Part shown: positions 1 to 45,305 of the stretch, piece after piece
Layout of the letters: every line of letters begins with the position of its first letter
Position numbering within the stretch: the first letter of the stretch is position 1
From: a virus
IMG/VR virus record: IMGVR_UViG_3300045988_023147
Strand: one strand, 5' to 3'
DNA: 45,305 nt
Notes under the pieces: model-generated
Seen by the model: the letters and a program-made list of their open reading frames with translations, nothing else
Told to the model about the DNA's origin: nothing
Databases searched by the model: none
Made by a program: the position numbers and the translations under genes

Positions 1-55
1 ATCTCCTTTTTGTGTATTTACATCAATCTGGCCAGATTGTAATGTACTATTTCAT
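1..55. repeat. Terminal direct repeat, left copy (identical to 45251-45305)
   Basis: Base-by-base comparison: atctcctttttgtgtatttacatcaatctggccagattgtaatgtactatttcat occurs at both ends. Confidence 0.97.
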
Positions 56-268
56 ATTTTTCAGCAGATTTTGAAACTGCCCTGCCATCTGCTGAACCTG
101 ATTAAGTTGCTGTTGGGAAATCTTCCCAGACTGTAACATCTTCTGAACTTCTGCTTTCGGATCCCCCTTAAAACTCTGCTTGAACTGCATAAACTGCTGT
201 ATCATCTGCATTGGACCGTTACCCTGTGGCATTCCACCACCGAGTGCGTTGAATAATGGATTACTCAT
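47..268 (-). CDS. Small Gln/Met-rich protein (73 aa), unknown function; part of the low-complexity cassette
   Basis: ORF with GGGAGGAA RBS 6 nt upstream. Overlaps the stop of the upstream ORF. Q-rich low-complexity sequence (QMIQQFMQFKQ, QQQLNQVQQMAGQFQ). Confidence 0.7.
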   Translation of the reverse strand: MSNPLFNALGGGMPQGNGPMQMIQQFMQFKQSFKGDPKAEVQKMLQSGKISQQQLNQVQQMAGQFQNLLKNMK

Positions 269-731
269 CTGTGTTTCCTCCCTTGGTCGTTGATTCCTGC
301 ACGGTATTAGCCCTAACAGGTTCAGAAAAAGAATTTAATCGGTTTATGATAGCTTCATATTTGCCCTTTAAATCGTCATATTCCTGTCTGGTGACATATT
401 TATTGTCCATGTTCTGAACAGGCTGTTTAGGCGGCATCTGAGAGCCTACTTCATGATACTCAAACGTCCGTAATGGTTGTGGCATACCGGAAACGTCTGT
501 GGATTTTATGTAGAACTTTTCGCTTTCACTGTCCATCAGCAAAACACTTGTTCCAGGTGCTACCAGATAAGATTTTGCGCCTACTTCGCCAGATACCCAC
601 AGGATTCCATTATTATTCTGCTGTGGTTGCTGTACTGGTTGAGCTGGCATCTGGACAGGTTGCTGTTGGAACTGGTTCATCTGTCCTGGAACGCCGAAAC
701 TATATTGATAAGGATTGTTATATAATGCCAT
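261..731 (-). CDS. Q/P-rich N-terminus plus beta-rich core protein (156 aa), unknown function; first gene of the cassette
   Basis: Start moved to ATG 731 (GAAAGGCGG RBS 8 nt upstream; the track start at 740 is a GTG with no spacing). N-terminal QQQPVQMPAQPVQQPQQ, then LWVSGEVGAKSYLVAPGTSVLLMD. Confidence 0.7.
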   Translation of the reverse strand: MALYNNPYQYSFGVPGQMNQFQQQPVQMPAQPVQQPQQNNNGILWVSGEVGAKSYLVAPGTSVLLMDSESEKFYIKSTDVSGMPQPLRTFEYHEVGSQMPPKQPVQNMDNKYVTRQEYDDLKGKYEAIINRLNSFSEPVRANTVQESTTKGGNTDE

Positions 732-764
732 TTTATACACCGCCTTTCTGATTATATTTTTGCA

Positions 765-800
765 TAAAAAAAGAACCGGAAACAGGTCGTTTCTGGCTCT
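765..800 (-). terminator. Intrinsic terminator after the small HTH gene
   Basis: 12-position stem 772-783/789-800 (one wobble, one mismatch), 5-nt loop. Followed on the minus strand by a 7-U run (plus-strand A-run 766-772). Confidence 0.7.
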
Positions 801-819
801 AATTAGTGTCTAAAAAGTA

Positions 820-1020
820 TCAGCACACTTTAATTATTTTATTGTTTACTCTCCGGCTCAATCGTTTCGCCGTGGATATACTCACGTTCATCTGTTCAGC
901 ACAGTATTCGAGTGTATATTCCTTGCATCTCAGCCGAAACAATCTTTCCTCGTCCGGCGTAAAATTACACTCTACTAAGAATCTGTCTATATCTTTCTTT
1001 GTGAACACATATAATTTCAT
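820..1020 (-). CDS. Small sigma-70 region-4-like / LuxR-type HTH regulator (66 aa)
   Basis: FTPDEERLFRLRCKEYTLEYCAEQMNVSISTAKRLSRRVNNKI resembles a sigma r4.2 HTH. AAGAGG RBS 7 nt before the second ATG (1020). Confidence 0.6.
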   Translation of the reverse strand: MKLYVFTKKDIDRFLVECNFTPDEERLFRLRCKEYTLEYCAEQMNVSISTAKRLSRRVNNKIIKVC

Positions 1021-1043
1021 GAGCATACCTCTTATTAATTCAA

Positions 1044-1349
1044 TTAACGCTGATTCTGTGCAAGATAATTTGTAAGCTTCTGTTTTGTTTTTTTTAATTC
1101 TTCCACATTGTTTCCACTGATCTGACTGTCCAGCATGGTCGAGAGTACTTCAAGAATTAAAGAATCCCTTTCAGCAATCCTTTGAAGACTTTCGTAGTCT
1201 CGCTTATCATGTTCTTCCAGTGTCTCAACTCGCTTGTTGAGTCGGAATGCCGGAGCAATCCACTTAAGGATTACAGCTGCTGCCCCTCCAAAAATTGATA
1301 TTCCTCCGCAGACTGAAAGAAAAAATTGAATAAATTCCTGTATGTTCAT
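1044..1349 (-). CDS. N-terminally membrane-anchored coiled-coil protein (101 aa)
   Basis: Hydrophobic FFLSVCGGISIFGGAAAVILKWIAPAF followed by a charged helical region. Coupled to its neighbours. Confidence 0.6.
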   Translation of the reverse strand: MNIQEFIQFFLSVCGGISIFGGAAAVILKWIAPAFRLNKRVETLEEHDKRDYESLQRIAERDSLILEVLSTMLDSQISGNNVEELKKTKQKLTNYLAQNQR

Positions 1350-1351
1350 TT

Positions 1352-1735
1352 TTATAAGCTCCTTTCCCAGTAATATACCGGGACTTCATTTCCGGAATCC
1401 CATGTATCATAATATTTTCCGTCTTGTACCGTCACCACATGGCCGTCTATGCAGAGAATGTACGTGCCGGTCGGATGATCTGCGCAGAAGTCATTTACTG
1501 TATAAATATACCTCTCTGACTGCTCCACAAGCTTTCTGTGAAATCCATGCTTCGCTAAATATGATCCCCATACATAATTGGCGCTTGGCATATCTGATAG
1601 TGAGCAAGCATATACCATTAATCCTGTAAATACCGTCTCCCAGTCAAGTTCTAACGCCTTACATATAGCCCGGATAGCACAGTCACCTACACGATTCCCA
1701 GCTGGATTCGGATTAAAATATACCCATCTTTCCAT
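1352..1735 (-). CDS. Putative papain-like cysteine peptidase (127 aa)
   Basis: NRVGDCAIRAICKA near the N-terminus, later IDGHVVTV and YDTWD: a Cys...His...Asp order typical of small papain-fold phage proteins. Confidence 0.45.
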   Translation of the reverse strand: MERWVYFNPNPAGNRVGDCAIRAICKALELDWETVFTGLMVYACSLSDMPSANYVWGSYLAKHGFHRKLVEQSERYIYTVNDFCADHPTGTYILCIDGHVVTVQDGKYYDTWDSGNEVPVYYWERSL

Positions 1736-1742
1736 ATCTACC

Positions 1743-2993
1743 TCACTTTGCCCTCATAAATCTTTTTGCCCCGGCATTTGCCCTGGACTGCTGCTTATAT
1801 CCAAAGTCTGCCACCTTATTTCGGTAATATTGTGCTGCAAGATTGTTTTCCTCGCAGAATTTATTATACTCCTTATTCTGTTCAGTCAGTTTAAAAGCCA
1901 TTCGATCATATTCCGATCTTAGTTTTTCTTTTTCAGATTCTGGTACATCGTCTGAGTTGATTTCTTCATTCTTCATTATCAACTTTCTTTTAGTCGCTCT
2001 AATAGAACGCTCCATTGCTCGCTGCTTCTGGGTATCTTCATAGATCTTTTTATTTTCTTCAGAATCCATCTTGTGTTCATCCGCCCAGGGATTCCGTAAT
2101 CCTTTCGCCCATGGTTGGTGAGAGTGACGGCAGTTATATCCATGCAGTCCATGCAGATCCACAACGGTTCCCTGTCCGGTCTTCGGACTTATATCATATC
2201 CAGTGCTTTCCAAAAGATTAGGATATCCCGGTTCCGATCCAACTATTGAGTAAGGCTTTCCCTGCCAGGATGAATGATCTCCGCAAGGCGGCTGTCCTTT
2301 CTGTGCTGTTCTGGCTCCCAGATGGGCTGATACGAGGACGTAATTTGTCTTTGCCTGCACAATGTACTGATTAGTGATCTGCGCCGCTGTCTGGTTCATA
2401 CTTGTTACCACGCAGCACCTCACAGCTGCTTCAAGGGTTCTTTTTGCACCGCTTGTTGGATAATCCACCATAATTCCTTTTTTGGCATAGTTGTCCAACA
2501 CATCACAAATTGCAGAGGTGTAAGATTGCACACCGGAAGTAACACGAATTTCAGCTTTGTCCAGCAGATTAATCAGATCACGCTGAGATTGATTTATGGT
2601 AGTCCTACTCAGGTTACTAAGCTCTCCCAATGTCTTTTTAAACTCTGCATCCATCACCGCTATAACTTCTGGATTTTCCAACGGCGGACTTATATTCTCA
2701 TCAATCCATAAAAGTATATCTTTATCATTATCCCAAGATGTCATCACAGCATTTTGCAGGATCCGTCTAAGTTCTGGCTGTGTCATTTTTGTAAGCTTCT
2801 GCAGTTTCTGTTCAATGGCAGCTCTGCTTTCTCCCATTTGCGTGAGTTTCCAGATAAGCCGATCAGCTGTGGCAGTCATTTTGCCAGTCTGGAGAATACG
2901 CCTGGAAATATCCGTCATTATAAAATCTTCCAATTTCTGATAGATCGAAAGGATCCTTTTTTCTTTTCCGTGGAAATACTCTGGTGGAAGCAT
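1743..2993 (-). CDS. Head morphogenesis / minor capsid protein (SPP1 gp7-like, Phage_min_cap2-like)
   Basis: 416 aa directly downstream of the portal block. N-terminal region and GYNCRHSHQPW motif are typical of gp7-type minor head proteins. Confidence 0.7.
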   Translation of the reverse strand: MLPPEYFHGKEKRILSIYQKLEDFIMTDISRRILQTGKMTATADRLIWKLTQMGESRAAIEQKLQKLTKMTQPELRRILQNAVMTSWDNDKDILLWIDENISPPLENPEVIAVMDAEFKKTLGELSNLSRTTINQSQRDLINLLDKAEIRVTSGVQSYTSAICDVLDNYAKKGIMVDYPTSGAKRTLEAAVRCCVVTSMNQTAAQITNQYIVQAKTNYVLVSAHLGARTAQKGQPPCGDHSSWQGKPYSIVGSEPGYPNLLESTGYDISPKTGQGTVVDLHGLHGYNCRHSHQPWAKGLRNPWADEHKMDSEENKKIYEDTQKQRAMERSIRATKRKLIMKNEEINSDDVPESEKEKLRSEYDRMAFKLTEQNKEYNKFCEENNLAAQYYRNKVADFGYKQQSRANAGAKRFMRAK

Positions 2994-3424
2994 TATTTAC
3001 CACCTGCCGTTTCTTTTACAAGCCGCACCCAATCAGATAGATGTTCCTGCTTAGCACGATCAAACCAGTGATCGGACGTTCCTGTTGTATGGTATTGTAA
3101 TCTTCTCCCTGTGGGTGATTTTTTAGGTGGAGATGTCCATCCGATAATATTGCCTTGTGCATCCTTGAGCGGAATATTCGGACCATATACCTCGCCCGTG
3201 TACAGATAATGAGCGTAAGGAGTATTATATTCAATCTCGCCACCGTCAATTCCCTGCGGGTATCTTACGCTACTTCTCAATGCTCCTTGTTGGAAAGGTA
3301 CATAAGGCTCGCAGTCCGCTACAATCTGCATATTCAGTTTCGTTTGCGCTTCTTTCAAATTGCCATCAATCCGCTTTGTATCGAATTTGATATGTACATT
3401 TCCAACATGATTATTAATCTTCAT
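2993..3424 (-). CDS. Minor capsid / head accessory protein (143 aa)
   Basis: Sits between portal and gp7-like gene. NTPYAHYLYTGEVYG motif resembles small minor-capsid families. ATGA-type coupling. Confidence 0.5.
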   Translation of the reverse strand: MKINNHVGNVHIKFDTKRIDGNLKEAQTKLNMQIVADCEPYVPFQQGALRSSVRYPQGIDGGEIEYNTPYAHYLYTGEVYGPNIPLKDAQGNIIGWTSPPKKSPTGRRLQYHTTGTSDHWFDRAKQEHLSDWVRLVKETAGGK

Positions 3425-3427
3425 AGG

Positions 3428-4879
3428 CTATTCATCCCCAAATAATCCACTTGCTTTGTTTTCCTTATTCGCTTCTTCTGCGAGAGCTTTCGCGTCCTCT
3501 TCGCTAAATCCTTCAAATTTTACCAGATAGTACCAGAACGGAATCTTGCCAGTGGTCACATACTGCCACCATCTCGCACGGTCGTTTTCTCTGACATAGA
3601 GGATGTCTCCAAAATCATAATTGACTTCATAAGCTCCGACAGGTGCAAGCCCGTACAGATCAGCGTAAACGTTCAATGCGTAAATAACTTCATCTAAGCA
3701 AGATTCCAACTTATCCCTTACATCCTTGACGAACTGTACTGTCCTCTGCTGTTCCGCCTCCACTCCTGTAGCCGTCTGAATGCCGCTAGATTCGTTAAAA
3801 ACAAAGTATCCGTTGGAGAATCCAATCTTGTACCCTAACTGGCTTAAAATGGCGTTTATGCCGCTTATACGGGTATCTGTGTTTAGAATCGGATTGATTT
3901 CCTGATAGAACTCTTTTTCATCCTGTCCGAATACGTTTTTCACATAATCTGGCAAACTCATTTCTGAGCATCTGTGTTCCATTGCCTGTGGCGTCATAGC
4001 GGAAACAGGCGAGCCACTTGGCATCAGCAGCCGGTCATCTGCCAGAACAGTCCTCTTAGAATCAAGGATTTCTTTTGCATTACGGCTGTATGCAATGTCC
4101 AGGTCTTTCAACTCTTCAATTGCTTCTGCAAATATCGGTAAGCCGAGTGGTGCACTGATATCCACATTGTTCGCCTGTGGTGTCCGCAGTACTCCGTACA
4201 ACGGCCCGTCCAGCTTCTCACCGTTTGCCTTGAGAATCGGCGGTGTATCTGCCATGAGGTCAGCCCATTTAGTCTGTTTAAGGTCAATCTTATCGCCAAT
4301 GCTCTGAGGGGATTTTGACACATAGGCTCTATTAGAAACATAATACGGATAGGTCGTCACTCCATCCACAGTGGTCTCAACAAAACGATGATATTCGAGC
4401 CGTGTATAGTATTTCCGTCCAACAGTATAAGAATCCTTGAATATAATCCCTTTAATTTCTTGATTGTCATAATCCACGATCATCACATCTGCCGGAGTGA
4501 ATACGTCAAGGCTCTCGCCGTTCGGCTTAATGAACACGGTTCCGTAAGCGCAGCCATATTCCACCCAGTGCCGAATCTGGAAGTATACCTTGTCAATCTG
4601 CTCCTGCAACCATGTTGCCCTTGCAGAACCATCAATCTGAATGCCGATCGCCAATGTTGCAAGTCTGGCAGTCTCAGAACACACAGATTTAGCAAAATTA
4701 ATCGTCTTGATGTTATTTTTATCATCTAACCAGTATGGAACGCCTCGATATATGTTTGCACATTTATTAATCAGTGATTCCATTTCCGGGAACTCTGCTG
4801 CCTGGATATTAAAATCCTCTTCGGCTTGTTTTTTGAATATCATGTTAAACCACCTTTTTAGTGTTGTTATAAGTCCCAT
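3428..4879 (-). CDS. Portal protein (SPP1 Gp6-like)
   Basis: 483 aa, downstream of terL. Size, position and acidic C-terminus are typical of siphophage portals. Confidence 0.8.
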   Translation of the reverse strand: MGLITTLKRWFNMIFKKQAEEDFNIQAAEFPEMESLINKCANIYRGVPYWLDDKNNIKTINFAKSVCSETARLATLAIGIQIDGSARATWLQEQIDKVYFQIRHWVEYGCAYGTVFIKPNGESLDVFTPADVMIVDYDNQEIKGIIFKDSYTVGRKYYTRLEYHRFVETTVDGVTTYPYYVSNRAYVSKSPQSIGDKIDLKQTKWADLMADTPPILKANGEKLDGPLYGVLRTPQANNVDISAPLGLPIFAEAIEELKDLDIAYSRNAKEILDSKRTVLADDRLLMPSGSPVSAMTPQAMEHRCSEMSLPDYVKNVFGQDEKEFYQEINPILNTDTRISGINAILSQLGYKIGFSNGYFVFNESSGIQTATGVEAEQQRTVQFVKDVRDKLESCLDEVIYALNVYADLYGLAPVGAYEVNYDFGDILYVRENDRARWWQYVTTGKIPFWYYLVKFEGFSEEDAKALAEEANKENKASGLFGDE

Positions 4880-4884
4880 TTAAT

Positions 4885-5043
4885 CTACCTTTTAAAATCC
4901 ATCCATCTTACAGAAGTATCTCGCACAATAATGTCTTCATATTCTACAACTTTTAAGATTTCGTTAATGTCAGATGATCCATATATTTTTAAACCGATGC
5001 TTAAGAATTTATTTATTTTATCTGAAAAGTACCTATCTAACAT
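4885..5043 (-). CDS. Small ORF (52 aa) filling the terL-portal gap; below the ORF-track cutoff
   Basis: ATG begins 1 nt after the terL stop (TAA-a-ATG). Reads MLDRYFSDKINKFLSIGLKIYGSSDINEILKVVEYEDIIVRDTSVRWMDFKR. Stops 5 nt before the portal ATG. Confidence 0.5.
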   Translation of the reverse strand: MLDRYFSDKINKFLSIGLKIYGSSDINEILKVVEYEDIIVRDTSVRWMDFKR

Positions 5044-5044
5044 T

Positions 5045-6301
5045 TTATGCACTGTGCCCCCTTCTCATGGACAATGGACTGGTTGCGTATCTGAGAGAAT
5101 CTATCCAATGATCGTTGCCATCTGGATAATCTGCAATCACTTCTCCATTGCTATCTACTTCATGCTCATAATTGATAATTTCCTTGTATGCTCTCGGTGT
5201 TCTTGCTGGATCAATAACCAGTGTTCGACATTGCAGCCACTCAAATGTATATTTACGGCTACCTGGAGTGACTATTGCTCTACGCGCTGGAAGCCCCGCA
5301 TCCCGAAAGTCAATAATGCTTTCTTCTTCATCAACTCCGCAAGAGATTGAGTAATCATCATATCCTTTTTTCTTTATCTGATTAGCCATTTCCTTGTTTC
5401 TTATCTTGGAACCTCCAAGCTCGTCTAATAAAAAAACTTTTTCCTGATTAGGAACATAAGCTACACGAAGAAATGCTTTAGGATCTGGATACCACCCCCA
5501 GTCCTGACCCTGGTAGATGCTTTGAAAGCTCTGAATCTCTTCATCTGTAATTTCTCGAATTTCTAACAGTTCGAAAATATTTGTGCCAAGTCCAACAGGA
5601 AGACCAAGATATTCATGGTCGTAAGCTCTCTGATTTGTCTTTCTCAAATGCTCCGCATCATCAATAAATTGCTGTCCAAGCCATTCAACAGGAACTGATC
5701 TATAATCGCTCTTGTGCCTGTAACTGTCAGTTCTTGGCTCTTCTACGTACACGTTCGCCCAGTTGCTTCGGCTGATCGGTGGATTAAATGTCTTAAATAC
5801 TTCAAATTTGCTTCCACCACGAAGTACAGACTGTTGGACTGTACGGATTTCTTCAATTCCGGCAAACTCATCAAGCTCCTCAAACCAAAGGTACTTGAAA
5901 TATCCTTTTTTTACTTTTATGGACTTTGTTTTCTTAGCTTTATCCAGTCCTCTGAATATGATCTTTTGTCCTGTTGGCTTATACACATATTGCATAGGAC
6001 TTAAACTGTCAGCCCACAAATCACTTACTCCAAGCGCATCAATCCCCCATGCGATCTGTTCATACACAGATTCTCTGAGCGTATTACCGACTTTCCGAAA
6101 GATTACAGCATTTGACATTAAGCCGTTCTCCGCATCCTGCATCATCTGAAACGGAATCATGCTGCCTACAAAAGATGATTTTGTAGATCCGCGTCCGCCA
6201 TACAGATCATAGTAAGTGTGTTTACCATCTAAAATATCCCAAAACACATCGTAAAATGCCGGTGCTACAATCTCATTCAGTTTGATAGCATTACTTTCCA
6301 T
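5045..6301 (-). CDS. terL: Terminase large subunit (PBSX/Terminase_3-6 type)
   Basis: Walker A LYGGRGSTKSSF, 418 aa, C-terminal nuclease-like acidic motifs. Overlaps terS by 11 nt. Confidence 0.9.
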   Translation of the reverse strand: MESNAIKLNEIVAPAFYDVFWDILDGKHTYYDLYGGRGSTKSSFVGSMIPFQMMQDAENGLMSNAVIFRKVGNTLRESVYEQIAWGIDALGVSDLWADSLSPMQYVYKPTGQKIIFRGLDKAKKTKSIKVKKGYFKYLWFEELDEFAGIEEIRTVQQSVLRGGSKFEVFKTFNPPISRSNWANVYVEEPRTDSYRHKSDYRSVPVEWLGQQFIDDAEHLRKTNQRAYDHEYLGLPVGLGTNIFELLEIREITDEEIQSFQSIYQGQDWGWYPDPKAFLRVAYVPNQEKVFLLDELGGSKIRNKEMANQIKKKGYDDYSISCGVDEEESIIDFRDAGLPARRAIVTPGSRKYTFEWLQCRTLVIDPARTPRAYKEIINYEHEVDSNGEVIADYPDGNDHWIDSLRYATSPLSMRRGHSA

Positions 6302-6743
6302 CCTGTTTCTCCGGTCTTGGAATATTATTCACAATCATAATCTTTCCATCTCCAGAATCATCATTTTTCTTGTCAGCATCCCATCCCTTAAAATTATTTC
6401 TCAAGCTGAACTGAGCGCCATTTGAACCGTCACGATCAAATAGCCTTTCCTCTGCGTACTGTTCTACCATACTCTTCGCGCGCGTTATCGTGTTACAAAA
6501 TTCCTCTTTTCCTTGGTATCTTAATAAATCCAATCTGCTTGTAAATCCTAATGCGAGAGCTAAACCAGTTACTGTTGGAGGCTTTCGATTAATAACCACC
6601 GGATTTCCAAATTTATTCAATACAGTTTTTCCATTATCATCTTTTAATATTTCACCTTCGCATTCTTTGAAATAGGTGTCAATTTTTTCTTCAATTTCGT
6701 TCACCGTCTTATATATTGGTGGTCTTCCTACCTGTTTTCCCAC
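6291..6743 (-). CDS. terS: Terminase small subunit (HTH type)
   Basis: GTG start at 6743 with GGAGG RBS 7 nt upstream. GRPPIYKTVNEIEEKIDTYF and PTVTGLALALGF are typical terS HTH signatures. Confidence 0.75.
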   Translation of the reverse strand: MGKQVGRPPIYKTVNEIEEKIDTYFKECEGEILKDDNGKTVLNKFGNPVVINRKPPTVTGLALALGFTSRLDLLRYQGKEEFCNTITRAKSMVEQYAEERLFDRDGSNGAQFSLRNNFKGWDADKKNDDSGDGKIMIVNNIPRPEKQDGK

Positions 6744-6755
6744 GTTCTCACCTCC

Positions 6756-6818
6756 AAACAAAAACTGCCATATATGGCATATAGTCATAGATATATACTA
6801 TATTACCATACATGGCAG
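6756..6818 (-). terminator. Large intrinsic terminator in the terS leader
   Basis: 13-bp arms 6806-6818/6765-6777; the single mismatch is a G-U only in the minus-sense RNA. Inner 6-bp stem TATAGT/ACTATA. Followed by UUUUUGUUU abutting the terS RBS. Confidence 0.65.
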
Positions 6819-6838
6819 AAAAATTTGTCCCCACATTT
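6797..6838 (-). promoter_or_regulatory. Late promoter 1: conserved box AAATGTGGGGACAA, 22-nt spacer, TATAGT
   Basis: Box at 6825-6838 and -10 at 6797-6802 (minus sense). The same box and the same 22-nt spacing recur at 43310-43351. The -10 lies inside the terminator loop. Confidence 0.55.
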
Positions 6839-6855
6839 TAATATTAATTGTAGTA

Positions 6856-7155
6856 TTATATTTCTCTTAGTTTTCTTAAAGTATCATAAAACATAGCCAT
6901 TGCCTTGCGCTTGTATGCATAGAAATCATCTCGCTTTGCCGGTATGTATTTTGTCTTCATGATACGGTCATAGGATTTGTTTGTTACAATAGATTCGTAC
7001 ACCAAAAGTTCAATCCCTGGCGGGCAAGAGCTTATGCAGCAGTGTAAAATATCGTGTCTCTGCTCTGGTGTAGCTTTCTGGCATATATCCTTTAAGCGGT
7101 TAATGTCCTCTGGATATACACCAAAATCAACAAGTGACTTTTGCCTGGTTCGCAT
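6856..7155 (-). CDS. Putative late-gene activator (RinA/ArpU-like, sigma r4-like C-terminus), 99 aa
   Basis: Last gene before the terS leader. C-terminal AKRDDFYAYKRKAMAMFYDTL matches the xxFYRxKRKAxxxF ending of ArpU/RinA-type regulators. Confidence 0.5.
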   Translation of the reverse strand: MRTRQKSLVDFGVYPEDINRLKDICQKATPEQRHDILHCCISSCPPGIELLVYESIVTNKSYDRIMKTKYIPAKRDDFYAYKRKAMAMFYDTLRKLREI

Positions 7156-7176
7156 ATCATCACCGCCTTTTTATTG

Positions 7177-7272
7177 CTATTTACGCTTGCCGCCAAAATG
7201 TGCAACCAAGAAAATAGTGCCAAATGACCCGAATATTATTCCGAATGTAAATGCTATTAAACTATCAATCAT
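7177..7272 (-). CDS. 31-aa hydrophobic peptide (single TM), below the ORF-track cutoff
   Basis: ATGA overlap with the MazG stop. MIDSLIAFTFGIIFGSFGTIFLVAHFGGKRK. Followed by the RBS of the next gene. Confidence 0.45.
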   Translation of the reverse strand: MIDSLIAFTFGIIFGSFGTIFLVAHFGGKRK

Positions 7273-7705
7273 TCTTTTCCATCCTTTCTTCTTCTCTTGC
7301 CTGTTTCTTCTCAATCCACTTATTAATTTTCTCATCGGATATCATGTACATTTGCTTTAGCATTTCGATGCAGATCAACACATCTGCAATTTCTTCTATC
7401 ATGTTATCACGGTTGATTTTTCCACGCTTTGCCTTGCTGATTGCTTGGATAAGTTCTGCGCATTCTTCCATGCAGACCGTGCTTTGATTGTTTTTTCCAT
7501 AGTGCTGAATGCTATTTGCGATAATACCTTTATCAATCTTTATCCCTGTGATTAATCCGGCAAGAGCCTTTGTTCCAGAATCACACGCCCATGCTTCTTT
7601 TAGATATTTCTTCTGCCATTCATCTTTGATTTCTGAATTTCCCAAGAAACATAAATGCTGGTCTCTCATATCTGATAAGATGTCTTTTGCTTCTTTAACG
7701 TCCAT
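7265..7705 (-). CDS. MazG-like nucleotide pyrophosphohydrolase
   Basis: EECAELIQAISKAKRGK ... EEIADVLICIEMLK: the paired EExxE/ExxD helices typical of MazG. Confidence 0.7.
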   Translation of the reverse strand: MDVKEAKDILSDMRDQHLCFLGNSEIKDEWQKKYLKEAWACDSGTKALAGLITGIKIDKGIIANSIQHYGKNNQSTVCMEECAELIQAISKAKRGKINRDNMIEEIADVLICIEMLKQMYMISDEKINKWIEKKQAREEERMEKND

Positions 7706-7794
7706 TTTTTACCTTTCATCCCCATAATTTTCCACAAATAACACATTTGTATATATGCCCTCTTCTGTGATGATAGCATTTAGTCCATAAATGT

Positions 7795-8364
7795 CTATGC
7801 ATTCTTCATCTCCTCCAACTTCTTCTCAGCTTCCTCACGAGTGAGGAATACTGTTTTGCCAAATCGGTCAACATAAGTGCTTACAGCTATACACGAAAGA
7901 CAAGTTGGATACACGTAATATTCTTTTTTACTATCGCACTCGTATTCACAGCCACTACAACTGTATTCATCAAATCTTGAACCGCATTCTGAGCAGACTG
8001 TCCATCCGGAAGAGATAATATATATTTCTTTATTATTAGCTGGCAATTTCACAAGTAGTCCCTGTTCTTCTAAGTCTTTGTAAGATTTCAGTTCTTCCAG
8101 AAGTTCTGCAGCATCTTTCAGCCAAGATAAATCTCCATCTTCAAAACAGCAACCATATTTCTGCTGATAATACGGGCAACCAACCGCTTCATTCCCGCTG
8201 ATATAATCTCTTAAATCCTCGCCAGTTCCACAGACAATGCGTTTATGCTCGTCATTCTGCATATGCATGAAATTTTCGTGGTCTGCATAGCAATCGCCTA
8301 CAGTATCCTGGCTGGCAACGCATTTAAGTGCCTTTATCATATCGTCAAGTGTTAGTCTCTCCAT
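7795..8364 (-). CDS. Cys-rich early protein (189 aa), unknown
   Basis: Start set at ATG 8364 (AGGAGG 8 nt upstream). Multiple CxxC pairs (CSECGSRFDEYSCSGCEYEC). Confidence 0.6.
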   Translation of the reverse strand: MERLTLDDMIKALKCVASQDTVGDCYADHENFMHMQNDEHKRIVCGTGEDLRDYISGNEAVGCPYYQQKYGCCFEDGDLSWLKDAAELLEELKSYKDLEEQGLLVKLPANNKEIYIISSGWTVCSECGSRFDEYSCSGCEYECDSKKEYYVYPTCLSCIAVSTYVDRFGKTVFLTREEAEKKLEEMKNA

Positions 8365-8608
8365 CTGCTTCGCCTCCTGTAATTTTGCTAATACAAGTGT
8401 TCCAACCTCGAATCCATGCAAGACTAAGTTCACTTCTCCAATATTCCTCTTCTTTCTCCTCCGGCAGTGGCTTCAATGGACACCAACCGGGGATTATATC
8501 ATTGTTTGGAACTCTCCTACCATTCATTGCTCTGCACCAAAATTCGCTTATAAATTTGCATTTTCCGCAATTCTCTGGTGTATCAATCACCAATACCGAT
8601 TTACTCAT
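8345..8608 (-). CDS. Small CxxC protein (87 aa), unknown
   Basis: ENCGKCKF ... WCPLKPLPE motif common in small phage early proteins. ATGA coupling with the upstream ORF. Confidence 0.55.
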   Translation of the reverse strand: MSKSVLVIDTPENCGKCKFISEFWCRAMNGRRVPNNDIIPGWCPLKPLPEEKEEEYWRSELSLAWIRGWNTCISKITGGEADGETNT

Positions 8609-8760
8609 CTTCTCTTACCTCTTTTCTGCAAGAATGCTCCGTACTGTGCAGGACTGATGATAGTATCTTTTTCTCTGGTAGCCAGTCCATATCCGAGTCT
8701 TCCATTATTTTTATTTTCTTCTTTTGTAAACATGGTAGAAATATCTTTGCCTTTACTCAT
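8605..8760 (-). CDS. Small basic protein (51 aa)
   Basis: Internal ATG at 8760 with AGGAGG RBS 6 nt upstream, overlapping the YopX stop. The longer track ORF (8605-8901) overlaps YopX. Confidence 0.5.
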   Translation of the reverse strand: MSKGKDISTMFTKEENKNNGRLGYGLATREKDTIISPAQYGAFLQKRGKRR

Positions 8761-9208
8761 CTGATTCCTCCTGTAATAATTCTGGGTTGTCAAATACGTT
8801 TCCCTTGACTGAGTTTTTTGCGTTGATATCATAATAGTTTTCACATTTACCATTCCGAGAATAATGGTATGTACTATTCCACAGGACGCAGAATTTACCA
8901 TTATGGAATACTACTTTTCCAATATCGCCACCGTATCTTGTCTGACATGTCACAATGTCATTTTCCCAAATCTTATTTCCGTTCTTGTCGCAAAGCCCCG
9001 TGAACTGGCAGAGGGTTTCAGGTTCAATCTCGCAAAAATCAATTCCTGTAATATTCCACTCATCGCAAGCAGTTCCATTGTATTTCTCAATAATCAAACC
9101 ACCTATGAAATATTTTTTCTCCTCCCCGTCAAACCCATTGTCAAAAAGATACCCCTTAACCCATTCACCATTATCAATCCGCTTTGCCTTAAAAAGAATT
9201 TCTCTCAT
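8753..9208 (-). CDS. YopX-family protein
   Basis: MREILFKAKRIDNGEWVKGY start and overall pattern are typical of YopX. Confidence 0.75.
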   Translation of the reverse strand: MREILFKAKRIDNGEWVKGYLFDNGFDGEEKKYFIGGLIIEKYNGTACDEWNITGIDFCEIEPETLCQFTGLCDKNGNKIWENDIVTCQTRYGGDIGKVVFHNGKFCVLWNSTYHYSRNGKCENYYDINAKNSVKGNVFDNPELLQEESDE

Positions 9209-9465
9209 TCAACTCCACCACCTTTCACGATTTCAATTGCTTTATCAATTGTATTTGCAATATTTTCGTAAGCACAATCTTTATCTGCATCGCCCGTATT
9301 TGCAATTGTTAAGAAGTATCTCATTTTTAATTCTTTTAACTGCTCAATAACCTTGTCCACATCAAAAACTGTCGGCTGTTCGTCAATCTTTTCAAGAATC
9401 TCTAAATCATCAGAATATGCACAATGTATCGCATACTTCAATTTATCTGCATCAATCAACCTCAT
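9205..9465 (-). CDS. Hypothetical early protein (86 aa)
   Basis: Start at ATG 9465 (GGAGGAG upstream). MRLIDADKL N-terminus is common in small phage proteins. Confidence 0.5.
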   Translation of the reverse strand: MRLIDADKLKYAIHCAYSDDLEILEKIDEQPTVFDVDKVIEQLKELKMRYFLTIANTGDADKDCAYENIANTIDKAIEIVKGGGVE

Positions 9466-9595
9466 AATCTTCACACTCCTCCGCATATTCATAACCGTCC
9501 ATATCATCACATCTGCACTGGCAGGAATCCTGTTTAGTACAGCAGATACAGCACTCTGTTTCGCCGTCCGGACAGTATAATTTACATCTTCCCAT
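9452..9595 (-). CDS. Cys-rich acidic mini-protein (47 aa)
   Basis: MGRCKLYCPDGETECCICCTKQDSCQCRCDD... 11 Cys. AAAGGAAGG upstream. Overlaps both neighbours by 14 nt. Confidence 0.4.
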   Translation of the reverse strand: MGRCKLYCPDGETECCICCTKQDSCQCRCDDMDGYEYAEECEDYEVD

Positions 9596-9770
9596 TAATC
9601 CAGTCGCCTTCCTTTTCAAAATAAATGTATCTGCTGTTTTTCTTGACCGGCTCTGATGTATCAATGCAATATTTTACCTCAAGCAAAGCCTGCCAATATT
9701 TAAACTCTTTTAGTCTTACCTTGAATCTGGTATAAGTTTTGTCATCCTTTTTGAAAATTGACATTTCCAT
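9582..9770 (-). CDS. Hypothetical early protein (62 aa)
   Basis: ATG 9770 preceded by AGGAGG 7 nt upstream. Starts 2 nt after the upstream stop. Confidence 0.5.
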   Translation of the reverse strand: MEMSIFKKDDKTYTRFKVRLKEFKYWQALLEVKYCIDTSEPVKKNSRYIYFEKEGDWINGKM

Positions 9771-9772
9771 GT

Positions 9773-10186
9773 TTAATCCTCCTTGTATGGTTTCGGAAGC
9801 GGCTGCCATGCCGTAATCTCAATCCAATCATAACCGCTATCAAGATAATATCCGTCACAATCAATAAAGCTTGTATCTTGCCATGTTGTTTCTCCATTAG
9901 TAACCAATATTTCTTGTCCATCATCTGGCATTTTGTAGTCAAGCATATAATATCTCTTGAAATGCAAGCATATAATGTCTCTTGAAATGGATTCTTCTTC
10001 ACGTTCTTTTTCTGATATCTGATGATATTTTACCGGAATCCAACCATTTTCTTTCTCGTCCTGTTCCAGATCAGTAAGAAGTAATTCTACAATTTTTGAG
10101 ATATTATTTTTCGAGAAATAAGCTCCGTTCCCTGTGTTTTCCACCTCATTCTTCAATTGAATTAATCTGTCTTTAATATGGCTCAT
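9773..10186 (-). CDS. DUF551-like early protein (137 aa)
   Basis: ATG 10186 with AGAGGTGGA RBS. C-terminal ITAWQPLPKPYKED resembles the WxPLPxP ending of DUF551. Confidence 0.45.
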   Translation of the reverse strand: MSHIKDRLIQLKNEVENTGNGAYFSKNNISKIVELLLTDLEQDEKENGWIPVKYHQISEKEREEESISRDIICLHFKRYYMLDYKMPDDGQEILVTNGETTWQDTSFIDCDGYYLDSGYDWIEITAWQPLPKPYKED

Positions 10187-10574
10187 GCTTCCACCTCTCG
10201 CTTGATTCCAAATATTCTTCCCATACAACCTGGAAATCATCATGCATCATTCTTTGAGAAATCATAAATCCAAGAACAAAATCGTTATTAATGTTTTGAA
10301 TAAATTCTTTATCGCTCCCATGATTTCTCATGTATTCCTGAACCCTGTATGTTGCAGTTTTTATCTCATCAGTATTGCATATAATATCTCTAATTCCATT
10401 TATACTTCCTCGAAGCCGACGAATCCATTGTTTATTTTCTTTTCTATCTTCTTCCGCATCCACCAGAAGAGTATTCACAATATCCAGCGCACTCCCTGGA
10501 AGCCCATGCTTATACTGTGATTTCTCTTCTATCTCGGCTTTGTATTGTTCTAATCTGGTTCGTACTCTGCTCAT
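10173..10574 (-). CDS. Hypothetical early protein (133 aa)
   Basis: Co-directional, overlapping ORF in the early operon. No recognisable motif. Confidence 0.5.
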   Translation of the reverse strand: MSRVRTRLEQYKAEIEEKSQYKHGLPGSALDIVNTLLVDAEEDRKENKQWIRRLRGSINGIRDIICNTDEIKTATYRVQEYMRNHGSDKEFIQNINNDFVLGFMISQRMMHDDFQVVWEEYLESSERWKHEPY

Positions 10575-10789
10575 ACAACCACCTCTGTAAAATACTCATC
10601 TAACGTTTCTTGAGATATCTCAATCCATCTGTTAACATTTACTCCGTCAAGATGAATTTCTCCATCAATAATTTTTTCATTTCCAACTTCGTAAACTTCG
10701 CCTACCTCAATTTCCATGTATCCGTCAACGTAAAATCCATCACCATCGTATGTATCTAACGTGAACGATTTCACGCATTTATACTTCAT
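10571..10789 (-). CDS. Hypothetical early protein (72 aa)
   Basis: ATGA-coupled ORF. No recognisable motif. Confidence 0.5.
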   Translation of the reverse strand: MKYKCVKSFTLDTYDGDGFYVDGYMEIEVGEVYEVGNEKIIDGEIHLDGVNVNRWIEISQETLDEYFTEVVV

Positions 10790-11085
10790 ACTTCCACCTC
10801 CTCATAAGTTTCTCTGAATATATCTGGCTTACACGGATAAAATTCACCGTGAACACCTTTGATGATGTAATCACCAATGTTTGCAAGATGTTCACCCTCG
10901 AGTGTTTTAATAACCAGACCACCCGGAACCTTCCAATGGTCAATATAGAAATTCTTACCTTCTGCCGATATGTACTGGTCTGTACACTGATAGTCCGTCA
11001 GGAAATCGAACATTTCTCGATGATTTGTACCAGTCCACTGTACCACGTCAATTACAACTGGTTTTTTTCTATACCTCATACTCAC
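10786..11085 (-). CDS. Hypothetical early protein (99 aa)
   Basis: RKKPVVIDVVQWTG N-terminus recurs in small phage proteins of unknown function. Coupled ORF. Confidence 0.5.
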   Translation of the reverse strand: MSMRYRKKPVVIDVVQWTGTNHREMFDFLTDYQCTDQYISAEGKNFYIDHWKVPGGLVIKTLEGEHLANIGDYIIKGVHGEFYPCKPDIFRETYEEVEV

Positions 11086-11711
11086 ACCTCACTATCTTCT
11101 GGCTCTTCATTAAACATTTTATATATACGGCCAGAATGAAATGCCTTTCTTAATTTTTCATAATTAATTTCAGTAAGATCTGAAATTTGAGAAATTGTCA
11201 TTGGCTTTCCTTTGAATTCTACAATCAAATTATTTCTTTTATTATTTCCTTGTATTTTTGCATCCACCCATCTACAGTTGTCAGGCGAATATCCATTATT
11301 ATTATCAATGCGGTCAATCGTTAAATTGTCTTGATACCCATTCTCTATTGCCCATTTATAAAACATCATAAAATCATGCCATTCTTCACAAACAGATATT
11401 CCACGACCGCCATAATCAATATATTGTGGGTGATCTTTGTGCTCGCATCTATATTTCATATTGCGCCAGATGTTATATATCCTTGTATGCCTTAATCCGT
11501 GTCTTGTAGCTTTTTGCCTTGCAATATCAACGCTTAAACAACCGCACGATTTTGTTCTTCCTATTTTGAGCGCGTATGCTTCTACGGTTTTTATGTTTCC
11601 GCAATCACATTGGCATATCCAATATGTTCTATTGGTATCGTCCGTTTTTTTTCGCTTTATTACTGTTAATCTCCCGAAACGTCTTCCTGTTAAGTCTACA
11701 AACTTACTCAT
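11082..11711 (-). CDS. HNH/AP2-like DNA-binding or nuclease-family protein (209 aa)
   Basis: LTGRRFGRLTVI...YWICQCDCGN...SCGC N-terminus and IDRIDNNNGYSPDNCRWV C-terminus are typical of phage HNH_3/AP2-type proteins. The first His appears replaced by Asp. Confidence 0.5.
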   Translation of the reverse strand: MSKFVDLTGRRFGRLTVIKRKKTDDTNRTYWICQCDCGNIKTVEAYALKIGRTKSCGCLSVDIARQKATRHGLRHTRIYNIWRNMKYRCEHKDHPQYIDYGGRGISVCEEWHDFMMFYKWAIENGYQDNLTIDRIDNNNGYSPDNCRWVDAKIQGNNKRNNLIVEFKGKPMTISQISDLTEINYEKLRKAFHSGRIYKMFNEEPEDSEV

Positions 11712-11741
11712 ATTCCATTTTCCCTTTATCCTGACTTCTGA

Positions 11742-12101
11742 TTAACATTTTGTGTCCTCCTGATTCTTAAATCCCATCTTTAAATCATAGACAAACTGGC
11801 AAAGTTTCTCTGCAATCTCATCCGCATTCTCTACATTTGCAAGATGTCTTACATACTGCTTACCACATATAACGCAAGTTAATTTTCTGATTGTTTCCCA
11901 AACCTGCCATGAGATAATAGATGAATCAAAAGCATCCGTCATCAGAGAATTTCTTCCGTTCCCATTCTCGTCTCTGAACCACTTTTCTCTCGGTGCTTTT
12001 AATGTGGTTGCGACGTCTTCTCTGGTAAGACAGCCTTTGTATTTTTCATCCATACGTTTTTCCAGTTCATCTAAAAGTTCCTTCTTTTCCTGTTCTGTCA
12101 T
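11742..12101 (-). CDS. Hypothetical early protein (119 aa)
   Basis: Clean ORF with an RBS. No recognisable motif. Confidence 0.5.
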   Translation of the reverse strand: MTEQEKKELLDELEKRMDEKYKGCLTREDVATTLKAPREKWFRDENGNGRNSLMTDAFDSSIISWQVWETIRKLTCVICGKQYVRHLANVENADEIAEKLCQFVYDLKMGFKNQEDTKC

Positions 12102-12244
12102 TGCGTCCTCACTTTCCCCATGTAAGTAACTGACACGCTATTGTGCAGTCCTCCATGATTTCTGTGTTAATATTTCCTCTATCTGGTTCTAATTCATCAA
12201 GGAATAAACCATTTATTTACGCTCCAAATCTTCTGACCAATTCT

Positions 12245-12505
12245 TTATGCTCCAGTTTCCACCTTTGAATAACTCAATCTATACGCCCTCTGCTCTGTCG
12301 GATCCTCACTAACAAGCAATCCGTTGTCTAAAAGCAAATTAAAGTGTTTTCTGGCAGTAGCCATTGAAATGTCTAATCCATCTGCAATATTTCTTGTAGA
12401 CGGCATATAGTGGTGCTTGCGGTAATATTTCAGGATAAAATGATATACCGCTTTATACATCTCCTGTCCCTCTTTATGTTTGCGCTCTGTATTGTATTTC
12501 CTCAT
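12245..12505 (-). CDS. Winged-helix (LexA-N-terminal-like) DNA-binding protein (86 aa)
   Basis: ATG 12505 with GAGGTG RBS. YMPSTRNIADGLDISMATARKHFNLLLDNGLL resembles the LexA_DNA_bind wHTH. Confidence 0.5.
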   Translation of the reverse strand: MRKYNTERKHKEGQEMYKAVYHFILKYYRKHHYMPSTRNIADGLDISMATARKHFNLLLDNGLLVSEDPTEQRAYRLSYSKVETGA

Positions 12506-12519
12506 CAATAGCACCTCGC

Positions 12520-12903
12520 TTAATCGTTAATTCGGAATCTCAAATCAAGATTCAGCTCCTCTTTAATTGATCTTCTGTAATCCTCCCAGGTTGCCATATC
12601 GTCCATCAGATAATCAGCCCCCCTGTCCATGCCGTCCATGAATTTCTGGCAGCGTTTCTGCCCAAATCCGAAATCATCATGCAAAACGGCAATTCCAAGG
12701 ATTGTAAATGTATCAAGTGTCATTTCTTTGATTTTCTGTGCTGCCTTATCCAGGTCTTTACTGGCTAAAGAGGTATGTACTCCTGTAATCCCTCGGAATT
12801 TTATTTCCCTCTCCAGCGCTTCTATACCGCCATCTCTAACAATTCTGAGTGCCAGATCAAGACCATCCTCTCTCCCTCGCTCATACTCCTTCATTTTGTT
12901 CAT
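12520..12903 (-). CDS. Hypothetical early protein (127 aa)
   Basis: Coupled ORF. No recognisable motif. Confidence 0.5.
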   Translation of the reverse strand: MNKMKEYERGREDGLDLALRIVRDGGIEALEREIKFRGITGVHTSLASKDLDKAAQKIKEMTLDTFTILGIAVLHDDFGFGQKRCQKFMDGMDRGADYLMDDMATWEDYRRSIKEELNLDLRFRIND

Positions 12904-13151
12904 TGGTTTATCCTCATCTCTCTCTGTTTAGAATCTAAGAGATTCTCTAAAGCATTTATGCAATCTTGGATAAACTTTTTATCGTGTTTATCCGTGCAAA
13001 TGCCACTAATCTCCCCAAGCCAAATTAATTTATCAGAAGCTTGTTTGGAATATTCATCTGTAATCTCTACTGAATAGAATTCTTTTATAGCTTTCCAGTA
13101 TTCTGTTAGAAACTTTTGTATGATAGGAATATCTTTTGCTTCTACTTTCAT
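12900..13151 (-). CDS. Hypothetical early protein (83 aa)
   Basis: First ORF downstream of the iteron region. ATGA-coupled to the next ORF. Confidence 0.5.
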   Translation of the reverse strand: MKVEAKDIPIIQKFLTEYWKAIKEFYSVEITDEYSKQASDKLIWLGEISGICTDKHDKKFIQDCINALENLLDSKQREMRINQ

Positions 13152-13170
13152 TTTCCACCTTCTTTATTGA

Positions 13171-13355
13171 GTAACCGTCCGTAACCGAAACGTAACCGTT
13201 CAAAAATCCGCAAACCCTTGATTTTACTGGCAGGTAACCGAGTAACCGAGTAACCCTGACTTTCTCATATGGGGAAACTTTTATACTCAATATGTGCATA
13301 TAAATACTCAAATATATATATGCAGAATCAAAGGTTACCTAGGTTACCCGGTTAC
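13171..13355. repeat. Origin-of-replication-like iteron array
   Basis: GTAACC at 13171, 13181, 13192, 13234, 13242 and 13250. Inverted GGTTAC at 13333, 13342 and 13350. These flank an AT-rich core (13261-13330) with two ATACTCAA repeats. Confidence 0.75.
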
Positions 13356-13374
13356 CTTTTGGACGAATTGTCTA

Positions 13375-15276
13375 TCAATCAAACACAATATCGTCCGTAA
13401 TCTCAAAATTATCATTGCAATTCACGAATCCTTTCGGAATTTCATTTACAATTTTCAAGAACACACATTTGGTGACAATTCCGTCAAGTTTTTTTGCCTT
13501 GGTCGGATAACCTCTGCTGTCGGTTTCCACAAGTCCCTTCTTAACAGCCCATGACAAAAATGCTTTTCTGGAGAATCTTCCTATTTTGCATAAATCATCA
13601 AACGCTGCGCTATAAATTATTGCAGTTGACGTTTTTTCTACCGGGTCATTGTCAATAATTCCCCATCTTTCTGTCTTTATATCCGGGTTATCATCGAATT
13701 TAATTCCGTTCATGGCAATCTTATCAAGCACGAACCAGTAAGCGCGTTCGTTTTCAGATACCATTTCTTTCTCTGTCAGAAGATTCTTAGCCGTCTCAAT
13801 GTCAATGTACTGGCCATCATGAAACAGCTGATCTGTTGCGATTTTATCTGCTGCCAGGATAATGCTCATTGATATGCTTTGCTTCTGCATCTTGTCATCG
13901 TCCTGTATAAGGCTCTGAAAATGCTTCTGCATGGCTTTTATATCGTCAATGGACATTTCCTTAACTACATTTACAAAATCAATTCCTGCGTAGCCGTAGT
14001 TCTTTTTAAGGGTATCTGCGGTAAGCTGTGGATCATCAAATATCTTTTCAGAGCACTCAACCTCAATAATTCGGTTAATCGCTCCGCCCTGGCTGACATA
14101 CCCGGCCAGTGGACGTTCACCGTTAGTAAGGATACAATTCTGCCAGCGATTCTCCCGGTTAACACCCAGTTCCTTGTTGGAACGGCTCTTTCCTTTTCCA
14201 GAACACAGGTCATATACAATTCCTTCGAAGTTGTCCCTGATCTTGGCAGATACTTTGGAAGTATCATCCAGAATTAGTGGAAGATTGTTAAGCATATCGG
14301 ACTTTGCTTCCAGGGCCACATCGGTTGTTTTAAAATCTCCTATGTATCTGGATTCGCCAGGGTTCGCCCAGACAGAAGCTCCTAGCATAAGTGTTACAGT
14401 CTTACCACCCTCGGTTTCGCCCCATAAGTCCACAAAGAATGGAAGAGCACCGACCAGTTTAATCAGAATACTGGCGAAGCTTGCAGCTAGCATGATTTTC
14501 GGTTCGATTCTTCCAGTAGCACGAACCTTTTTTACATGTTCATACCACTCTGTTCTGCTGCCACTTACACTGATACTTTCATACAGTTGCCGAAACCTCA
14601 TATCTCCATCGAATACAATGTCCTTGTCGTAGGGAAGAAAATAATCCCTGATCCACCCGATTTTACTGGAAGAATACTGAATATTAATGTAATCGTCATT
14701 TGCATTCTCGACATCTGACAGATACCGCACAAGAAACTTCGCATTCTCAGAAGTCACTGAAATACCAAGCGCTGATAAACCAACAATTTTACTGGCTGAT
14801 GCAACCATGGTTTTTGGAACAATAACCTCGGACCATTTATTATTCCTCTTATAGATTAACTTTATCTGTTCTTCCCCAGTCTCCAGATTCTTCATTCGTT
14901 CGATTGGAAGAATAGGGTGATAACAAGCTATAATGTCCGGCGATCCTGGATTTGTATTTGAAATCCTGATTCCCTCATCATCTGCCATCCAGTTAAGACA
15001 TTTCATCCGGTCATATTCGCAATCAGAGAAATTTGTCCATTGATTTAATGCGGATACAGGTTTCTCTTGCTTTTCTTTCTCAATGATCTGCCTATGTACT
15101 TTTGTGTAGACTTTCAACAGATCCTCAAATTTCTTCTTTACTCCAAGCTCCTTTGCCCTGTCCAGAAGCGTCAATGTTAAACGTGCCTTGTAAATCTCAT
15201 CTTCTTGCTTGAATATCTCATTAAACACTTCTTCTTCCAGAATTGATTCTGATGTGAGCTTGTTAATCTGTTCCAT
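13375..15276 (-). CDS. SF3 primase-helicase-type replication protein (VirE/DUF927/D5-like), 633 aa
   Basis: Walker A GETEGGKT and Walker B LPLILDD in the centre. Size and position next to the iterons and the CHC2 gene. Confidence 0.7.
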   Translation of the reverse strand: MEQINKLTSESILEEEVFNEIFKQEDEIYKARLTLTLLDRAKELGVKKKFEDLLKVYTKVHRQIIEKEKQEKPVSALNQWTNFSDCEYDRMKCLNWMADDEGIRISNTNPGSPDIIACYHPILPIERMKNLETGEEQIKLIYKRNNKWSEVIVPKTMVASASKIVGLSALGISVTSENAKFLVRYLSDVENANDDYINIQYSSSKIGWIRDYFLPYDKDIVFDGDMRFRQLYESISVSGSRTEWYEHVKKVRATGRIEPKIMLAASFASILIKLVGALPFFVDLWGETEGGKTVTLMLGASVWANPGESRYIGDFKTTDVALEAKSDMLNNLPLILDDTSKVSAKIRDNFEGIVYDLCSGKGKSRSNKELGVNRENRWQNCILTNGERPLAGYVSQGGAINRIIEVECSEKIFDDPQLTADTLKKNYGYAGIDFVNVVKEMSIDDIKAMQKHFQSLIQDDDKMQKQSISMSIILAADKIATDQLFHDGQYIDIETAKNLLTEKEMVSENERAYWFVLDKIAMNGIKFDDNPDIKTERWGIIDNDPVEKTSTAIIYSAAFDDLCKIGRFSRKAFLSWAVKKGLVETDSRGYPTKAKKLDGIVTKCVFLKIVNEIPKGFVNCNDNFEITDDIVFD

Positions 15277-15281
15277 TTTCT

Positions 15282-15773
15282 TTAATCACCTTCTTCCAAT
15301 CCTGTTAGAAATCCATGTTTATATAATGCAAGCTGTAATTTGTTCCATGCTTCACACCATCCATCTGATAATGGACTTACTCTGTCAAGAATAGACCTGT
15401 AAAAATCAATATCGGACAAACATTCCTGCAATTCTTCATTCTTCTTCCGTTCTGCTTTCTCTCTCATTTCTTTTTGCTTCTGAGCGTGATATATTGCCAT
15501 TCTGGAAGAGAAATTTGGCTTTTGATAAGTTCCTCCGAGCAAGCTAAAAGCTGTCTTAAAATCGCAATTATCCATATTCTGAACGAAAGTAAAAATATCT
15601 CCTGTCGCACCACAACCGAAACAATAATAGCTGTCTTTGTAGATTTTCATAGATGCAGTACGGTCGCCGCTATGAAAGGGGCACTGTATAAAGCCGGCTC
15701 TGTTTGGAACCATGCCATATCTATTCAGGACATCTCTCATACTGTTCTGCTGCTTAATTTCTTCTTTCGTCAT
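15282..15773 (-). CDS. CHC2 zinc-finger protein (DnaG N-terminal-domain-like), 163 aa
   Basis: CPFHSGDRTASMKIYKDSYYCFGCGATGD is the CHC2 primase zinc-finger signature. No TOPRIM region in this ORF. Confidence 0.7.
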   Translation of the reverse strand: MTKEEIKQQNSMRDVLNRYGMVPNRAGFIQCPFHSGDRTASMKIYKDSYYCFGCGATGDIFTFVQNMDNCDFKTAFSLLGGTYQKPNFSSRMAIYHAQKQKEMREKAERKKNEELQECLSDIDFYRSILDRVSPLSDGWCEAWNKLQLALYKHGFLTGLEEGD

Positions 15774-16267
15774 GTCAGTAACTCCACGATTCGCCGTCCA
15801 GTCTCTTCTTTTGTACAGAATTCAAATCGGACGCCGTATTTATCTCTGATCGTGCAAAGAGATTTGTACAACTGGCAACCATCAACAGCCTTGTCCGATA
15901 TTACAGTCTTAACCTTTTTACCGTTTACTGTCTTCCAGATAACTTTGTGCTTTCTTGGATTCTCCCAGAAATACACGTCACCTACACTCTTGATATCTGA
16001 CCCATGTTCGCAAAGAATAATTAGCTGTATACCTGCTTCACGGGCCCTGATAAGCTCTGCCTTGAATCTTTCGTGTTGCTGGCAGACATTTCCACATAGC
16101 TCTTGTAAATCCTTTTTGCGGTCAATACAGAGCTTTGCATTGTCCAGCGATTGATAATCACCGCAATACAGTTTCGAGCGAAAATACTGCACTCCAAGGC
16201 TATCAAACTGACTCTGAATCCGTTCCCATTCTGATTTATGTTCCCTTGTGTCCACTTGTATAACCAT
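15770..16267 (-). CDS. ERCC4/Mus81-like structure-specific nuclease
   Basis: VDTREH ... GDYQ ... IDRKKDLQELCGN matches the ERCC4 GDY / ERK-type motifs. Confidence 0.6.
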   Translation of the reverse strand: MVIQVDTREHKSEWERIQSQFDSLGVQYFRSKLYCGDYQSLDNAKLCIDRKKDLQELCGNVCQQHERFKAELIRAREAGIQLIILCEHGSDIKSVGDVYFWENPRKHKVIWKTVNGKKVKTVISDKAVDGCQLYKSLCTIRDKYGVRFEFCTKEETGRRIVELLT

Positions 16268-16282
16268 TAAAAACACATCCTT

Positions 16283-16906
16283 TTAATTAAATGGAAGTTC
16301 TTCGTCAATTCCATCTGGAATACTCATAAAGTCTGTACCTGCCGGATTCGCCCCCATGATAGCTTCTTCTTTCAGATGATCGTCATAGGCCCTTGTGGTA
16401 CGTTCTTTTGGAATATCAGCATCATTTATTCCTTCAATACTACGGAATCGGGCGAGTTTGTGACGATTAATTTCTCTGTTATCGTACCAGTCTTTTTCAA
16501 CCCCAAAGACACCGCCGATCAGTTTACTCTTGAACTGCTGCCCGAAATTGTCACCCCATTTAACGGAAAATCCAGGGTTGGATTTTTCCACGCAAGTAAT
16601 AAAAGTCTTGAGATTGCGAACGCCATAATCAACGTTTTCATCAATAATCATATAGTTAGTACCGGCATTCGGATATTTCTTGTCTGGACGAATATCGTTC
16701 TCAAACTGCTTCATAAAGTAACCTGCCTGCTCGTCACCGTCGGCAAAATCAAACAGAATAACGAGCATATTTTTAGTTTTTCCCTCATCGTCTGGTTTTG
16801 ACTGACGCTCTGACACCTGCTTAATTACCATCTTGTGACCGCCGAGCTTAATTGGTTCAAATTCTCCTGCTGCCTGTGTTGTATCATAACTATTTGGTTT
16901 CTGCAT
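16283..16906 (-). CDS. DUF669-like protein (putative ssDNA-binding partner of the Sak4-like ATPase)
   Basis: GEFEPIKLGGHKMVIKQV N-terminus and position immediately after an AAA_24-type ATPase. Confidence 0.5.
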   Translation of the reverse strand: MQKPNSYDTTQAAGEFEPIKLGGHKMVIKQVSERQSKPDDEGKTKNMLVILFDFADGDEQAGYFMKQFENDIRPDKKYPNAGTNYMIIDENVDYGVRNLKTFITCVEKSNPGFSVKWGDNFGQQFKSKLIGGVFGVEKDWYDNREINRHKLARFRSIEGINDADIPKERTTRAYDDHLKEEAIMGANPAGTDFMSIPDGIDEELPFN

Positions 16907-17540
16907 TGTCTGTTCCTCCTAATTCATAATAATCTCTGATAATCTTGTCTACTGCTGCCAGATCATTGTCTATGGTCAGTGAATCAAACATACCAATTGG
17001 TGATTTGCTGACAGCTCCCTGACTTGCCTGAGTGACAAATAAATGTTTTCCACTTTCTTCAATGCAGCGGAGAACTATTGTAAACATGCCCTCTACGCAA
17101 ACTTTTTCATCCAAAAGCTTTCCTATTGTCTTTGGTTTTACGTCTCCAGAATCATCCTTATCTTCGTGCATCATAAGATATACGACTTTGCTTTCCGGAA
17201 CCTTTGTCACAATGAACTGAATCAGATTCCAGAAATAATCACCAATGTCATTGTAAAGTGAAAATACTGCATTACCTTTTCCGGCAGAAGCATGTCCTCT
17301 CATAAAGTGGTTGGTGATAAGATATCCAGCATCATCAATCACAATAGAATCCGCTTTTGATGCAATTAGGCATTTCATAACCTGCTGGTAATCATCTGTA
17401 AACCATCCGTCAATTTTCCCCTTGAATGGGAGTGGCTTGTTTAATACTCTGATAAGGTTCCAGTTTTTGTTTTGACAGTTTCTAAGACTAGTACTTTTTC
17501 CGGATCCAGATTTTCCAATAATCAATACTGGTGTTGCCAT
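16890..17540 (-). CDS. Sak4-like / AAA_24 recombination ATPase
   Basis: Walker A IIGKSGSGKST, Walker B SIVIDDAG, ~216 aa core-only RecA-like architecture. Confidence 0.65.
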   Translation of the reverse strand: MATPVLIIGKSGSGKSTSLRNCQNKNWNLIRVLNKPLPFKGKIDGWFTDDYQQVMKCLIASKADSIVIDDAGYLITNHFMRGHASAGKGNAVFSLYNDIGDYFWNLIQFIVTKVPESKVVYLMMHEDKDDSGDVKPKTIGKLLDEKVCVEGMFTIVLRCIEESGKHLFVTQASQGAVSKSPIGMFDSLTIDNDLAAVDKIIRDYYELGGTDNAETK

Positions 17541-17542
17541 TG

Positions 17543-17743
17543 TTATTCCTCCTTGTCATAAACCACATGCTTGCTGCCCTCAACGATCAGCAAACTTGCG
17601 ATATCTTTCATTGATAAAGTCGATTCGTTATAGATTTCAACCAGCGCATTGTATGCGCCTGTTGATACTTTCACGACCGGGTTATCTTTATCAGTTGCAG
17701 GCTGTTTCTTTCTCGCCGGAATACGGATTTCAAATTCACTCAC
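17543..17743 (-). CDS. Hypothetical early protein (66 aa)
   Basis: GTG start with GGAGG RBS 9 nt upstream. Confidence 0.5.
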   Translation of the reverse strand: MSEFEIRIPARKKQPATDKDNPVVKVSTGAYNALVEIYNESTLSMKDIASLLIVEGSKHVVYDKEE

Positions 17744-17909
17744 TAATACTTTCCTCCTTATACGATTTCTGAGCCGCTAAAAGCCCATTTAAGGCTTGTA
17801 CGTAGCTCGCCAATGTTCTTGCCTTGTATGATTCCTCTATCGGATTATCTGGCACAATAGCAAGCTGCGTATCGATTAATCTAACAATTTCATTAATGCG
17901 CTCTTCCAT
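17736..17909 (-). CDS. Small ORF (57 aa), below the ORF-track cutoff
   Basis: ATG 2 nt after the upstream TAA. Its stop overlaps the next GTG start. MEERINEIVRLIDTQLAIVPDNPIEESYKARTLASYVQALNGLLAAQKSYKEESISE. Confidence 0.5.
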   Translation of the reverse strand: MEERINEIVRLIDTQLAIVPDNPIEESYKARTLASYVQALNGLLAAQKSYKEESISE

Positions 17910-17911
17910 GT

Positions 17912-18154
17912 TTACACCGCCTTAAAAAAGCAATACAGGTTGTCTGATCTGTCGCCCTCTCCTGGAACAATCTTTCCATCTTCCTTTCGGTCTCCAGCGT
18001 GATATTCGATTCTGTCCAGGTACATGTCCGCATTTTCATAATCAAGGATATTGTCTCCTCGACTCTGCATTTCCCGGAGAAGATCATTGATTACCTGGGC
18101 CAGGGTGAGCGTAGGTAGCATTCTGAGCATTGATGTCTCATACATCATTAGCAT
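17912..18154 (-). CDS. Hypothetical early protein (80 aa)
   Basis: Coupled ORF. No recognisable motif. Confidence 0.5.
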   Translation of the reverse strand: MLMMYETSMLRMLPTLTLAQVINDLLREMQSRGDNILDYENADMYLDRIEYHAGDRKEDGKIVPGEGDRSDNLYCFFKAV

Positions 18155-18419
18155 TCACCTCTTCTTCAAGAAGTCTAAGCATGTGAGTTTTAGCTTTTTC
18201 AAACTGTCTGCAGTTAAATTCTTCCTGGGCCAGGCTATCAAAGAAAATGGTGTAATGTCCATCAAAAGCAGTATCCTTTTTAAATCCTTCATCCATGATA
18301 TAAATATTACACATCCCAGATTCTGTACAAACACTGATAGAAAAAAATGCTGGTGTTTCATTATAAACACGTGATCCAAGGTCGATGATTTCTTTAATCT
18401 TCTCCCACCACATTTCCAT
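18138..18419 (-). CDS. Hypothetical early protein (93 aa)
   Basis: Coupled ORF. No recognisable motif. Confidence 0.5.
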   Translation of the reverse strand: MEMWWEKIKEIIDLGSRVYNETPAFFSISVCTESGMCNIYIMDEGFKKDTAFDGHYTIFFDSLAQEEFNCRQFEKAKTHMLRLLEEEVNANDV

Positions 18420-18426
18420 TCTCCTT

Positions 18427-18582
18427 TCAAAGTAACATAAGATATGTAAACAGTGCGAATACTACGCATCCCAGGACCTGAGATGCAACATCTCCCCATA
18501 TCCAACAGGGTAGAAAAGTAAACAGAATCCCAATAATCGAACTGACTACGATATCCTTTCTTTTCTGTCTAGGTGATTTCAT
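18427..18582 (-). CDS. Small membrane protein (51 aa)
   Basis: ATG 18582 with GGAGGGAAAAGA RBS. Two hydrophobic segments. Confidence 0.5.
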   Translation of the reverse strand: MKSPRQKRKDIVVSSIIGILFTFLPCWIWGDVASQVLGCVVFALFTYLMLL

Positions 18583-18607
18583 TCTTTTCCCTCCAAAAAG
18601 AAAAAGA

Positions 18608-18793
18608 TTACAGATTGTAAGCAATATACCAAAAGATATTAGTAATGATTAACAGCGCGGCAGTCAAAAGCCATGCACTGAACCACTTTTTTGTCTCTCT
18701 TTTCGCTTTTCTTACAATTTCAGATGCCAAGGAAACCTCGATATCTTCCCATGTAATCTTTTCATTATTCTGTTTTGTCATATTTTCTTTCAT
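18608..18793 (-). CDS. Small membrane protein (61 aa)
   Basis: C-terminal TM WFSAWLLTAALLIITNIFWYIAY. GAGAGGAAAA RBS. Confidence 0.5.
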   Translation of the reverse strand: MKENMTKQNNEKITWEDIEVSLASEIVRKAKRETKKWFSAWLLTAALLIITNIFWYIAYNL

Positions 18794-18820
18794 TTTGTTA
18801 TATTTTTTCCTCTCTTAATA

Positions 18821-18849
18821 TTGATATTTAGCGGACAGAGGATTATAAT
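18821..18849 (+). promoter_or_regulatory. Near-consensus plus-strand promoter antisense to the early operon
   Basis: TTGATA (18821-18826), 17-nt spacer, TATAAT (18844-18849). The -10/+1 region shares TTATAATATAACCGTA with the promoter at 27575-27603. Confidence 0.5.
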
Positions 18850-18923
18850 ATAACCGTATCCACTAAGTGATGGTTAGTGGGTTCATTGCTCTGGGTTGGA
18901 GATCCACCTCCGCCCGGGGCACT

Positions 18924-19247
18924 TCACTTTTCTAATGCTTCCTTTCCTTTCCATATATGTCCAGTAATTTCCCAGATCTTCCTTGGAAAGATTGTAAAGT
19001 TTAATCTCAGGTTAGATTTACCCTTGATTATTTTCCCATTGTTTGTAGCAATACCGATTGGCAACCATCCGTACTGGATTCCGGCACGGACCTGAGCCGG
19101 CTTCATTCCGATCAGTTTAGCAGCGTCCTCGACATTGATCGGCTCGCTTGAAAATTCCGGAACTACTGTATCTGCCAAGATCCGCGCCACTTCAAGCGCA
19201 AAATCATGAATCTGTGCAGTTTTTTCTACATAGGTTTCAACTTCCAT
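18924..19247 (-). CDS. HTH DNA-binding early protein (107 aa), excisionase/Cro-module candidate
   Basis: INVEDAAKLIGMKPAQVRAGIQYGWLP is HTH-like. Second gene of the early operon. Confidence 0.45.
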   Translation of the reverse strand: MEVETYVEKTAQIHDFALEVARILADTVVPEFSSEPINVEDAAKLIGMKPAQVRAGIQYGWLPIGIATNNGKIIKGKSNLRLNFTIFPRKIWEITGHIWKGKEALEK

Positions 19248-19261
19248 GCTGTTTCCTCCTT

Positions 19262-19438
19262 TTACGGCTTTTTATTTACTTCCGTCTGTTTTTCTCCTTC
19301 TTCCGATGTATTGTTAAGTACATCTACAACTTTGTCCCAAAGGCCAGTTTCAAGTAATCTGTTCCAGTCTTCTGTTGTTGTATTTATTCGAACTGTCATT
19401 TGTCCTAAAATGTTTTTACTTTCCATACATTCGAACAT
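19262..19438 (-). CDS. First early ORF (58 aa), below the ORF-track cutoff; possible small RHH/Cro-like regulator
   Basis: GGGAGGGA RBS 5 nt before ATG 19438. MFECMESKNILGQMTVRINTTTEDWNRLLETGLWDKVVDVLNNTSEEGEKQTEVNKKP. Confidence 0.5.
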   Translation of the reverse strand: MFECMESKNILGQMTVRINTTTEDWNRLLETGLWDKVVDVLNNTSEEGEKQTEVNKKP

Positions 19439-19531
19439 ACAGTTCCCTCCCGCCTATTGTATTTCCTTTCTCTTCTACCTATAATGTATTTACAGGCACC
19501 GACATGCCGAGTATTGAGAAAGGAGAATATT

Positions 19532-19741
19532 ATGGATATTATTCAGGAAGATCTTTTAAAGAGAATCATTTCTCACTATAAAGAAACAGGTCAAAATTCA
19601 TTTGATAGCACGCAATTCTCTGCCATCGAGAATATAGCTATTAGAGAACTTGCAGCTAAAGGATATATTTCCATCAGTTCCGATATCCTTGAAACCGTTT
19701 CCTTAACCGACGAATTTCTTCGCGAAATTTCTATGAAATGA
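19532..19741 (+). CDS. Hypothetical lysogeny-island protein (69 aa)
   Basis: ATG 19532 after GAAAGGAG RBS. TATAAT at 19480-19485. The track ORF starts too early. Confidence 0.55.
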   Translation: MDIIQEDLLKRIISHYKETGQNSFDSTQFSAIENIAIRELAAKGYISISSDILETVSLTDEFLREISMK

Positions 19742-19991
19742 TTTCTTTGAGATGTGCACGGGATTCCTTGTATGGTGCAAGGATTTCCTGTGCCTTTTCC
19801 AAATCTTCCGGCGTGATCTCGCACAGAACATCAATTAAACTGACAATATTAATATCGAGGATGATCGAATTATTTAATTTCGCAGTCCTGTATGAAACAT
19901 CTGTTAATGCCTTGCTAATATCGATTCCCAAGAATTTTACTCTTGTCATGTTACCGGAATTTTCAATTGAAATAATTGGTTTTGCGTCCAT
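19731..19991 (-). CDS. Hypothetical protein (86 aa)
   Basis: ATG 19991 with AAAGGAG RBS 6 nt upstream. Confidence 0.5.
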   Translation of the reverse strand: MDAKPIISIENSGNMTRVKFLGIDISKALTDVSYRTAKLNNSIILDINIVSLIDVLCEITPEDLEKAQEILAPYKESRAHLKEIIS

Positions 19992-20007
19992 GTTCGCTCC
20001 TTTCTGA

Positions 20008-20247
20008 TCATCTATTTTCATTCTTCTGATCAGAATCTGCTTCTTCACGAGTATGCGGAATCTCATTAAAATCCCGACCTTTTTCATATTTGAAAATACT
20101 TCCAATCTCGCATTGGTTATATACTTCCTCAGTTACATAATAAGTAGCTGTGACATATTCTTTTTCTTCCTCATTGTAATCACGAATATCTATTTCATAA
20201 GAATCCGAATAGTAATACACATAAGGCATTACAGTTGTATATGACAT
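20008..20247 (-). CDS. Tyr/Glu-rich hypothetical protein (79 aa)
   Basis: ORF overlapping the upstream stop. Acidic, Y-rich. Confidence 0.45.
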   Translation of the reverse strand: MSYTTVMPYVYYYSDSYEIDIRDYNEEEKEYVTATYYVTEEVYNQCEIGSIFKYEKGRDFNEIPHTREEADSDQKNENR

Positions 20248-20417
20248 CTTTTCATCATCATAGAATTTTGAGGTTCGAGAAGAGGTCTATCAATAATGCG
20301 TTTTTCGATGCTTTTCTTATCTTTTTTAGAAACTCGTTTTTTTGGCTGCTCCATGATATTGTGAATAGCTTGGAGCTCTTCCAAAATAGAATAAAAAACA
20401 TTATATGTATCATTCAT
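20229..20417 (-). CDS. Hypothetical protein (62 aa)
   Basis: ATG 20417 with GGAG 9 nt upstream. Divergent from the plus-strand gene at 20470. Confidence 0.45.
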   Translation of the reverse strand: MNDTYNVFYSILEELQAIHNIMEQPKKRVSKKDKKSIEKRIIDRPLLEPQNSMMMKRCHIQL

Positions 20418-20469
20418 ATAATTTTTCTCCATTCTATGATATAATCTCCTTTGGAAAGGAGGTGTAATA

Positions 20470-20658
20470 ATGACGGATAATGAAAAACGCGCACATGATT
20501 TAGCCATTGCAGTTTGCACTGATGTTTGCCATTTAAAACGTCAATCTCAAGTTGATGCTGGCAAAACTCATGTAACCGTCGATTATTTCGAAGAATACAT
20601 AAATGCTTATGAATCCGCATTAGAAGCATTCAACGAAAAATATCCATCTGGCAAATAG
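20470..20658 (+). CDS. Hypothetical protein (62 aa)
   Basis: Strong GGAAAGGAGGTG RBS. TATAAT at 20439-20444. Confidence 0.6.
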   Translation: MTDNEKRAHDLAIAVCTDVCHLKRQSQVDAGKTHVTVDYFEEYINAYESALEAFNEKYPSGK

Positions 20659-20792
20659 GTTTCTTATTAATCAAACATGTTAAGGAAATATGCTTCTTTG
20701 ATGTTCGCACCATCTTAGAAGCCTTTTTCTTTTTCTTCTTTTTGCTCATAAAATTTGCTCCTTTCTATTCTGGTAACCTTGGTTCAAGAAAC

Positions 20793-20942
20793 TTATGAAC
20801 TTTCTTTCTGTGCCTTATCAGAATCATCTTTCTTTTCGGAAAAGCTTTCCGTCTTTCCAAGAATGTAACCTTTGTCAAACTCTGACATATTGGGAATTGC
20901 ATCTTTCAGCTTTTCAACGATTCTTTTTTCTTTCTCTGACAA
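20793..20942 (-). CDS. Small acidic protein (~49 aa, TTG start proposed)
   Basis: AAAGGAG RBS 8 nt before TTG 20942. The upstream part of the 91-aa track ORF has no RBS. Confidence 0.35.
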   Translation of the reverse strand: MSEKEKRIVEKLKDAIPNMSEFDKGYILGKTESFSEKKDDSDKAQKESS

Positions 20943-20991
20943 TGCACTCACTCCTTTCTTGTGATATACTCTCCTGTGAGAGGAGACTAAA

Positions 20992-21345
20992 ATGAAAAAT
21001 ATTGACTTTTCAAACATTGAGTTATCCCTTAGTGAGCGAATAACTCTCCACTTATTGCCGATTATCAAATCTAATCGTTTCTTTAAATACCAGACATTGG
21101 ACTATTTAAACCGCCTAGGTCTGCTTGATCGAGAACACGGAGTTTATGCCGTGAACCGAAATTGCAAAATGTATTTTCGTATCAAGCGTAAAGAACGAAT
21201 TAGATTTATAATCCCAACAGTAGTATCAATCGTTGCCCTATTTGCTGGATATGACGTATACAAGATTCCACTTCTGGACGAAGTATTATCAACAGTAAAG
21301 ACACTATTGATACATGTAATGGAAAGTTTGGGTATTTTCCCATAA
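20992..21345 (+). CDS. Membrane-anchored hypothetical protein (117 aa)
   Basis: GAGAGGAG RBS 6 nt upstream. C-terminal TM FIIPTVVSIVALFAGYDVY. Confidence 0.6.
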   Translation: MKNIDFSNIELSLSERITLHLLPIIKSNRFFKYQTLDYLNRLGLLDREHGVYAVNRNCKMYFRIKRKERIRFIIPTVVSIVALFAGYDVYKIPLLDEVLSTVKTLLIHVMESLGIFP

Positions 21346-21428
21346 ACCATTCCAGTAATGTTTTCCTTGGCTCAAAAAAATACCAGTGGAAAAACTTTTT
21401 TATTTGGCTCGTTGTTTTCACTCCTTCC

Positions 21429-21535
21429 TTGTTCGGTATGCGTATATAGTATCACGCATAAAGAACCTTGTCAACAGTTTTTTGTTCGGTTTGCGAACTT
21501 TTCTTCTTTACATTTCCGCACAGAGGTGGTATAGT
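21429..21535. promoter_or_regulatory. Immunity control region: divergent promoters plus two 14-nt direct-repeat operators
   Basis: TTGTTCGGTATGCG (21429-21442) and TTGTTCGGTTTGCG (21482-21495), 53 bp apart. Plus promoter TTTACA-17-TATAGT (21507-21535). Minus promoter TTGACA-17-TACTAT (21474-21446). Palindrome TATGCGT/ACGCATA at 21437-21460. Confidence 0.6.
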
Positions 21536-21556
21536 ATTAAATGAAAGGAGGGCATT

Positions 21557-21916
21557 ATGAACGACAGAATAAAGGAACTGCGCAAAGCAATGAATCTTAG
21601 TCAAGAGAAATTCGGAGAACTTCTTGGAATTACAAAGTCTGGTGTTTCTGATATTGAATCAGGTCGCAGAAAAGTAACAGACCAGCATGTAATAATGTTG
21701 GCAAATAATGGAGTAAACGAAGAATGGCTCAGAACTGGAAACGGAGATATGTTTGTACCCGGAATTAAAGACAAACAAATTTCTGCCATGCTTGCAGACG
21801 TAATGAAATCTGGAGAAGATTCTTTCCGACACCGTCTCGTGTCTGCATTAGCCAGATTGGATGATGAGGGATGGGACAATTTAGAAAAACTTATTGACAT
21901 GATTTCTAATAAGTAA
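21557..21916 (+). CDS. XRE-family HTH repressor (CI-like)
   Basis: IKELRKAMNLSQEKFGELLGITKSGVSDIESGRRK is a canonical XRE HTH. Sits in the lysogeny island with its own promoter and terminator. Confidence 0.8.
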   Translation: MNDRIKELRKAMNLSQEKFGELLGITKSGVSDIESGRRKVTDQHVIMLANNGVNEEWLRTGNGDMFVPGIKDKQISAMLADVMKSGEDSFRHRLVSALARLDDEGWDNLEKLIDMISNK

Positions 21917-21922
21917 AAAGAA

Positions 21923-21957
21923 AGACAAGGGCAATGCGCAAACCCTTGTCTTTTTTA
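21923..21957 (+). terminator. Intrinsic terminator after the repressor gene
   Basis: 9-bp stem AGACAAGGG/CCCTTGTCT followed by TTTTT. Confidence 0.75.
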
Positions 21958-21960
21958 ATG

Positions 21961-22059
21961 TTATCCGATTAGCCTTTTCACAAATATATAAATCACTTCT
22001 ATCCAATGATTATTCGTGCATTTTTCAACCATCTCAATAATCTCTTTCTTATAATCCAT
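21961..22059 (-). CDS. 32-aa ORF, below the ORF-track cutoff
   Basis: GGGAGGGA RBS 7 nt before ATG 22059. MDYKKEIIEMVEKCTNNHWIEVIYIFVKRLIG. Confidence 0.4.
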   Translation of the reverse strand: MDYKKEIIEMVEKCTNNHWIEVIYIFVKRLIG

Positions 22060-22126
22060 ATATCCGTCCCTCCCAATATCGCACAATAAGAACATTCGTT
22101 CTCTCTTATTGCATTATACCCTCTTC

Positions 22127-22453
22127 TCAGCGATATAGAACGGACTGGATCATACTTCTCGCCCTCTGCTTAAACAGTGCTCCCTCCCTTTGCCTTGAAC
22201 GATTGAAAAAGAAATGGCGTGTACATTCCGCAGAAATATTGTTGCTTTTATTCACAACAAATGGCTGCTTTTCTTCTTCAGATATGGTCTCCTGTGTATA
22301 ATTATGTATCACATATTGATTGTTGGCACTTGCCTTAATAATCACTTCGTAATCTGTCGGATCAATGCTATCGCACAGTGGCGCACTTACAATAAATGTA
22401 AGAAGCATTATTCCAAACAGAAAAAATATAACCAGCTTTTTTATTCCTTTCAT
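22127..22453 (-). CDS. Secreted or membrane-anchored small protein (108 aa)
   Basis: GGGAGGAA RBS. N-terminal signal/TM KKLVIFFLFGIMLLTFIVSAPLC. Confidence 0.55.
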   Translation of the reverse strand: MKGIKKLVIFFLFGIMLLTFIVSAPLCDSIDPTDYEVIIKASANNQYVIHNYTQETISEEEKQPFVVNKSNNISAECTRHFFFNRSRQREGALFKQRARSMIQSVLYR

Positions 22454-22666
22454 AAAATTCCTCCCAAAGTAGTTTATATTATACTCTCAATATAACAATT
22501 ATACAATATCGCAATCTTGCACAAATTTTCTTACATTAATACGATATTAGACGAAAATCGAGAAAATTCGACACGCTTATTATATCTTATTTAGAAATAT
22601 TATGTTTTATTTTGTTTTGCTCTGTGGTACAATCAGATAAAATAAACTATGTAAGGAGGGATTTAA

Positions 22667-22855
22667 ATGGCAAAGAAAATTAAATGTCCAAGGTTTCTTT
22701 GCGGTAGTACGGATGTGGAGTATTTGAGTGGAAACCAAAAAACTACAATTGATCTCAATCCTCTGCACCCTTTTACGCTGGTAAATACAAAACCAAAGGG
22801 AAAGCAAAAATTCCGCTGCAGAAAATGTGGAAGAATATTTGAAGTGAAACTTTAA
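22667..22855 (+). CDS. Zinc-ribbon protein (62 aa), first gene of the moron operon
   Basis: KCPRFLCGS ... FRCRKCGR forms two CxxC-type pairs. AAGGAGGG RBS. Extended -10 TGGTACAAT upstream. Confidence 0.65.
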   Translation: MAKKIKCPRFLCGSTDVEYLSGNQKTTIDLNPLHPFTLVNTKPKGKQKFRCRKCGRIFEVKL

Positions 22856-22867
22856 GGAGAAATGAAT

Positions 22868-23455
22868 ATGAAAAAGAAAATTTTTGCGGTATTATTATCA
22901 GTCGCGTTTGCGGTATCATCTTCTGTATCCGTCTATGCTGATGAAAAAGATGATAAAATCGCAGATCTTGAGAACCAAGTTGTTGAACTGCAGAACACTA
23001 TTGATGAGCTTCAGAAACAATTGAATGAAGCGTTGGCATCCACAACATCAACCTCTCAGGAAACTTACAAAATTGGAGAAACTTATATTGTTGAGGGACA
23101 ATGGAAAATCACTGTTAATTCAGTAGCATCTACTGATGATCGTAACGAATATAGTGATAAAACTCCAGGCGCAGTGTACATAGTTACATATACCTATGAA
23201 AATATAGGATATGAAGATGACTATTTGGATGGGTTATATATAAATCTGGAAGATGGAATTGTTGATAGTACTGGAAAAATGGGATATTCTTATCCTGGCG
23301 ATGTTTCGATGTATCCACAAGAAACACCTGTAGGAGCATCTTGTCAGGCCCAGGCGTGCATAGGTGTTGATAATCCTGGAAATTTTAAAATTAATTTTTC
23401 CACTTATGATGGAAATAGCGAAAAGCAGTCAGCTGTTTTTGAAATTGAAGTTTAA
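22868..23455 (+). CDS. Secreted DUF4352-like (Ig-fold) protein with N-terminal coiled coil
   Basis: Signal peptide KKKIFAVLLSVAFAVSSSVSVYA. GETYIVEGQWKITVNSV...YIVTYTYENIG pattern is typical of DUF4352. Start set at the second ATG (RBS spacing 8). Confidence 0.55.
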   Translation: MKKKIFAVLLSVAFAVSSSVSVYADEKDDKIADLENQVVELQNTIDELQKQLNEALASTTSTSQETYKIGETYIVEGQWKITVNSVASTDDRNEYSDKTPGAVYIVTYTYENIGYEDDYLDGLYINLEDGIVDSTGKMGYSYPGDVSMYPQETPVGASCQAQACIGVDNPGNFKINFSTYDGNSEKQSAVFEIEV

Positions 23456-23475
23456 TTTGGAAAGGTAATGATAAT

Positions 23476-23826
23476 ATGAAAACTTGGAAACTGGTATCCG
23501 GTATTTTATCTATTATTTTGTTTTTTATGGTTTCCTTTCAATCATGTGCAGTAGGAATTGGAAATACATTAAGTGAATCAGGAGAAGCAAGCGGATCCGC
23601 TGGAATCATTGTGGCGATCATGCTTTTATCTGGAGGAATTGTTTCTATCGCAACTAGGAACGGCGGAAAAGGTGGAAACATTGCATTAATAGTATTGTTT
23701 GGAATAGCAACACTATTCGGTTACACTTTAGCCGGCAGTTTTTCCGATTTAAATATTTGGGCAACTTGGTGCCTTATCAATGTTGTTTTGGCAGTCATTG
23801 CACTCGTAAAAAATAAAAACGCATAA
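23476..23826 (+). CDS. Four-TM membrane protein (116 aa)
   Basis: Four hydrophobic segments. Coupled downstream of the DUF4352-like gene. Confidence 0.6.
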   Translation: MKTWKLVSGILSIILFFMVSFQSCAVGIGNTLSESGEASGSAGIIVAIMLLSGGIVSIATRNGGKGGNIALIVLFGIATLFGYTLAGSFSDLNIWATWCLINVVLAVIALVKNKNA

Positions 23827-23920
23827 TAAAAACCGCCCCTGTGCTACCAACACAGAGACGGCGAATACCTCCGAAGAGATATCATCTTTTGGCGAAGAAT
23901 ATTGTATCATCTTCGGGACA

Positions 23921-23958
23921 GTCGTACAAGCCGGAAAGTTTGTTCGACTGTTATTTTA
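23921..23958 (+). terminator. Terminator-like hairpin between the moron operon and int
   Basis: GTCGTACAA/TTGTTCGAC stem (one mismatch) followed by a T-rich tract TGTTATTTTA. Confidence 0.35.
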
Positions 23959-23994
23959 TACCTACACTCTCACCAAAAAGAAAGAAGGAATAAA

Positions 23995-25170
23995 ATGGCG
24001 AAGAAGAAAAGAAAGAAATACCCAAATCTACCAGCAGGTTTCGGCACGATCAGATATTTAGGAGCCGGCAGAAGGAACTGCTATGCCGTACATCCACCAG
24101 CGAAGGTCAATGAGCTTGGCAAAACTGTCCGTCCACCTGCGATTTGTTACGTGGACGACTATGTAAAGGGCTTTGCAGTCCTCACAGCTTACAAAGCCGG
24201 AACGTATCAACCTGGAATGGAGCGAGAATTGGAGATTGCCCCCACAACGGACGCAGATGCCCTTTTAAGCCGCATATTGGCAGACTACAATACAATTAAG
24301 GGTGTAGAGGATAAACACCCGGAAATCAAGAAATTGACGTTTACAGAGGTGTACGAACAATTCTGGGACTGGAAGTTTTCAAACGGAAAGCTTTCAAAAT
24401 CTTCAAAACAAAATTACGCTGCTGCCTTTAAAAATTGCAAAAAAATTCATGAACGAATTTTTGAAGATTTGAAAGCCACTGAAATGCAGGAAATTCTTGA
24501 CAACTGTCCTCTTAAACACGCAAGCATTGAATTAATCCTGAATTTATTCAAGCAGATGTACAAGTACGCCATTTTTGCGGAAATCGTATCTGACAACAAA
24601 TCCCAGTATTTGCGAATTACCGCAAGTGAGGACGATCAGCATGGAGTCCCTTTTACTGAAGAGAATCTTAAAACACTCTGGGAACATTCTTCGGATCCAG
24701 AAGTTCAGATGATTTTGATAATGTGTTATAGTGGCTGGCGCATTAATGAATTGGTAAATTTAGAAATAAATCTAAAAGAAAAATATTTTCGAGGTGGATC
24801 AAAAACAAATTCTGGAAAAAATAGAATTGTTCCAATCCATTCATGCATTTATGAATTTGTAAAGAAGAGAGTTGACCGTTACGAATGTTTAATCCCTTAC
24901 ACCACAAATCATTATAGAACAAGCTATTTTTGCCCGACTTTAGAAAAGTTAGGAATAATCGGGAATCCAAGGCATACACCGCATGATTGCAGGCACACGT
25001 TTTCAATGTTGTGCGAAAAATATGGAGTCATGGAAAATGACCGTAAGAGAATGCTTGGGCATTCATTCGGCGGCGATGTTACAAACTCTGTTTACGGTCA
25101 CCGGACATTGAAAGAACTCTGCGCAGAGATTGAGAAAATAAAAGTTCCGTTTGTGACTAATTGTGACTAA
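23995..25170 (+). CDS. int: Tyrosine integrase
   Basis: ATG 23995 (GAAGGAA RBS). Catalytic pattern WRINEL (R) ... HDCRHTF (HxxR) ... GHSFGGDVTNSVYGH (H...Y). Adjacent to attP-like repeats. Confidence 0.85.
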   Translation: MAKKKRKKYPNLPAGFGTIRYLGAGRRNCYAVHPPAKVNELGKTVRPPAICYVDDYVKGFAVLTAYKAGTYQPGMERELEIAPTTDADALLSRILADYNTIKGVEDKHPEIKKLTFTEVYEQFWDWKFSNGKLSKSSKQNYAAAFKNCKKIHERIFEDLKATEMQEILDNCPLKHASIELILNLFKQMYKYAIFAEIVSDNKSQYLRITASEDDQHGVPFTEENLKTLWEHSSDPEVQMILIMCYSGWRINELVNLEINLKEKYFRGGSKTNSGKNRIVPIHSCIYEFVKKRVDRYECLIPYTTNHYRTSYFCPTLEKLGIIGNPRHTPHDCRHTFSMLCEKYGVMENDRKRMLGHSFGGDVTNSVYGHRTLKELCAEIEKIKVPFVTNCD

Positions 25171-25393
25171 TCAGAATATTATAATATGCAATTAGTCACA
25201 ATAAAATGGAATAAGAAATATCTCGAACCCCGCATAAATACTGAAAGAACAAGATTTATTAACTGTTTTACAAATTTGATATTGCTTAAATATTTGTTGA
25301 TTCTGATTTTTTCGTCCATGTAGCTATTATACTGAATTTATAAGGTTTTTGCAAGTTTGTAAGATTATATATTGTGACTAATATGTGACTAAT
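25151..25393. promoter_or_regulatory. attP region with five arm-type repeats (T/A)TGTGACTAAT
   Basis: Direct copies at 25151-25161, 25161-25171, 25372-25382 and 25383-25393. Inverted copy at 25191-25201. ~170 bp AT-rich candidate core between them. Confidence 0.65.
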
Positions 25394-25446
25394 TAAATTA
25401 ATTTAAAATGGTATAAAATAAAAGATAATACAATATTTCTTCATGT

Positions 25447-25486
25447 AAAAAGACCTCCCAGGTATTCCCCGGGAGGTTTATTTTTA
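25447..25486. terminator. Bidirectional intrinsic terminator between int and endolysin
   Basis: ACCTCCC/GGGAGGT stem flanked by an A-run (5') and a T-run (3'). Confidence 0.75.
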
Positions 25487-26488
25487 CTTTTTCTGGATGT
25501 ATTTAGCTGACACGAATCCATAATATTTCCCAGCAATGCGGATATAAAACCAGCTTGTGCCGTCCTTTGCTTTCTGTGTGTAATTCATTATCTCTACTTC
25601 ATTTCCCTGGTTAAGCTTCGGGTATTTTTTAATGTTTGGATACTCGGTTCCAGCCCAGGTACGAACATTCAGAACAGTTGCAGCAACATTTCCTTTAAAG
25701 AGAACCTGGCTCCTATCCTGCTTGTCTGTGATAGTGGAAGATTCGGAATTTGCCTTTTCCGCCAGATATCCAGTCCAGATCCAGCCAATACCGATTCCAT
25801 CAACCTTAACGTGTGTCCACTTGCCGTTTGTTTTTCCGTCAGTTTCAACAACAGTTCCTTTATTGATTGAACCCATAACGTAACCATTCGGTGCTTCACG
25901 GACGTACAAGTCATTTACTGTTGCTACTCTGGTTCCTGTCTTTTTCCAAGAAGTGATATCTTCATAGGTTTCCCAATCAATCCAAACATATCCATCAATG
26001 GAAGAATCACTGATTAAATAGGACTTATTTCGGACTGCACCGCCATTTGCTACTACTCCAGCTGCACTAGAAGTATTTCCTTCGTTTGTATAGATTCTCG
26101 AGCTATCAAAACTCTGAATATCAGCCACATGGGAGCCATTTCGGAAGATTACAAGCGCACCTACCTTTGGAGTATTGTGCCAAGTACCTTTTTTCTTAGC
26201 CCAATTAGTGATTGATACACAATTGTAAAAACCTCCGCCCATAATCTGTAAGGCTTTTGTGATTCCTAAAACATTAACCAATTTCCAAAACTGGTACTCC
26301 GCACACCACGGCTGCCCCTGGCATCCTGGTTGCCCCCATGAATTTACATCACGTGCAAATTTGGTGTAATTATTGTATCCTGCATTCTTTTTAAAATCAT
26401 CCAGATAGGCATTACTTTTCTTTTCCAGATATCCGCCATCTGCAGCATACTGATCACCGAGGTTAAGAAATTCCTGTAATTTGCTCAT
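25484..26488 (-). CDS. Endolysin: N-terminal CHAP-type amidase/peptidase plus two SH3b-like wall-binding repeats
   Basis: ATG 26488 (GAAAGGAA RBS). GQPWCAEYQFW (catalytic Cys) and NGSHVADI (His). C-terminal repeats VNDLYVREAPNG... and TVLNVRTWAGTEYP... Confidence 0.8.
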   Translation of the reverse strand: MSKLQEFLNLGDQYAADGGYLEKKSNAYLDDFKKNAGYNNYTKFARDVNSWGQPGCQGQPWCAEYQFWKLVNVLGITKALQIMGGGFYNCVSITNWAKKKGTWHNTPKVGALVIFRNGSHVADIQSFDSSRIYTNEGNTSSAAGVVANGGAVRNKSYLISDSSIDGYVWIDWETYEDITSWKKTGTRVATVNDLYVREAPNGYVMGSINKGTVVETDGKTNGKWTHVKVDGIGIGWIWTGYLAEKANSESSTITDKQDRSQVLFKGNVAATVLNVRTWAGTEYPNIKKYPKLNQGNEVEIMNYTQKAKDGTSWFYIRIAGKYYGFVSAKYIQKK

Positions 26489-26555
26489 TATATCATTCCT
26501 TTCATATTTGTTAAGTCTATGATATCTTCTCTTTAAATAAATTACATCCCCCACT

Positions 26556-27554
26556 TTAAGCCACAGACTTACGATGATTTCTTTTAACGTCCTCATCACA
26601 GGTTTTTGCGTACACCATTGTTGTGTTTACATTTGCGTGGCCTAGCATTCTCTGTACATCTGTTATTGGGGTATCTTTTCGGAGCATATCTGTGGCAACT
26701 GTGTGGCGGAAGAGATGAGGGAACAGATCTCTGCCTATTCCAGATCGTTTTCCAAGGTTCCTGATTACTCTTTCAATAGCTTCCTTTTTTAGTCCATTGT
26801 GTGGTTTTCTCTCTGAAACAAACAAGTATTCAGATTGATCAGTTCTTGTGTTGAGATATTCTTTTAAATATAGGATAGACTTTGCGCTCAAATAGGAAGT
26901 TCTATATTTACTGCCTTTCCCAAATAATGTCACTTCTCCTTTTTCAAAACTTACATCTGATATTTTTATATTACATGCTTCTGTTACTCGCGCCCCTGTG
27001 CTGTATAGAAACTCCACAAGGGCTTTTTCCCGGATTGTTTTACAGGCTATTCTTACTTTTTCCAGTTCAATGGAAGTAAGTCCTTCTCTTTCTTTTCTCT
27101 GATATTTAATTTTTTTGATAGATCTACATGGATTTTTCTCAATATATCCTTCATCAGTTGCCCAGGTAAAAAATGCATGAATAGCAGCCCTGCGACTATC
27201 AAGTGTGCGATCACTTATGTTTCGCTGCTTTTGTACCTGATATAGATATACTCTTATATCATTTGCTGTGATTTCTTCAAATCCTTTGTTTACTGCAAAA
27301 AAGAAATCGTCCAGATAAAGATTGTATTGTTCCAATGTTTTTTCACTTAATCCTTCTATTTTTCTGCTCACAAAATATATTTTGTAACATCCCGGAAGAT
27401 ATCCGGTGTACTGTCCAACTGCTGTTTCCCTTTGGCTCAAATCATAGTCTTCTATGTATAAGAAAAGTTCATTTTTAACTATCTTAAGAGTTTCTTCTGG
27501 TATCTTTTCGTATAGATTGGTGATAAATTGATTTACAAATTGATCCTTATCCAT
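26556..27554 (-). CDS. Second tyrosine recombinase, XerC/XerD-like (332 aa)
   Basis: SAM-like N-domain (ITANDIRVYLYQV...AAIHAFFTWA). Catalytic STGARVTEA (R), HLFRHTVAT (HxxR), LGHANVNTTMVYA (H...Y). GGAGGG RBS. Confidence 0.85.
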   Translation of the reverse strand: MDKDQFVNQFITNLYEKIPEETLKIVKNELFLYIEDYDLSQRETAVGQYTGYLPGCYKIYFVSRKIEGLSEKTLEQYNLYLDDFFFAVNKGFEEITANDIRVYLYQVQKQRNISDRTLDSRRAAIHAFFTWATDEGYIEKNPCRSIKKIKYQRKEREGLTSIELEKVRIACKTIREKALVEFLYSTGARVTEACNIKISDVSFEKGEVTLFGKGSKYRTSYLSAKSILYLKEYLNTRTDQSEYLFVSERKPHNGLKKEAIERVIRNLGKRSGIGRDLFPHLFRHTVATDMLRKDTPITDVQRMLGHANVNTTMVYAKTCDEDVKRNHRKSVA

Positions 27555-27574
27555 AAAAATACCCTCCTTTTGGG

Positions 27575-27603
27575 TTCACAAAGGGAAGGTACTATGTTAT
27601 AAT
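27575..27603 (+). promoter_or_regulatory. Strong plus-strand promoter inside the AbrB-recombinase intergenic region
   Basis: TTCACA (27575-27580), 17-nt spacer, extended -10 TGtTATAAT (27595-27603). Confidence 0.6.
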
Positions 27604-27609
27604 ATAACC

Positions 27610-27673
27610 GTACCCTTTGTGGTGCTTGGAGTTGGACTTTTTGTTTGGTAGACTGGGAGTCCAGCTCCTTTTT
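27610..27673 (+). ncRNA. Candidate ~65-nt antisense sRNA (promoter-to-terminator unit) opposite the AbrB-like/recombinase intercistronic mRNA
   Basis: Predicted +1 near 27610. 11-bp terminator stem 27628-27638/27658-27668 whose single non-WC pair is a G-U only in the plus sense, followed by UUUUU (27669-27673). No plus-strand ORF. Confidence 0.45.
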
Positions 27674-27828
27674 CATGCTTTCTTAATTGTTATCTTTTCT
27701 TCGTCACATTCGAGAATTACTTTTCGATCTTCTTTCGTAACTCCAATCATTCGGACGGCTTCAGCTGGAAGTGATACTTTGTAATTGACAGATTCTTTTC
27801 CAGCGTTTCCGCCGACTTTGTTTATCAT
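27673..27828 (-). CDS. AbrB/SpoVT/MazE-type looped-hinge-helix DNA-binding protein (51 aa)
   Basis: ATG 27828 (GAAAGGAA RBS). VSLPAEAVRMIGVTKEDRKVILECDEEKITIKK matches the SpoVT-AbrB pattern. Confidence 0.6.
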   Translation of the reverse strand: MINKVGGNAGKESVNYKVSLPAEAVRMIGVTKEDRKVILECDEEKITIKKA

Positions 27829-27881
27829 GATGTTCCTTTCTACTTTTATTAATCTCACCCCCCTATAATGCTTGTGAGATT

Positions 27882-27910
27882 ATTATATGCTATTGGTGTC
27901 CAATAGTCAA
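27882..27910 (-). promoter_or_regulatory. Consensus-like promoter driving the AbrB-like/recombinase(/endolysin) unit
   Basis: Minus sense TTGACT, 17-nt spacer, TATAAT. The spacer contains the palindrome ATTGGACACCAAT. Confidence 0.6.
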
Positions 27911-27926
27911 TCAGAAGATTAATTGC

Positions 27927-27950
27927 TTCGCTAAAGTCTGCTTTAGCGAA
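27927..27950 (-). terminator. Perfect 10-bp hairpin immediately after the tail-fibre stop codon
   Basis: TTCGCTAAAG/CTTTAGCGAA with a 4-nt loop. No clear U-run, so it may be an RNA-end-stabilising or partial terminator element. Confidence 0.45.
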
Positions 27951-29816
27951 TTAACTGATACTACGGATAAATCCCGTAACTGTTCTTCCCATAACCTTAT
28001 GCCCCTCTGTGCCTGGATGTACAAGATCTTTTGAACCATCAGCAGAAGTTCGTGTGAAAAGAACATTTTGCATACTCGTTATATTGGGATCAATAGGACA
28101 ATTCGCATACATATCACAACAGTAAATACTGTATTGTCTACATTTTACTATTAGAGCATCAACAAAATCCTCTAATTTTAATCCGAGAGTATTATCTGCC
28201 TTATAAATTCCTCTTTTAATCGGTGTCATCATTACTACAGGTATAGTTGGATATTTCTCTTTCAGTGCTGGTAGAAGAATATTTAATGCACCGTTAAAAG
28301 TTGTATTGTCTAAGCTGTCAAAATCTCCCAAAAGCGTATTTCCATGCGCCCAATCGTTTGTTCCCGCTGCAATTATAACGAGATCAATGCCACTATCTGG
28401 ATAATTCATATACCGCAAAACAATAGAATGCTCAGGATCATTTTTCCCAGCTTCATTACTGATTGTACTCCCTCCGATTCCCTTCCATCCGTCTGCATAT
28501 CCCTCATTTCCAAGTCCGACAACAGATGTATCAAGTATCATATCAAGTGCCATTGCAACATTAAACTGCCAAAAATTGGATGTATAGGCATGTGTAATGC
28601 TATCTCCATCTACCCATAGTCTCTTTCCACGCCAGGGATTAGCCGGATGTAACGGGTCATATTTTGCGAACTCGTAATACGGTTCGTACTCAATTCCGTA
28701 AGTACCCTTTATAATCATTAAATCTTTAAGAGCATCGTTATTTTCAACTGCCGTAGTAGAAAATCTAATATATTTTGTTGTAGAATAAGTCGTAATTTTA
28801 ACGCCTCGTACGTTTACGTTGATATTGCTTTCTAAGTTAGGAAGCAATATGGTTGCTCTCTGTATTAAACTATCCGCCGTATTCCCACTGAACTCTGCAA
28901 AAATGATATTAAAACTTTTTTTTAATGAACCAGTAATAAAATAATCGGTATCAGGTTCAACTGGTATGAACTCACTTCTCCTCAATTTCAATGTTTGACC
29001 GCCAGTTTCATCTGCATATTTACCGAACGTATCATTTTTATAGTTGTACAGATTTTTACCGTGCTCAGTAATCATAGAATTATCAGCAGATTGATATTCC
29101 TTTTCCTCTACATATTCAAATTCTACTGGCTTTCCATCTTCAATTCTCTTAATCGCAAGTATATTTCCAACTTCATACCCATTTCCGTTGTACATAGCAT
29201 CATGTGCCGACTTGTATTCACTAAAAAATGTATCATTCGGTTTTTTTATCACGAACGGAACATAATCAGTTGCAAATGTTCCTTCTTCCAACTGGCAGCC
29301 AATAATTTTTTTTGCGTTATCCTTTGAGAATGCTCCAAATCTGATTTTGCTGAATCCATCAGGAATCACAACTGTCGCATTGTTTACAGCACCTCCTACT
29401 TGTGGGTTTTTATCATATGCACGCGTATTTCCATTATCATCAGCAAAACCAATAGAGAAAGCACTCGGCGAAGTAGACGGGTTGCTAATTGTGTATGAAG
29501 CACCACTTTGAACATTAATCCAATCGGATGATATACATCCAGATACATTACGATCAAATGTTCCTGCGCGAGTATTTTGAAGCAATTTGGCTTCATTGAA
29601 AAGGTTTTTCGATTTAATTTCTACTACTAAATCTTCCTTTAGCGAAGCAATTGCTTCATCCGTTTTTTTGTTTTTTTTGCCAACTACGGCGGCATCAGCG
29701 AAGCCACCTTCAACGGTTAAGCTTGGATCTGATGTTGGTATGTCTAAGATACTTCCATATGGCAGCTGTCTTTTTTTTCCGTCTGCAGTCACAATTCCTT
29801 TAAATGTATCAGTCAT
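27951..29816 (-). CDS. Tail fibre / receptor-binding protein with C-terminal SGNH (GDSL) hydrolase domain
   Basis: LWVDGDSITHAY (block I), GTNDW (block III), DLVHPGTEGH (block V) in the last ~230 aa. Position distal to the tail-tip protein. Confidence 0.7.
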   Translation of the reverse strand: MTDTFKGIVTADGKKRQLPYGSILDIPTSDPSLTVEGGFADAAVVGKKNKKTDEAIASLKEDLVVEIKSKNLFNEAKLLQNTRAGTFDRNVSGCISSDWINVQSGASYTISNPSTSPSAFSIGFADDNGNTRAYDKNPQVGGAVNNATVVIPDGFSKIRFGAFSKDNAKKIIGCQLEEGTFATDYVPFVIKKPNDTFFSEYKSAHDAMYNGNGYEVGNILAIKRIEDGKPVEFEYVEEKEYQSADNSMITEHGKNLYNYKNDTFGKYADETGGQTLKLRRSEFIPVEPDTDYFITGSLKKSFNIIFAEFSGNTADSLIQRATILLPNLESNINVNVRGVKITTYSTTKYIRFSTTAVENNDALKDLMIIKGTYGIEYEPYYEFAKYDPLHPANPWRGKRLWVDGDSITHAYTSNFWQFNVAMALDMILDTSVVGLGNEGYADGWKGIGGSTISNEAGKNDPEHSIVLRYMNYPDSGIDLVIIAAGTNDWAHGNTLLGDFDSLDNTTFNGALNILLPALKEKYPTIPVVMMTPIKRGIYKADNTLGLKLEDFVDALIVKCRQYSIYCCDMYANCPIDPNITSMQNVLFTRTSADGSKDLVHPGTEGHKVMGRTVTGFIRSIS

Positions 29817-29819
29817 TTT

Positions 29820-32800
29820 TTATTCTCCTTTCAATATTAGTTTCTTCAGATCTTGCAGTTCAGATTTCAGATTCTTCAGCTCGGCCTGGATGGATGATAT
29901 TTTTTTATGATCGTTTTTGATCATGGAAAACATGCATGGAATCATGATTCGGTAGTTCCAGTTTTCGGCGCGGCCTTGATCGTCATGGTCCGCTGCGATT
30001 GAAAACTTGTTATCGATATCTTCGGCCAAGAACATTGGCATTTCTTTTCCGTAACGCTCATCTTTTTCTGATAGATATTCGTCTTTATATTTTGCCCAGA
30101 CTACCTTAATATCATATAGATCTTCTATATCCTTTTCTTCAACTGGATTTCCAACAACCTTATATCGGCTTGATGAAGATGAAGCATATCCCGTAAATGT
30201 ACTATACGGGTTGAACATCACCGTGTTTCCACCCGTAAGTGCCTTCATTCCAACAAGTCGAAAAGAATTTTTCATTTTCAGCACCAAGTCCCCTGTTATG
30301 GCTTCCAAAACCACATTTCTTCCATCTTCATACTGTGCCGATAGATCAAGCAATCCATCTGTTTCTTCTCCATATCCTGCAGTTGCTACGGACTCCTTTA
30401 TTTGAAACCATTCTTCTCCTTTTATATTTTTGAATCCAACAGAGTTATTAATTTGTGTAATAAGATTTCCGCTGGCATCGTACACTTCAAAGATTCCATA
30501 TCCATTATTCGGGCCTCCAAGCTTCAGCGTGCCACCTTTTGCGTATGTGAATGATATATATAACTGATTTCCTTCTTTGTAGATTCCTTTAATTGCTCCA
30601 TCATCTGTGAGAAGATTGAAGATCTGCTCATGTGTGAGGGCGGCTACATCAATCAGGATCGGGATGGTTTGGGTATCTAATGGGGTAGTGGTGCCGCCGG
30701 CTGCATATAAGGTGAAGCGTACCGAAATGATGCTTTCTCCCAGTAGGCTTACCAGGCAACTCCTTTTTGTTTCATCTTCAGTAGAGTAACTGAGGGATTT
30801 GAAATCAGTTCCGTTAGTTGATGTTTCAATCTTCCATCGTCCGGCATATGCAGTTCTCTCTGCGCTGGATCCGTCTCTGTAATATGCACGGCCCTCTACT
30901 GTTGTAGGGGATACAATCTTATTCTGCCCACGTTTCAATATGTTGGCAGAAAGCTCTATGAAGTACGTTCGTCCAGCTTCTCCCTGCTCTCCCTTTTTTC
31001 CTGCATAAATCTTGGAAACCGAGAATCTTTTAGTAACAGATAATGTGCTTATGTATGTGGCTTTTACATCCACCCATCCGGAGTCGGCTGTTAAATCTGT
31101 TACGGTGTAGGTTTTGGTTGATGAGTTCCAGGATCCGGTTATACTGTTTGATGTTGAAATGGTGTAAGTACATTCTGAGGTTATATCCTTGGTTCCGTAC
31201 ATTACTGCTGCCTTTGTGGTTACACCGGTTGGGAAGGTTCCGTAATTTCCGTTTGAATCAACTGTAATTCCCTGATATTCGTTGCTCAGCTGAAGAGTCA
31301 TATTCTTGGCCAAAGCTGCTGCCTGCATGGCATTTTCTGCAGCATCCTGAATATCTTTAATTGTTTTTCCGCCACCTATTTGAACGGATCCGTCCATATA
31401 TACTTTTTTGGTGTCCATATCTGCCTGGAAGATTATCTTTCCATCTGCATCAATTACTGTGAATGCTCCTGAGTTTACATAATAAGCATTGATACCTTCT
31501 GCATATAAAAGCCTGGTTATCGTGGTCCCATCAAAAATAAATCCATATGGATAAGTTTCTCCCCCATCATTGGATACTCCTATTCCACTTGCTGTGATCT
31601 TTATTACCGTTCTTGATTCTTTCAAAGTCGGCTTATCGTGCAGATATGTGATGATGCTTCCATCTTCAAGCTCTACATTTGATTCGTACAGGCCTGATGA
31701 GTTCTGTAATGCTGTCTCCAGCTTTTTTACCGCCTGCTGCCGTTCATTTTTTTCTATATTAACAAGATTCTTCGCAATTTGAATCGTTTTTTCTGTGTTG
31801 GAAAGGAACTTACTTTCTCCCCGGATGGGATCCTCTGCCTGGGTTTTTACAGTTGTAGTGGAATTAAGGCTGCTTGTTATGTCTGTGATCGGAGTAATAT
31901 ATTTATTCTCCCTTCGATCATAGGTGAAAGCCATATCCCCAAATTCTGATATCGGATTATATGCAAGATCTCCTTCCAAGCTCCTGAATGCCTTTCCAAT
32001 CAGGTTGTCCCCAATCCATCCGGCTACAGTTCCAAGATCGGCATCACTAAGCAAATCATTCTCCAATTCCAGGACGTACCCATCTTTTCCGTACATGGCA
32101 TCTGATTCCGTATTTTTCACCTTGATTCCGGTGATTACGATATCATCACTGGAAAGTGTAGGGAATGATACATAATCCCTTAATCTTGGAGGGTTTCCAA
32201 CTCCTTCTCGGAGTGTCAGGAAGCCCTCGCTATCTAAGTACCAATTTCCAGCATTTGGAGAGATGAATCCGTTGGAATCTGCGCTTGATCCGCCTCCAAA
32301 TACAAGATATCCATCAGCCCCGACTGTGGCTCCGTAATCTACTGATACTGAATCGAAATCCCATTTGATCAACTGTAAATTACCATTTACATCCAACCTC
32401 GCATTAGCCGAATCCAACATAGCTATCCAGCCGATCAGCTGCCGGAAAGTAATTCCATCCGGAATGCTGTTGATCACCACGTTCCCATGTTCCATAGATG
32501 AAAATCCCATAGAGATTCCAATAGTTGCGCAGGCATCCCTAAGCAATGTAAAAGCCGGCTGTGGAAGCACCAGGTTGCTTGTATAAGATGCATTGGCTTT
32601 GTACATATCATCCAGTGCGGTGAATTCAAGGACTTCACCGTACTGTTCCGGAGTTGTAATGGTGTATGTTCCCTTTTTTATGGTTTCCACAACACTATCA
32701 GTTACTTGCATTTTGAGGTAGGCGGTTAATTTTGCTTTGTAAAAGTAGTAATCCTTCCACTGGTCCTCTGTGTTATCCAGGCTCAGTGTCATTGACTTAC

Positions 32801-32981
32801 ATATTGTGGTTCCAATCGGAAAGCTGCTGCTTTCTGCGCAGTCCGTGAAGGTTCCTCCACCTACCAGGATTTCACTGTCCAAGGTCTTTTTTCTTCCATC
32901 CGCAAAGGTGATATCCACTACTTCATATAGTTTTTCGCCCTCTGCAAGTGCATCTTTGAATGCCTTTGAAACATTAATCAA
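29820..32981 (-). CDS. Tail tip/fibre protein (1053 aa) with C-terminal self-cleaving intramolecular chaperone (peptidase S74-like) domain
   Basis: Follows the Dit-position gene. C-terminal SSSSSRYKVVGNPVEEKD ... FLAEDID ... coiled-coil ending is typical of S74 chaperone domains. Confidence 0.65.
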   Translation of the reverse strand: MINVSKAFKDALAEGEKLYEVVDITFADGRKKTLDSEILVGGGTFTDCAESSSFPIGTTICKSMTLSLDNTEDQWKDYYFYKAKLTAYLKMQVTDSVVETIKKGTYTITTPEQYGEVLEFTALDDMYKANASYTSNLVLPQPAFTLLRDACATIGISMGFSSMEHGNVVINSIPDGITFRQLIGWIAMLDSANARLDVNGNLQLIKWDFDSVSVDYGATVGADGYLVFGGGSSADSNGFISPNAGNWYLDSEGFLTLREGVGNPPRLRDYVSFPTLSSDDIVITGIKVKNTESDAMYGKDGYVLELENDLLSDADLGTVAGWIGDNLIGKAFRSLEGDLAYNPISEFGDMAFTYDRRENKYITPITDITSSLNSTTTVKTQAEDPIRGESKFLSNTEKTIQIAKNLVNIEKNERQQAVKKLETALQNSSGLYESNVELEDGSIITYLHDKPTLKESRTVIKITASGIGVSNDGGETYPYGFIFDGTTITRLLYAEGINAYYVNSGAFTVIDADGKIIFQADMDTKKVYMDGSVQIGGGKTIKDIQDAAENAMQAAALAKNMTLQLSNEYQGITVDSNGNYGTFPTGVTTKAAVMYGTKDITSECTYTISTSNSITGSWNSSTKTYTVTDLTADSGWVDVKATYISTLSVTKRFSVSKIYAGKKGEQGEAGRTYFIELSANILKRGQNKIVSPTTVEGRAYYRDGSSAERTAYAGRWKIETSTNGTDFKSLSYSTEDETKRSCLVSLLGESIISVRFTLYAAGGTTTPLDTQTIPILIDVAALTHEQIFNLLTDDGAIKGIYKEGNQLYISFTYAKGGTLKLGGPNNGYGIFEVYDASGNLITQINNSVGFKNIKGEEWFQIKESVATAGYGEETDGLLDLSAQYEDGRNVVLEAITGDLVLKMKNSFRLVGMKALTGGNTVMFNPYSTFTGYASSSSSRYKVVGNPVEEKDIEDLYDIKVVWAKYKDEYLSEKDERYGKEMPMFLAEDIDNKFSIAADHDDQGRAENWNYRIMIPCMFSMIKNDHKKISSIQAELKNLKSELQDLKKLILKGE

Positions 32982-33360
32982 GTGGATTCACCCCCGTCAT
33001 GTTAAATGATAATTCTGAAAGATATTTTCTATCATCGGATAATTCTCCGATTTTTATATCTTGTGATTTTGCTACGTAAAATGGATCATTTCTCCATTCA
33101 CCATGATAAATTGAAAAATGATGTAGTGTAAAATTATGTCCTTTTGCTATGATCCTAATAATTTTGGTTGCTTCGTTAATTGGAATATTTTTTCCAGTGT
33201 ATCCATATTGCTCAACCGTAAAAAGCGGAATAAACTTTCCGGCTCCATATTGTGTGCGCTTACTTCCAGATGAATACTGCGTTTCAAAGGAATATGCCAT
33301 ATCTTTTTCTGGCTGCCAGATGATTATGTTATTCATTTTTATTTTTTCTTTTTCAGCCAT
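32974..33360 (-). CDS. Distal-tail-protein-position gene (short, 128 aa)
   Basis: Immediately downstream of the tape measure and coupled to the tail-tip gene. Assigned by position only. Confidence 0.4.
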   Translation of the reverse strand: MAEKEKIKMNNIIIWQPEKDMAYSFETQYSSGSKRTQYGAGKFIPLFTVEQYGYTGKNIPINEATKIIRIIAKGHNFTLHHFSIYHGEWRNDPFYVAKSQDIKIGELSDDRKYLSELSFNMTGVNPLD

Positions 33361-33371
33361 AGCAATACTCC

Positions 33372-36206
33372 TTATATTAATTCAAGTGGGTTTCTTCCAC
33401 TTGTATCTCTTCGCTGTTTTGCTTCTTTAATAAATTCATCAAATAATACTCTACGATCTAGGATTACAGTTAGCCTTGTGTCTCCACCTCTTGAATTTCT
33501 TGCAAGTGCATCATTAATAATCTCCCGGATAAGTCCTTCAGGAGCCTCAAGGTTATTTCCCTGCTTCTGATCTCCAAGCATAGCCAAAAATTCAGATCTA
33601 GGTGGAATAACGGCACCTTTTGCAAGATATGGAATTGTGGACACACGAGGAAAGGTTGCCCTAAATCCAATTTTCTTCTTTCCAAAAGGAGTAGGAACTT
33701 CCCACGGTCCGAATGTAAACGCTGATTCAATTCCACCTATTGCACCATTTACAGTTCTTATGGCACCATTCGCAAGTCCTATAACTTTGTTCAAAACTTC
33801 TCGAATTGTATCTCGAATTCCATAAAATGCGTCTACGACCGTATTTTTCGCATCTACAAATTTATCTACGATAGCCGTCCTGATTTCTTCAACTTTGTTT
33901 GGCACAAAAGAAGATAAGTTTTCCCAAGCTTCTTGTGCGGTATTTTTTATACTCTGCCAGATTCCGTACATTTTATTTCTAGCATTTTCAAGAACAGAAA
34001 TAGCTTTTTCTTTCAATCCTGTGTATGCTAGTACAGCACCATCTCTTATTTTTCCAGCAAATTCTCCTGTCGTAGTTAATATCTTGTTCCATATTTTTTT
34101 TGCTTCATCCCTAAGAATTCCAAGGAATCTAATTCCTTTTTCCTTCAAATCCTTGAATTTTGCAACTGCACCCTCTGCCATAGCTTTTGTTTTATCAACA
34201 ACATAATCAGCTAATTTTCTTGCAGCTTTTTTTACGGTGTCCCAGTTTTTCCACAGTAATATTCCAGCAGCTATAACAGCAGCAATTGCAAGTGTCACCG
34301 GTCCTCCAAGCATAAGAACAATGGATTTCAATGCCGGAATTAATCCGCCCGCTCCTGTTATAAATCCTATAAGTCCCGATATACTTGTAGTTATTACTTT
34401 AATCAACAATGATATTCTTGTTGCCGCAAACGCTCCAACAAGAATTGCACCAAAAGCTTCTATTATAGGCTGATTTTCCGCAAAGAAATTTACCATAGTA
34501 GAAACCATGTTAATTATTGTTGGAATGCCTATTTCGATTACCCATTTAAGCATTGGAAGAACGATGTTCCTATAAATCCATTCCAGTACATTTCCAATGG
34601 ATTCTATAATTGGTGCAAGTGCAGTTGTAAGATTGCTGATAGATTCCAGCAACGGATAAAAGTCAAGATTCGCCGCCCATGTTGCTGTATCCGCTGCAAT
34701 CCTTTCGACAAACTGCATCACTGTCAGAAGTGCGTTCGCAATGTTTTGGATGATTTGTGTTCCAACATTATTCTTGCTCCAGGCATCTGCGAATCCTGAT
34801 GCAATATCCCCTATTGTTTTCAACACATTCTGGGCAATGCGCAGCATGGTTTCAAGCATCTTTGTGCCTGTGCCATTCGTCCAAACCTCAACAATGCTTT
34901 TTCCTACACTCTTAACAAGTGTTCCGAGACTAGAAAAAGCAAACTTTGCGGAATCAATGGTTTTCTTACCCTCTTTCTTCCATGCATCTCTAAATGGTTT
35001 CCAAAGCTTTTTGAGAAGGTCGGCAAGTTTTTTAGCAGATTCACTGATTTTATCCAATGCATTTTCTCCATCTGCTAAATTTCCATAATCTACACCTCCA
35101 ATGCTTTGTAATCCTGCTCCTGATGCGGTACCGCCAGATGGAGAAGAGGAAGTGCTTTCATCATCTGGAGAAACCTTATGGATTTCATCAAGAGTAGAAA
35201 GATAATCTTTTGATTCCTTCTTAGCCTTTTTTGTTTCTTTTGCAGTATCTTTGGTAGCATCAGCAAGTTTTTCAGCATTATCCGCTGCGTCTGCGTATCC
35301 ATCGGCGGTTTCCGCAATGTTAGCTCCAGCAATTCCGGCACTAGTTACACCAGTTGCTCCAGATGATTTTTTTCCAGTAATCAGCTCTGTAAAAGATTTA
35401 AAAGCATTTGCCAATGTTGCCAGTTTTCCAAGCAAGATGTTAATAGCTTTAATAACCGGAGTGAATATATTAATTAATCCCTGTCCGATTGTTGCTTTTA
35501 GAGATTGCATCTGTAACTGCATAACCCGCACCTGGTTGGCCCATGAATCAGATGTACGGATAAAGTCTCCAGATGCCGCAGACAACTTATCCTGCACGAA
35601 TTTAAGCCTGAGAGCTACTTTCTCTTGCTCTGTCATTGCAGATGTGGTCTTGCCGTATCCATTTGCAAGTGCATATTGATCAAGTGCTGACTGGGTTATT
35701 ACTACGCCGAGGTCTTTCAGTGTCTCAGTCTCTCCAGTAAATACGGATTTCAGCTTGATGTAAGCCAAGTCCTGACTGATATTATAAAATGATGCTACAT
35801 CACCAGTCAGCTGTGTCAGAGCTGTTGACATATCGTAAGCCTGTGCTTCTGAAAATCCGAACGACTTGGACATTGCTCCAAACGTACCAACATACTGTTT
35901 TGCCATAGTTTCAGACAGTCCGGCAGATGTCATAGCGTTTTTTGCAAATTCGTTTACCTTGTCCGACATGGTTGTAAATGTAACATCAACCACGTTCTGC
36001 ACTTCAGCAAGGTCAGACCCCAACTCAATGCATTCTTTACCAAACTGTACCAGTTTACCAACTGCAAATACGCTTCCGATAAGTATTCCTATTTTCTTTA
36101 CTGCGCTTCCAAGATTATTGAATGACTGCTTAATCCTTGATACGCCGTTATCAATTCCAGATGTATCAAGTTTGGTATCAATAATAATTGAACCATCAGC
36201 GGCCAT
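33372..36206 (-). CDS. Tape measure protein (944 aa)
   Basis: Length, helical/Ala-Gly-rich composition, central hydrophobic segments, position after the chaperone pair. Confidence 0.85.
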   Translation of the reverse strand: MAADGSIIIDTKLDTSGIDNGVSRIKQSFNNLGSAVKKIGILIGSVFAVGKLVQFGKECIELGSDLAEVQNVVDVTFTTMSDKVNEFAKNAMTSAGLSETMAKQYVGTFGAMSKSFGFSEAQAYDMSTALTQLTGDVASFYNISQDLAYIKLKSVFTGETETLKDLGVVITQSALDQYALANGYGKTTSAMTEQEKVALRLKFVQDKLSAASGDFIRTSDSWANQVRVMQLQMQSLKATIGQGLINIFTPVIKAINILLGKLATLANAFKSFTELITGKKSSGATGVTSAGIAGANIAETADGYADAADNAEKLADATKDTAKETKKAKKESKDYLSTLDEIHKVSPDDESTSSSPSGGTASGAGLQSIGGVDYGNLADGENALDKISESAKKLADLLKKLWKPFRDAWKKEGKKTIDSAKFAFSSLGTLVKSVGKSIVEVWTNGTGTKMLETMLRIAQNVLKTIGDIASGFADAWSKNNVGTQIIQNIANALLTVMQFVERIAADTATWAANLDFYPLLESISNLTTALAPIIESIGNVLEWIYRNIVLPMLKWVIEIGIPTIINMVSTMVNFFAENQPIIEAFGAILVGAFAATRISLLIKVITTSISGLIGFITGAGGLIPALKSIVLMLGGPVTLAIAAVIAAGILLWKNWDTVKKAARKLADYVVDKTKAMAEGAVAKFKDLKEKGIRFLGILRDEAKKIWNKILTTTGEFAGKIRDGAVLAYTGLKEKAISVLENARNKMYGIWQSIKNTAQEAWENLSSFVPNKVEEIRTAIVDKFVDAKNTVVDAFYGIRDTIREVLNKVIGLANGAIRTVNGAIGGIESAFTFGPWEVPTPFGKKKIGFRATFPRVSTIPYLAKGAVIPPRSEFLAMLGDQKQGNNLEAPEGLIREIINDALARNSRGGDTRLTVILDRRVLFDEFIKEAKQRRDTSGRNPLELI

Positions 36207-36222
36207 TTATTCCACCTCCTAA

Positions 36223-36795
36223 CTATTTGAGGTTCAACATCTCATTCAGCGCATCCTTGTACGCTTGCTCTTCTTCGCTGAGACGTGTTTTTATGTCAAT
36301 AATATTCTTGTTTTCCTGATAGAATTTCTTTTCCCATTTATCCAGGCGCTCACCCTTTGCTTTTTTTGACCGGATTCCAACAACCGTGTTGAACAGGCAT
36401 TCACCAGATTCCATGAAATATCCGAAGAACGTCCACCAGTGCATATAAGGTATCGCCCTGATTTCTTTGCCGGCAGCCTTATTCACGGCTGGAACAATCA
36501 TATCTCCATCCTGTTCCCAGTCCATCAAACGAGGTTTTGGCTTATTCGGATCATCGTCAGCTTGTCCACAATCGATAAACTCACAAGCTTTTTGACACGC
36601 TTCTGCAAGATGTTTCTCTGGTAAATCTTGCCAGTCTATATACAGAATTTTCAGCATAACAATAGCTTTTGCCTGTTCATCCAGCTCTGGATCGTTCTGA
36701 GCAATAAGTATATCAATAATCGCACGAAAATCTGTTCTAATAGAAAAATCCACCCCACTTATGTTCAGTGAGGTGGGAAGCTCATAGGCGGTCAT
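36223..36795 (-). CDS. Tail assembly chaperone-position protein (Gp15-like), 190 aa
   Basis: Second of two genes between the major tail gene and the tape measure. Own ATG with ATGA overlap. Confidence 0.45.
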   Translation of the reverse strand: MTAYELPTSLNISGVDFSIRTDFRAIIDILIAQNDPELDEQAKAIVMLKILYIDWQDLPEKHLAEACQKACEFIDCGQADDDPNKPKPRLMDWEQDGDMIVPAVNKAAGKEIRAIPYMHWWTFFGYFMESGECLFNTVVGIRSKKAKGERLDKWEKKFYQENKNIIDIKTRLSEEEQAYKDALNEMLNLK

Positions 36796-37217
36796 TTTTC
36801 ATATTTCTCCGTATACTTGTTAACTGCTGCCTGCATTTTCTTTTTTCTCTTTTCGATTTCCGGTGCGATTGCATCTGTGATCTTATCAAGTACGATATAG
36901 GCAAACACCTGACCATTGCCCAAAACAGTGGTCGCTGTCATTGGTTCTTTGAATAGATCTTTGGATGCTTCATATCCGAGCAGATAGTTAATTTTGTCTT
37001 CGATCTGTCTATTCAGCTCTGCCATCTCCTTACCGGATGTGACTTTCTGAATAGAATCTTTGAGCTGCTCGAAGTACTCTGCCAGTTCCTCTGCACGTGC
37101 CGCTACATTGATATCGGTCGGATTGAGCTTGAAAGAAGAAAAAACTTCATTTTTGTTGTTCGTAAATGTAAAAATGAGAATTCCATCATCAATTTTGGTG
37201 TTAATTATTCTTGCCAT
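36792..37217 (-). CDS. Tail assembly chaperone-position protein, 141 aa
   Basis: First gene after the major tail protein. Acidic C-terminus. Confidence 0.45.
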   Translation of the reverse strand: MARIINTKIDDGILIFTFTNNKNEVFSSFKLNPTDINVAARAEELAEYFEQLKDSIQKVTSGKEMAELNRQIEDKINYLLGYEASKDLFKEPMTATTVLGNGQVFAYIVLDKITDAIAPEIEKRKKKMQAAVNKYTEKYEK

Positions 37218-37237
37218 TTAGCATATCCTCCTTGGAA

Positions 37238-37741
37238 TTATTTTTCATCAGCTGTGAATGCTTTGGAAGAGATATCAAATTTTCCTTTTACTCGTTCACC
37301 AACGTAGTTCACGGCAAATGGGATCTGATAGCCTGATGTATCACCGCCGTAGGAGGTCGGCACGACATAGCAATCCTGTTGATATGCTTCGTATTTTCCT
37401 GTGGTTGCTTCCGTCCAAAGATGGACTTCAACTGCTTTTGTTTTGAGATTGTCGTCCTGGTAACGGTTGTCTACAATTTTCTGCAATGCTCCGAATAAAT
37501 CCGATGTGGTATCCGCATAGAATGGATCTGCATCAGAAGAAACCTCGTATCCGTTGTGCTTAAATGTGGATTCTCCAAGAATATTTTTAGAAGTTTCAGT
37601 ATCTGGATTAAGTTCTATATTGTACTCTTCCAGATCTTTTCCAAGACGTTCATATTTCGGTGTCAGTCCTCCACAAAGGGAACCCGCATCGATAAAATGA
37701 GCCATGTATTTACGATCAATCTTTCCTGTAACTGCTGCCAT
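37238..37741 (-). CDS. Major tail protein
   Basis: 167 aa, strong RBS after a long leader, immediately upstream of the chaperone/TMP block. Sequence pattern typical of Firmicutes siphophage tail tube proteins. Confidence 0.7.
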   Translation of the reverse strand: MAAVTGKIDRKYMAHFIDAGSLCGGLTPKYERLGKDLEEYNIELNPDTETSKNILGESTFKHNGYEVSSDADPFYADTTSDLFGALQKIVDNRYQDDNLKTKAVEVHLWTEATTGKYEAYQQDCYVVPTSYGGDTSGYQIPFAVNYVGERVKGKFDISSKAFTADEK

Positions 37742-37787
37742 AGAAATGTCCTTTCTGCCTATAACTCTTAAAAGGCTGTGTAGGTTA

Positions 37788-37812
37788 GCGACTATCTCCG
37801 ATTGATAGCCGG
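37788..37812. promoter_or_regulatory. Imperfect palindrome upstream of the major tail gene (related to 42213-42236)
   Basis: GCGACTATC-N7-GATAGCCGG. The single mismatch is a G-U in the minus-sense RNA. Confidence 0.4.
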
Positions 37813-37838
37813 TTAATTGTTATATTTAAGTGATGCAA

Positions 37839-38342
37839 TCACCATTTTTCCCAGTCATATTCGTATTTGACTGTGATCGGGAGCAACCAGTCCTGTACAC
37901 CGTTCTCCTGTGGCTCTGTACCGTAAGAATTATCCCTGGTGATTCGTTTTATCACTCGTCCTCTGGAAAGCTCTGGAAAAGCGGATAAGCGCGTCTCAGC
38001 GCCATCTACTGTGACTGGTTCACGGCAAATCCACTTTCCAAGGTTATCAAGGAACTTCTGAACAGAGAGCTTCTGTCGTTCTTTTTCGGAAGCGGTACGA
38101 TATACCACGATAAACGGATACTGGCACACCTGGTGCATCATTCCGCATACATCCTCTTTTTCTGAATAGATTAATGCTCCTGTATCCGCAAAGAATGAGA
38201 TACCGCTATCAGTTCCCAGTTCTTCGTATTTGATTGTTTCATTTTCATACAACCCAGGATACTGATTCAGAAGTGCTTTCATGGCTTCTGTTAGAATCTC
38301 GTATCCCTCTGCATCCTTTCCGATCGGTTTGTTATCCGCCAT
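37839..38342 (-). CDS. Head-tail joining / tail completion protein (167 aa)
   Basis: Position directly upstream of the major tail gene. Resembles the Minor_capsid_3-type proteins of Sfi11/A118-like phages. Confidence 0.45.
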   Translation of the reverse strand: MADNKPIGKDAEGYEILTEAMKALLNQYPGLYENETIKYEELGTDSGISFFADTGALIYSEKEDVCGMMHQVCQYPFIVVYRTASEKERQKLSVQKFLDNLGKWICREPVTVDGAETRLSAFPELSRGRVIKRITRDNSYGTEPQENGVQDWLLPITVKYEYDWEKW

Positions 38343-38350
38343 ATTGCATC

Positions 38351-38812
38351 CTACTTTCCTAATATTTCAAAATGTGGTATCAGTGTATACGGTCCGCCCA
38401 CACTGGTGATTTTAAATACATTGTCCTTGTTCTGGTTCATGTATTGATAAAATCCGCTCCGATAATCACTGTCAATTACCGTTCCGCCAGTCCATTCACC
38501 CTCCCAGAAGAATGATTCGTCCGAAAATGTGATAGTATCTTCCAGAGCGTTGTTAATCTGATGTTTCCACTCTTTAGGCGGCACATATGGGAGAATCTTG
38601 CCGTCTTTATCAGTAATGGTTATATCGCCGTTCTGGACGGTATATCGGATGTGCAACTGTGCGTTGTCAGTTGCATCTGGTCCGTACTTCTTGAGGATTG
38701 CTCCTTTGTCAGTAATGAGGTCAACGCCGGATAAAACATGAGGATACCAGTACGCATCTCCTGTCGTGGCTGATTCATAATAATCAAAAATCGTCACCGT
38801 TTTTTCGTACAT
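38351..38812 (-). CDS. Head-tail joining / head closure protein (153 aa)
   Basis: Position in the connector block. Resembles Minor_capsid_2-type proteins. Confidence 0.45.
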   Translation of the reverse strand: MYEKTVTIFDYYESATTGDAYWYPHVLSGVDLITDKGAILKKYGPDATDNAQLHIRYTVQNGDITITDKDGKILPYVPPKEWKHQINNALEDTITFSDESFFWEGEWTGGTVIDSDYRSGFYQYMNQNKDNVFKITSVGGPYTLIPHFEILGK

Positions 38813-38821
38813 GATACCCTC

Positions 38822-39463
38822 CTATCCTTCACATATTGCTTTTGAAAATCTATCAGAGAATGATTTTATTCGGACAATATTGCCTTTACACTCTTCCGGC
38901 ATTTTCCCGTAAAAGATAATGCTTTCTGGGTGCAACTTCTCAATCATGGCATTGTAACCAGAAAGAAACAGTTCCTTCTTTTTCTTTCCATTCATGCAAC
39001 CAACAGAAGATACTGCAACTGTTCCACCCTCTGGCTCCCCATCGAAACACCAATCGTAAGAATCCGGTGTACTCCATGAGATTGTTGGAATCACACGGCA
39101 ACCATATTCTTGCAGATATGCACCTATCCAGTGCTTGCGGTAATGGTTGTATATCTGGATAGCTTTAGGGAAGTCAGTGTAAGTGCTGAAATCTGGTGTT
39201 AGAATGTACCGGAACTTGCTCAGTTTATCCGCATATCTGTCTGGATTTCTACATAGTGCACCGAATTGGTAATCATCTAAGAAGAAATGAACAACTTTCT
39301 CTTCTGGATTACTGCATTTACCTCTGGCATAATTGAATCCGACAAACTCGAAGTTGCCCTCGAATAATTCCGGTTCTATCTGTGGTATACCGTATTCACC
39401 AACGCCGTTAAAAATGCGGCGGTTTAAGTTTTCGTAATCTATACTGGTTAATTTGTCTGCCAT
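38822..39463 (-). CDS. DUF4417-like protein (213 aa), function unknown
   Basis: VVHFFLDDYQFGAL, TPDFSTY, IQIYNHYRKHWIGAYLQEYG and VIPTISW resemble the conserved blocks I recall for DUF4417. Confidence 0.45.
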   Translation of the reverse strand: MADKLTSIDYENLNRRIFNGVGEYGIPQIEPELFEGNFEFVGFNYARGKCSNPEEKVVHFFLDDYQFGALCRNPDRYADKLSKFRYILTPDFSTYTDFPKAIQIYNHYRKHWIGAYLQEYGCRVIPTISWSTPDSYDWCFDGEPEGGTVAVSSVGCMNGKKKKELFLSGYNAMIEKLHPESIIFYGKMPEECKGNIVRIKSFSDRFSKAICEG

Positions 39464-39464
39464 A

Positions 39465-39839
39465 TTATAATTTCTTCCCCGTTTTCCAGTTGATTCCTCG
39501 TTTCTTCAATACTCTACGTGCCGCCTGAACTGATGGGTTATCTTCGTGGCCCCTTGCAGTCTTGATAAGCTTATCGTATTTCCCGGGGGCTTTTATCGTT
39601 CCTGCCGCTATTTTTGAATTGTATTCTTTTATAGCGGCGTTTCTTTTATTAGAATAATCATTTCTCGCTTTTTCAGCATCTTTTAGAAATTGCTTGTTCT
39701 GCCGAGACGTCATTCCGTGTGGGATTCGCATTTTATCAATCATGTAATCACTTATGGGAGAAGACAAACCACGTTCTCCCAAATATTCATCAAGAGATTG
39801 CGTTTTTATCATTCCGCTACTTCCACCACGTCCACCCAT
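39465..39839 (-). CDS. Basic Lys/Arg-rich protein (124 aa) starting MGGRGGSSG
   Basis: Coupled ORF. Gly-rich N-terminus and K/R-rich remainder. No recognisable domain. Confidence 0.5.
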   Translation of the reverse strand: MGGRGGSSGMIKTQSLDEYLGERGLSSPISDYMIDKMRIPHGMTSRQNKQFLKDAEKARNDYSNKRNAAIKEYNSKIAAGTIKAPGKYDKLIKTARGHEDNPSVQAARRVLKKRGINWKTGKKL

Positions 39840-39843
39840 AAAA

Positions 39844-40113
39844 TCACTCTTTCTGCACTGTCTGCTTAATAATCTGATTCACACCAGTAGCCGACAATCC
39901 GTTAAACATACCGACTGCAACCGCCGTGATATAATCCGTTGCCGGGAAATCCGGGATAATTCCCATCCCGACTGCTCCGAGAATTCCACCAATAACCGCC
40001 ATGATCACCGGAATCCATTCATCAGAGATTCTTTTTGATGCTTTGCAGCCCATTCCTACGATGTAGCAAATCATAACGATTGCTACACATGAGCCTAATG
40101 TTGAAATATCCAT
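39844..40113 (-). CDS. Holin-like membrane protein (89 aa; A118/LL-H-type pattern)
   Basis: SDEWIPVIMAVIGGILGAVG ... GMFNGLSATGVNQIIKQ parallels the Listeria A118-type holin pattern (KWLP..S.LIGAILGA ... GAGGTGLFEQF). 2-3 TM segments. Confidence 0.55.
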   Translation of the reverse strand: MDISTLGSCVAIVMICYIVGMGCKASKRISDEWIPVIMAVIGGILGAVGMGIIPDFPATDYITAVAVGMFNGLSATGVNQIIKQTVQKE

Positions 40114-40346
40114 TATTTATCACTCCTTAATGCCTGAATAGCACTCATAAAACTGGCAGTATTTTTAGCCATTTTCGAAATGTTTTCAGGCTTTTTAAGT
40201 TCTTCAATAGTTTCATGGAATGCCTGTTTTACTTCGGGGTTTTCTCTAAATATCTTTTTCATATTTTCTCTTGAGCACTCAAGACAAATATCTGTACTCC
40301 AATGTGGTTTGAGTTCTTTCCCGCATTGTCTGCATTTCATATTCAC
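40113..40346 (-). CDS. Zinc-ribbon protein (77 aa)
   Basis: CRQCGK ... CLECS pairs at the N-terminus. ATGA-type coupling on both sides. Confidence 0.55.
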   Translation of the reverse strand: MNMKCRQCGKELKPHWSTDICLECSRENMKKIFRENPEVKQAFHETIEELKKPENISKMAKNTASFMSAIQALRSDK

Positions 40347-40984
40347 ACCCCCGCATAAAAAACTGGTATTCCATCATCCGTCCTTACTCCCATCAGAAGC
40401 GGTAAAGCTGTCTTAAGAAGTAAGTCGTTCGTTTTCTGTACGTCCCCGGCAGCGGCATACACTGCACTCCATTCCTTTGCACTTGCTCCAATCTGCTGAG
40501 GCGTGGCGTAGGAAATGGATTCACTGCCAGAACTTATAGATGTTACGATTCCGGTGTTTTTATCACCAGAATCTTCCTTGATGTTTATCAATTGAACATT
40601 ACCACTTGCGTCTGATACAAGTTGAGCATTTACCTTGCTATTTTCTGCCGACACCCCTCTTACTAGCTGAATGTTTCCATCACCATCTGTCATTAAACCA
40701 TATTCACCAGGTCTGGTTGATACAGAGGATCCGTTCATGGTGGCGTATGAAGTTGCATTTTTTTCTGCAAGTTCCAGCTGATACATAAGTTCAGCCAATG
40801 AACAGACCGCCTTTTTGATACGCTTCTGTGAGCGTTCGTTTGTTGGCAGTCCGTCCACCAACCTATCAAACGTCATTGTGTCCACAAATTCACTGGCTCT
40901 TTCTGCCAGTCGTGGAAAGTCGGTTTCTGGCACAACTGAACCGAAATATGAAGTTGTGTAAAATTCATAATCTGCATAAGCCAT
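40343..40984 (-). CDS. Head-tail connector/adaptor (gp6-like)
   Basis: YADYEFYTTSYFGSVVPETDFPRLAERASEFVD N-terminus is typical of gp6-type adaptors. First gene after the capsid gene. Confidence 0.6.
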   Translation of the reverse strand: MAYADYEFYTTSYFGSVVPETDFPRLAERASEFVDTMTFDRLVDGLPTNERSQKRIKKAVCSLAELMYQLELAEKNATSYATMNGSSVSTRPGEYGLMTDGDGNIQLVRGVSAENSKVNAQLVSDASGNVQLINIKEDSGDKNTGIVTSISSGSESISYATPQQIGASAKEWSAVYAAAGDVQKTNDLLLKTALPLLMGVRTDDGIPVFYAGV

Positions 40985-41005
40985 GCCAGTTACCTCCTGC
41001 GATCA

Positions 41006-42169
41006 TCATTTTGCTGTTACAGTCGCATGCCCAGCACTAAGTGCCTTATAGGTGCTGTCACATTCAACCACTGTGATCACCTGTCCTGTTGCTGCGGTAA
41101 TGTCAGATTCGCCATCCCACGCGCTCCAGTTCTTCACATTCTGCCCGTAGTCTACGGCTGTCTCAGAAGATGCGACTTTGTACTTATATACATTTCCTGC
41201 GCTTACTTTTTCCGGAGTAACAGTCACTTTTGTATCTCCGCTCTTACTTCCTGCTGCAGAGTTTACGGTGAGGGTTCCAAGTGTCTGTGTTGTGTTGATG
41301 GTTCCAACGGCAATAGCGTCAATGTACTCTGCAAAAAGTGTAAGTCCCATGATTGCGAATGCTTCTGACACTGCTGTGTGGTAGTTGCCCTGTGTATGGA
41401 ATCCGATCAGATTTGTCTCTCCAGATACAGTGTATACAAGGCCTGCTCTTGCAAAGTCAGATTCATTCGGGTCTACATAGTACAAAACGATATTCTCAAC
41501 AGGTGTTGCGATAACTGTTCCTCTTGGAATTTCGCTGTCAGATAACAGGAAAATTGTATTAAATCCCAGGAAGTCTTTCATATACTGGAAGCCGAACTGG
41601 TTCTGAATAGTGATATCAGCTGCACCGATATACTCATACACATCCAGGATGTTCACAAATCCAACAACGCCAGTCACATTTCTGTGCATCTGCTTGAATT
41701 TGTTTTCTACCCGCCCTTTCGCCATTGCTAAAGCCATCTGGAAAGTAGTCTCAGTAAATGAGAGAGTACCTGTTTTCAGATATTTATAAAATCTTTCAGT
41801 TACGTTGGTCTGAAGCTGGAAAAGGAATTCGTCATCAGTCATCTGAACAGCGTTCTCATAACCGTGATCCTTGATTGCTTCGATAGATACAGCCTTTGCA
41901 TATTTCTCAATAGTCATCTCTGCATAAGGCTTTTCTTTTACAACGAATTTGCTGTAAGGGATTTCCTCACCCTCACCAACGTTTCCATTCTCTAATGTAC
42001 CTTCTGCATATTTGGATTTGAGAACTGCTCCAGGTGTCTTTTTGATTGGACGCATGATACCCAGGATTTCACGTAAGTGCTCCCAGTTTCTTTCGAATCT
42101 GGTGACGAAATCAATCTCACGCGCAGTCACCTGAATATCAGCAGATGTGATAAGTCTTTCTTTTGCCAT
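41006..42169 (-). CDS. Major capsid protein (HK97 fold) with C-terminal Ig-like domain
   Basis: ATG 42169 (GAAAGGA RBS). Follows the scaffold gene. C-terminal ~90 aa (TLTVNSAAGSKSGDTKVTVTPEKV...) looks Big_2/Ig-like. Confidence 0.8.
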   Translation of the reverse strand: MAKERLITSADIQVTAREIDFVTRFERNWEHLREILGIMRPIKKTPGAVLKSKYAEGTLENGNVGEGEEIPYSKFVVKEKPYAEMTIEKYAKAVSIEAIKDHGYENAVQMTDDEFLFQLQTNVTERFYKYLKTGTLSFTETTFQMALAMAKGRVENKFKQMHRNVTGVVGFVNILDVYEYIGAADITIQNQFGFQYMKDFLGFNTIFLLSDSEIPRGTVIATPVENIVLYYVDPNESDFARAGLVYTVSGETNLIGFHTQGNYHTAVSEAFAIMGLTLFAEYIDAIAVGTINTTQTLGTLTVNSAAGSKSGDTKVTVTPEKVSAGNVYKYKVASSETAVDYGQNVKNWSAWDGESDITAATGQVITVVECDSTYKALSAGHATVTAK

Positions 42170-42212
42170 TAAAAAATCCTTTCTACCCATAATTGTTAAG
42201 GTATTGGGTCAG

Positions 42213-42236
42213 CGGCTATACTCTGGTGTATAGTCG
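42213..42236. promoter_or_regulatory. Imperfect palindrome upstream of the major capsid gene (related to 37788-37812)
   Basis: CGGCTATAC-N6-GTATAGTCG followed by GTTA, as at the tail-gene copy. Confidence 0.4.
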
Positions 42237-42246
42237 GTTATAAAAA

Positions 42247-42879
42247 TCACTGGAATAACTGGATGTTCTGGGCAATTGCAGCCTGTCTTTCGGACGGGTC
42301 TTTAATTGCTTCAATTTCCTTTCTGGTCATGGTTCCCGGTGTCTGTTGCTGTCCAACATGTGTGGTAAATCTTGCCTGATTTTGCTGAGCCTGCTGCTGG
42401 GAATCATCTACAAAAGCAGAAGCATCAGACTGTTTCATCTGTTCAATCAGGTCATTCAGTCCAAGGATTTTACCGTCTTTCAGCTTCAATCCTGCTTCCT
42501 TGATATCTGCCATTACGGATTTCTTTGCCGCTTCACTGGAAAACTTAACATCTTCGAGTGCTGCTTTGAGTGCATCTAAAAAATCACGATCGTAGATTTT
42601 TGCATTGTACTCTTTTTCAGCATCTTCCGCTTTCTGCTTCCAGGTTTCTAACTCAGTTTTTACATTTGCCGGGTCGATACCATCAAAGCCCTTTAATGTC
42701 TCCTCTGCTGTCTCAGCACGTTCTTTCCAGTTGTCGCGCTCTCCCTCGACTTTTGACAGAGTTTTTTCAACTTCTTTTGCATTCTTATAATGCTCGGAGA
42801 GTGCTTTCTTCACATCTGCCTTTTTGTCTTCCGGAATTTCGATTCCAAATGATTTTAATGTGTCAATAAGTTTCTGCAT
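42247..42879 (-). CDS. Scaffolding protein (Phage_GP20-like)
   Basis: ATG 42879 with AGGAGGA RBS. Helical, K/E-rich. Directly upstream of the capsid gene. The N-terminal part of the track ORF overlaps the tRNA flank. Confidence 0.7.
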   Translation of the reverse strand: MQKLIDTLKSFGIEIPEDKKADVKKALSEHYKNAKEVEKTLSKVEGERDNWKERAETAEETLKGFDGIDPANVKTELETWKQKAEDAEKEYNAKIYDRDFLDALKAALEDVKFSSEAAKKSVMADIKEAGLKLKDGKILGLNDLIEQMKQSDASAFVDDSQQQAQQNQARFTTHVGQQQTPGTMTRKEIEAIKDPSERQAAIAQNIQLFQ

Positions 42880-42957
42880 ATATATCCTCCTGGTCGTGTT
42901 TATTGACCTGCCGCCGCAGGTAAATGGATTAAGCCAGTTAGACCACTGGCAAGGTAA

Positions 42958-43031
42958 TTGGAAAGGCAGGACTCGAACCTGCGGCGTCAAGGACTATGCG
43001 TCCTCCGCTCTTCCAACTGAGCTACATTCCA
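42958..43031 (-). tRNA. Phage tRNA with CAU at the anticodon position but a non-canonical anticodon loop (CGCAUAG, G at position 33) and a 6-nt variable region
   Basis: Hand-folded cloverleaf: acceptor TGGAATG/CTTTCCA (one T-T mismatch), D arm GCTC-AGTTGGAA-GAGC, anticodon stem GAGGA/TCCTT, T arm GCAGG-TTCGAGT-CCTGC. U8, A14, G18G19 and T54T55C56 present. No encoded CCA. Confidence 0.7.
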
Positions 43032-43309
43032 TTAACCCGGATTCCCGGGTTAGCAAGGTATTTATCGTGTTATGCCTGCCACTATCCGACTTTCGCGGAA
43101 ATTTTGTTTAATTTACGAGGAGGTGTTACCACCAGTCACGATGGTAAATGAATGTGCCGGAAATTGCATCCGCTTTTCAACCTCCAGATTCCGCTCGAAT
43201 CTGTTTCTATTAAGGGCACATCCACAAAAAAGAAAGGAGGACATGAAATGTAAAAGAAAGCAAAAACTTTTAATCAGCAGTCCCTACAAGGTTCACCACG
43301 CCTTGCAAG
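43032..43309 (-). other. ORF-free structured leader between late promoter 2 and the tRNA
   Basis: No credible ORF on either strand. Hairpins at 43033-43052 (8 bp, abutting the tRNA 5' end) and 43189-43207 (CAGATT/AATCTG). Long-range GGAGGT/ACCTCC pairing at 43119-43124/43180-43185. Confidence 0.4.
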
Positions 43310-43351
43310 ATTATAATATCACATTCTTTTAAAAAAGTTGTCCCCACATTT
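43310..43351 (-). promoter_or_regulatory. Late promoter 2: conserved box AAATGTGGGGACAA, 22-nt spacer, TATAAT
   Basis: Box at 43338-43351 and -10 at 43310-43315 (minus sense). Identical box and spacing at 6797-6838. Confidence 0.55.
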
Positions 43352-43358
43352 GCAAGAA

Positions 43359-43922
43359 TCAAAGCATATTTCTCAGTTTTTCAACGTATCTTTTAACAAG
43401 ATCACGTTCCTCCCGGCACTCTGCATCCTTAGACATATCACTCATTTCTGTGGTAAGCTCATCCAGGTGTTCTTCCAGTGCTGCAAGCATTTTTCTTTTG
43501 CACTCTTCAGATTTACCGGAGCGATAACTCTGCTTCTGCGTCATGTAGTCGTTATATGTGTCTCTTCCATCAGATCGAATGTAGCTTCCTCTTGCGGATC
43601 CATAGTTATGATTTCCATCATCGTAAGAGCTGCCACGATCATAATCCGGGTACATCATCCTTCCATCACCACGACTGTATCTCCCCATGCTATCGCGTTT
43701 TCTTCCGCGTTCGCTGTAATCATCATTGTATCCGCCTCGCATCTCATCAAGGACAGCGTTGTAATACTCCACCTTTTTATCCCAGTACTGGGTATTCTTG
43801 ATATCTTTGTACATATCAATGAGCTTATAAGTCATTTCCAGATTTCCGGTGGTCAGCCCGCTGTCTGCGATTTTTGAAAGCTCGTCCTCTATTCTTGTGC
43901 ATAAATCCTTAATATCTCTCAT
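43359..43922 (-). CDS. Protein with helical ends and a central R/D/Y/G/S-rich low-complexity region (187 aa)
   Basis: AGGAGG RBS. Centre GGYNDDYSERGRKRDSMGRYSRGDGRMMYPDYDRGSSYDDGNHNYGSARGSYIRSDGRDTYNDY. Confidence 0.65.
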   Translation of the reverse strand: MRDIKDLCTRIEDELSKIADSGLTTGNLEMTYKLIDMYKDIKNTQYWDKKVEYYNAVLDEMRGGYNDDYSERGRKRDSMGRYSRGDGRMMYPDYDRGSSYDDGNHNYGSARGSYIRSDGRDTYNDYMTQKQSYRSGKSEECKRKMLAALEEHLDELTTEMSDMSKDAECREERDLVKRYVEKLRNML

Positions 43923-43933
43923 AACTGCACCTC

Positions 43934-44356
43934 CTACGCTTCTCTAGTCACGACAATATTTGCGTTCGCAACAGAAACAGCCTGTTCGCTTGTGTTTTCT
44001 ACTGCGATATTAACACAACATCCACGAGGTACATCAATATAGATGCCAGAGGACACATTGTTGTACTGGTCTACTGCTGCCGGCGTGGAAATCATCTGAG
44101 AAGAAAGAACCGGTTCGCCAGAGATTGCAATAGCCAGAGAAATAGCTCCGACAGTACCGCCTGTTGGAATTGCGATATTGCCAGAAAAATCCACAAAGAA
44201 TCTCGCTTTGCACTGGTTAGTCAGTCCTCTCAGAGTGATGATTCCGCTTCCTTCTCTGTGCTGAATGCAGTTAGAACCTTTAACTGCTGTGTTTGAAAAT
44301 ACTACGTTTCCATTTGCTGCTACAGTCTGAGCAGCTACATTTGTAAATTCTGCCAT
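43934..44356 (-). CDS. Beta-rich 140-aa protein, C1q/TNF-like (BclA-CTD / ExsFA / DUF3992-like) by pattern
   Basis: GAAAGGAG RBS. Alternating hydrophobic beta pattern (NVVFSNTAV..., GIITLRGL..., RFFVDFSGNIAI, ISLAIAISGEPV, SSGIYIDVPRGCCVNIAV, ANANIVV) recalls spore-surface jellyroll domains. Confidence 0.6.
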   Translation of the reverse strand: MAEFTNVAAQTVAANGNVVFSNTAVKGSNCIQHREGSGIITLRGLTNQCKARFFVDFSGNIAIPTGGTVGAISLAIAISGEPVLSSQMISTPAAVDQYNNVSSGIYIDVPRGCCVNIAVENTSEQAVSVANANIVVTREA

Positions 44357-44376
44357 AAAAATACTCCTTTCATATC

Positions 44377-44402
44377 ACAAAAGGACAGGTCTCAGCCTGC
44401 CC
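44377..44402 (-). terminator. Weak intrinsic terminator between the 258-aa and 140-aa genes
   Basis: Minus-sense GGGCAGG/CCTGTCC stem (G-U only in the minus sense) followed by UUUU. Confidence 0.4.
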
Positions 44403-44466
44403 CTCTGTGTAATACGGCATAAGCCGACATTCGAATCAATCGAAAGATACTCTCGATATGAAGTTA

Positions 44467-45243
44467 TCAGCAATTGCATCCGGTGTTGCATCCGCATCCG
44501 TAATATGTGTTCGGGTTTGGAACCTGATATGCCGGGATTGGTGCCGGATTGAGCGTATTGGTTAACCGCTGTATCTGTGCGGACAGCTCAGCTGTAATCA
44601 GTGCACTCTGGCGATCCTGAGAAGCGGCGCGTCTAAGGTCATTGTTTTCAGCTTGCAAGCTAGAAATCTTTTCATTGCAAAGATAATCTAAGATAGCCCT
44701 CATGTTTGTATTCTGGTTATCAATGATATCTCTTGTGTTGCTGTTTATGGTGTTCTGCAATGCACAGGTATTCTGTGCCATGTTGTAGTTTACACCCTGG
44801 ATTGCTTCCCTGGTTTCACAGCAGCAGTTTGCGAGCTGTGCCTGGAGCGCATTTGTATTCTGCATATTGGCTACAGTGTCAGCATTGATTGCCTGCTGGA
44901 TTCCAAAGCCAGTCTGCATGATGTTGGTGTTAATTCCGTTGAATCCGGTAAGCATACCGTTGTTCACTGCATAGAATCCATCACAGAGGCCGTTATTGAT
45001 TCCGTCAAGCTTGCTGATTACTGCGGAGTTATCGAATCCTCTCTGAATGTCTGCCTGAGTAGCTGCCGTGGCTGTATATCCACCACCGTTGCCATTATTG
45101 CCCCAGCCGTTGTTTCCCCATCCGAAAAATACGAGCAAGAAAAGTACGATAAGCGGCAATATGGCATCTCCGCCAAACATTCCATCATTTCTGTTGTTCC
45201 CGGTTAAAAGAGCAACGTCTGATGCTGTTAAATTTCCATCCAT
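44467..45243 (-). CDS. Membrane-anchored N/Q/G-rich, Cys-rich protein (258 aa)
   Basis: AAAGGAG RBS lies in the junction repeat. TM ILPLIVLFLLVFFGW, GNNGWGNNGNGGG linker, N/Q-rich helical region with LANCCCETREA, C-terminal YYGCGCNTGCNC. Confidence 0.7.
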   Translation of the reverse strand: MDGNLTASDVALLTGNNRNDGMFGGDAILPLIVLFLLVFFGWGNNGWGNNGNGGGYTATAATQADIQRGFDNSAVISKLDGINNGLCDGFYAVNNGMLTGFNGINTNIMQTGFGIQQAINADTVANMQNTNALQAQLANCCCETREAIQGVNYNMAQNTCALQNTINSNTRDIIDNQNTNMRAILDYLCNEKISSLQAENNDLRRAASQDRQSALITAELSAQIQRLTNTLNPAPIPAYQVPNPNTYYGCGCNTGCNC

Positions 45244-45250
45244 AGTTATA

Positions 45251-45305
45251 ATCTCCTTTTTGTGTATTTACATCAATCTGGCCAGATTGTAATGTACTAT
45301 TTCAT
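45251..45305. repeat. Terminal direct repeat, right copy (identical to 1-55)
   Basis: Exact 55/55 identity with the left end. Confidence 0.97.

Follow-up and report, generated by a model that had tools for sequence, protein, structure and literature searches.

Late-gene activators set the time at which temperate phages package their DNA, and hence the time at which host genes are transduced. To our knowledge, there is essentially nothing described on the late-gene activators of gut Clostridia. The closest described systems belong to the Ltr superfamily (RinA, ArpU, LtrA, LtrB, and LtrC), whose members are late activators of Gram-positive phages and act at terS promoters (PMC3753634, PMC3152322). 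In the staphylococcal, enterococcal, and streptococcal phages from which this paradigm comes, the activator gene is located just upstream of terS (PMC3753634, PMC3152322). The recognition sequence consists of two to four 7-nt direct repeats and is found immediately after the activator stop codon (PMC3753634). Missing read-through revealed a terminator between this gene and terS, a mosaic boundary comes just after the binding block, and the specificity differs by lineage (PMC3753634, PMC3152322). Phage 80alpha has a single late promoter, and the site from which RinA acts is more than 155 bp upstream of the start (PMC3753634, PMC3152322).

Here, we describe a locus of similar layout in the window, which means the whole 45,305-nucleotide stretch of viral DNA analysed in this study. 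As in the Ltr systems, the gene of a small (99-aa) protein at the end of the early region is the last before terS, which is followed by terL and the portal gene. A predicted terminator (6818–6756) lies between the 99-aa gene and terS. A lineage-specific box, which is the putative binding site, is placed immediately past the stop codon of the candidate activator gene or overlaps it in most lineages examined. The gene and the site form one inherited block with a mosaic junction just downstream, again as in the Ltr systems.

Results and discussion

Overall organization of the genome

The window is a circularly assembled genome of a temperate siphophage with a length of ~45.25 kb (~45,250 bp); circular assembly follows from its ends, which are identical over 55 nt (bases 1–55 = 45251–45305). 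Nearly all genes are carried by the minus strand. In the order of that strand, a long early/replication block is followed by the 99-aa ORF, terS, terL, and the gene of an SPP1-type portal, and then by two minor capsid genes and several small ORFs including one for a 68-aa protein similar to sigma region 4 (sigma-r4). Past the circular junction, there are three ORFs of unknown function, and then the tRNA-Met, scaffold, capsid, and tail genes. The coordinates of the relevant features are listed in Table 1. The closest relatives are uncultured human-gut phages, MT835739 (85–89% identity) and Dulem virus 35 (~73–75%). Homologs of the 99-aa protein were found in prophages of Lachnospiraceae (e.g., Marvinbryantia, Eisenbergiella, Anaerostipes, Mediterraneibacter, Lachnoclostridium, and Acetatifactor).

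Elsewhere in the window, a 16-nt exact repeat, TACGGTTATATTATAA (minus-strand reading), was observed at 18843–18858 and 27597–27612. Both copies are intergenic and upstream of minus-strand genes, with upstream flanks that are loosely alike. They may represent another promoter or operator class, for example that of middle or lysis genes.

Table 1 Features of the two putative late promoters and their surroundings in the window.
Feature	Coordinates	Strand	Remarks
99-aa ORF	6856–7155	minus	Last gene before the packaging module; candidate late activator, new family
Box 1, AAATGTGGGGACAA	6825–6838	minus	Exact match; between 99-aa ORF and terS
Hairpin, 21 pairs	6765–6818	minus	Encloses the −10 and the predicted start; −28.4 kcal/mol, z = −6.9
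Extended −10 of terS promoter, TATGgTAATAT	6800–6810	minus	Hexamer TAATAT 6805–6800; predicted start near 6793
Hexamer TATAGT of the earlier note	6797–6802	minus	3-nt overlap with the extended −10
U-tract, TTTTTGTTT	6756–6764	minus	Directly 3′ of the hairpin; run of at least 5 T kept in all window-lineage variants, L185, and L229
terS	6291–6755	minus	RBS GGAGGTG (6755–6749), likely GTG start 6743; PF16677 GP3_package, E = 1.9e-17
68-aa sigma region-4-like HTH protein	820–1026	minus	Sub-threshold matches to Sigma70_r4 and ECF sigma models
Box 2, AAATGTGGGGACAA	43338–43351	minus	Exact match; upstream of the RAGATH-21 RNA/tRNA-Met/scaffold/capsid block
Extended −10 of second promoter, TGTGaTATTAT	43313–43323	minus	Predicted start near 43306
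Hexamer TATAAT of the earlier note	43315–43310	minus	Overlaps the extended −10
Small hairpin, (U)GCAAGG-N9-CCUUGU(A)	43285–43307	minus	Located where the second transcript is predicted to begin
RAGATH-21 RNA	43149–43224	minus	Rfam RF03097; in the leader of the predicted second late transcript
tRNA-Met (CAU)	42958–43031	minus	ARAGORN and Rfam
Scaffold ORF (42247–42990) and capsid gene (41006–42190)	41006–42990	minus	PF06810 Phage_scaffold, E = 9.5e-23

Two putative promoters with a common box

An earlier note on this DNA had reported that a 14-nt box occurs exactly twice in the window, each time 22 nt from a −10-like hexamer and without a −35. All three statements held. AAATGTGGGGACAA matches only the two positions given in Table 1, both on the minus strand; base-by-base reading gave 22 nt from the box to TATAGT and to TATAAT; and no TTGACA-like hexamer is present 16–18 nt upstream of either of them, where the best −35 match is 2/6 (a GGGACA located 20 nt upstream is not conserved). 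Both copies of the box fall between genes, have the orientation of the coding strand, and keep one and the same distance to a −10. Box 2 starts 8 nt past the stop of ORF 43359–43922 and lies ~8.8 kb downstream of box 1, across the circular junction. The box is a single one in the window, with no direct repeats within it, and the T-run 3′ of it is not conserved outside the window lineage. A search of the window for a third box-dependent promoter (intergenic, at most 2 mismatches, and with a −10) found none, the match at 16561 having a poor hexamer.

The exact 14-nt repeat was dropped as evidence in its own right, because 14-mers repeat often in the window: it contains a further 25 maximal direct repeats of 14 nt or more, and from Markov shuffles one would expect ~11 14-mers to be repeated. 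As the repeat alone is not beyond chance, its significance has to come from its context and from relatives. A scan of IMG/VR for the exact box found ~60 related contigs, each with terS or capsid context and several with both, and lineage-specific variants were found in diverged relatives. In seven phage lineages, a lineage-specific variant is common to the terS-type site and the second site within the genome (Table 2). The family-wide core of the box is AAAtGTG, which is followed by a variable part.

Table 2 Box variants at the two sites in seven phage lineages.
Lineage	terS-type site	Second site	Remarks
Window	AAATGTGGGGACAA	AAATGTGGGGACAA	
Dulem virus 35	AAAGGTGTATACAAAAA	AAAGGTGTATACAAAAA	terS-type site directly after the 99-aa homolog; second site upstream of scaffold
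L229	ATGTGCATACAAA	ATGTGCATACAAA	Second site between minor capsid protein 2 and scaffold genes
MT835973	AAAGGGGTACGC	AAGGGTACGCC	Near-identical
L196	AAAGTGGGGGACGGAT	AAATGTGGGGATGGAT	Near-identical
L214	AAATGTGATGA	AAATGTGCGGA	Near-identical
L222	AAATGTGCTGG	AAATGTGCGGA	Near-identical

The pairs were compared with composition-matched shuffled boxes, for which a match meant that a second site was found whose −10 had the correct spacing. None of 300–1000 shuffled boxes matched for the exact pairs (window, Dulem virus 35, and L229). The two-mismatch pairs are individually weak (8–17% of shuffles match), and their positions and spacing agree with those of the exact pairs. In relatives retrieved via the protein rather than the box, box 2 is invariant while the 5 nt between the preceding stop and the box, and also several spacer positions after it, vary. 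Box 1 is likewise invariant in relatives with differing terS modules; the 99-aa gene, the box, and the −10 stay joined, and three different terS modules follow downstream. The box at the terS-type site of L202 and L185 is not common to their second promoter, and second-site searches in L198–L208 and L202 gave no shared box. The second promoter of L185 has TTGATA-17-TATTAT in place of the box. MT835516 (L128) was uninformative: it has a 68-aa homolog, but a 99-aa homolog could not be detected and a shared box was not clearly recognisable. With the comparative data included, the box pair is well beyond chance as judged from the sequences, and the comparison supports its assignment as a cis-element of two putative promoters that lack a −35 and look activator-dependent.

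In L185 at ~16150–16400, a terminator comes after the 68-aa homolog. It is followed by a canonical promoter, TTGATA-17-TGTGaTATTAT, instead of one with a box, and then by two tandem repeats of ~110 nt that look structured (GTCGCT...GGGTTGAAAYATTAG).

The hexamers TATAGT and TATAAT had been taken as the −10 elements. They are present at the reported spacing from the box, but the register that is common to the lineages favours an extended −10, TRTGnTAnnAT, located 3 nt upstream. All diverged lineages have an unambiguous TG-extended −10 (e.g., TGgTAAAAT, TGaTAAAAT, and TGaTACAAT) at a distance of 22±1 nt from the 11-mer aligned with AAATGTGGGGA, and the spacer sequence varies. In the window, the distance from the 14-mer to the extended −10 is 19 nt, and the element lies 3 nt upstream of the hexamer first proposed. 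Because the upstream register is conserved in all relatives, where the other position is not −10-like, the extended element is more likely to be the functional −10; both hexamers could be used in the window lineage. On the capsid side, the stem of the small hairpin begins at the start predicted from the upstream register (~43306), and this register therefore fits better there as well. By eye, variants of this hairpin replace a G·U pair with A-U or G-C. At both sites in the window, TG is present one base upstream of TAnnnT, as in sigma-A-type extended −10 elements. Thus, of the two promoter types that had been considered, an activator-dependent one agrees with the lack of a −35, but an alternative sigma factor is not favoured, since the −10 is sigma-A-like with a TG extension.

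Leader of the predicted second transcript

The match to RAGATH-21 downstream of box 2 is full length (model positions 1–76), scoring 93.3 bits, where the gathering score is 70.3. In Dulem virus 35, the core motifs of this RNA, CCTTAATAGAAA ... GGTTGAAAAGCGGATGCAATTTCCGG, are also found in the corresponding position. Literature searches on RAGATH-21 gave nothing relevant. The longest scaffold ORF starts with TTG and extends into the 3′ part of the tRNA-Met gene. As the Pfam match does not begin until residue 45, the true scaffold start is probably further downstream. No terminator was found downstream of box 2.

A putative promoter enclosed by a predicted hairpin

The hairpin reported upstream of terS and followed by UUUUUGUUU is real. 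It consists of 13–14 outer and 7 inner pairs, and 0 of 200 shuffles folded as well as the read-through RNA. RNA beginning at the predicted start inside the hairpin folds no better than shuffled sequence. The predicted structure has the stable stem-loop and the U-tract of an intrinsic terminator, and its stem is longer and more AT-rich than usual, which is atypical. The −10 had been placed in the loop; TATAGT, however, forms part of the inner stem and not of a free loop. The terS RBS of the window is outside the stem.

Across 18 distinct variants, the hairpin is 98% paired (slid-partner controls, 16–50%). Seven pairs change one-sidedly from U-A to U·G, a pairing that is limited to the sense RNA. 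Fully compensatory changes are seen in two pairs, both of them from L185, where CTGCCCGGTATGG pairs with CCATATCGGGCAG. There is hardly any variation in the 5′ arm, which is inherited together with the −10, the box, and the 99-aa gene. The 3′ arm varies with the three terS modules; in the window-lineage variants it is always complementary and always followed by at least 5 T. Complementarity has therefore been kept across the mosaic junction. The nesting of the terS promoter in a terminator-like hairpin, as proposed earlier, thus agrees with a conserved and covarying structure, and transcripts starting there would omit the 5′ arm. The literature was also searched for promoters located in the loop of a terminator; nothing relevant was found, and a precedent may exist.

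Pairing of the sequences upstream and downstream of the −10 was also compared among 15 lineages. A duplex enclosing the −10 with a z of −2.3 or lower was found at the terS-type sites of 6–7 of the 15, and at none of six capsid-type sites. The T-run 3′ of the hairpin is restricted to the window lineage, L185, and L229. In L197, L202, L214, L217, and L222, the hairpin encloses the −10 and no T-run follows, so that termination cannot be the universal role of the enclosing hairpins. In L197 (~1359–1470), CACCACTTCTC, which lies between the box and the −10, can pair with the Shine-Dalgarno region of terS, GAGAGGTGGTG. In L214 and L217, the 3′ arm extends right up to the RBS. The pairing in L197 suggests a translational version of the same logic, in which the RBS would be masked only in read-through RNA.

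The 3′ arm in the window is itself a small palindrome, UGCCA-UAUA-UGGCA (6766–6779, minus strand), just before the U-tract. This palindrome is not conserved in relatives with other 3′ arms. Late transcripts might form a weak 5-bp hairpin from the 3′ arm, and some of them might still terminate there.

Candidate activator proteins

The 99-aa protein represents a family whose profile is matched by ~340 clusters at 50% identity. No match was found in Pfam at E values up to 1, either for the protein or for 64 family members, or in NCBIfam at E values up to 5, and there was no sequence match in PDB. The models of RinA, ArpU, LtrA (Sigma70_r4), LtrB (DUF1492), and LtrC gave no significant match to the protein. 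In PHROGs, it showed a weak match to a PHROG of unknown function. The AF2 model has a five-helix fold with a pLDDT of 92. A Foldseek search of this model against PDB found no fold match (best E = 2), and the fold matches in BFVD were uncharacterised viral (Siphoviridae) proteins only. A recognisable DNA-binding domain was thus found neither by the sequence searches nor by the fold searches. An hhalign comparison of the 99-aa family with the 68-aa sigma-r4-like family gave a probability of 2.7%, i.e. the two profiles are unrelated. The description of the 99-aa protein as sigma-r4-like in the earlier note is therefore not tenable. A split sigma factor, with the 99-aa protein as region 2 and the 68-aa protein as region 4, was considered and rejected (for sigma-E region 2, Foldseek E above 2 and TM ~0.25).

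The same note had also pointed to the 99-aa gene, directly upstream, as a candidate for the factor, and its linkage to the box across lineages makes it the best candidate. In most lineages examined, the box begins 0–18 nt past the stop codon of the 99-aa gene or overlaps the stop, and the gene and the box are inherited together. All loci were collected via the 99-aa protein, and its presence is therefore not an independent observation. By its position and linkage, which are the sole grounds for this assignment, the 99-aa protein is most likely the activator that reads the box. In L005 (MT835739.1), the closest complete relative, a second and only partial version of the protein is encoded at 13848–14027, ~3.5 kb into the early region; this diverged paralog shows 37% identity over 60 aa, and the window has none.

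The second candidate activator named earlier was the 68-aa protein. It is sigma-r4-like, with scores below the thresholds: 16.2 bits against a cut-off of 24.1 for PF04545, and 22.6 against 42.9 for TIGR02937. Its comparison with the PHROG sigma-factor families gave E = 2e-6, and the sources of its homologs call them "ECF sigma factor" or UPF0251. The protein is conserved in the window lineage, Dulem virus 35, L196, and L202. No homolog was found within 10 kb downstream in L214, L222, L229, and L234, all of which keep the promoter type, and the second box is kept in L214, L222, and L229 without a nearby homolog. It is a plausible HTH protein of the sigma-r4/UPF0251 type, but as the factor it is disfavoured by the lack of a homolog within 10 kb downstream in four lineages, and the 68-aa protein is unlikely to be the one that reads the box.

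Proposed mechanism

From the sequences, we infer each of promoter activity, the start site, the box-binding protein, and termination. On balance, we lean towards the reading that the two boxes are sites of one phage-encoded late activator, likely the 99-aa protein, and that the terS promoter is nested in a terminator. Since the 99-aa gene is the last before the packaging module, its product should be made ahead of the need for late genes. The activator would recruit host sigma-A RNA polymerase to extended −10 (TRTGnTAnnAT) promoters that lack a −35. The predicted position of the box relative to the start is −45 to −32, which is the position used by class-II-type phage activators. The promoter at box 1 would drive terS, terL, the portal gene, and the genes downstream, and that at box 2 would boost the RAGATH-21 RNA and the tRNA-Met, scaffold, and capsid genes. 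Polymerase coming from the upstream operon would transcribe both arms and the U-tract and would terminate. Polymerase from the box-dependent promoter would start inside the hairpin (~6793), transcribe the 3′ arm only, and read into terS.

A broader reading is possible, and we put it forward with more reserve. A structurally new family of ~100-aa proteins that has no recognisable DNA-binding fold and is confined to Lachnospiraceae prophages may supply the late master activator of these phages, with each variant reading a box of its own that begins at or within its stop codon. The terS promoter would then lie inside the terminator of the preceding operon, and the start site alone would decide between termination and read-through, with no antiterminator; sister lineages would put this arrangement to another use, the masking of the terS RBS in read-through RNA.

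Other explanations were weighed against the proposed activator. The abundance of other repeats in the window would allow AAATGTGGGGACAA to be a chance match or the functionless relic of a duplication. This is extremely improbable: the two copies share an intergenic setting, the coding strand, and the distance to a −10, the pattern recurs with different boxes in seven lineages, and the box does not vary where its flanks do. A different reader of the box could be the 68-aa protein, acting alone as a −35-replacing module or paired with the 99-aa protein. No other protein near the late genes has a recognisable DNA-binding fold, the 68-aa protein is conserved in four lineages including that of the window, and proven late activators of the LtrA family are also sigma-r4-like (PMC3753634). 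We nevertheless regard this as quite unlikely, because its gene is part of the late operon and comes after both the terS promoter and the terminator, so that a late start would need leakage. In addition, the lineages with no homolog within 10 kb include three that keep the second box, and there is no profile similarity to the 99-aa family.

The hairpin itself could be used in other ways. Antitermination of the lambda Q type would call for a constitutive promoter further upstream and for a box at which a factor is loaded onto polymerase (or which serves as an RNA site), and the modified polymerase would then pass the hairpin. The factor gene directly upstream and the terminator ahead of the late genes do resemble the arrangement of Q, PR′, and tR′. 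RinA also acts more than 155 bp upstream of the start, which according to its authors is hard to explain by simple activation (PMC3152322). This mechanism is very improbable here, as no conserved promoter was found upstream of the box (a TATAAT at the 99-aa stop codon is missing in Dulem virus 35 and other lineages), box 2 is not followed by a terminator, and the TG-extended −10 is conserved at a fixed distance and, at terS, inside the hairpin. It is unlikely, in turn, that the enclosing hairpin mainly blocks terS translation or marks read-through RNA for processing, with the U-tract being secondary. Such a role would suit the several lineages in which no T-run follows the enclosing hairpin, the pairing of CACCACTTCTC with the Shine-Dalgarno sequence in L197, and the 3′ arms that end at the RBS in L214 and L217. 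Against it, the T-run is strictly kept across terS modules in the window lineage, L185, and L229, and the RBS of the window is outside the stem. The core logic would be the same as in our reading with a nested promoter, in that the structure would form only in read-through RNA.

Comparison with known systems

Several activators and promoters of other phages and bacteria share single elements with this locus. Mor and C of phage Mu are small activators that bind just upstream of and overlapping the −35 position of promoters without a −35, and they work with the host primary sigma factor. They act as dimers on dyad-symmetric sites and have a known HTH fold. The promoter type here is similar, but a clear dyad is missing from the box, and no HTH can be recognised in the protein. 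At the middle promoters of phage T4, which depend on MotA and AsiA, a phage-specific box takes the place of the −35 and is paired with a sigma-70-type −10 that is often TG-extended; the MotA box is centred near −30, and AsiA is needed to remodel sigma region 4. The combination of a box and a −10 is again similar, whereas the box here is further upstream and no AsiA-like partner is known.

In phage lambda, the Q gene is directly upstream of the late promoter PR′, and the terminator tR′ downstream of the start is overcome by modified polymerase. In a Q-type arrangement the promoter is thus upstream of the terminator, but the conserved −10 in the present locus is inside the hairpin, as is the predicted start, and escape would need no modification of polymerase. 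In E. coli pyrC, a single promoter has alternative starts that are a few bases apart, and the choice between them governs a translational hairpin. The RNA structure would depend on the start in both cases; here, the choice between the upstream operon and the nested promoter would decide whether the terminator forms.

If the proposed mechanism is right, the locus provides a candidate family of activators with a defined putative operator, and its natural specificity variants would allow tests of protein–site recognition. The compact part of ~85 nt that combines a predicted terminator and a promoter could act as an insulator in Firmicutes. The locus also gives a predicted promoter for the RAGATH-21 RNA, which would place this RNA in the leader of the scaffold/capsid transcript.

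The differences from the Ltr systems concern the protein, the site, and the promoter. The 99-aa family matches none of the five Ltr families by sequence or fold. The site is a single box of 11–14 nt, in contrast to the two to four 7-nt direct repeats of the Ltr systems; a tandem pair, ACGTGGKGA, was found only in L186 and L209. The box adjoins the −10, unlike the distant RinA site. Phage 80alpha has one late promoter, whereas here a second box-dependent promoter is predicted inside the head module. Moreover, the putative terS promoter is nested within the terminator, unlike in the Ltr systems. As far as can be judged from sequence, the layout would thus be that of the RinA/Ltr paradigm, and what appears to be new is the protein family and the nesting of promoter and terminator.

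Follow-up and report, generated by a model that had tools for sequence, protein, structure and literature searches.

The Xer-type tyrosine recombinase encoded next to the tail fibre gene of this phage is probably the enzyme of a shufflon-type module for tail-fibre variation, with two short sites (S1 and S2) as its substrates and with several layers of control over its expression. The original prediction had held that no role for the recombinase could be decided from the sequence; the relatives point clearly to recombination of the receptor-binding cassette of the fibre. Two roles that had been offered, a second integration pathway and multimer resolution, are now unlikely. The genes, hairpin, promoters, terminator and inverted repeat of the prediction are all present where it had placed them in the window, by which is meant the whole stretch of viral DNA that was analysed (45,305 nucleotides, IMG/VR record IMGVR_UViG_3300045988_023147). 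The fibre region and the neighbouring genes are laid out as follows.

23995-25170, plus strand: separate integrase (PF00589, 31.9 bits against a cut-off of 27.1; phrog_1, 1e-37)
25484-26488, minus strand: endolysin with CHAP and SH3 domains
26556-27554, minus strand: Xer-type tyrosine recombinase, 332 aa (PF00589, 5.4e-39)
27673-27828, minus strand: protein of probable SpoVT/AbrB fold, 51 aa (phrog_2329, 4e-14)
27918-27959: site S2, an imperfect palindrome over the fibre stop codon, the "hairpin" of the original prediction
27951-29816, minus strand: tail fibre with a C-terminal GDSL/SGNH domain (PF13472, 2e-11), matching a PHROG tail-fibre family
27951-29630, minus strand: variable receptor-binding cassette of the fibre, ~557 aa, with an SGNH/GDSL esterase end; S1 and S2 mark its limits
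29631-29816, minus strand: constant N-terminal fibre anchor, ~62 aa, 87-95% identical where the fibre ends are unrelated
29637-29652, minus strand: site S1, AATTGCTTCGCTAAAG, within the fibre gene at codons A55-K60 ("AIASLK"), at the constant/variable junction
39844-40113: holin (phrog_1129, 1.9e-21)

The substrates of the recombinase would be two inverted copies of the S1 sequence, one in the fibre gene and one just past its stop codon. Exactly two perfect copies of this 16-mer occur in the 45-kb window and they are mutually inverted: S1 itself, and a copy at 27921-27936 on the plus strand within S2, which also contains a partial direct copy (13/16) at 27941-27956 on the minus strand. The number of exact inverted 16-nt pairs expected by chance in 3.6 kb is estimated at about 0.002. 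The perfect 10-bp hairpin noticed earlier at 27927-27950 was confirmed; it had been taken for an insulator, but it forms an inverted pair with the 16-bp sequence within the fibre gene. Nor is it a canonical terminator, since a U-tract is missing on both strands; its arms are weak and AT-rich.

Homology of the fibre gene among all relatives ends at 29626-29631, and in the window's clade S1 stands upstream of every variable fibre end examined, where the contig extends so far. At the other boundary, variability stops precisely at ...TTTAGCGAAGCAATTAATC in every relative, and nearly all of the unrelated fibres terminate in "(I/V)N*", encoded by TTAACTAAA, which supplies the second arm of S2 (CTAAA-N4-9-TTTAG). 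The central spacer of S2 differs between cassettes, which would be unexpected if strand exchange happens there. The identical recombinase protein is found with at least nine unrelated fibre ends and with two types each of lysin and integrase, and the replacement fibre ends differ in length (they include ends of 560 aa, a beta-helix, and of 491, 723, 783 and 797 aa). Wherever a contig spans both sites, the variable part lies between S1 and S2, and all of the homology breakpoints with relatives lie at these two sites. Cutting by the recombinase at S1 and S2 is the interpretation that we infer from this arrangement.

Alternatively, the fibre ends could be swapped by ordinary homologous recombination; the palindrome would then work in RNA or in transcription, with the recombinase acting elsewhere, for example in trans on invertible host loci. 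The flanks are conserved enough for the mosaic pattern to arise in this way and the inverted state was not observed. Furthermore, the S2 palindrome is kept in several relatives without any recombinase, so S2 could have another role or be a relic. We nevertheless consider this explanation improbable: a perfect, inverted second copy of the intragenic 16-mer, placed right past the stop codon, serves no purpose in homologous exchange, the weak AT-rich arms and missing U-tract do not favour an RNA element, inverted repeats of differing sequence recur at the fibre junction in at least three recombinase clades, and silent in-frame cassettes start at the sites.

These cassettes were found among the more distant members of what is most likely a large undescribed family of phage fibre modules (751 proteins at E <= 1e-20, with 388 loci in IMG/VR). 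In the window 396 bp separate the recombinase gene from the fibre stop upstream of it; relatives at 33-100% identity, unrelated phage backbones included, likewise have it directly downstream of fibre genes, and among them are cultured phages of Terrisporobacter and C. perfringens. The 52% clade (L095-L097) has the core CTAAATAGTAAG in four to five copies of alternating orientation, and 13 of the 14 site copies are followed by an in-frame ORF of 84-114 aa, the exception being a 24-aa stub in L095. The ORFs match the expressed fibre end in size, and these silent in-frame fibre cassettes lie on both sides of the recombinase gene. Contigs of this clade with 99.8-100% identical flanks differ between the sites only. 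As judged from its sequence, this array of sites and cassettes is a classical shufflon. The site cores across clades share CTAAA(G) at a conserved fibre motif, "AIxxL(K/N)". The antisense leader described below is missing from the 52% clade, the one with the clearest shufflon.

In the phage studied here there is a single variable cassette of 1.68 kb, and recombination between S1 and S2 of the same genome would invert it. The fibre would then be cut to the anchor plus SALAN, an OFF state, and the expected inversion junctions would be GATGAAGCAATTGCTTCGCTAAAG joined to TCTGCTTTAGCGAATTAACTG and ...AATTTCTACTACTAAATCTTC joined to CTTTAGCGAAGCAATTAATCTTCTG. Recombination involving two genomes, each with this pair of sites, would instead produce a precise swap of the receptor-binding cassette and a change of host range. 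The dominant reaction would be one of these two, inversion or exchange; no inverted, excised or exchanged cassette was seen directly in contigs, and in each of the ~17 contigs with both sites the cassette has the ON orientation. Pattern scans gave no match to the predicted inverted junction in IMG/VR or in the JGI metagenomes, nor to the predicted empty site in IMG/VR, but these scans are a weak test because the pattern-searchable public collections hold only ~4 copies of the cassette (a control scan found it in only two JGI contigs). All-against-all BLAST of ~110 related loci revealed no inverted homologous segments. Reading in from S2 in the window, there is no silent alternative cassette and only "ASLK-SALAN*" results; other members of the clade yield 9-60 junk residues. 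With no alternative cassette in the window's clade, one defining feature of a shufflon is missing.

Two apparent exceptions were rejected. A search for inverted states with the fibre N-terminus as protein query returned proteins of 53-97 aa, which are stand-alone or split anchor genes and not products of inversion. Extra DNA between the fibre and S2 in one relative (L100) was considered as a decayed silent cassette, and it encodes a conserved ribbon-helix-helix protein on the opposite strand. One of the stand-alone or split anchor genes lies between the genes for the portal and the minor capsid protein.

A more specific reading, which we hold only tentatively and think rather doubtful, is that the module carries out a natural form of recombinase-mediated cassette exchange for host range, with the recombinase kept rare by its antisense/anti-SD leader. 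As two inverted copies of the site bracket the cassette, deletion would be impossible and a precise swap possible. The partners in exchange would be any co-resident phage or prophage with the same sites, including the relatives that have no recombinase. In engineered Cre/lox cassette exchange and in integron capture, a cassette between inverted sites can be swapped between molecules without deletion, and identical flanks with unrelated cassettes bounded by the sites are likewise seen here; we know of no case in which recombinase-mediated cassette exchange serves as a natural host-range mechanism of phages. Integrons differ in that no attC-like folded sites are present here and in that the recombinase scores far below the cut-off of the integron integrase model (93.6 against 265). 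If cassette exchange is the correct reading, the mosaicism of fibre ends would be enzyme-driven and site-specific and not the result of chance homologous recombination, and the leader would be a previously undescribed one conserved across hundreds of gut phages.

For the shufflon-type module as a whole, the closest described analogue appears to be the Rin shufflon of Bifidobacterium prophages, in which an armless, XerD-like tyrosine invertase lies beside constant and variable receptor-binding-protein genes, with sites of 11 bp, one in the gene and one right past its 3' end, and with several silent variable cassettes whose orientations differ between prophage and virion DNA; its function was predicted from genomics (Mavrich et al. 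2018, PMC6109161). Common to both are a phage-encoded armless tyrosine recombinase, separate from the integrase and beside a receptor-binding gene, and repeats of 11-16 bp at the intragenic constant/variable junction and past the 3' end. In contrast to Rin, there is here one large cassette for which inversion was not observed, and an antisense leader and AbrB partner are present, neither of which is described for Rin (PMC6109161). The hosts of Rin are Actinobacteria, whereas the phages here are apparently Clostridia-type gut phages. No Bifidobacterium phage was among the tblastn matches to the recombinase at E <= 1e-20, so the relation to Rin is probably one of analogy and not of close homology. 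The fibre module may be regarded as a variant of the Rin-type shufflon.

Two other groups of systems are also comparable. In the shufflon of the IncI plasmid R64, the tyrosine recombinase Rci inverts segments and so alters the C-terminus of the PilV adhesin; this plasmid pilus system has multiple segments, and its asymmetric sites consist of one conserved arm and a conserved core. One-sided conservation is seen here also, with the 16-mer kept and the other arm weak, but in a phage fibre and not a plasmid pilus. Gin of Mu, Cin of P1 and Min of p15B are serine invertases that act with an enhancer and Fis, and in these systems the alternative fibre end is always present. The proposed host-range switch at the constant/variable junction of a fibre, with the recombinase gene adjacent, resembles them, although the recombinase here is of the tyrosine and not the serine type. 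The Gin/Cin/Min tail-fibre inversion systems are cited in the description of Rin (PMC6109161).

An unexplained second "integrase" between the tail and lysis genes is common to many Clostridia-type gut phages, and its proposed job would be to rearrange or swap the receptor-binding end of the adjacent fibre. If this is true, modules for host-range variation would make up a large family beyond the Actinobacteria (more than 750 proteins, 388 IMG/VR loci), the sharp boundaries of fibre mosaics would be explained, and defined 16-bp sites together with their enzyme would be to hand for the retargeting of gut phages.

The recombinase itself is, from its sequence, Xer-like with an intact catalytic set. 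Profile searches bore out the earlier assignment, matching both PF00589 and SAM-like N-domains (PF13495, 1.4e-10; PF02899, 8.6e-9); these catalytic and core-binding domains are the only ones present, with no lambda-type arm-binding domain. R189, K213, H280, R283, H306 and Y315 do not vary among 32 members of the family and align with the catalytic residues in the solved structures of XerA and XerD. The best structural and sequence matches are to XerA (4a8e, 1e-36; NF040815, 218.5 bits), the latter score being below the cut-off of 220 for that model. The recombinase also falls below the curated equivalog cut-offs for XerC (TIGR02224, 175.3 against 335.15) and XerD (TIGR02225, 171.5 against 329.6), and below that of the tyrosine-type DNA invertase (Fim) model (50.1 against 221). 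It shares its domain layout and catalytic residues with XerA and XerC/XerD but differs from them in these sub-threshold scores, in a conserved N-terminal extension of 60 aa, and in being phage-borne, linked to a fibre gene and without a dif-like site. No dif-type site (two ~11-bp arms around a centre of 6-8 bp; 11-6-11) is present; the only palindrome adjoining the gene is the one in the leader (27577-27621), and S2 has CTAAA-N6-TTTAG, with weak and unequal arms.

The recombinase had been described as surplus to integration, and the identical protein does occur both in phages with a tyrosine integrase and in phages with a large serine recombinase as integrase. It had also been placed in a "holin slot" between fibre and endolysin. 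That reading fails because the holin sits elsewhere (39844-40113), and in relatives lacking the recombinase the space from fibre to lysin contains no holin; other phages carry the recombinase upstream of a holin-lysin pair. The idea of a self-contained unit fared better, as the 1.45-kb block 27935-26491 behaves as a transferable module. It is 96-100% identical across different phage backbones and is missing from most of the relatives that share the endolysin at 80-90% identity, where a 27-nt filler takes its place between S2 and the ribosome-binding site of the lysin; one relative (L028) retains only half of the leader, as though the gene had been deleted. This pattern could also be expected if the small gene and the recombinase formed an autonomous mobile element or a second integration/excision module, with the fibre repeats as its target or by-product. 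Such an origin seems quite improbable: there are no direct repeats or att-like duplications at the edges of the block, the place beside the fibre is kept over 33-100% identity and in unrelated backbones, an integration module leaves unexplained the silent cassettes that flank the recombinase of the 52% clade, and a complete separate integrase is present. A nucleotide search of the region against GenBank phages gave no match, and a scan of GTDB representative genomes for the host gave distant, irrelevant matches only.

Expression of the recombinase appears to be controlled at three levels, through the following features.

27555-27672, minus strand: recombinase mRNA leader, conserved (59 distinct sequences at 53-100% recombinase identity)
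27562-27569: SD of the leader, AAGGAGGG
27575-27603, plus strand: antisense RNA promoter, TTCACA-17-TGtTATAAT (11/12 plus TG extension)
27577-27592: right arm of the leader (anti-SD), GUACCUUCCCUUUGUG
27610-27621: left arm of the leader, CACAAAGGGUAC
27610-27674, plus strand: predicted cis-antisense RNA, ~65 nt, with an unpaired 5' tail ahead of an intrinsic terminator
27628-27638/27659-27669, plus strand: antisense terminator stem, followed by U5 (TTTTT)
27882-27910, minus strand: promoter of the small-protein/recombinase operon, TTGACT-17-TATAAT (11/12)
27892-27904: operator-like palindrome ATTGGTGTCCAAT (ATTGG-N3-CCAAT) in the spacer of the operon promoter, unique in the window

The first level would be the near-consensus operon promoter with its operator-like palindrome, presumably autoregulated by the AbrB-fold protein encoded downstream. 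This minus-strand promoter had been recognised in the original prediction and is kept in relatives: its hexamers and palindrome are near-universal among 33 distinct upstream sequences, taken from clades whose recombinases are 65-100% identical, the exceptions being a few point variants and two divergent loci. The significance of the promoters derives from their conservation among relatives alone, because in the single sequence six promoter-like sites were found against 5.4 expected, which is not above chance. For the 51-aa protein, the predicted AbrB type is favoured by its family and predicted fold, while the window copy itself does not match PF04014 even at E=10. That profile matches 14 of 15 homologues at 51-92% identity (best 7.1e-5), and among PDB entries the family profile matches C56 of pSSVi (3e-4) and the N-domain of AbrB (0.03). 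The AF2 model (pLDDT 79.8) has the beta-beta-alpha-beta-beta order of the swapped-hairpin fold, and its top 15 Foldseek matches are all AbrB, MazE, VapB, C56 or Sso7c4, although with E >= 0.06 and, for the leading ones, a TM of 0.36-0.59. Membership of the SpoVT/AbrB fold class is probable. As an optional partner, the small gene precedes the recombinase in 50 of 108 loci; its product would be an autoregulator or accessory factor and may bind the operator-like palindrome.

At the second level, a convergent, constitutive-looking promoter within the leader would give rise to an antisense RNA of ~65 nt. The plus-strand antisense RNA that had been predicted here gains strong comparative backing, and is well supported at the level of sequence by its conserved promoter, covarying terminator and strand-specific G-U pairs, and by a leader able to mask the ribosome-binding site. 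In 36 diverse leaders the invariant columns are T.CACA, TG and TATA.T, with a varying spacer. The RNA has a predicted fold of -29.2 kcal/mol (z -5.2). Of the 11 pairs in the terminator helix 7 covary, and pairing holds in 99.2% of its cells; the covariation score of the whole scored structure (terminator and palindrome helices) was reached by none of 500 shuffles, and controls in shifted register collapse. The earlier argument for the plus strand, from a pair that is G-U in one sense and C-A in the other, generalises to the relatives, where non-Watson-Crick terminator cells are G-U on the plus strand only in 28 cases and on the minus strand in one. The U-tract after the stem is kept in 36/36 aligned sequences, interrupted in a few.

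The third level would lie in the leader of the mRNA. Pairing of its left arm with the anti-SD right arm would leave the ribosome-binding site free; the antisense RNA, if transcribed as expected, would sequester the left arm, leaving the right arm to pair with the ribosome-binding site and block translation. Consistent with this, the full leader folds with the two arms paired and the SD largely free, and once the left arm is removed, pairing covers the whole SD in 58 of 59 leaders (mean -14.9 kcal/mol, z -3.4). Compensatory changes are seen in the anti-SD pairing, for example CUCUUG/CAAGAG in one relative (L184).

The two arms form the inverted repeat that had been noted around the antisense -10 and +1 (27577-27621; unique in the window, with none expected by chance), and this palindrome could instead be the site of an Xer/Cre-like system of multimer resolution, as with XerS/difSL and XerH/difH. 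dif sites adjoin xerS and xerH, the protein is Xer-like with its best matches to XerA, the palindrome is conserved beyond the protein and its arms co-change with distant recombinase clades, the right arm is the exact starting point of four independent short contigs, and the breakpoint of one deletion variant is at the centre of the palindrome. However, its 9-bp arms are separated by 27 nt as against the 6-8 nt of a core site, its conserved positions are accounted for by the antisense -35, TG and -10 elements together with the alternative anti-SD pairing, and its non-Watson-Crick pairs favour a sense-strand RNA helix (7 against 2). The scores below the XerC and XerD cut-offs (175 against 335; 171 against 330) also speak against resolution, and the phage, having an integrase, does not look like an obvious plasmid prophage. 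The palindrome is better explained by promoter elements and RNA pairing, and a recombination site at this place is kept only as a minor and very improbable rival.

Cis-antisense RNAs such as RNA-OUT of IS10 and CopA of R1 control transposases and replication proteins. The predicted RNA resembles them as a short, stable, terminator-ended, convergent RNA from within the leader of a gene whose product has to be scarce, with a predicted effect on ribosome binding. There is no sequence or Rfam relationship (a search of 25000-29000 gave no Rfam match at E <= 1), and here the antisense RNA would act indirectly, freeing the anti-SD arm rather than covering the SD. Covered by no Rfam family, the leader would be a compact and well-constrained example of an antisense RNA acting by way of an anti-SD switch.

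At ~45 kb, the window has the appearance of a whole temperate phage genome, laid out as follows.

~45 kb down to 25.5 kb, minus strand: structural and lysis genes
39844-40113, minus strand: holin of 89 aa with at least two hydrophobic segments (phrog_1129, 1.9e-21)
After the structural and lysis genes, plus strand: lysogeny block, including the integrase (23995-25170)
Remainder of the map, minus strand: early genes

A 45,369-bp ENA contig encodes the same recombinase protein in the same surrounding gene order. The phage is a member of a large human-gut phage group, its endolysin being 80-90% identical in more than 80 IMG/VR contigs. The original prediction had placed the recombinase and the 51-aa protein in the holin slot; this is not the case, since the true holin lies at 39844-40113, between the head and tail genes and ~13 kb away from the endolysin, and cassette-less relatives carry no holin between fibre and lysin. 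Beside the integrase (22862-23826, plus strand) are two candidate genes for lysogenic conversion or exclusion, both transcribed together with the lysogeny genes: one for a 197-aa DUF4352 protein that resembles a lipoprotein, the other for a 116-aa membrane protein with four segments (phrog_9418).

HMM searches identified the 332-aa protein (26556-27554, minus strand) as a tyrosine recombinase (PF00589, 5.4e-39) with SAM-like core-binding domains (PF13495, PF02899). The nearest curated models are Xer-type, every score falling below its cut-off (XerA 218.5 against 220, XerC 175 against 335, XerD 171 against 330), and the best relatives of solved structure are archaeal XerA proteins (1e-36). The catalytic set is intact, as had been predicted: R189, K213, H280, R283, H306 and Y315 align with the XerA structures and are invariant in 32 relatives. 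Residues 1-60 (27375-27554, minus strand) form an N-terminal extension covered by no Pfam or Xer model, in which L30, T44, Y49 and P54 are invariant. The family is large, with 751 relatives at E <=1e-20, nearly all of ~331 aa, and 388 loci in IMG/VR. Across 52-100% identity the gene lies directly 3' of tail-fibre genes; in other phages it is flanked by the tail fibre and a holin-endolysin pair, an order shown by two phages in culture, TPELB_ph1 of Terrisporobacter and phiCp-D of C. perfringens, where the gene is annotated "integrase". In a 61%-identical relative on a 68-kb contig (L003 5998-6994) a frameshift or a sequencing error divides the recombinase into two overlapping ORFs; in this clade and in the 65-67% clade head-tail connector-like genes, not lysis genes, follow the recombinase.

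The hairpin after the fibre stop had been taken for an insulator. It has no U-tract on either strand, and it holds the inverted partner of a sequence within the fibre gene, which argues against that role. In a repeat search, the hairpin region and a spot within the fibre gene, at a distance of 1.68 kb, proved to have a 26-nt inverted repeat in common, and the exact 16-mer AATTGCTTCGCTAAAG has only two copies in the window, in opposite orientations.

29637-29652, minus strand: site S1, 16-mer copy in fibre codons 55-60 (AIASLK)
27921-27936: 16-mer copy 15 nt past the fibre stop, within the palindromic site S2 (27918-27959)
Overlapping the fibre stop codon: third, partial copy (13/16), direct orientation

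The alignment of fibre genes breaks off precisely at S1 in all relatives (window 29626-29631). In contigs spanning both sites, variability starts directly after ...AATTGCTTCGCTAAAG(GAAGAT) and stops at the inverted copy ...TTTAGCGAAGCAATTAATCTTCTGAT. Nearly all of the unrelated fibre ends terminate in "(I/V)N-stop", that is TTAACTAAA, so that S2 is an imperfect palindrome, CTAAA-N4-9-TTTAG. The site cores of different clades have in common CTAAA(G) within a conserved fibre motif, "AIxxL(K/N)", and the S2 palindrome is kept by some relatives which lack the recombinase. In seven such loci (L007, L013, L045, L053, L055, L066, L014 (~5925-5990)) the fibre-end palindrome reads TTAACTAAAG-N4-CTTTAGCGAAG, and beyond it, directly ahead of the endolysin RBS, comes another inverted repeat that contains GC (GCGCTCC...GAGGGGCGC).

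The fibre end between S1 and S2 (27951-29630) is mosaic. The recombinase protein is found at 100% identity on 17 contigs and as a 98% variant on 14 more; across these and two JGI contigs the variable part of the fibre exists in at least nine unrelated versions (including an SGNH version of 621 aa, a beta-helix of 560 aa, and others of 491, 723, 783 and 797 aa), occurring alongside either of two endolysin types and either a tyrosine or a large serine integrase. The stretch that starts at S2 and stops just short of the lysin RBS (27935-26491) moves as one unit. Another possible source of the mosaic is homologous recombination in the flanks, so that the enzymatic link between recombinase and sites is one that we infer; that the repeats have nothing to do with the recombinase and the fibre ends are swapped by homologous recombination is nevertheless unlikely, as it leaves the inverted intragenic copy unexplained. 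The 60-aa anchor domain of the fibre (ending ...SLKED) also occurs as a stand-alone small gene (66 aa in L118-L121, e.g. L118 5001-5201; also L122 4751-5255); in other phages it lies between the genes for portal and minor capsid protein or, split into small genes, in front of a polysaccharide-deacetylase tail protein. At 26487-26514 on the minus strand a near-consensus promoter-like sequence (TTAACA-16-TGnTATAAT, 11/12) overlaps both RBS and start codon of the endolysin; it cannot serve the endolysin.

Three contigs share one identical recombinase, 52% identical to that of the window. Their flanks are 99.8-100% identical, but the DNA that separates one copy of a core, CTAAATAGTAAG, from the next is wholly different. 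These copies, which alternate in orientation, lie inside a short fibre gene, upstream of the recombinase, directly after its stop and further downstream. After 13 of the 14 copies, on either strand, an ORF continues in frame for 84-114 aa, a length matching that of the expressed fibre end, the sole exception being a 24-aa stub in one contig (L095). This layout is a shufflon architecture. A tyrosine-recombinase shufflon has been described in the Rin system of Bifidobacterium prophages (PMC6109161); a literature search for a Rin-type system returned no report from Firmicutes phages. A second integration module or an autonomous element is a decidedly improbable identity for the locus, since it would explain neither the constant linkage to the fibre nor the silent cassettes.

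In the clade of the window the sites are present and the recombinase is intact and highly conserved. A silent cassette is absent; in the window, reading inwards from S2 gives five codons and then a stop, so that inversion would truncate the fibre. The predicted inversion junctions are ...GATGAAGCAATTGCTTCGCTAAAG|TCTGCTTTAGCGAATTAACTG and ...CTACTACTAAATCTTC|CTTTAGCGAAGCAATTAATCTTCTG, and deletion of the cassette or a cassette circle would give TTGCTTCGCTAAAG|CAGACTTTAGCGAAGCAATT. No inverted or excised cassette was found in any assembly examined, the pattern-searchable collections holding only ~4 cassette copies. The recombinase might act in either of two ways: by ON/OFF inversion that is rarely used or biased, or by cassette exchange between two genomes sharing the inverted site pair. 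Exchange would account for the missing silent cassette, for relatives that keep the sites but have no recombinase, and for the variety of cassettes that identical flanks enclose. Every feature named in the original prediction was recovered at its position, and the interpretation given there is supported in part. The module is best described, as a prediction from sequence, as a variant, with one cassette, of the tail-fibre shufflons that use a tyrosine recombinase, and as part of a large, undescribed family of gut-phage modules.

An antisense-RNA control element of the module is well supported. The 118-bp leader of the recombinase gene (27555-27672) is more conserved than the protein, as seen in 59 distinct versions whose recombinases are 53-100% identical. 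The invariant plus-strand columns are the -35 (T.CACA), the TG extension and the -10 (TATA.T); the spacer varies. In the terminator stem (27628-27638/27659-27669) pairing reaches 99.2% and 7 of the 11 pairs show compensatory changes; the T-run downstream is kept. The covariation score of the whole scored structure (terminator and palindrome helices) was reached by none of 500 shuffles, and sliding the partner abolished the signal. The argument that one G-U pair, C-A in the minus sense, marks the plus strand as the RNA extends across the relatives, where G-U accounts for 28 non-Watson-Crick cells on the plus strand against 1 on the minus. For the predicted RNA of 65 nt the folding energy is -29.2 kcal/mol (z -5.2), and no Rfam family matched it.

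On the sense strand of the full leader, the palindrome arms CACAAAGGGUAC and GUACCUUCCCUUUGUG are predicted to pair, leaving the Shine-Dalgarno mostly open. The Shine-Dalgarno region, too, is complementary to the right arm; with the left arm removed, GGAG is predicted to be fully paired in 58 of the 59 leaders (mean -14.9 kcal/mol, z -3.4), and divergent clades show compensatory changes in this pairing (e.g. CUCUUG/CAAGAG). The few non-canonical pairs of the palindrome, 7 against 2 in favour of a sense-strand RNA helix, hint weakly that it acts as one. From structure and covariation we propose that pairing with the antisense RNA would remove the left arm, and the freed right arm would then sequester the ribosome-binding site of the recombinase. 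Four independent short-read contigs (L107, L112, L114, L116) start at position 1 exactly at the right arm, CCTTTGTG, and a recombinase-less locus (L028 ~5930-5960) keeps the terminator and left half but diverges at the palindrome centre; these could be fold-back artefacts or a hot spot, and recombination may occur at the palindrome (27577-27621). Xer-like resolution there is very improbable, given arms 27 nt apart and a promoter and RNA that account for the palindrome, although the contig ends and the deletion at the centre are then left over.

The 51-aa protein (27673-27828, minus strand), predicted to be of SpoVT/AbrB type, has no Pfam match when searched alone, but 14 of 15 homologues match PF04014, and in the PDB its family profile picks up C56 of pSSVi as well as the N-domain of AbrB. 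Its AlphaFold model (pLDDT 80) has beta-beta-alpha-beta-beta order, and its best structural matches, although weak, all belong to the AbrB/MazE/VapB superfamily; "AbrB-like" is thus a reasonable description at the level of the modelled fold. Among 33 distinct upstream regions the promoter, TTGACT-17-TATAAT with ATTGG-N3-CCAAT in its spacer, is conserved almost throughout, apart from a few point variants and two loci that diverge, and the spacer palindrome ATTGGTGTCCAAT (27892-27904) is unique in the window. For the protein itself, the most economical prediction is a role as autoregulator or as DNA-binding accessory factor. Of 108 loci, 50 carry the gene; other relatives have in its place the promoter alone, an opposite-strand ribbon-helix-helix gene or a Zn-ribbon-like protein. 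Ribbon-helix-helix (CopG-like) genes lie between fibre and recombinase module at the following positions.

L100 4266-4430, minus, opposite strand
L109 301-474 and 635-802, minus, opposite strand
L089 4512-4685, minus, opposite strand

They occur one or two per locus, alongside or instead of the AbrB-like gene.

Follow-up and report, generated by a model that had tools for sequence, protein, structure and literature searches.

The cassette that this phage carries among its head genes is a portable operon; it begins with the small regulator-like gene s68, often includes p127, the gene for a putative papain-like enzyme, and is not a feature of the head module as such. The window analyzed here is the whole 45,305-nucleotide stretch of IMG/VR virus record IMGVR_UViG_3300045988_023147, in which a preliminary description had noted a five-gene cassette inserted among the head genes. 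The insertion holds for this phage, but in 49 of 52 loci the genes lie elsewhere, and the unit is larger than the five genes.

Locus Structure and Gene Conservation

All five genes, referred to as A–E, are present on the minus strand where they had been placed before: A at 261–731 (156 aa, with an ATG start confirmed by homologs of 156 aa), B at 47–268 (73 aa), C at 44467–45243 (258 aa), D at 43934–44356 (140 aa) and E at 43359–43922 (187 aa). Bases 1–55 of the window are identical to bases 45251–45305, which shows that the contig is a circle whose true length is 45250 nt. The circular junction assumed in the preliminary description is thus real, with B and C contiguous across a gap of 53 nt, and the same gene order is found uninterrupted in Dulem virus 35. 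The distance from the end of gp7 to the start of the scaffold gene is ∼4.1 kb, in agreement with the earlier estimate of about 4 kb. The real start of the scaffold gene lies near 42879; the 247-aa ORF with a TTG start is over-extended across a tRNA. The composition at 44–45 kb is slightly deviant (GC 0.45, positive GC skew).

A–E are not chance ORFs, since each matches a PHROG family (E 1e-26 to 1e-61), the genes are intact in 76–79 of about 78–80 close relatives, and their dN/dS values are low (0.02–0.10 over ∼80 close relatives, compared with 0.08 for the capsid gene). They are under purifying selection and have retained a function. Decay in relatives, named earlier as a sign against the cassette, was not seen.

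Spread and Genomic Setting

A genome scan with three C sequences as queries gave 52 diverse loci, all of which contain C by construction. The gene order s68, (p127), A, (B), C, D, E recurs across these loci, whose hosts are Lachnospiraceae, Ruminococcus, Acutalibacter, Collinsella, Tenericutes-type MAGs and others, mostly Clostridia. Only three of the 52 adjoin gp7/scaffold; this placement between gp7 (MuF-like) and scaffold is seen in the window, L002, L099, and L100. Elsewhere the genes follow lysis genes, adjoin integrases, or occupy prophage edges or early regions, flanked by holins, endolysins, tail genes, integrases, repressors, Ltp, ToxN, or host genes. Butyrivibrio phage Ceridwen has p127-A-B-C-D-E after its lysin. 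The C. perfringens phages, which carry C and the A-C pair, have the module before recombination genes, with no integrase in the fetched regions. Roseburia phage Jekyll, with the closest gp7 among isolates, has the order gp7, an 88-aa protein, a scaffold-like protein and capsid without the cassette. With three of 52 loci and Jekyll taken together, the cassette has no fixed place in the head gene order across relatives. As in morons, the operon has its own terminator and promoter-like motif and is variable in presence and location.

Bacteroides phage C3_41T2LP and crAss-like phages of the Suoliviridae encode C as well. Beyond the Firmicutes nothing but C and, in some cases, DUF7841 is held in common, and the Bacteroides phage neighbors of C have no detectable homology to A or D. 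The impression that no described system has this composition is borne out, as Pfam, NCBIfam, PADLOC, the PDB, and the literature all gave nothing accounting for the system. PADLOC returned only a match of the C coiled coil to GajB, at chance level (E 0.007), and the literature on DUF7841, RAGATH-21, phage C1q/BclA, and C. perfringens phages contained nothing functional and no proteomics of module-carrying phages.

Downstream of E, a RAGATH-21 RNA is found at 43149–43224 on the minus strand (Rfam RF03097, 93.3 bits against a gathering score of 70.3, E 2e-17). Dulem virus 35 also has it, in the interval separating E from the scaffold gene, but seven module loci outside head modules lack it. The RNA is a boundary feature at the head-module junction, outside the portable unit. 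A tRNA-Met (CAT) at 42958–43031, minus strand (Rfam 48 bits and ARAGORN), occupies the same junction, as does a tRNA in L099 and L100.

Protein D and the Partner Slot After C

The AF2 monomer model of D (pLDDT 94.7, pTM 0.87) is a stand-alone C1q/TNF-like jellyroll with an invariant CC motif. In Foldseek searches of the PDB it matched the CTD of F-BclA (9h38, E 1e-7, TM 0.73–0.77) and ExsF/BxpB/ExsFA (TM 0.76–0.78), and further BclA (1wck), EDA-A1 (1rj7, E 6e-6) and C1q (1pk6), with 7r1m and 8d02 among the entries matched; over the six entries the range was E 1e-7 to 4e-5 and TM 0.57–0.78. The modeled ten-strand jellyroll is superimposable on BclA-CTD or C1q; D shares only 11–15% identity with the BclA-CTD, F-BclA, and ExsFA/BxpB structures. 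The model thus confirms that D belongs to the C1q/TNF-type jellyrolls, as had been suggested from its strand pattern and CC motif, and D is closest to F-BclA, BclA-CTD, and ExsFA/BxpB (TM about 0.7–0.78 to these, EDA-A1, and C1q).

The DUF3992/Ena relationship mentioned together with this fold could not be upheld, as Pfam searches found no such domain in A–E, the D family or the alternative partner family described below. DUF4183, by which F-ENA is defined (PMC12357932), likewise had no Pfam match in A–E, the D-family members or the alternative partner family. The D of the window has no match to Pfam BclA_C (PF18573), which matches 3 of 29 D relatives (E 5e-7 to 7e-5); the only match with a score seen, to the L132 relative, has 23.1 bits and is below the 38-bit gathering score. 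Sequence and profile searches of the PDB with A, C, D, p127, and the alternative partner family gave chance-level or coiled-coil matches only, except that D gave a weak match to 9h38, which indicated the right fold.

The D family comprises at least 7954 clusters at 90% identity, and D has a dN/dS of 0.04. In most of the 28 loci with D, it follows directly after C. The same slot holds a Cys-rich beta protein in at least 10 other loci; by hhalign these alternative partners are not related to D.

Protein C

C has an acidic N-tail with an FGG/D site, one hydrophobic helix, a G/N/W linker and an N/Q-rich helical region. The alignments show CCC, SQxxQ, PxPxPAY, and a C-terminal CxC as invariant features, and the motifs quoted in the preliminary description (GNNGWGNNGNGGG, CCC, and YYGCGCNTGCNC) are all present. 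The N-tail has a net charge of -2 with few K/R on either side of the helix, so the positive-inside signal is weak. Collagen-like GXX repeats and an exosporium leader are absent from the C and D sequences.

C matches phrog_16490, and its family contains 1687 clusters at 50% identity at E ≤ 1e-3 (866 at E ≤ 1e-10). IMG/VR contains over 590 stretches with genes for close relatives of C. Among 101 family members no Pfam model was matched, and against the PDB only generic coiled-coil matches were obtained.

p127 and the 101-aa Protein

p127 (1352–1735, minus strand, 127 aa) is an optional member of the unit, found in 23 of the 52 loci, usually directly before A, and matches phrog_3754. Its conserved residues are N8/N10, D18-C19, R22, H99, and D110; across 24 sequences, N8/N10, C19, H99, and D110 show little or no variation. 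The Cys-His-Asp order with an upstream Asn/Gln is the pattern of papain-like/C39 peptidases, and from this p127 is a putative papain-like enzyme; profiles from Pfam (including C39), NCBIfam, and the PDB gave no match. An FGG-type motif is present in the N-tail of C in 21 of the 23 loci with p127 and in 16 of the 29 without it (p 0.005, ancestry uncorrected).

Between p127 and s68 lies a candidate unit member (1044–1349, minus strand), a 101-aa protein with an N-terminal hydrophobic helix. It has homologs in only 4 of the 52 loci.

Proteins A, B, and E

The N-terminus of A (phrog_21718) is disordered and Q/P-rich; a small beta domain, a coiled-coil helix and a K-rich tail follow. In the AF2 model of A, residues 41–95 have a pLDDT of ∼90, 115–133 form the helix and 1–40 are disordered. 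Although the small domain is confident, no fold in the PDB was matched (best E 0.2); poxin, Tad1, and SH2 folds were rejected as weak matches (E > 0.2). A is present in 43 of the 52 loci, directly upstream of (B)-C, and its family holds 3101 clusters at 90% identity at E ≤ 1e-3 among the 8000 candidates scored.

B (phrog_22984) is a Q/M-rich helical protein whose start overlaps the end of A. It occurs in 18 of the 52 loci, 16 of which also have p127 (Fisher p 3e-6, shared ancestry uncorrected). A double-glycine leader in B was rejected, as its GGG is not conserved. E (phrog_28802; 31 of the 52 loci) has helical ends, a variable R/D/Y/G/S-rich center and, in the alignment, a conserved DSMGRYS-type motif. 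It is found together with D in 25 of 28 cases (p 3e-6, likewise uncorrected for shared ancestry).

Regulatory Elements

The first gene of the portable unit, s68 (820–1026, minus strand), encodes a 68-aa HTH protein resembling sigma-70 region 4. Its matches to Sigma70_r4 (16.2 bits against a cut-off of 24.1, E 0.007) and TIGR02937 (22.6 bits against 42.9, E 7e-5) are below the curated thresholds, while phrog_1190 “sigma factor” is matched with E 2e-6. In 34 of the 52 loci the gene immediately upstream of the module is a homolog of s68; it accompanies A in 33 of 43, and s68 has a dN/dS of 0.02. Judged from its sequence and position, s68 is likely a dedicated regulator of the operon.

The intrinsic terminator between s68 and A (765–800, minus strand), already noted in the preliminary description, is real: an 11-pair stem with one mismatch is followed by U7 (dG -12.7, z -3.5). 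It is missed by a simple scan. An equivalent hairpin and T-run are found 3′ of s68 in most of the diverse loci. Directly after the terminator, ∼15 nt before the RBS of A, lies the motif TTATGCAAAAATATAAT (751–767, minus strand; a single exact copy in the window), which may work as a promoter. The same or a similar motif, ATGC(A/G)AAAAT(A/T)TAAT, is seen in L090, L098, L115, L117, and L121 and looser versions in L099, L100, and L084; it is clear in only ∼6–9 of ∼22 intergenic regions inspected.

In the 53-nt gap between B and C, the palindrome caatctggccagattg (24–39, 16 bp) was confirmed as perfect by direct reading and folds weakly (dG -7, z -2.3). The C-D gap contains a structured leader (44368–44430, minus strand) with a small conserved hairpin (ATGT-CGGC..GCCG-TATTAC) and then a 14-bp GC-rich hairpin before the RBS of D. 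What had been described as a weak terminator at 44377–44402 is in fact this strong 14-bp hairpin (dG -22.6, z -6.1), with a U-run partly within the stem. Similar hairpins are found at the same position in ∼14 of 28 loci, with compensatory changes in 4 of 13 pairs (7 sequences), and the element might be a terminator or attenuator. The terminator and leader hairpins had no match in Rfam.

Proposed Function and Alternatives

An autonomous operon that builds a membrane-tethered complex of a stalk and a jellyroll in the infected cell is a serious candidate, a little short of an even chance. After s68 and its terminator, the promoter-like motif would drive A-B-C and then D-E, with the C-D hairpin probably setting the ratio of the two halves. 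C would be inserted in the cytoplasmic membrane via its single N-terminal hydrophobic helix, and its N/Q-rich helical region with cysteine clusters would form the stalk. The slot after C would supply an exchangeable small beta-rich partner, here D, expected to trimerize like BclA-CTD, ExsFA, or TNF ligands. With C as anchor and stalk and D as trimerizing head, the two would resemble an anchor-stalk-head fiber, like a split TNF ligand or BclA, possibly locked by the CCC and CxC motifs of C and the CC of D. A, B, and E might be disordered or coiled-coil adaptors, and p127 might process or cross-link a component, the likeliest target being the double-glycine-like FGG/D site in the N-tail of C. 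An N-terminal signal peptide is not evident by eye in the partner proteins, so the complex is probably assembled on the cytoplasmic side in the course of the lytic cycle. The self-assembling, disulfide-cross-linked layer suggested earlier is likewise hypothetical. Our leading guess is that the purpose is related to the envelope or egress, or to the host cell surface, rather than to capsid building.

It is also possible, if rather doubtful, that the operon represents an unrecognized and widespread class of phage cell machinery, a self-regulated unit making a membrane-anchored TNF-ligand/BclA-like fiber or lattice in gut anaerobes for a life-cycle step with no described counterpart. In this machinery C would be the stalk, the head would be exchangeable, either a jellyroll or beta-rich, the matrix would consist of disordered Q/N- and R/Y/D-rich proteins, and an enzyme would carry out maturation. 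The whole might for example organize assembly or egress at the membrane, or coat the lysing cell or the progeny.

A virion-associated set seems unlikely. D trimers on a stalk could serve as capsid decoration or head fibers, or the proteins could be internal cargo packaged with the DNA and ejected, the hydrophobic helix of C then entering the target membrane. The position between gp7 and scaffold in the window and three other loci would fit this, as would the embedding among tail and virion genes in crAss-like phages, the PolyVal metallopeptidase adjoining the module in Bacteroides phage C3_41T2LP, the suitability of disordered low-complexity proteins for passage through the tail channel and the frequency of C1q-like domains at phage fiber tips. 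However, the 49 loci outside head modules are often at prophage edges near host genes, structural genes seldom have a dedicated regulator, terminator and promoter-like element, virions of the close relative Jekyll are made without the module, and a stable jellyroll trimer would be a poor ejection substrate. Holin, endolysin, or M23/amidase genes, which directly flank the module on one side or the other in at least 10 loci, and the order holin, LysB/FtsL-like, DUF7841, C in Suoliviridae crAss-like phages, would instead suit an accessory of lysis or egress. This would be a coiled-coil complex, Cys-linked and anchored in the membrane, that acts at the final step of release in the manner of spanins or other envelope disruptors, or that masks receptors on debris after lysis. 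The i-spanin Rz has an N-terminal anchor, a coiled coil and functionally important cysteines, a gross plan that C shares. Yet the end of the late operon is also a generic moron site, so the adjacency may be merely positional; the module is not beside lysis genes in the window, the C. perfringens phages or Bacteroides C3_41T2LP, the mostly monoderm hosts do not need a spanin, and no lipoprotein partner was seen. We regard this role as quite improbable.

Lysogenic conversion is hardly more convincing and equally improbable in our view: the module would remodel the host or spore surface (with D serving as a unit of the BclA/ExsFA type in a nap or coat resembling an exosporium) or exclude superinfecting phage. 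Structurally, D is matched best by exosporium proteins, the hosts are mostly Clostridia, the module is transcriptionally insulated and occurs at prophage ends near Ltp, ToxN, glycosyltransferases, and integrases, and its Cys-rich, Tyr/Arg/Asp-rich, and Q-rich compositions recall those of coat proteins. Spore-specific remodeling in particular is weakened because C occurs in Bacteroides and crAss-like phages of non-sporulating hosts and, with the A-C pair, in C. perfringens phages without an integrase in the fetched regions. The missing collagen repeats, exosporium leader and (by eye) evident signal peptides, the negative PADLOC search and the shared orientation with late genes also speak against conversion. 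Least credible, and highly improbable, is a bacteriocin- or RiPP-like product in which C would be a leader-bearing, Cys-rich precursor, cut at its double-glycine site by a C39-like p127 and released. The N-tail of C does fit the hydrophobic and acidic spacing of double-glycine leaders and has the FGG/D site, p127 correlates with the FGG motif and resembles C39 domains in its size and Cys19/His99/Asp110 pattern, and CxC clusters lie at the C-terminus of C. But C is 258 aa long with a membrane helix directly after the putative cleavage site, the annotated neighbors include no ABC exporter, modification enzyme or immunity gene, and p127 is missing from 29 of the 52 loci and has no Pfam C39 match.

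Whichever role applies, this operon is abundant and occupies varying positions in thousands of gut-phage genomes; its core proteins lack a Pfam family or a name, and its role has never been described. Its abundance, the strong selection on it and its repeated moves between contexts point to a recurrent, presumably important phage function in the human and animal gut that annotation currently misses. In it, a C1q/TNF-type domain, familiar chiefly from exosporium fibers and immune ligands, occurs in a new context, together with a putative membrane-anchored partner. Butyrivibrio phage Ceridwen, with p127-A-B-C-D-E, and several C. perfringens phages are carriers that can be cultured.

Comparison With Known Systems

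As modeled, D has the same C1q/TNF jellyroll as BclA-CTD, F-BclA, and ExsFA/BxpB (TM 0.68–0.78, E 1e-7 to 2e-5) and is about equal in size to ExsFA/BxpB. Unlike Bacillus exosporium and appendage proteins, it is phage-borne, has no collagen-like repeats or exosporium leader, and has no ExsY/CotY, DUF3992, or DUF4183 genes nearby. C, its putative partner, is not confined to phages of endospore formers and extends to phages of non-sporulating hosts.

Like the spanins (Rz/Rz1), C is a predicted N-terminally anchored coiled coil with conserved cysteines, and its gene is often next to holin and endolysin genes, but it has no lipoprotein partner and no sequence similarity to them, its hosts are mostly monoderm and it is often far from lysis genes. 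p127 is similar to the C39 double-glycine peptidases in size and in Cys/His/Asp order and spacing, and the N-tail of C, its putative substrate, has a GG; p127 differs in standing alone with no ABC transporter and in matching no Pfam or PDB profile.

The TNF ligands, such as EDA-A1, have a type II anchor, a stalk and a trimeric jellyroll head, and C and D together would give the same three-part plan. Here the parts are on two polypeptides, whose association, trimeric state and outward topology would have to match, in a bacterial or viral setting with no receptor known. With phage morons the operon shares its variable presence, its own terminator and promoter-like element, its location between lysis genes and integrase and its deviant composition. 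It differs from them in that it is also found within structural modules and in phages whose fetched regions contain no integrase, and in uniting five to seven co-evolving genes with what is likely a dedicated regulator.

Gene Order and Conservation of the Cassette

Every gene in this region of the window is encoded by the minus strand. Along the direction of transcription, the portal gene (4879–3428) is followed by a 143-aa gene, an SPP1-gp7-like gene (2993–1743), p127 (encoding a 127-aa putative papain-like enzyme, 1735–1352), a gene for a 101-aa protein with a hydrophobic helix at its N-terminus (1349–1044) and s68 (encoding a 68-aa sigma-region-4-like protein and likely regulator, 1026–820). 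Then come the five cassette genes A (731–261), B (268–47), C (45243–44467), D (44356–43934) and E (43922–43359), and after these the scaffold gene (PF06810) and the major capsid protein gene (41006–42190). The first 55 nt of the window recur exactly at its end (1–55 = 45251–45305), a terminal direct repeat that represents an assembly overlap. The genome is thus a circle of 45250 nt, in which no break separates B from C. The same gene order is found uninterrupted in Dulem virus 35. The sequence features listed for the cassette in the preliminary description were found.

A–E and p127 each match a PHROG family of unknown function (E 1e-26 to 1e-61). Among 80 close IMG/VR relatives, the cassette genes are full-length in 76–79 loci and have dN/dS values of 0.02–0.10, a range that includes the value for the capsid gene (0.08). 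A full-length match to the gp7 of the window was seen in only 12 of 72 of these relatives, whereas D averages 97.6% identity. This indicates a stable cassette, better conserved than its neighbors, with mosaic exchange around it. The stretch 44001–45000 has the highest GC content of the genome (0.45, others ≈0.40) and is the only late-strand stretch with a non-negative GC skew (+0.013); both fit a foreign origin of C.

The D family comprises at least 7954 clusters at 90% identity and the A family 3101 such clusters at E ≤ 1e-3 (among 8000 candidates scored). For C, 1687 clusters were counted at the 50% identity level (E ≤ 1e-3), and 866 of these reach E ≤ 1e-10. One family member is present in the genome of a Eubacterium ramulus isolate.

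E and the scaffold gene are separated by 479 nt, within which lies a full-length RAGATH-21 RNA (43149–43224, minus strand; Rfam RF03097, 93.3 bits against a gathering threshold of 70.3). This RNA is also found at the equivalent junction of Dulem virus 35 (L002, 6522–6598) and is absent in seven module loci outside head modules. The scaffold gene is closely preceded by a tRNA-Met (CAT; 42958–43031, minus strand), and in loci L099 and L100 the interval from E to the scaffold gene likewise holds a tRNA. As the 247-aa scaffold ORF with a TTG start (42247–42990) extends into the tRNA-Met, the real scaffold start is at ≈42879. Residues 313–393 of the major capsid protein match Pfam S-l_SbsC_C (E 2e-14), the C-terminal domain of the S-layer protein SbsC. 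It sits C-terminally in the capsid protein and may be a built-in surface decoration domain.

A Portable Unit With Many Landing Sites

Using an alignment of C, 47 loci were fetched from species-representative genomes and combined with four isolated phages and Dulem virus 35 into a set of 52 loci, in which gene families were assigned by iterative profiles. The recurrent gene order is s68 - (p127) - A - (B) - C - D - E. C is present in all 52 loci by construction, since the loci were selected through it; A is present in 43, s68 in 34, E in 31, D in 28, p127 in 23 and B in 18. Taxonomic labels of the metagenome-assembled genomes (e.g., Akkermansia, Treponema, and Victivallaceae) may include binning errors.

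The insertion into the head module proposed in the preliminary description is true of this phage. Roseburia phage Jekyll, whose gp7 is the closest to that of the window among isolates (51%), has the order gp7, an 88-aa gene, a scaffold-like gene and the capsid gene, with the cassette absent. The head module is, however, one of many landing sites, and only three of the 52 loci (L002, L099, and L100) have the unit between gp7 and scaffold. In the others, the upstream neighbors include holins, endolysins (PG_binding_1, M23, and Amidase_3), tail-collar proteins or host genes, and the downstream neighbors include integrases, HTH repressors, Erf/RecT, lysins, Ltp, ToxN, glycosyltransferases or host genes. 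Butyrivibrio phage Ceridwen has a lysin followed by p127-A-B-C-D-E, while the Clostridium perfringens phages XP41-N3 and CPD1 carry A and C between an antirepressor and recombination genes. C was also found in four further C. perfringens phages. In an E. ramulus genome the unit is the outermost prophage block and adjoins rplT. A 128-aa Mn_catalase (CotJC-like) gene (L138, 7029–7415, minus strand) lies at this prophage edge, between host ribosomal protein genes and the unit.

Several further families accompany the unit, including a ≈100-aa family right behind E in 10 loci and a SprT/IrrE-like mini-metallopeptidase in 5 loci. Proteins with a DUF7841 domain (PF25223) and RG-rich or acidic low-complexity tails are also recurrent companions. 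In crAss-like and Bacteroides loci, and in some from Firmicutes, they occur together with C (L135 (cr53_1), 4000–4635; L086, 7967–8368; L113, 5481–6332), and the crAss records annotate them as "RNA polymerase sigma factor/ubiquitin-like". Where D is missing, the position directly downstream of C is, in at least 10 loci, taken by a Cys-rich β protein unrelated to D.

The Conserved Protein C

Several invariant or near-invariant features were identified among 101 diverse members of the C family. The hydrophobic helix is preceded by a G, which usually forms part of (F/W)GG(D/N). The other such features are a GWG..G..G linker rich in G, N, and W, a CCC motif within the helical region (duplicated in some members), SQxxQ, PxP..P, and a C-terminal CxC. 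The acidic N-terminal tail has a mean net charge of −2, and roughly one K or R flanks the helix on each side. No Pfam model matches the family, and a profile search against the PDB gave generic coiled coils only.

Homologs of C are also found in Bacteroides phage C3_41T2LP and in crAss-like phages of the Suoliviridae. In the latter, C comes after a holin gene, a LysB/FtsL-like gene and a gene for a DUF7841 protein, in this order. The neighbors of C in Bacteroides and crAss-like phages have no detectable likeness to A or D. In two Suoliviridae loci (L135 and L136), several annotated genes around the C homolog have in-frame stops under translation table 11, and the homolog of cr109_1 is split into three ORFs, consistent with stop-codon recoding. 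Database entries also include fusions of the C family (P0282, P0287, P0252, and P0317), among them A+C, C+E and s68+C, and a fusion of the N-terminal half of C to an SGNH/GDSL hydrolase. These could be gene-calling or assembly artifacts, or they could be genuine and support a functional linkage.

Protein D Has a C1q/TNF-Like Fold

D was modeled with AlphaFold2 from a 116-sequence alignment (pLDDT 94.7, pTM 0.87). Foldseek searches of the PDB matched the model to the F-BclA C-terminal domain (9h38; E 1e-7, TM 0.73–0.77), ExsF/BxpB/ExsFA (9h3d, 8d02, and 7r1m; TM 0.76–0.78), the C-terminal domain of BclA (1wck; TM 0.68–0.70), EDA-A1 (1rj7), C1q heads and 4-1BBL. The resemblance of D to C1q, BclA and ExsFA proposed in the preliminary description is thus borne out at the level of the fold. 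Pfam BclA_C gave sub-threshold matches in 3 of 29 D-family members, and D itself does not reach the membership threshold. Neither collagen repeats nor an exosporium leader is present, and no DUF3992 or DUF4183 partners of D were found. BFVD contains several stand-alone D relatives of 130–143 aa from uncultured phages.

The Partner Proteins

The disordered Q/P-rich N-terminus of A is followed by a confidently predicted 55-residue α/β domain, a helix of the coiled-coil type and a basic tail; a structural neighbor search found no match. B is helical and Q/M-rich with the conserved core G-NP...L.SG..Q.Q.N. E has conserved helical ends and an R/D/Y/G/S-rich center of variable length, in which an RRDSMGRYS-like motif recurs.

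The conserved residues of p127 (N8, N10, D18-C19, R22, H99, G106, and D110) have the order and spacing expected of a papain-like or C39-like enzyme, as in ComA. This putative assignment had no supporting Pfam or PDB match.

D occurs with E in 25 of 28 loci (Fisher p 3e-6) and B with p127 in 16 of 18 (p 3e-6). Of the 23 loci with p127, 21 have an FGG-type motif in the N-terminal tail of C, compared with 16 of the 29 other loci (p 0.005). All these counts are uncorrected for phylogeny, and the pairings are only suggestive.

Proposed Built-In Regulation

In most loci a hairpin with a T-run is found directly 3' of s68, and for the window folding supports the terminator noted earlier at this position, a hairpin (dG −12.7, z −3.5) that runs into U7. 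Next comes a motif resembling ATGC(A/G)AAAAT(A/T)TAAT, placed ≈15 nt ahead of the first structural gene's ribosome binding site. Clear versions occur in the window and in L090, L098, L115, L117, and L121; L099, L100, and L084 have looser ones. The window version, TTATGCAAAAATATAAT (751–767, minus strand), lies immediately 3' of the s68 terminator and has a single exact copy in the window. It is also conserved across a number of distant loci and may be a promoter dependent on s68. From the sequence we infer an arrangement of regulator, insulator and dedicated predicted promoter, which would account for the unit working at any landing site.

About half of the loci have a GC-rich hairpin and T-run right upstream of the ribosome binding site of D, while the other half have a C–D junction of 11–17 nt. 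The window belongs to the former, with a structured leader at 44368–44430 (minus strand) that is also seen in L002, L087, L089, L090, L096, and L100. The hairpin had been described as a weak terminator; it is in fact far stronger (14 bp, dG −22.6, z −6.1). In the seven related leaders a small hairpin is found 5' of it, between ATGT and TATTAC. Compensatory changes occur in 4 of 13 predicted pairs over both hairpins, including a G-C to U-A change in the small one. The leader may be an attenuator or a processing site, and its conserved structure suggests partial termination or processing that would set the ratio of A-B-C to D-E.

Proposed Model and Function

The observations are consistent with a mobile, autonomous operon built around the membrane protein C and an exchangeable small β-rich partner encoded directly downstream. 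C could form a membrane-anchored stalk onto which D would dock as a trimeric C1q/TNF-type head, possibly held through conserved cysteines. A, B, and E may act as disordered or coiled-coil adaptors, while the putative enzyme p127 might mature or cross-link a component, with FGG|D in C as the most plausible site.

By eye, the partner proteins have no evident N-terminal signal peptides. The unit also has the same orientation as the late genes and is found in phages for which no integrase was seen in the fetched regions. Together these points suggest that assembly takes place within infected cells in the course of the lytic cycle. We rank a cell-associated membrane or egress role first among four possible functions. 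A role in the virion, as decoration, fiber or cargo, comes second. Third comes either lysogenic conversion that alters the surface of the cell or spore, or the exclusion of other phages, and a bacteriocin-like product is the least favored.

Comparison With Known Systems

No described system with the composition of the unit was found: its PHROG matches are all of unknown function, A, B, C, E, and p127 have no Pfam family, and the literature searches turned up nothing. Tested against the features that define the exosporium and ENA systems, the unit falls outside both. Its likeness to spanins is limited to the overall layout of C and the frequent proximity of lysis genes. Its genomic behavior is like that of a moron, but it is larger, self-regulated and not confined to phages with an integrase in the fetched regions. 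The TNF ligands (e.g., EDA-A1) and BclA on ExsFA come closest to it in mode of action, as anchor-stalk-jellyroll fibers of which the unit would, under the proposed model, be a split version.
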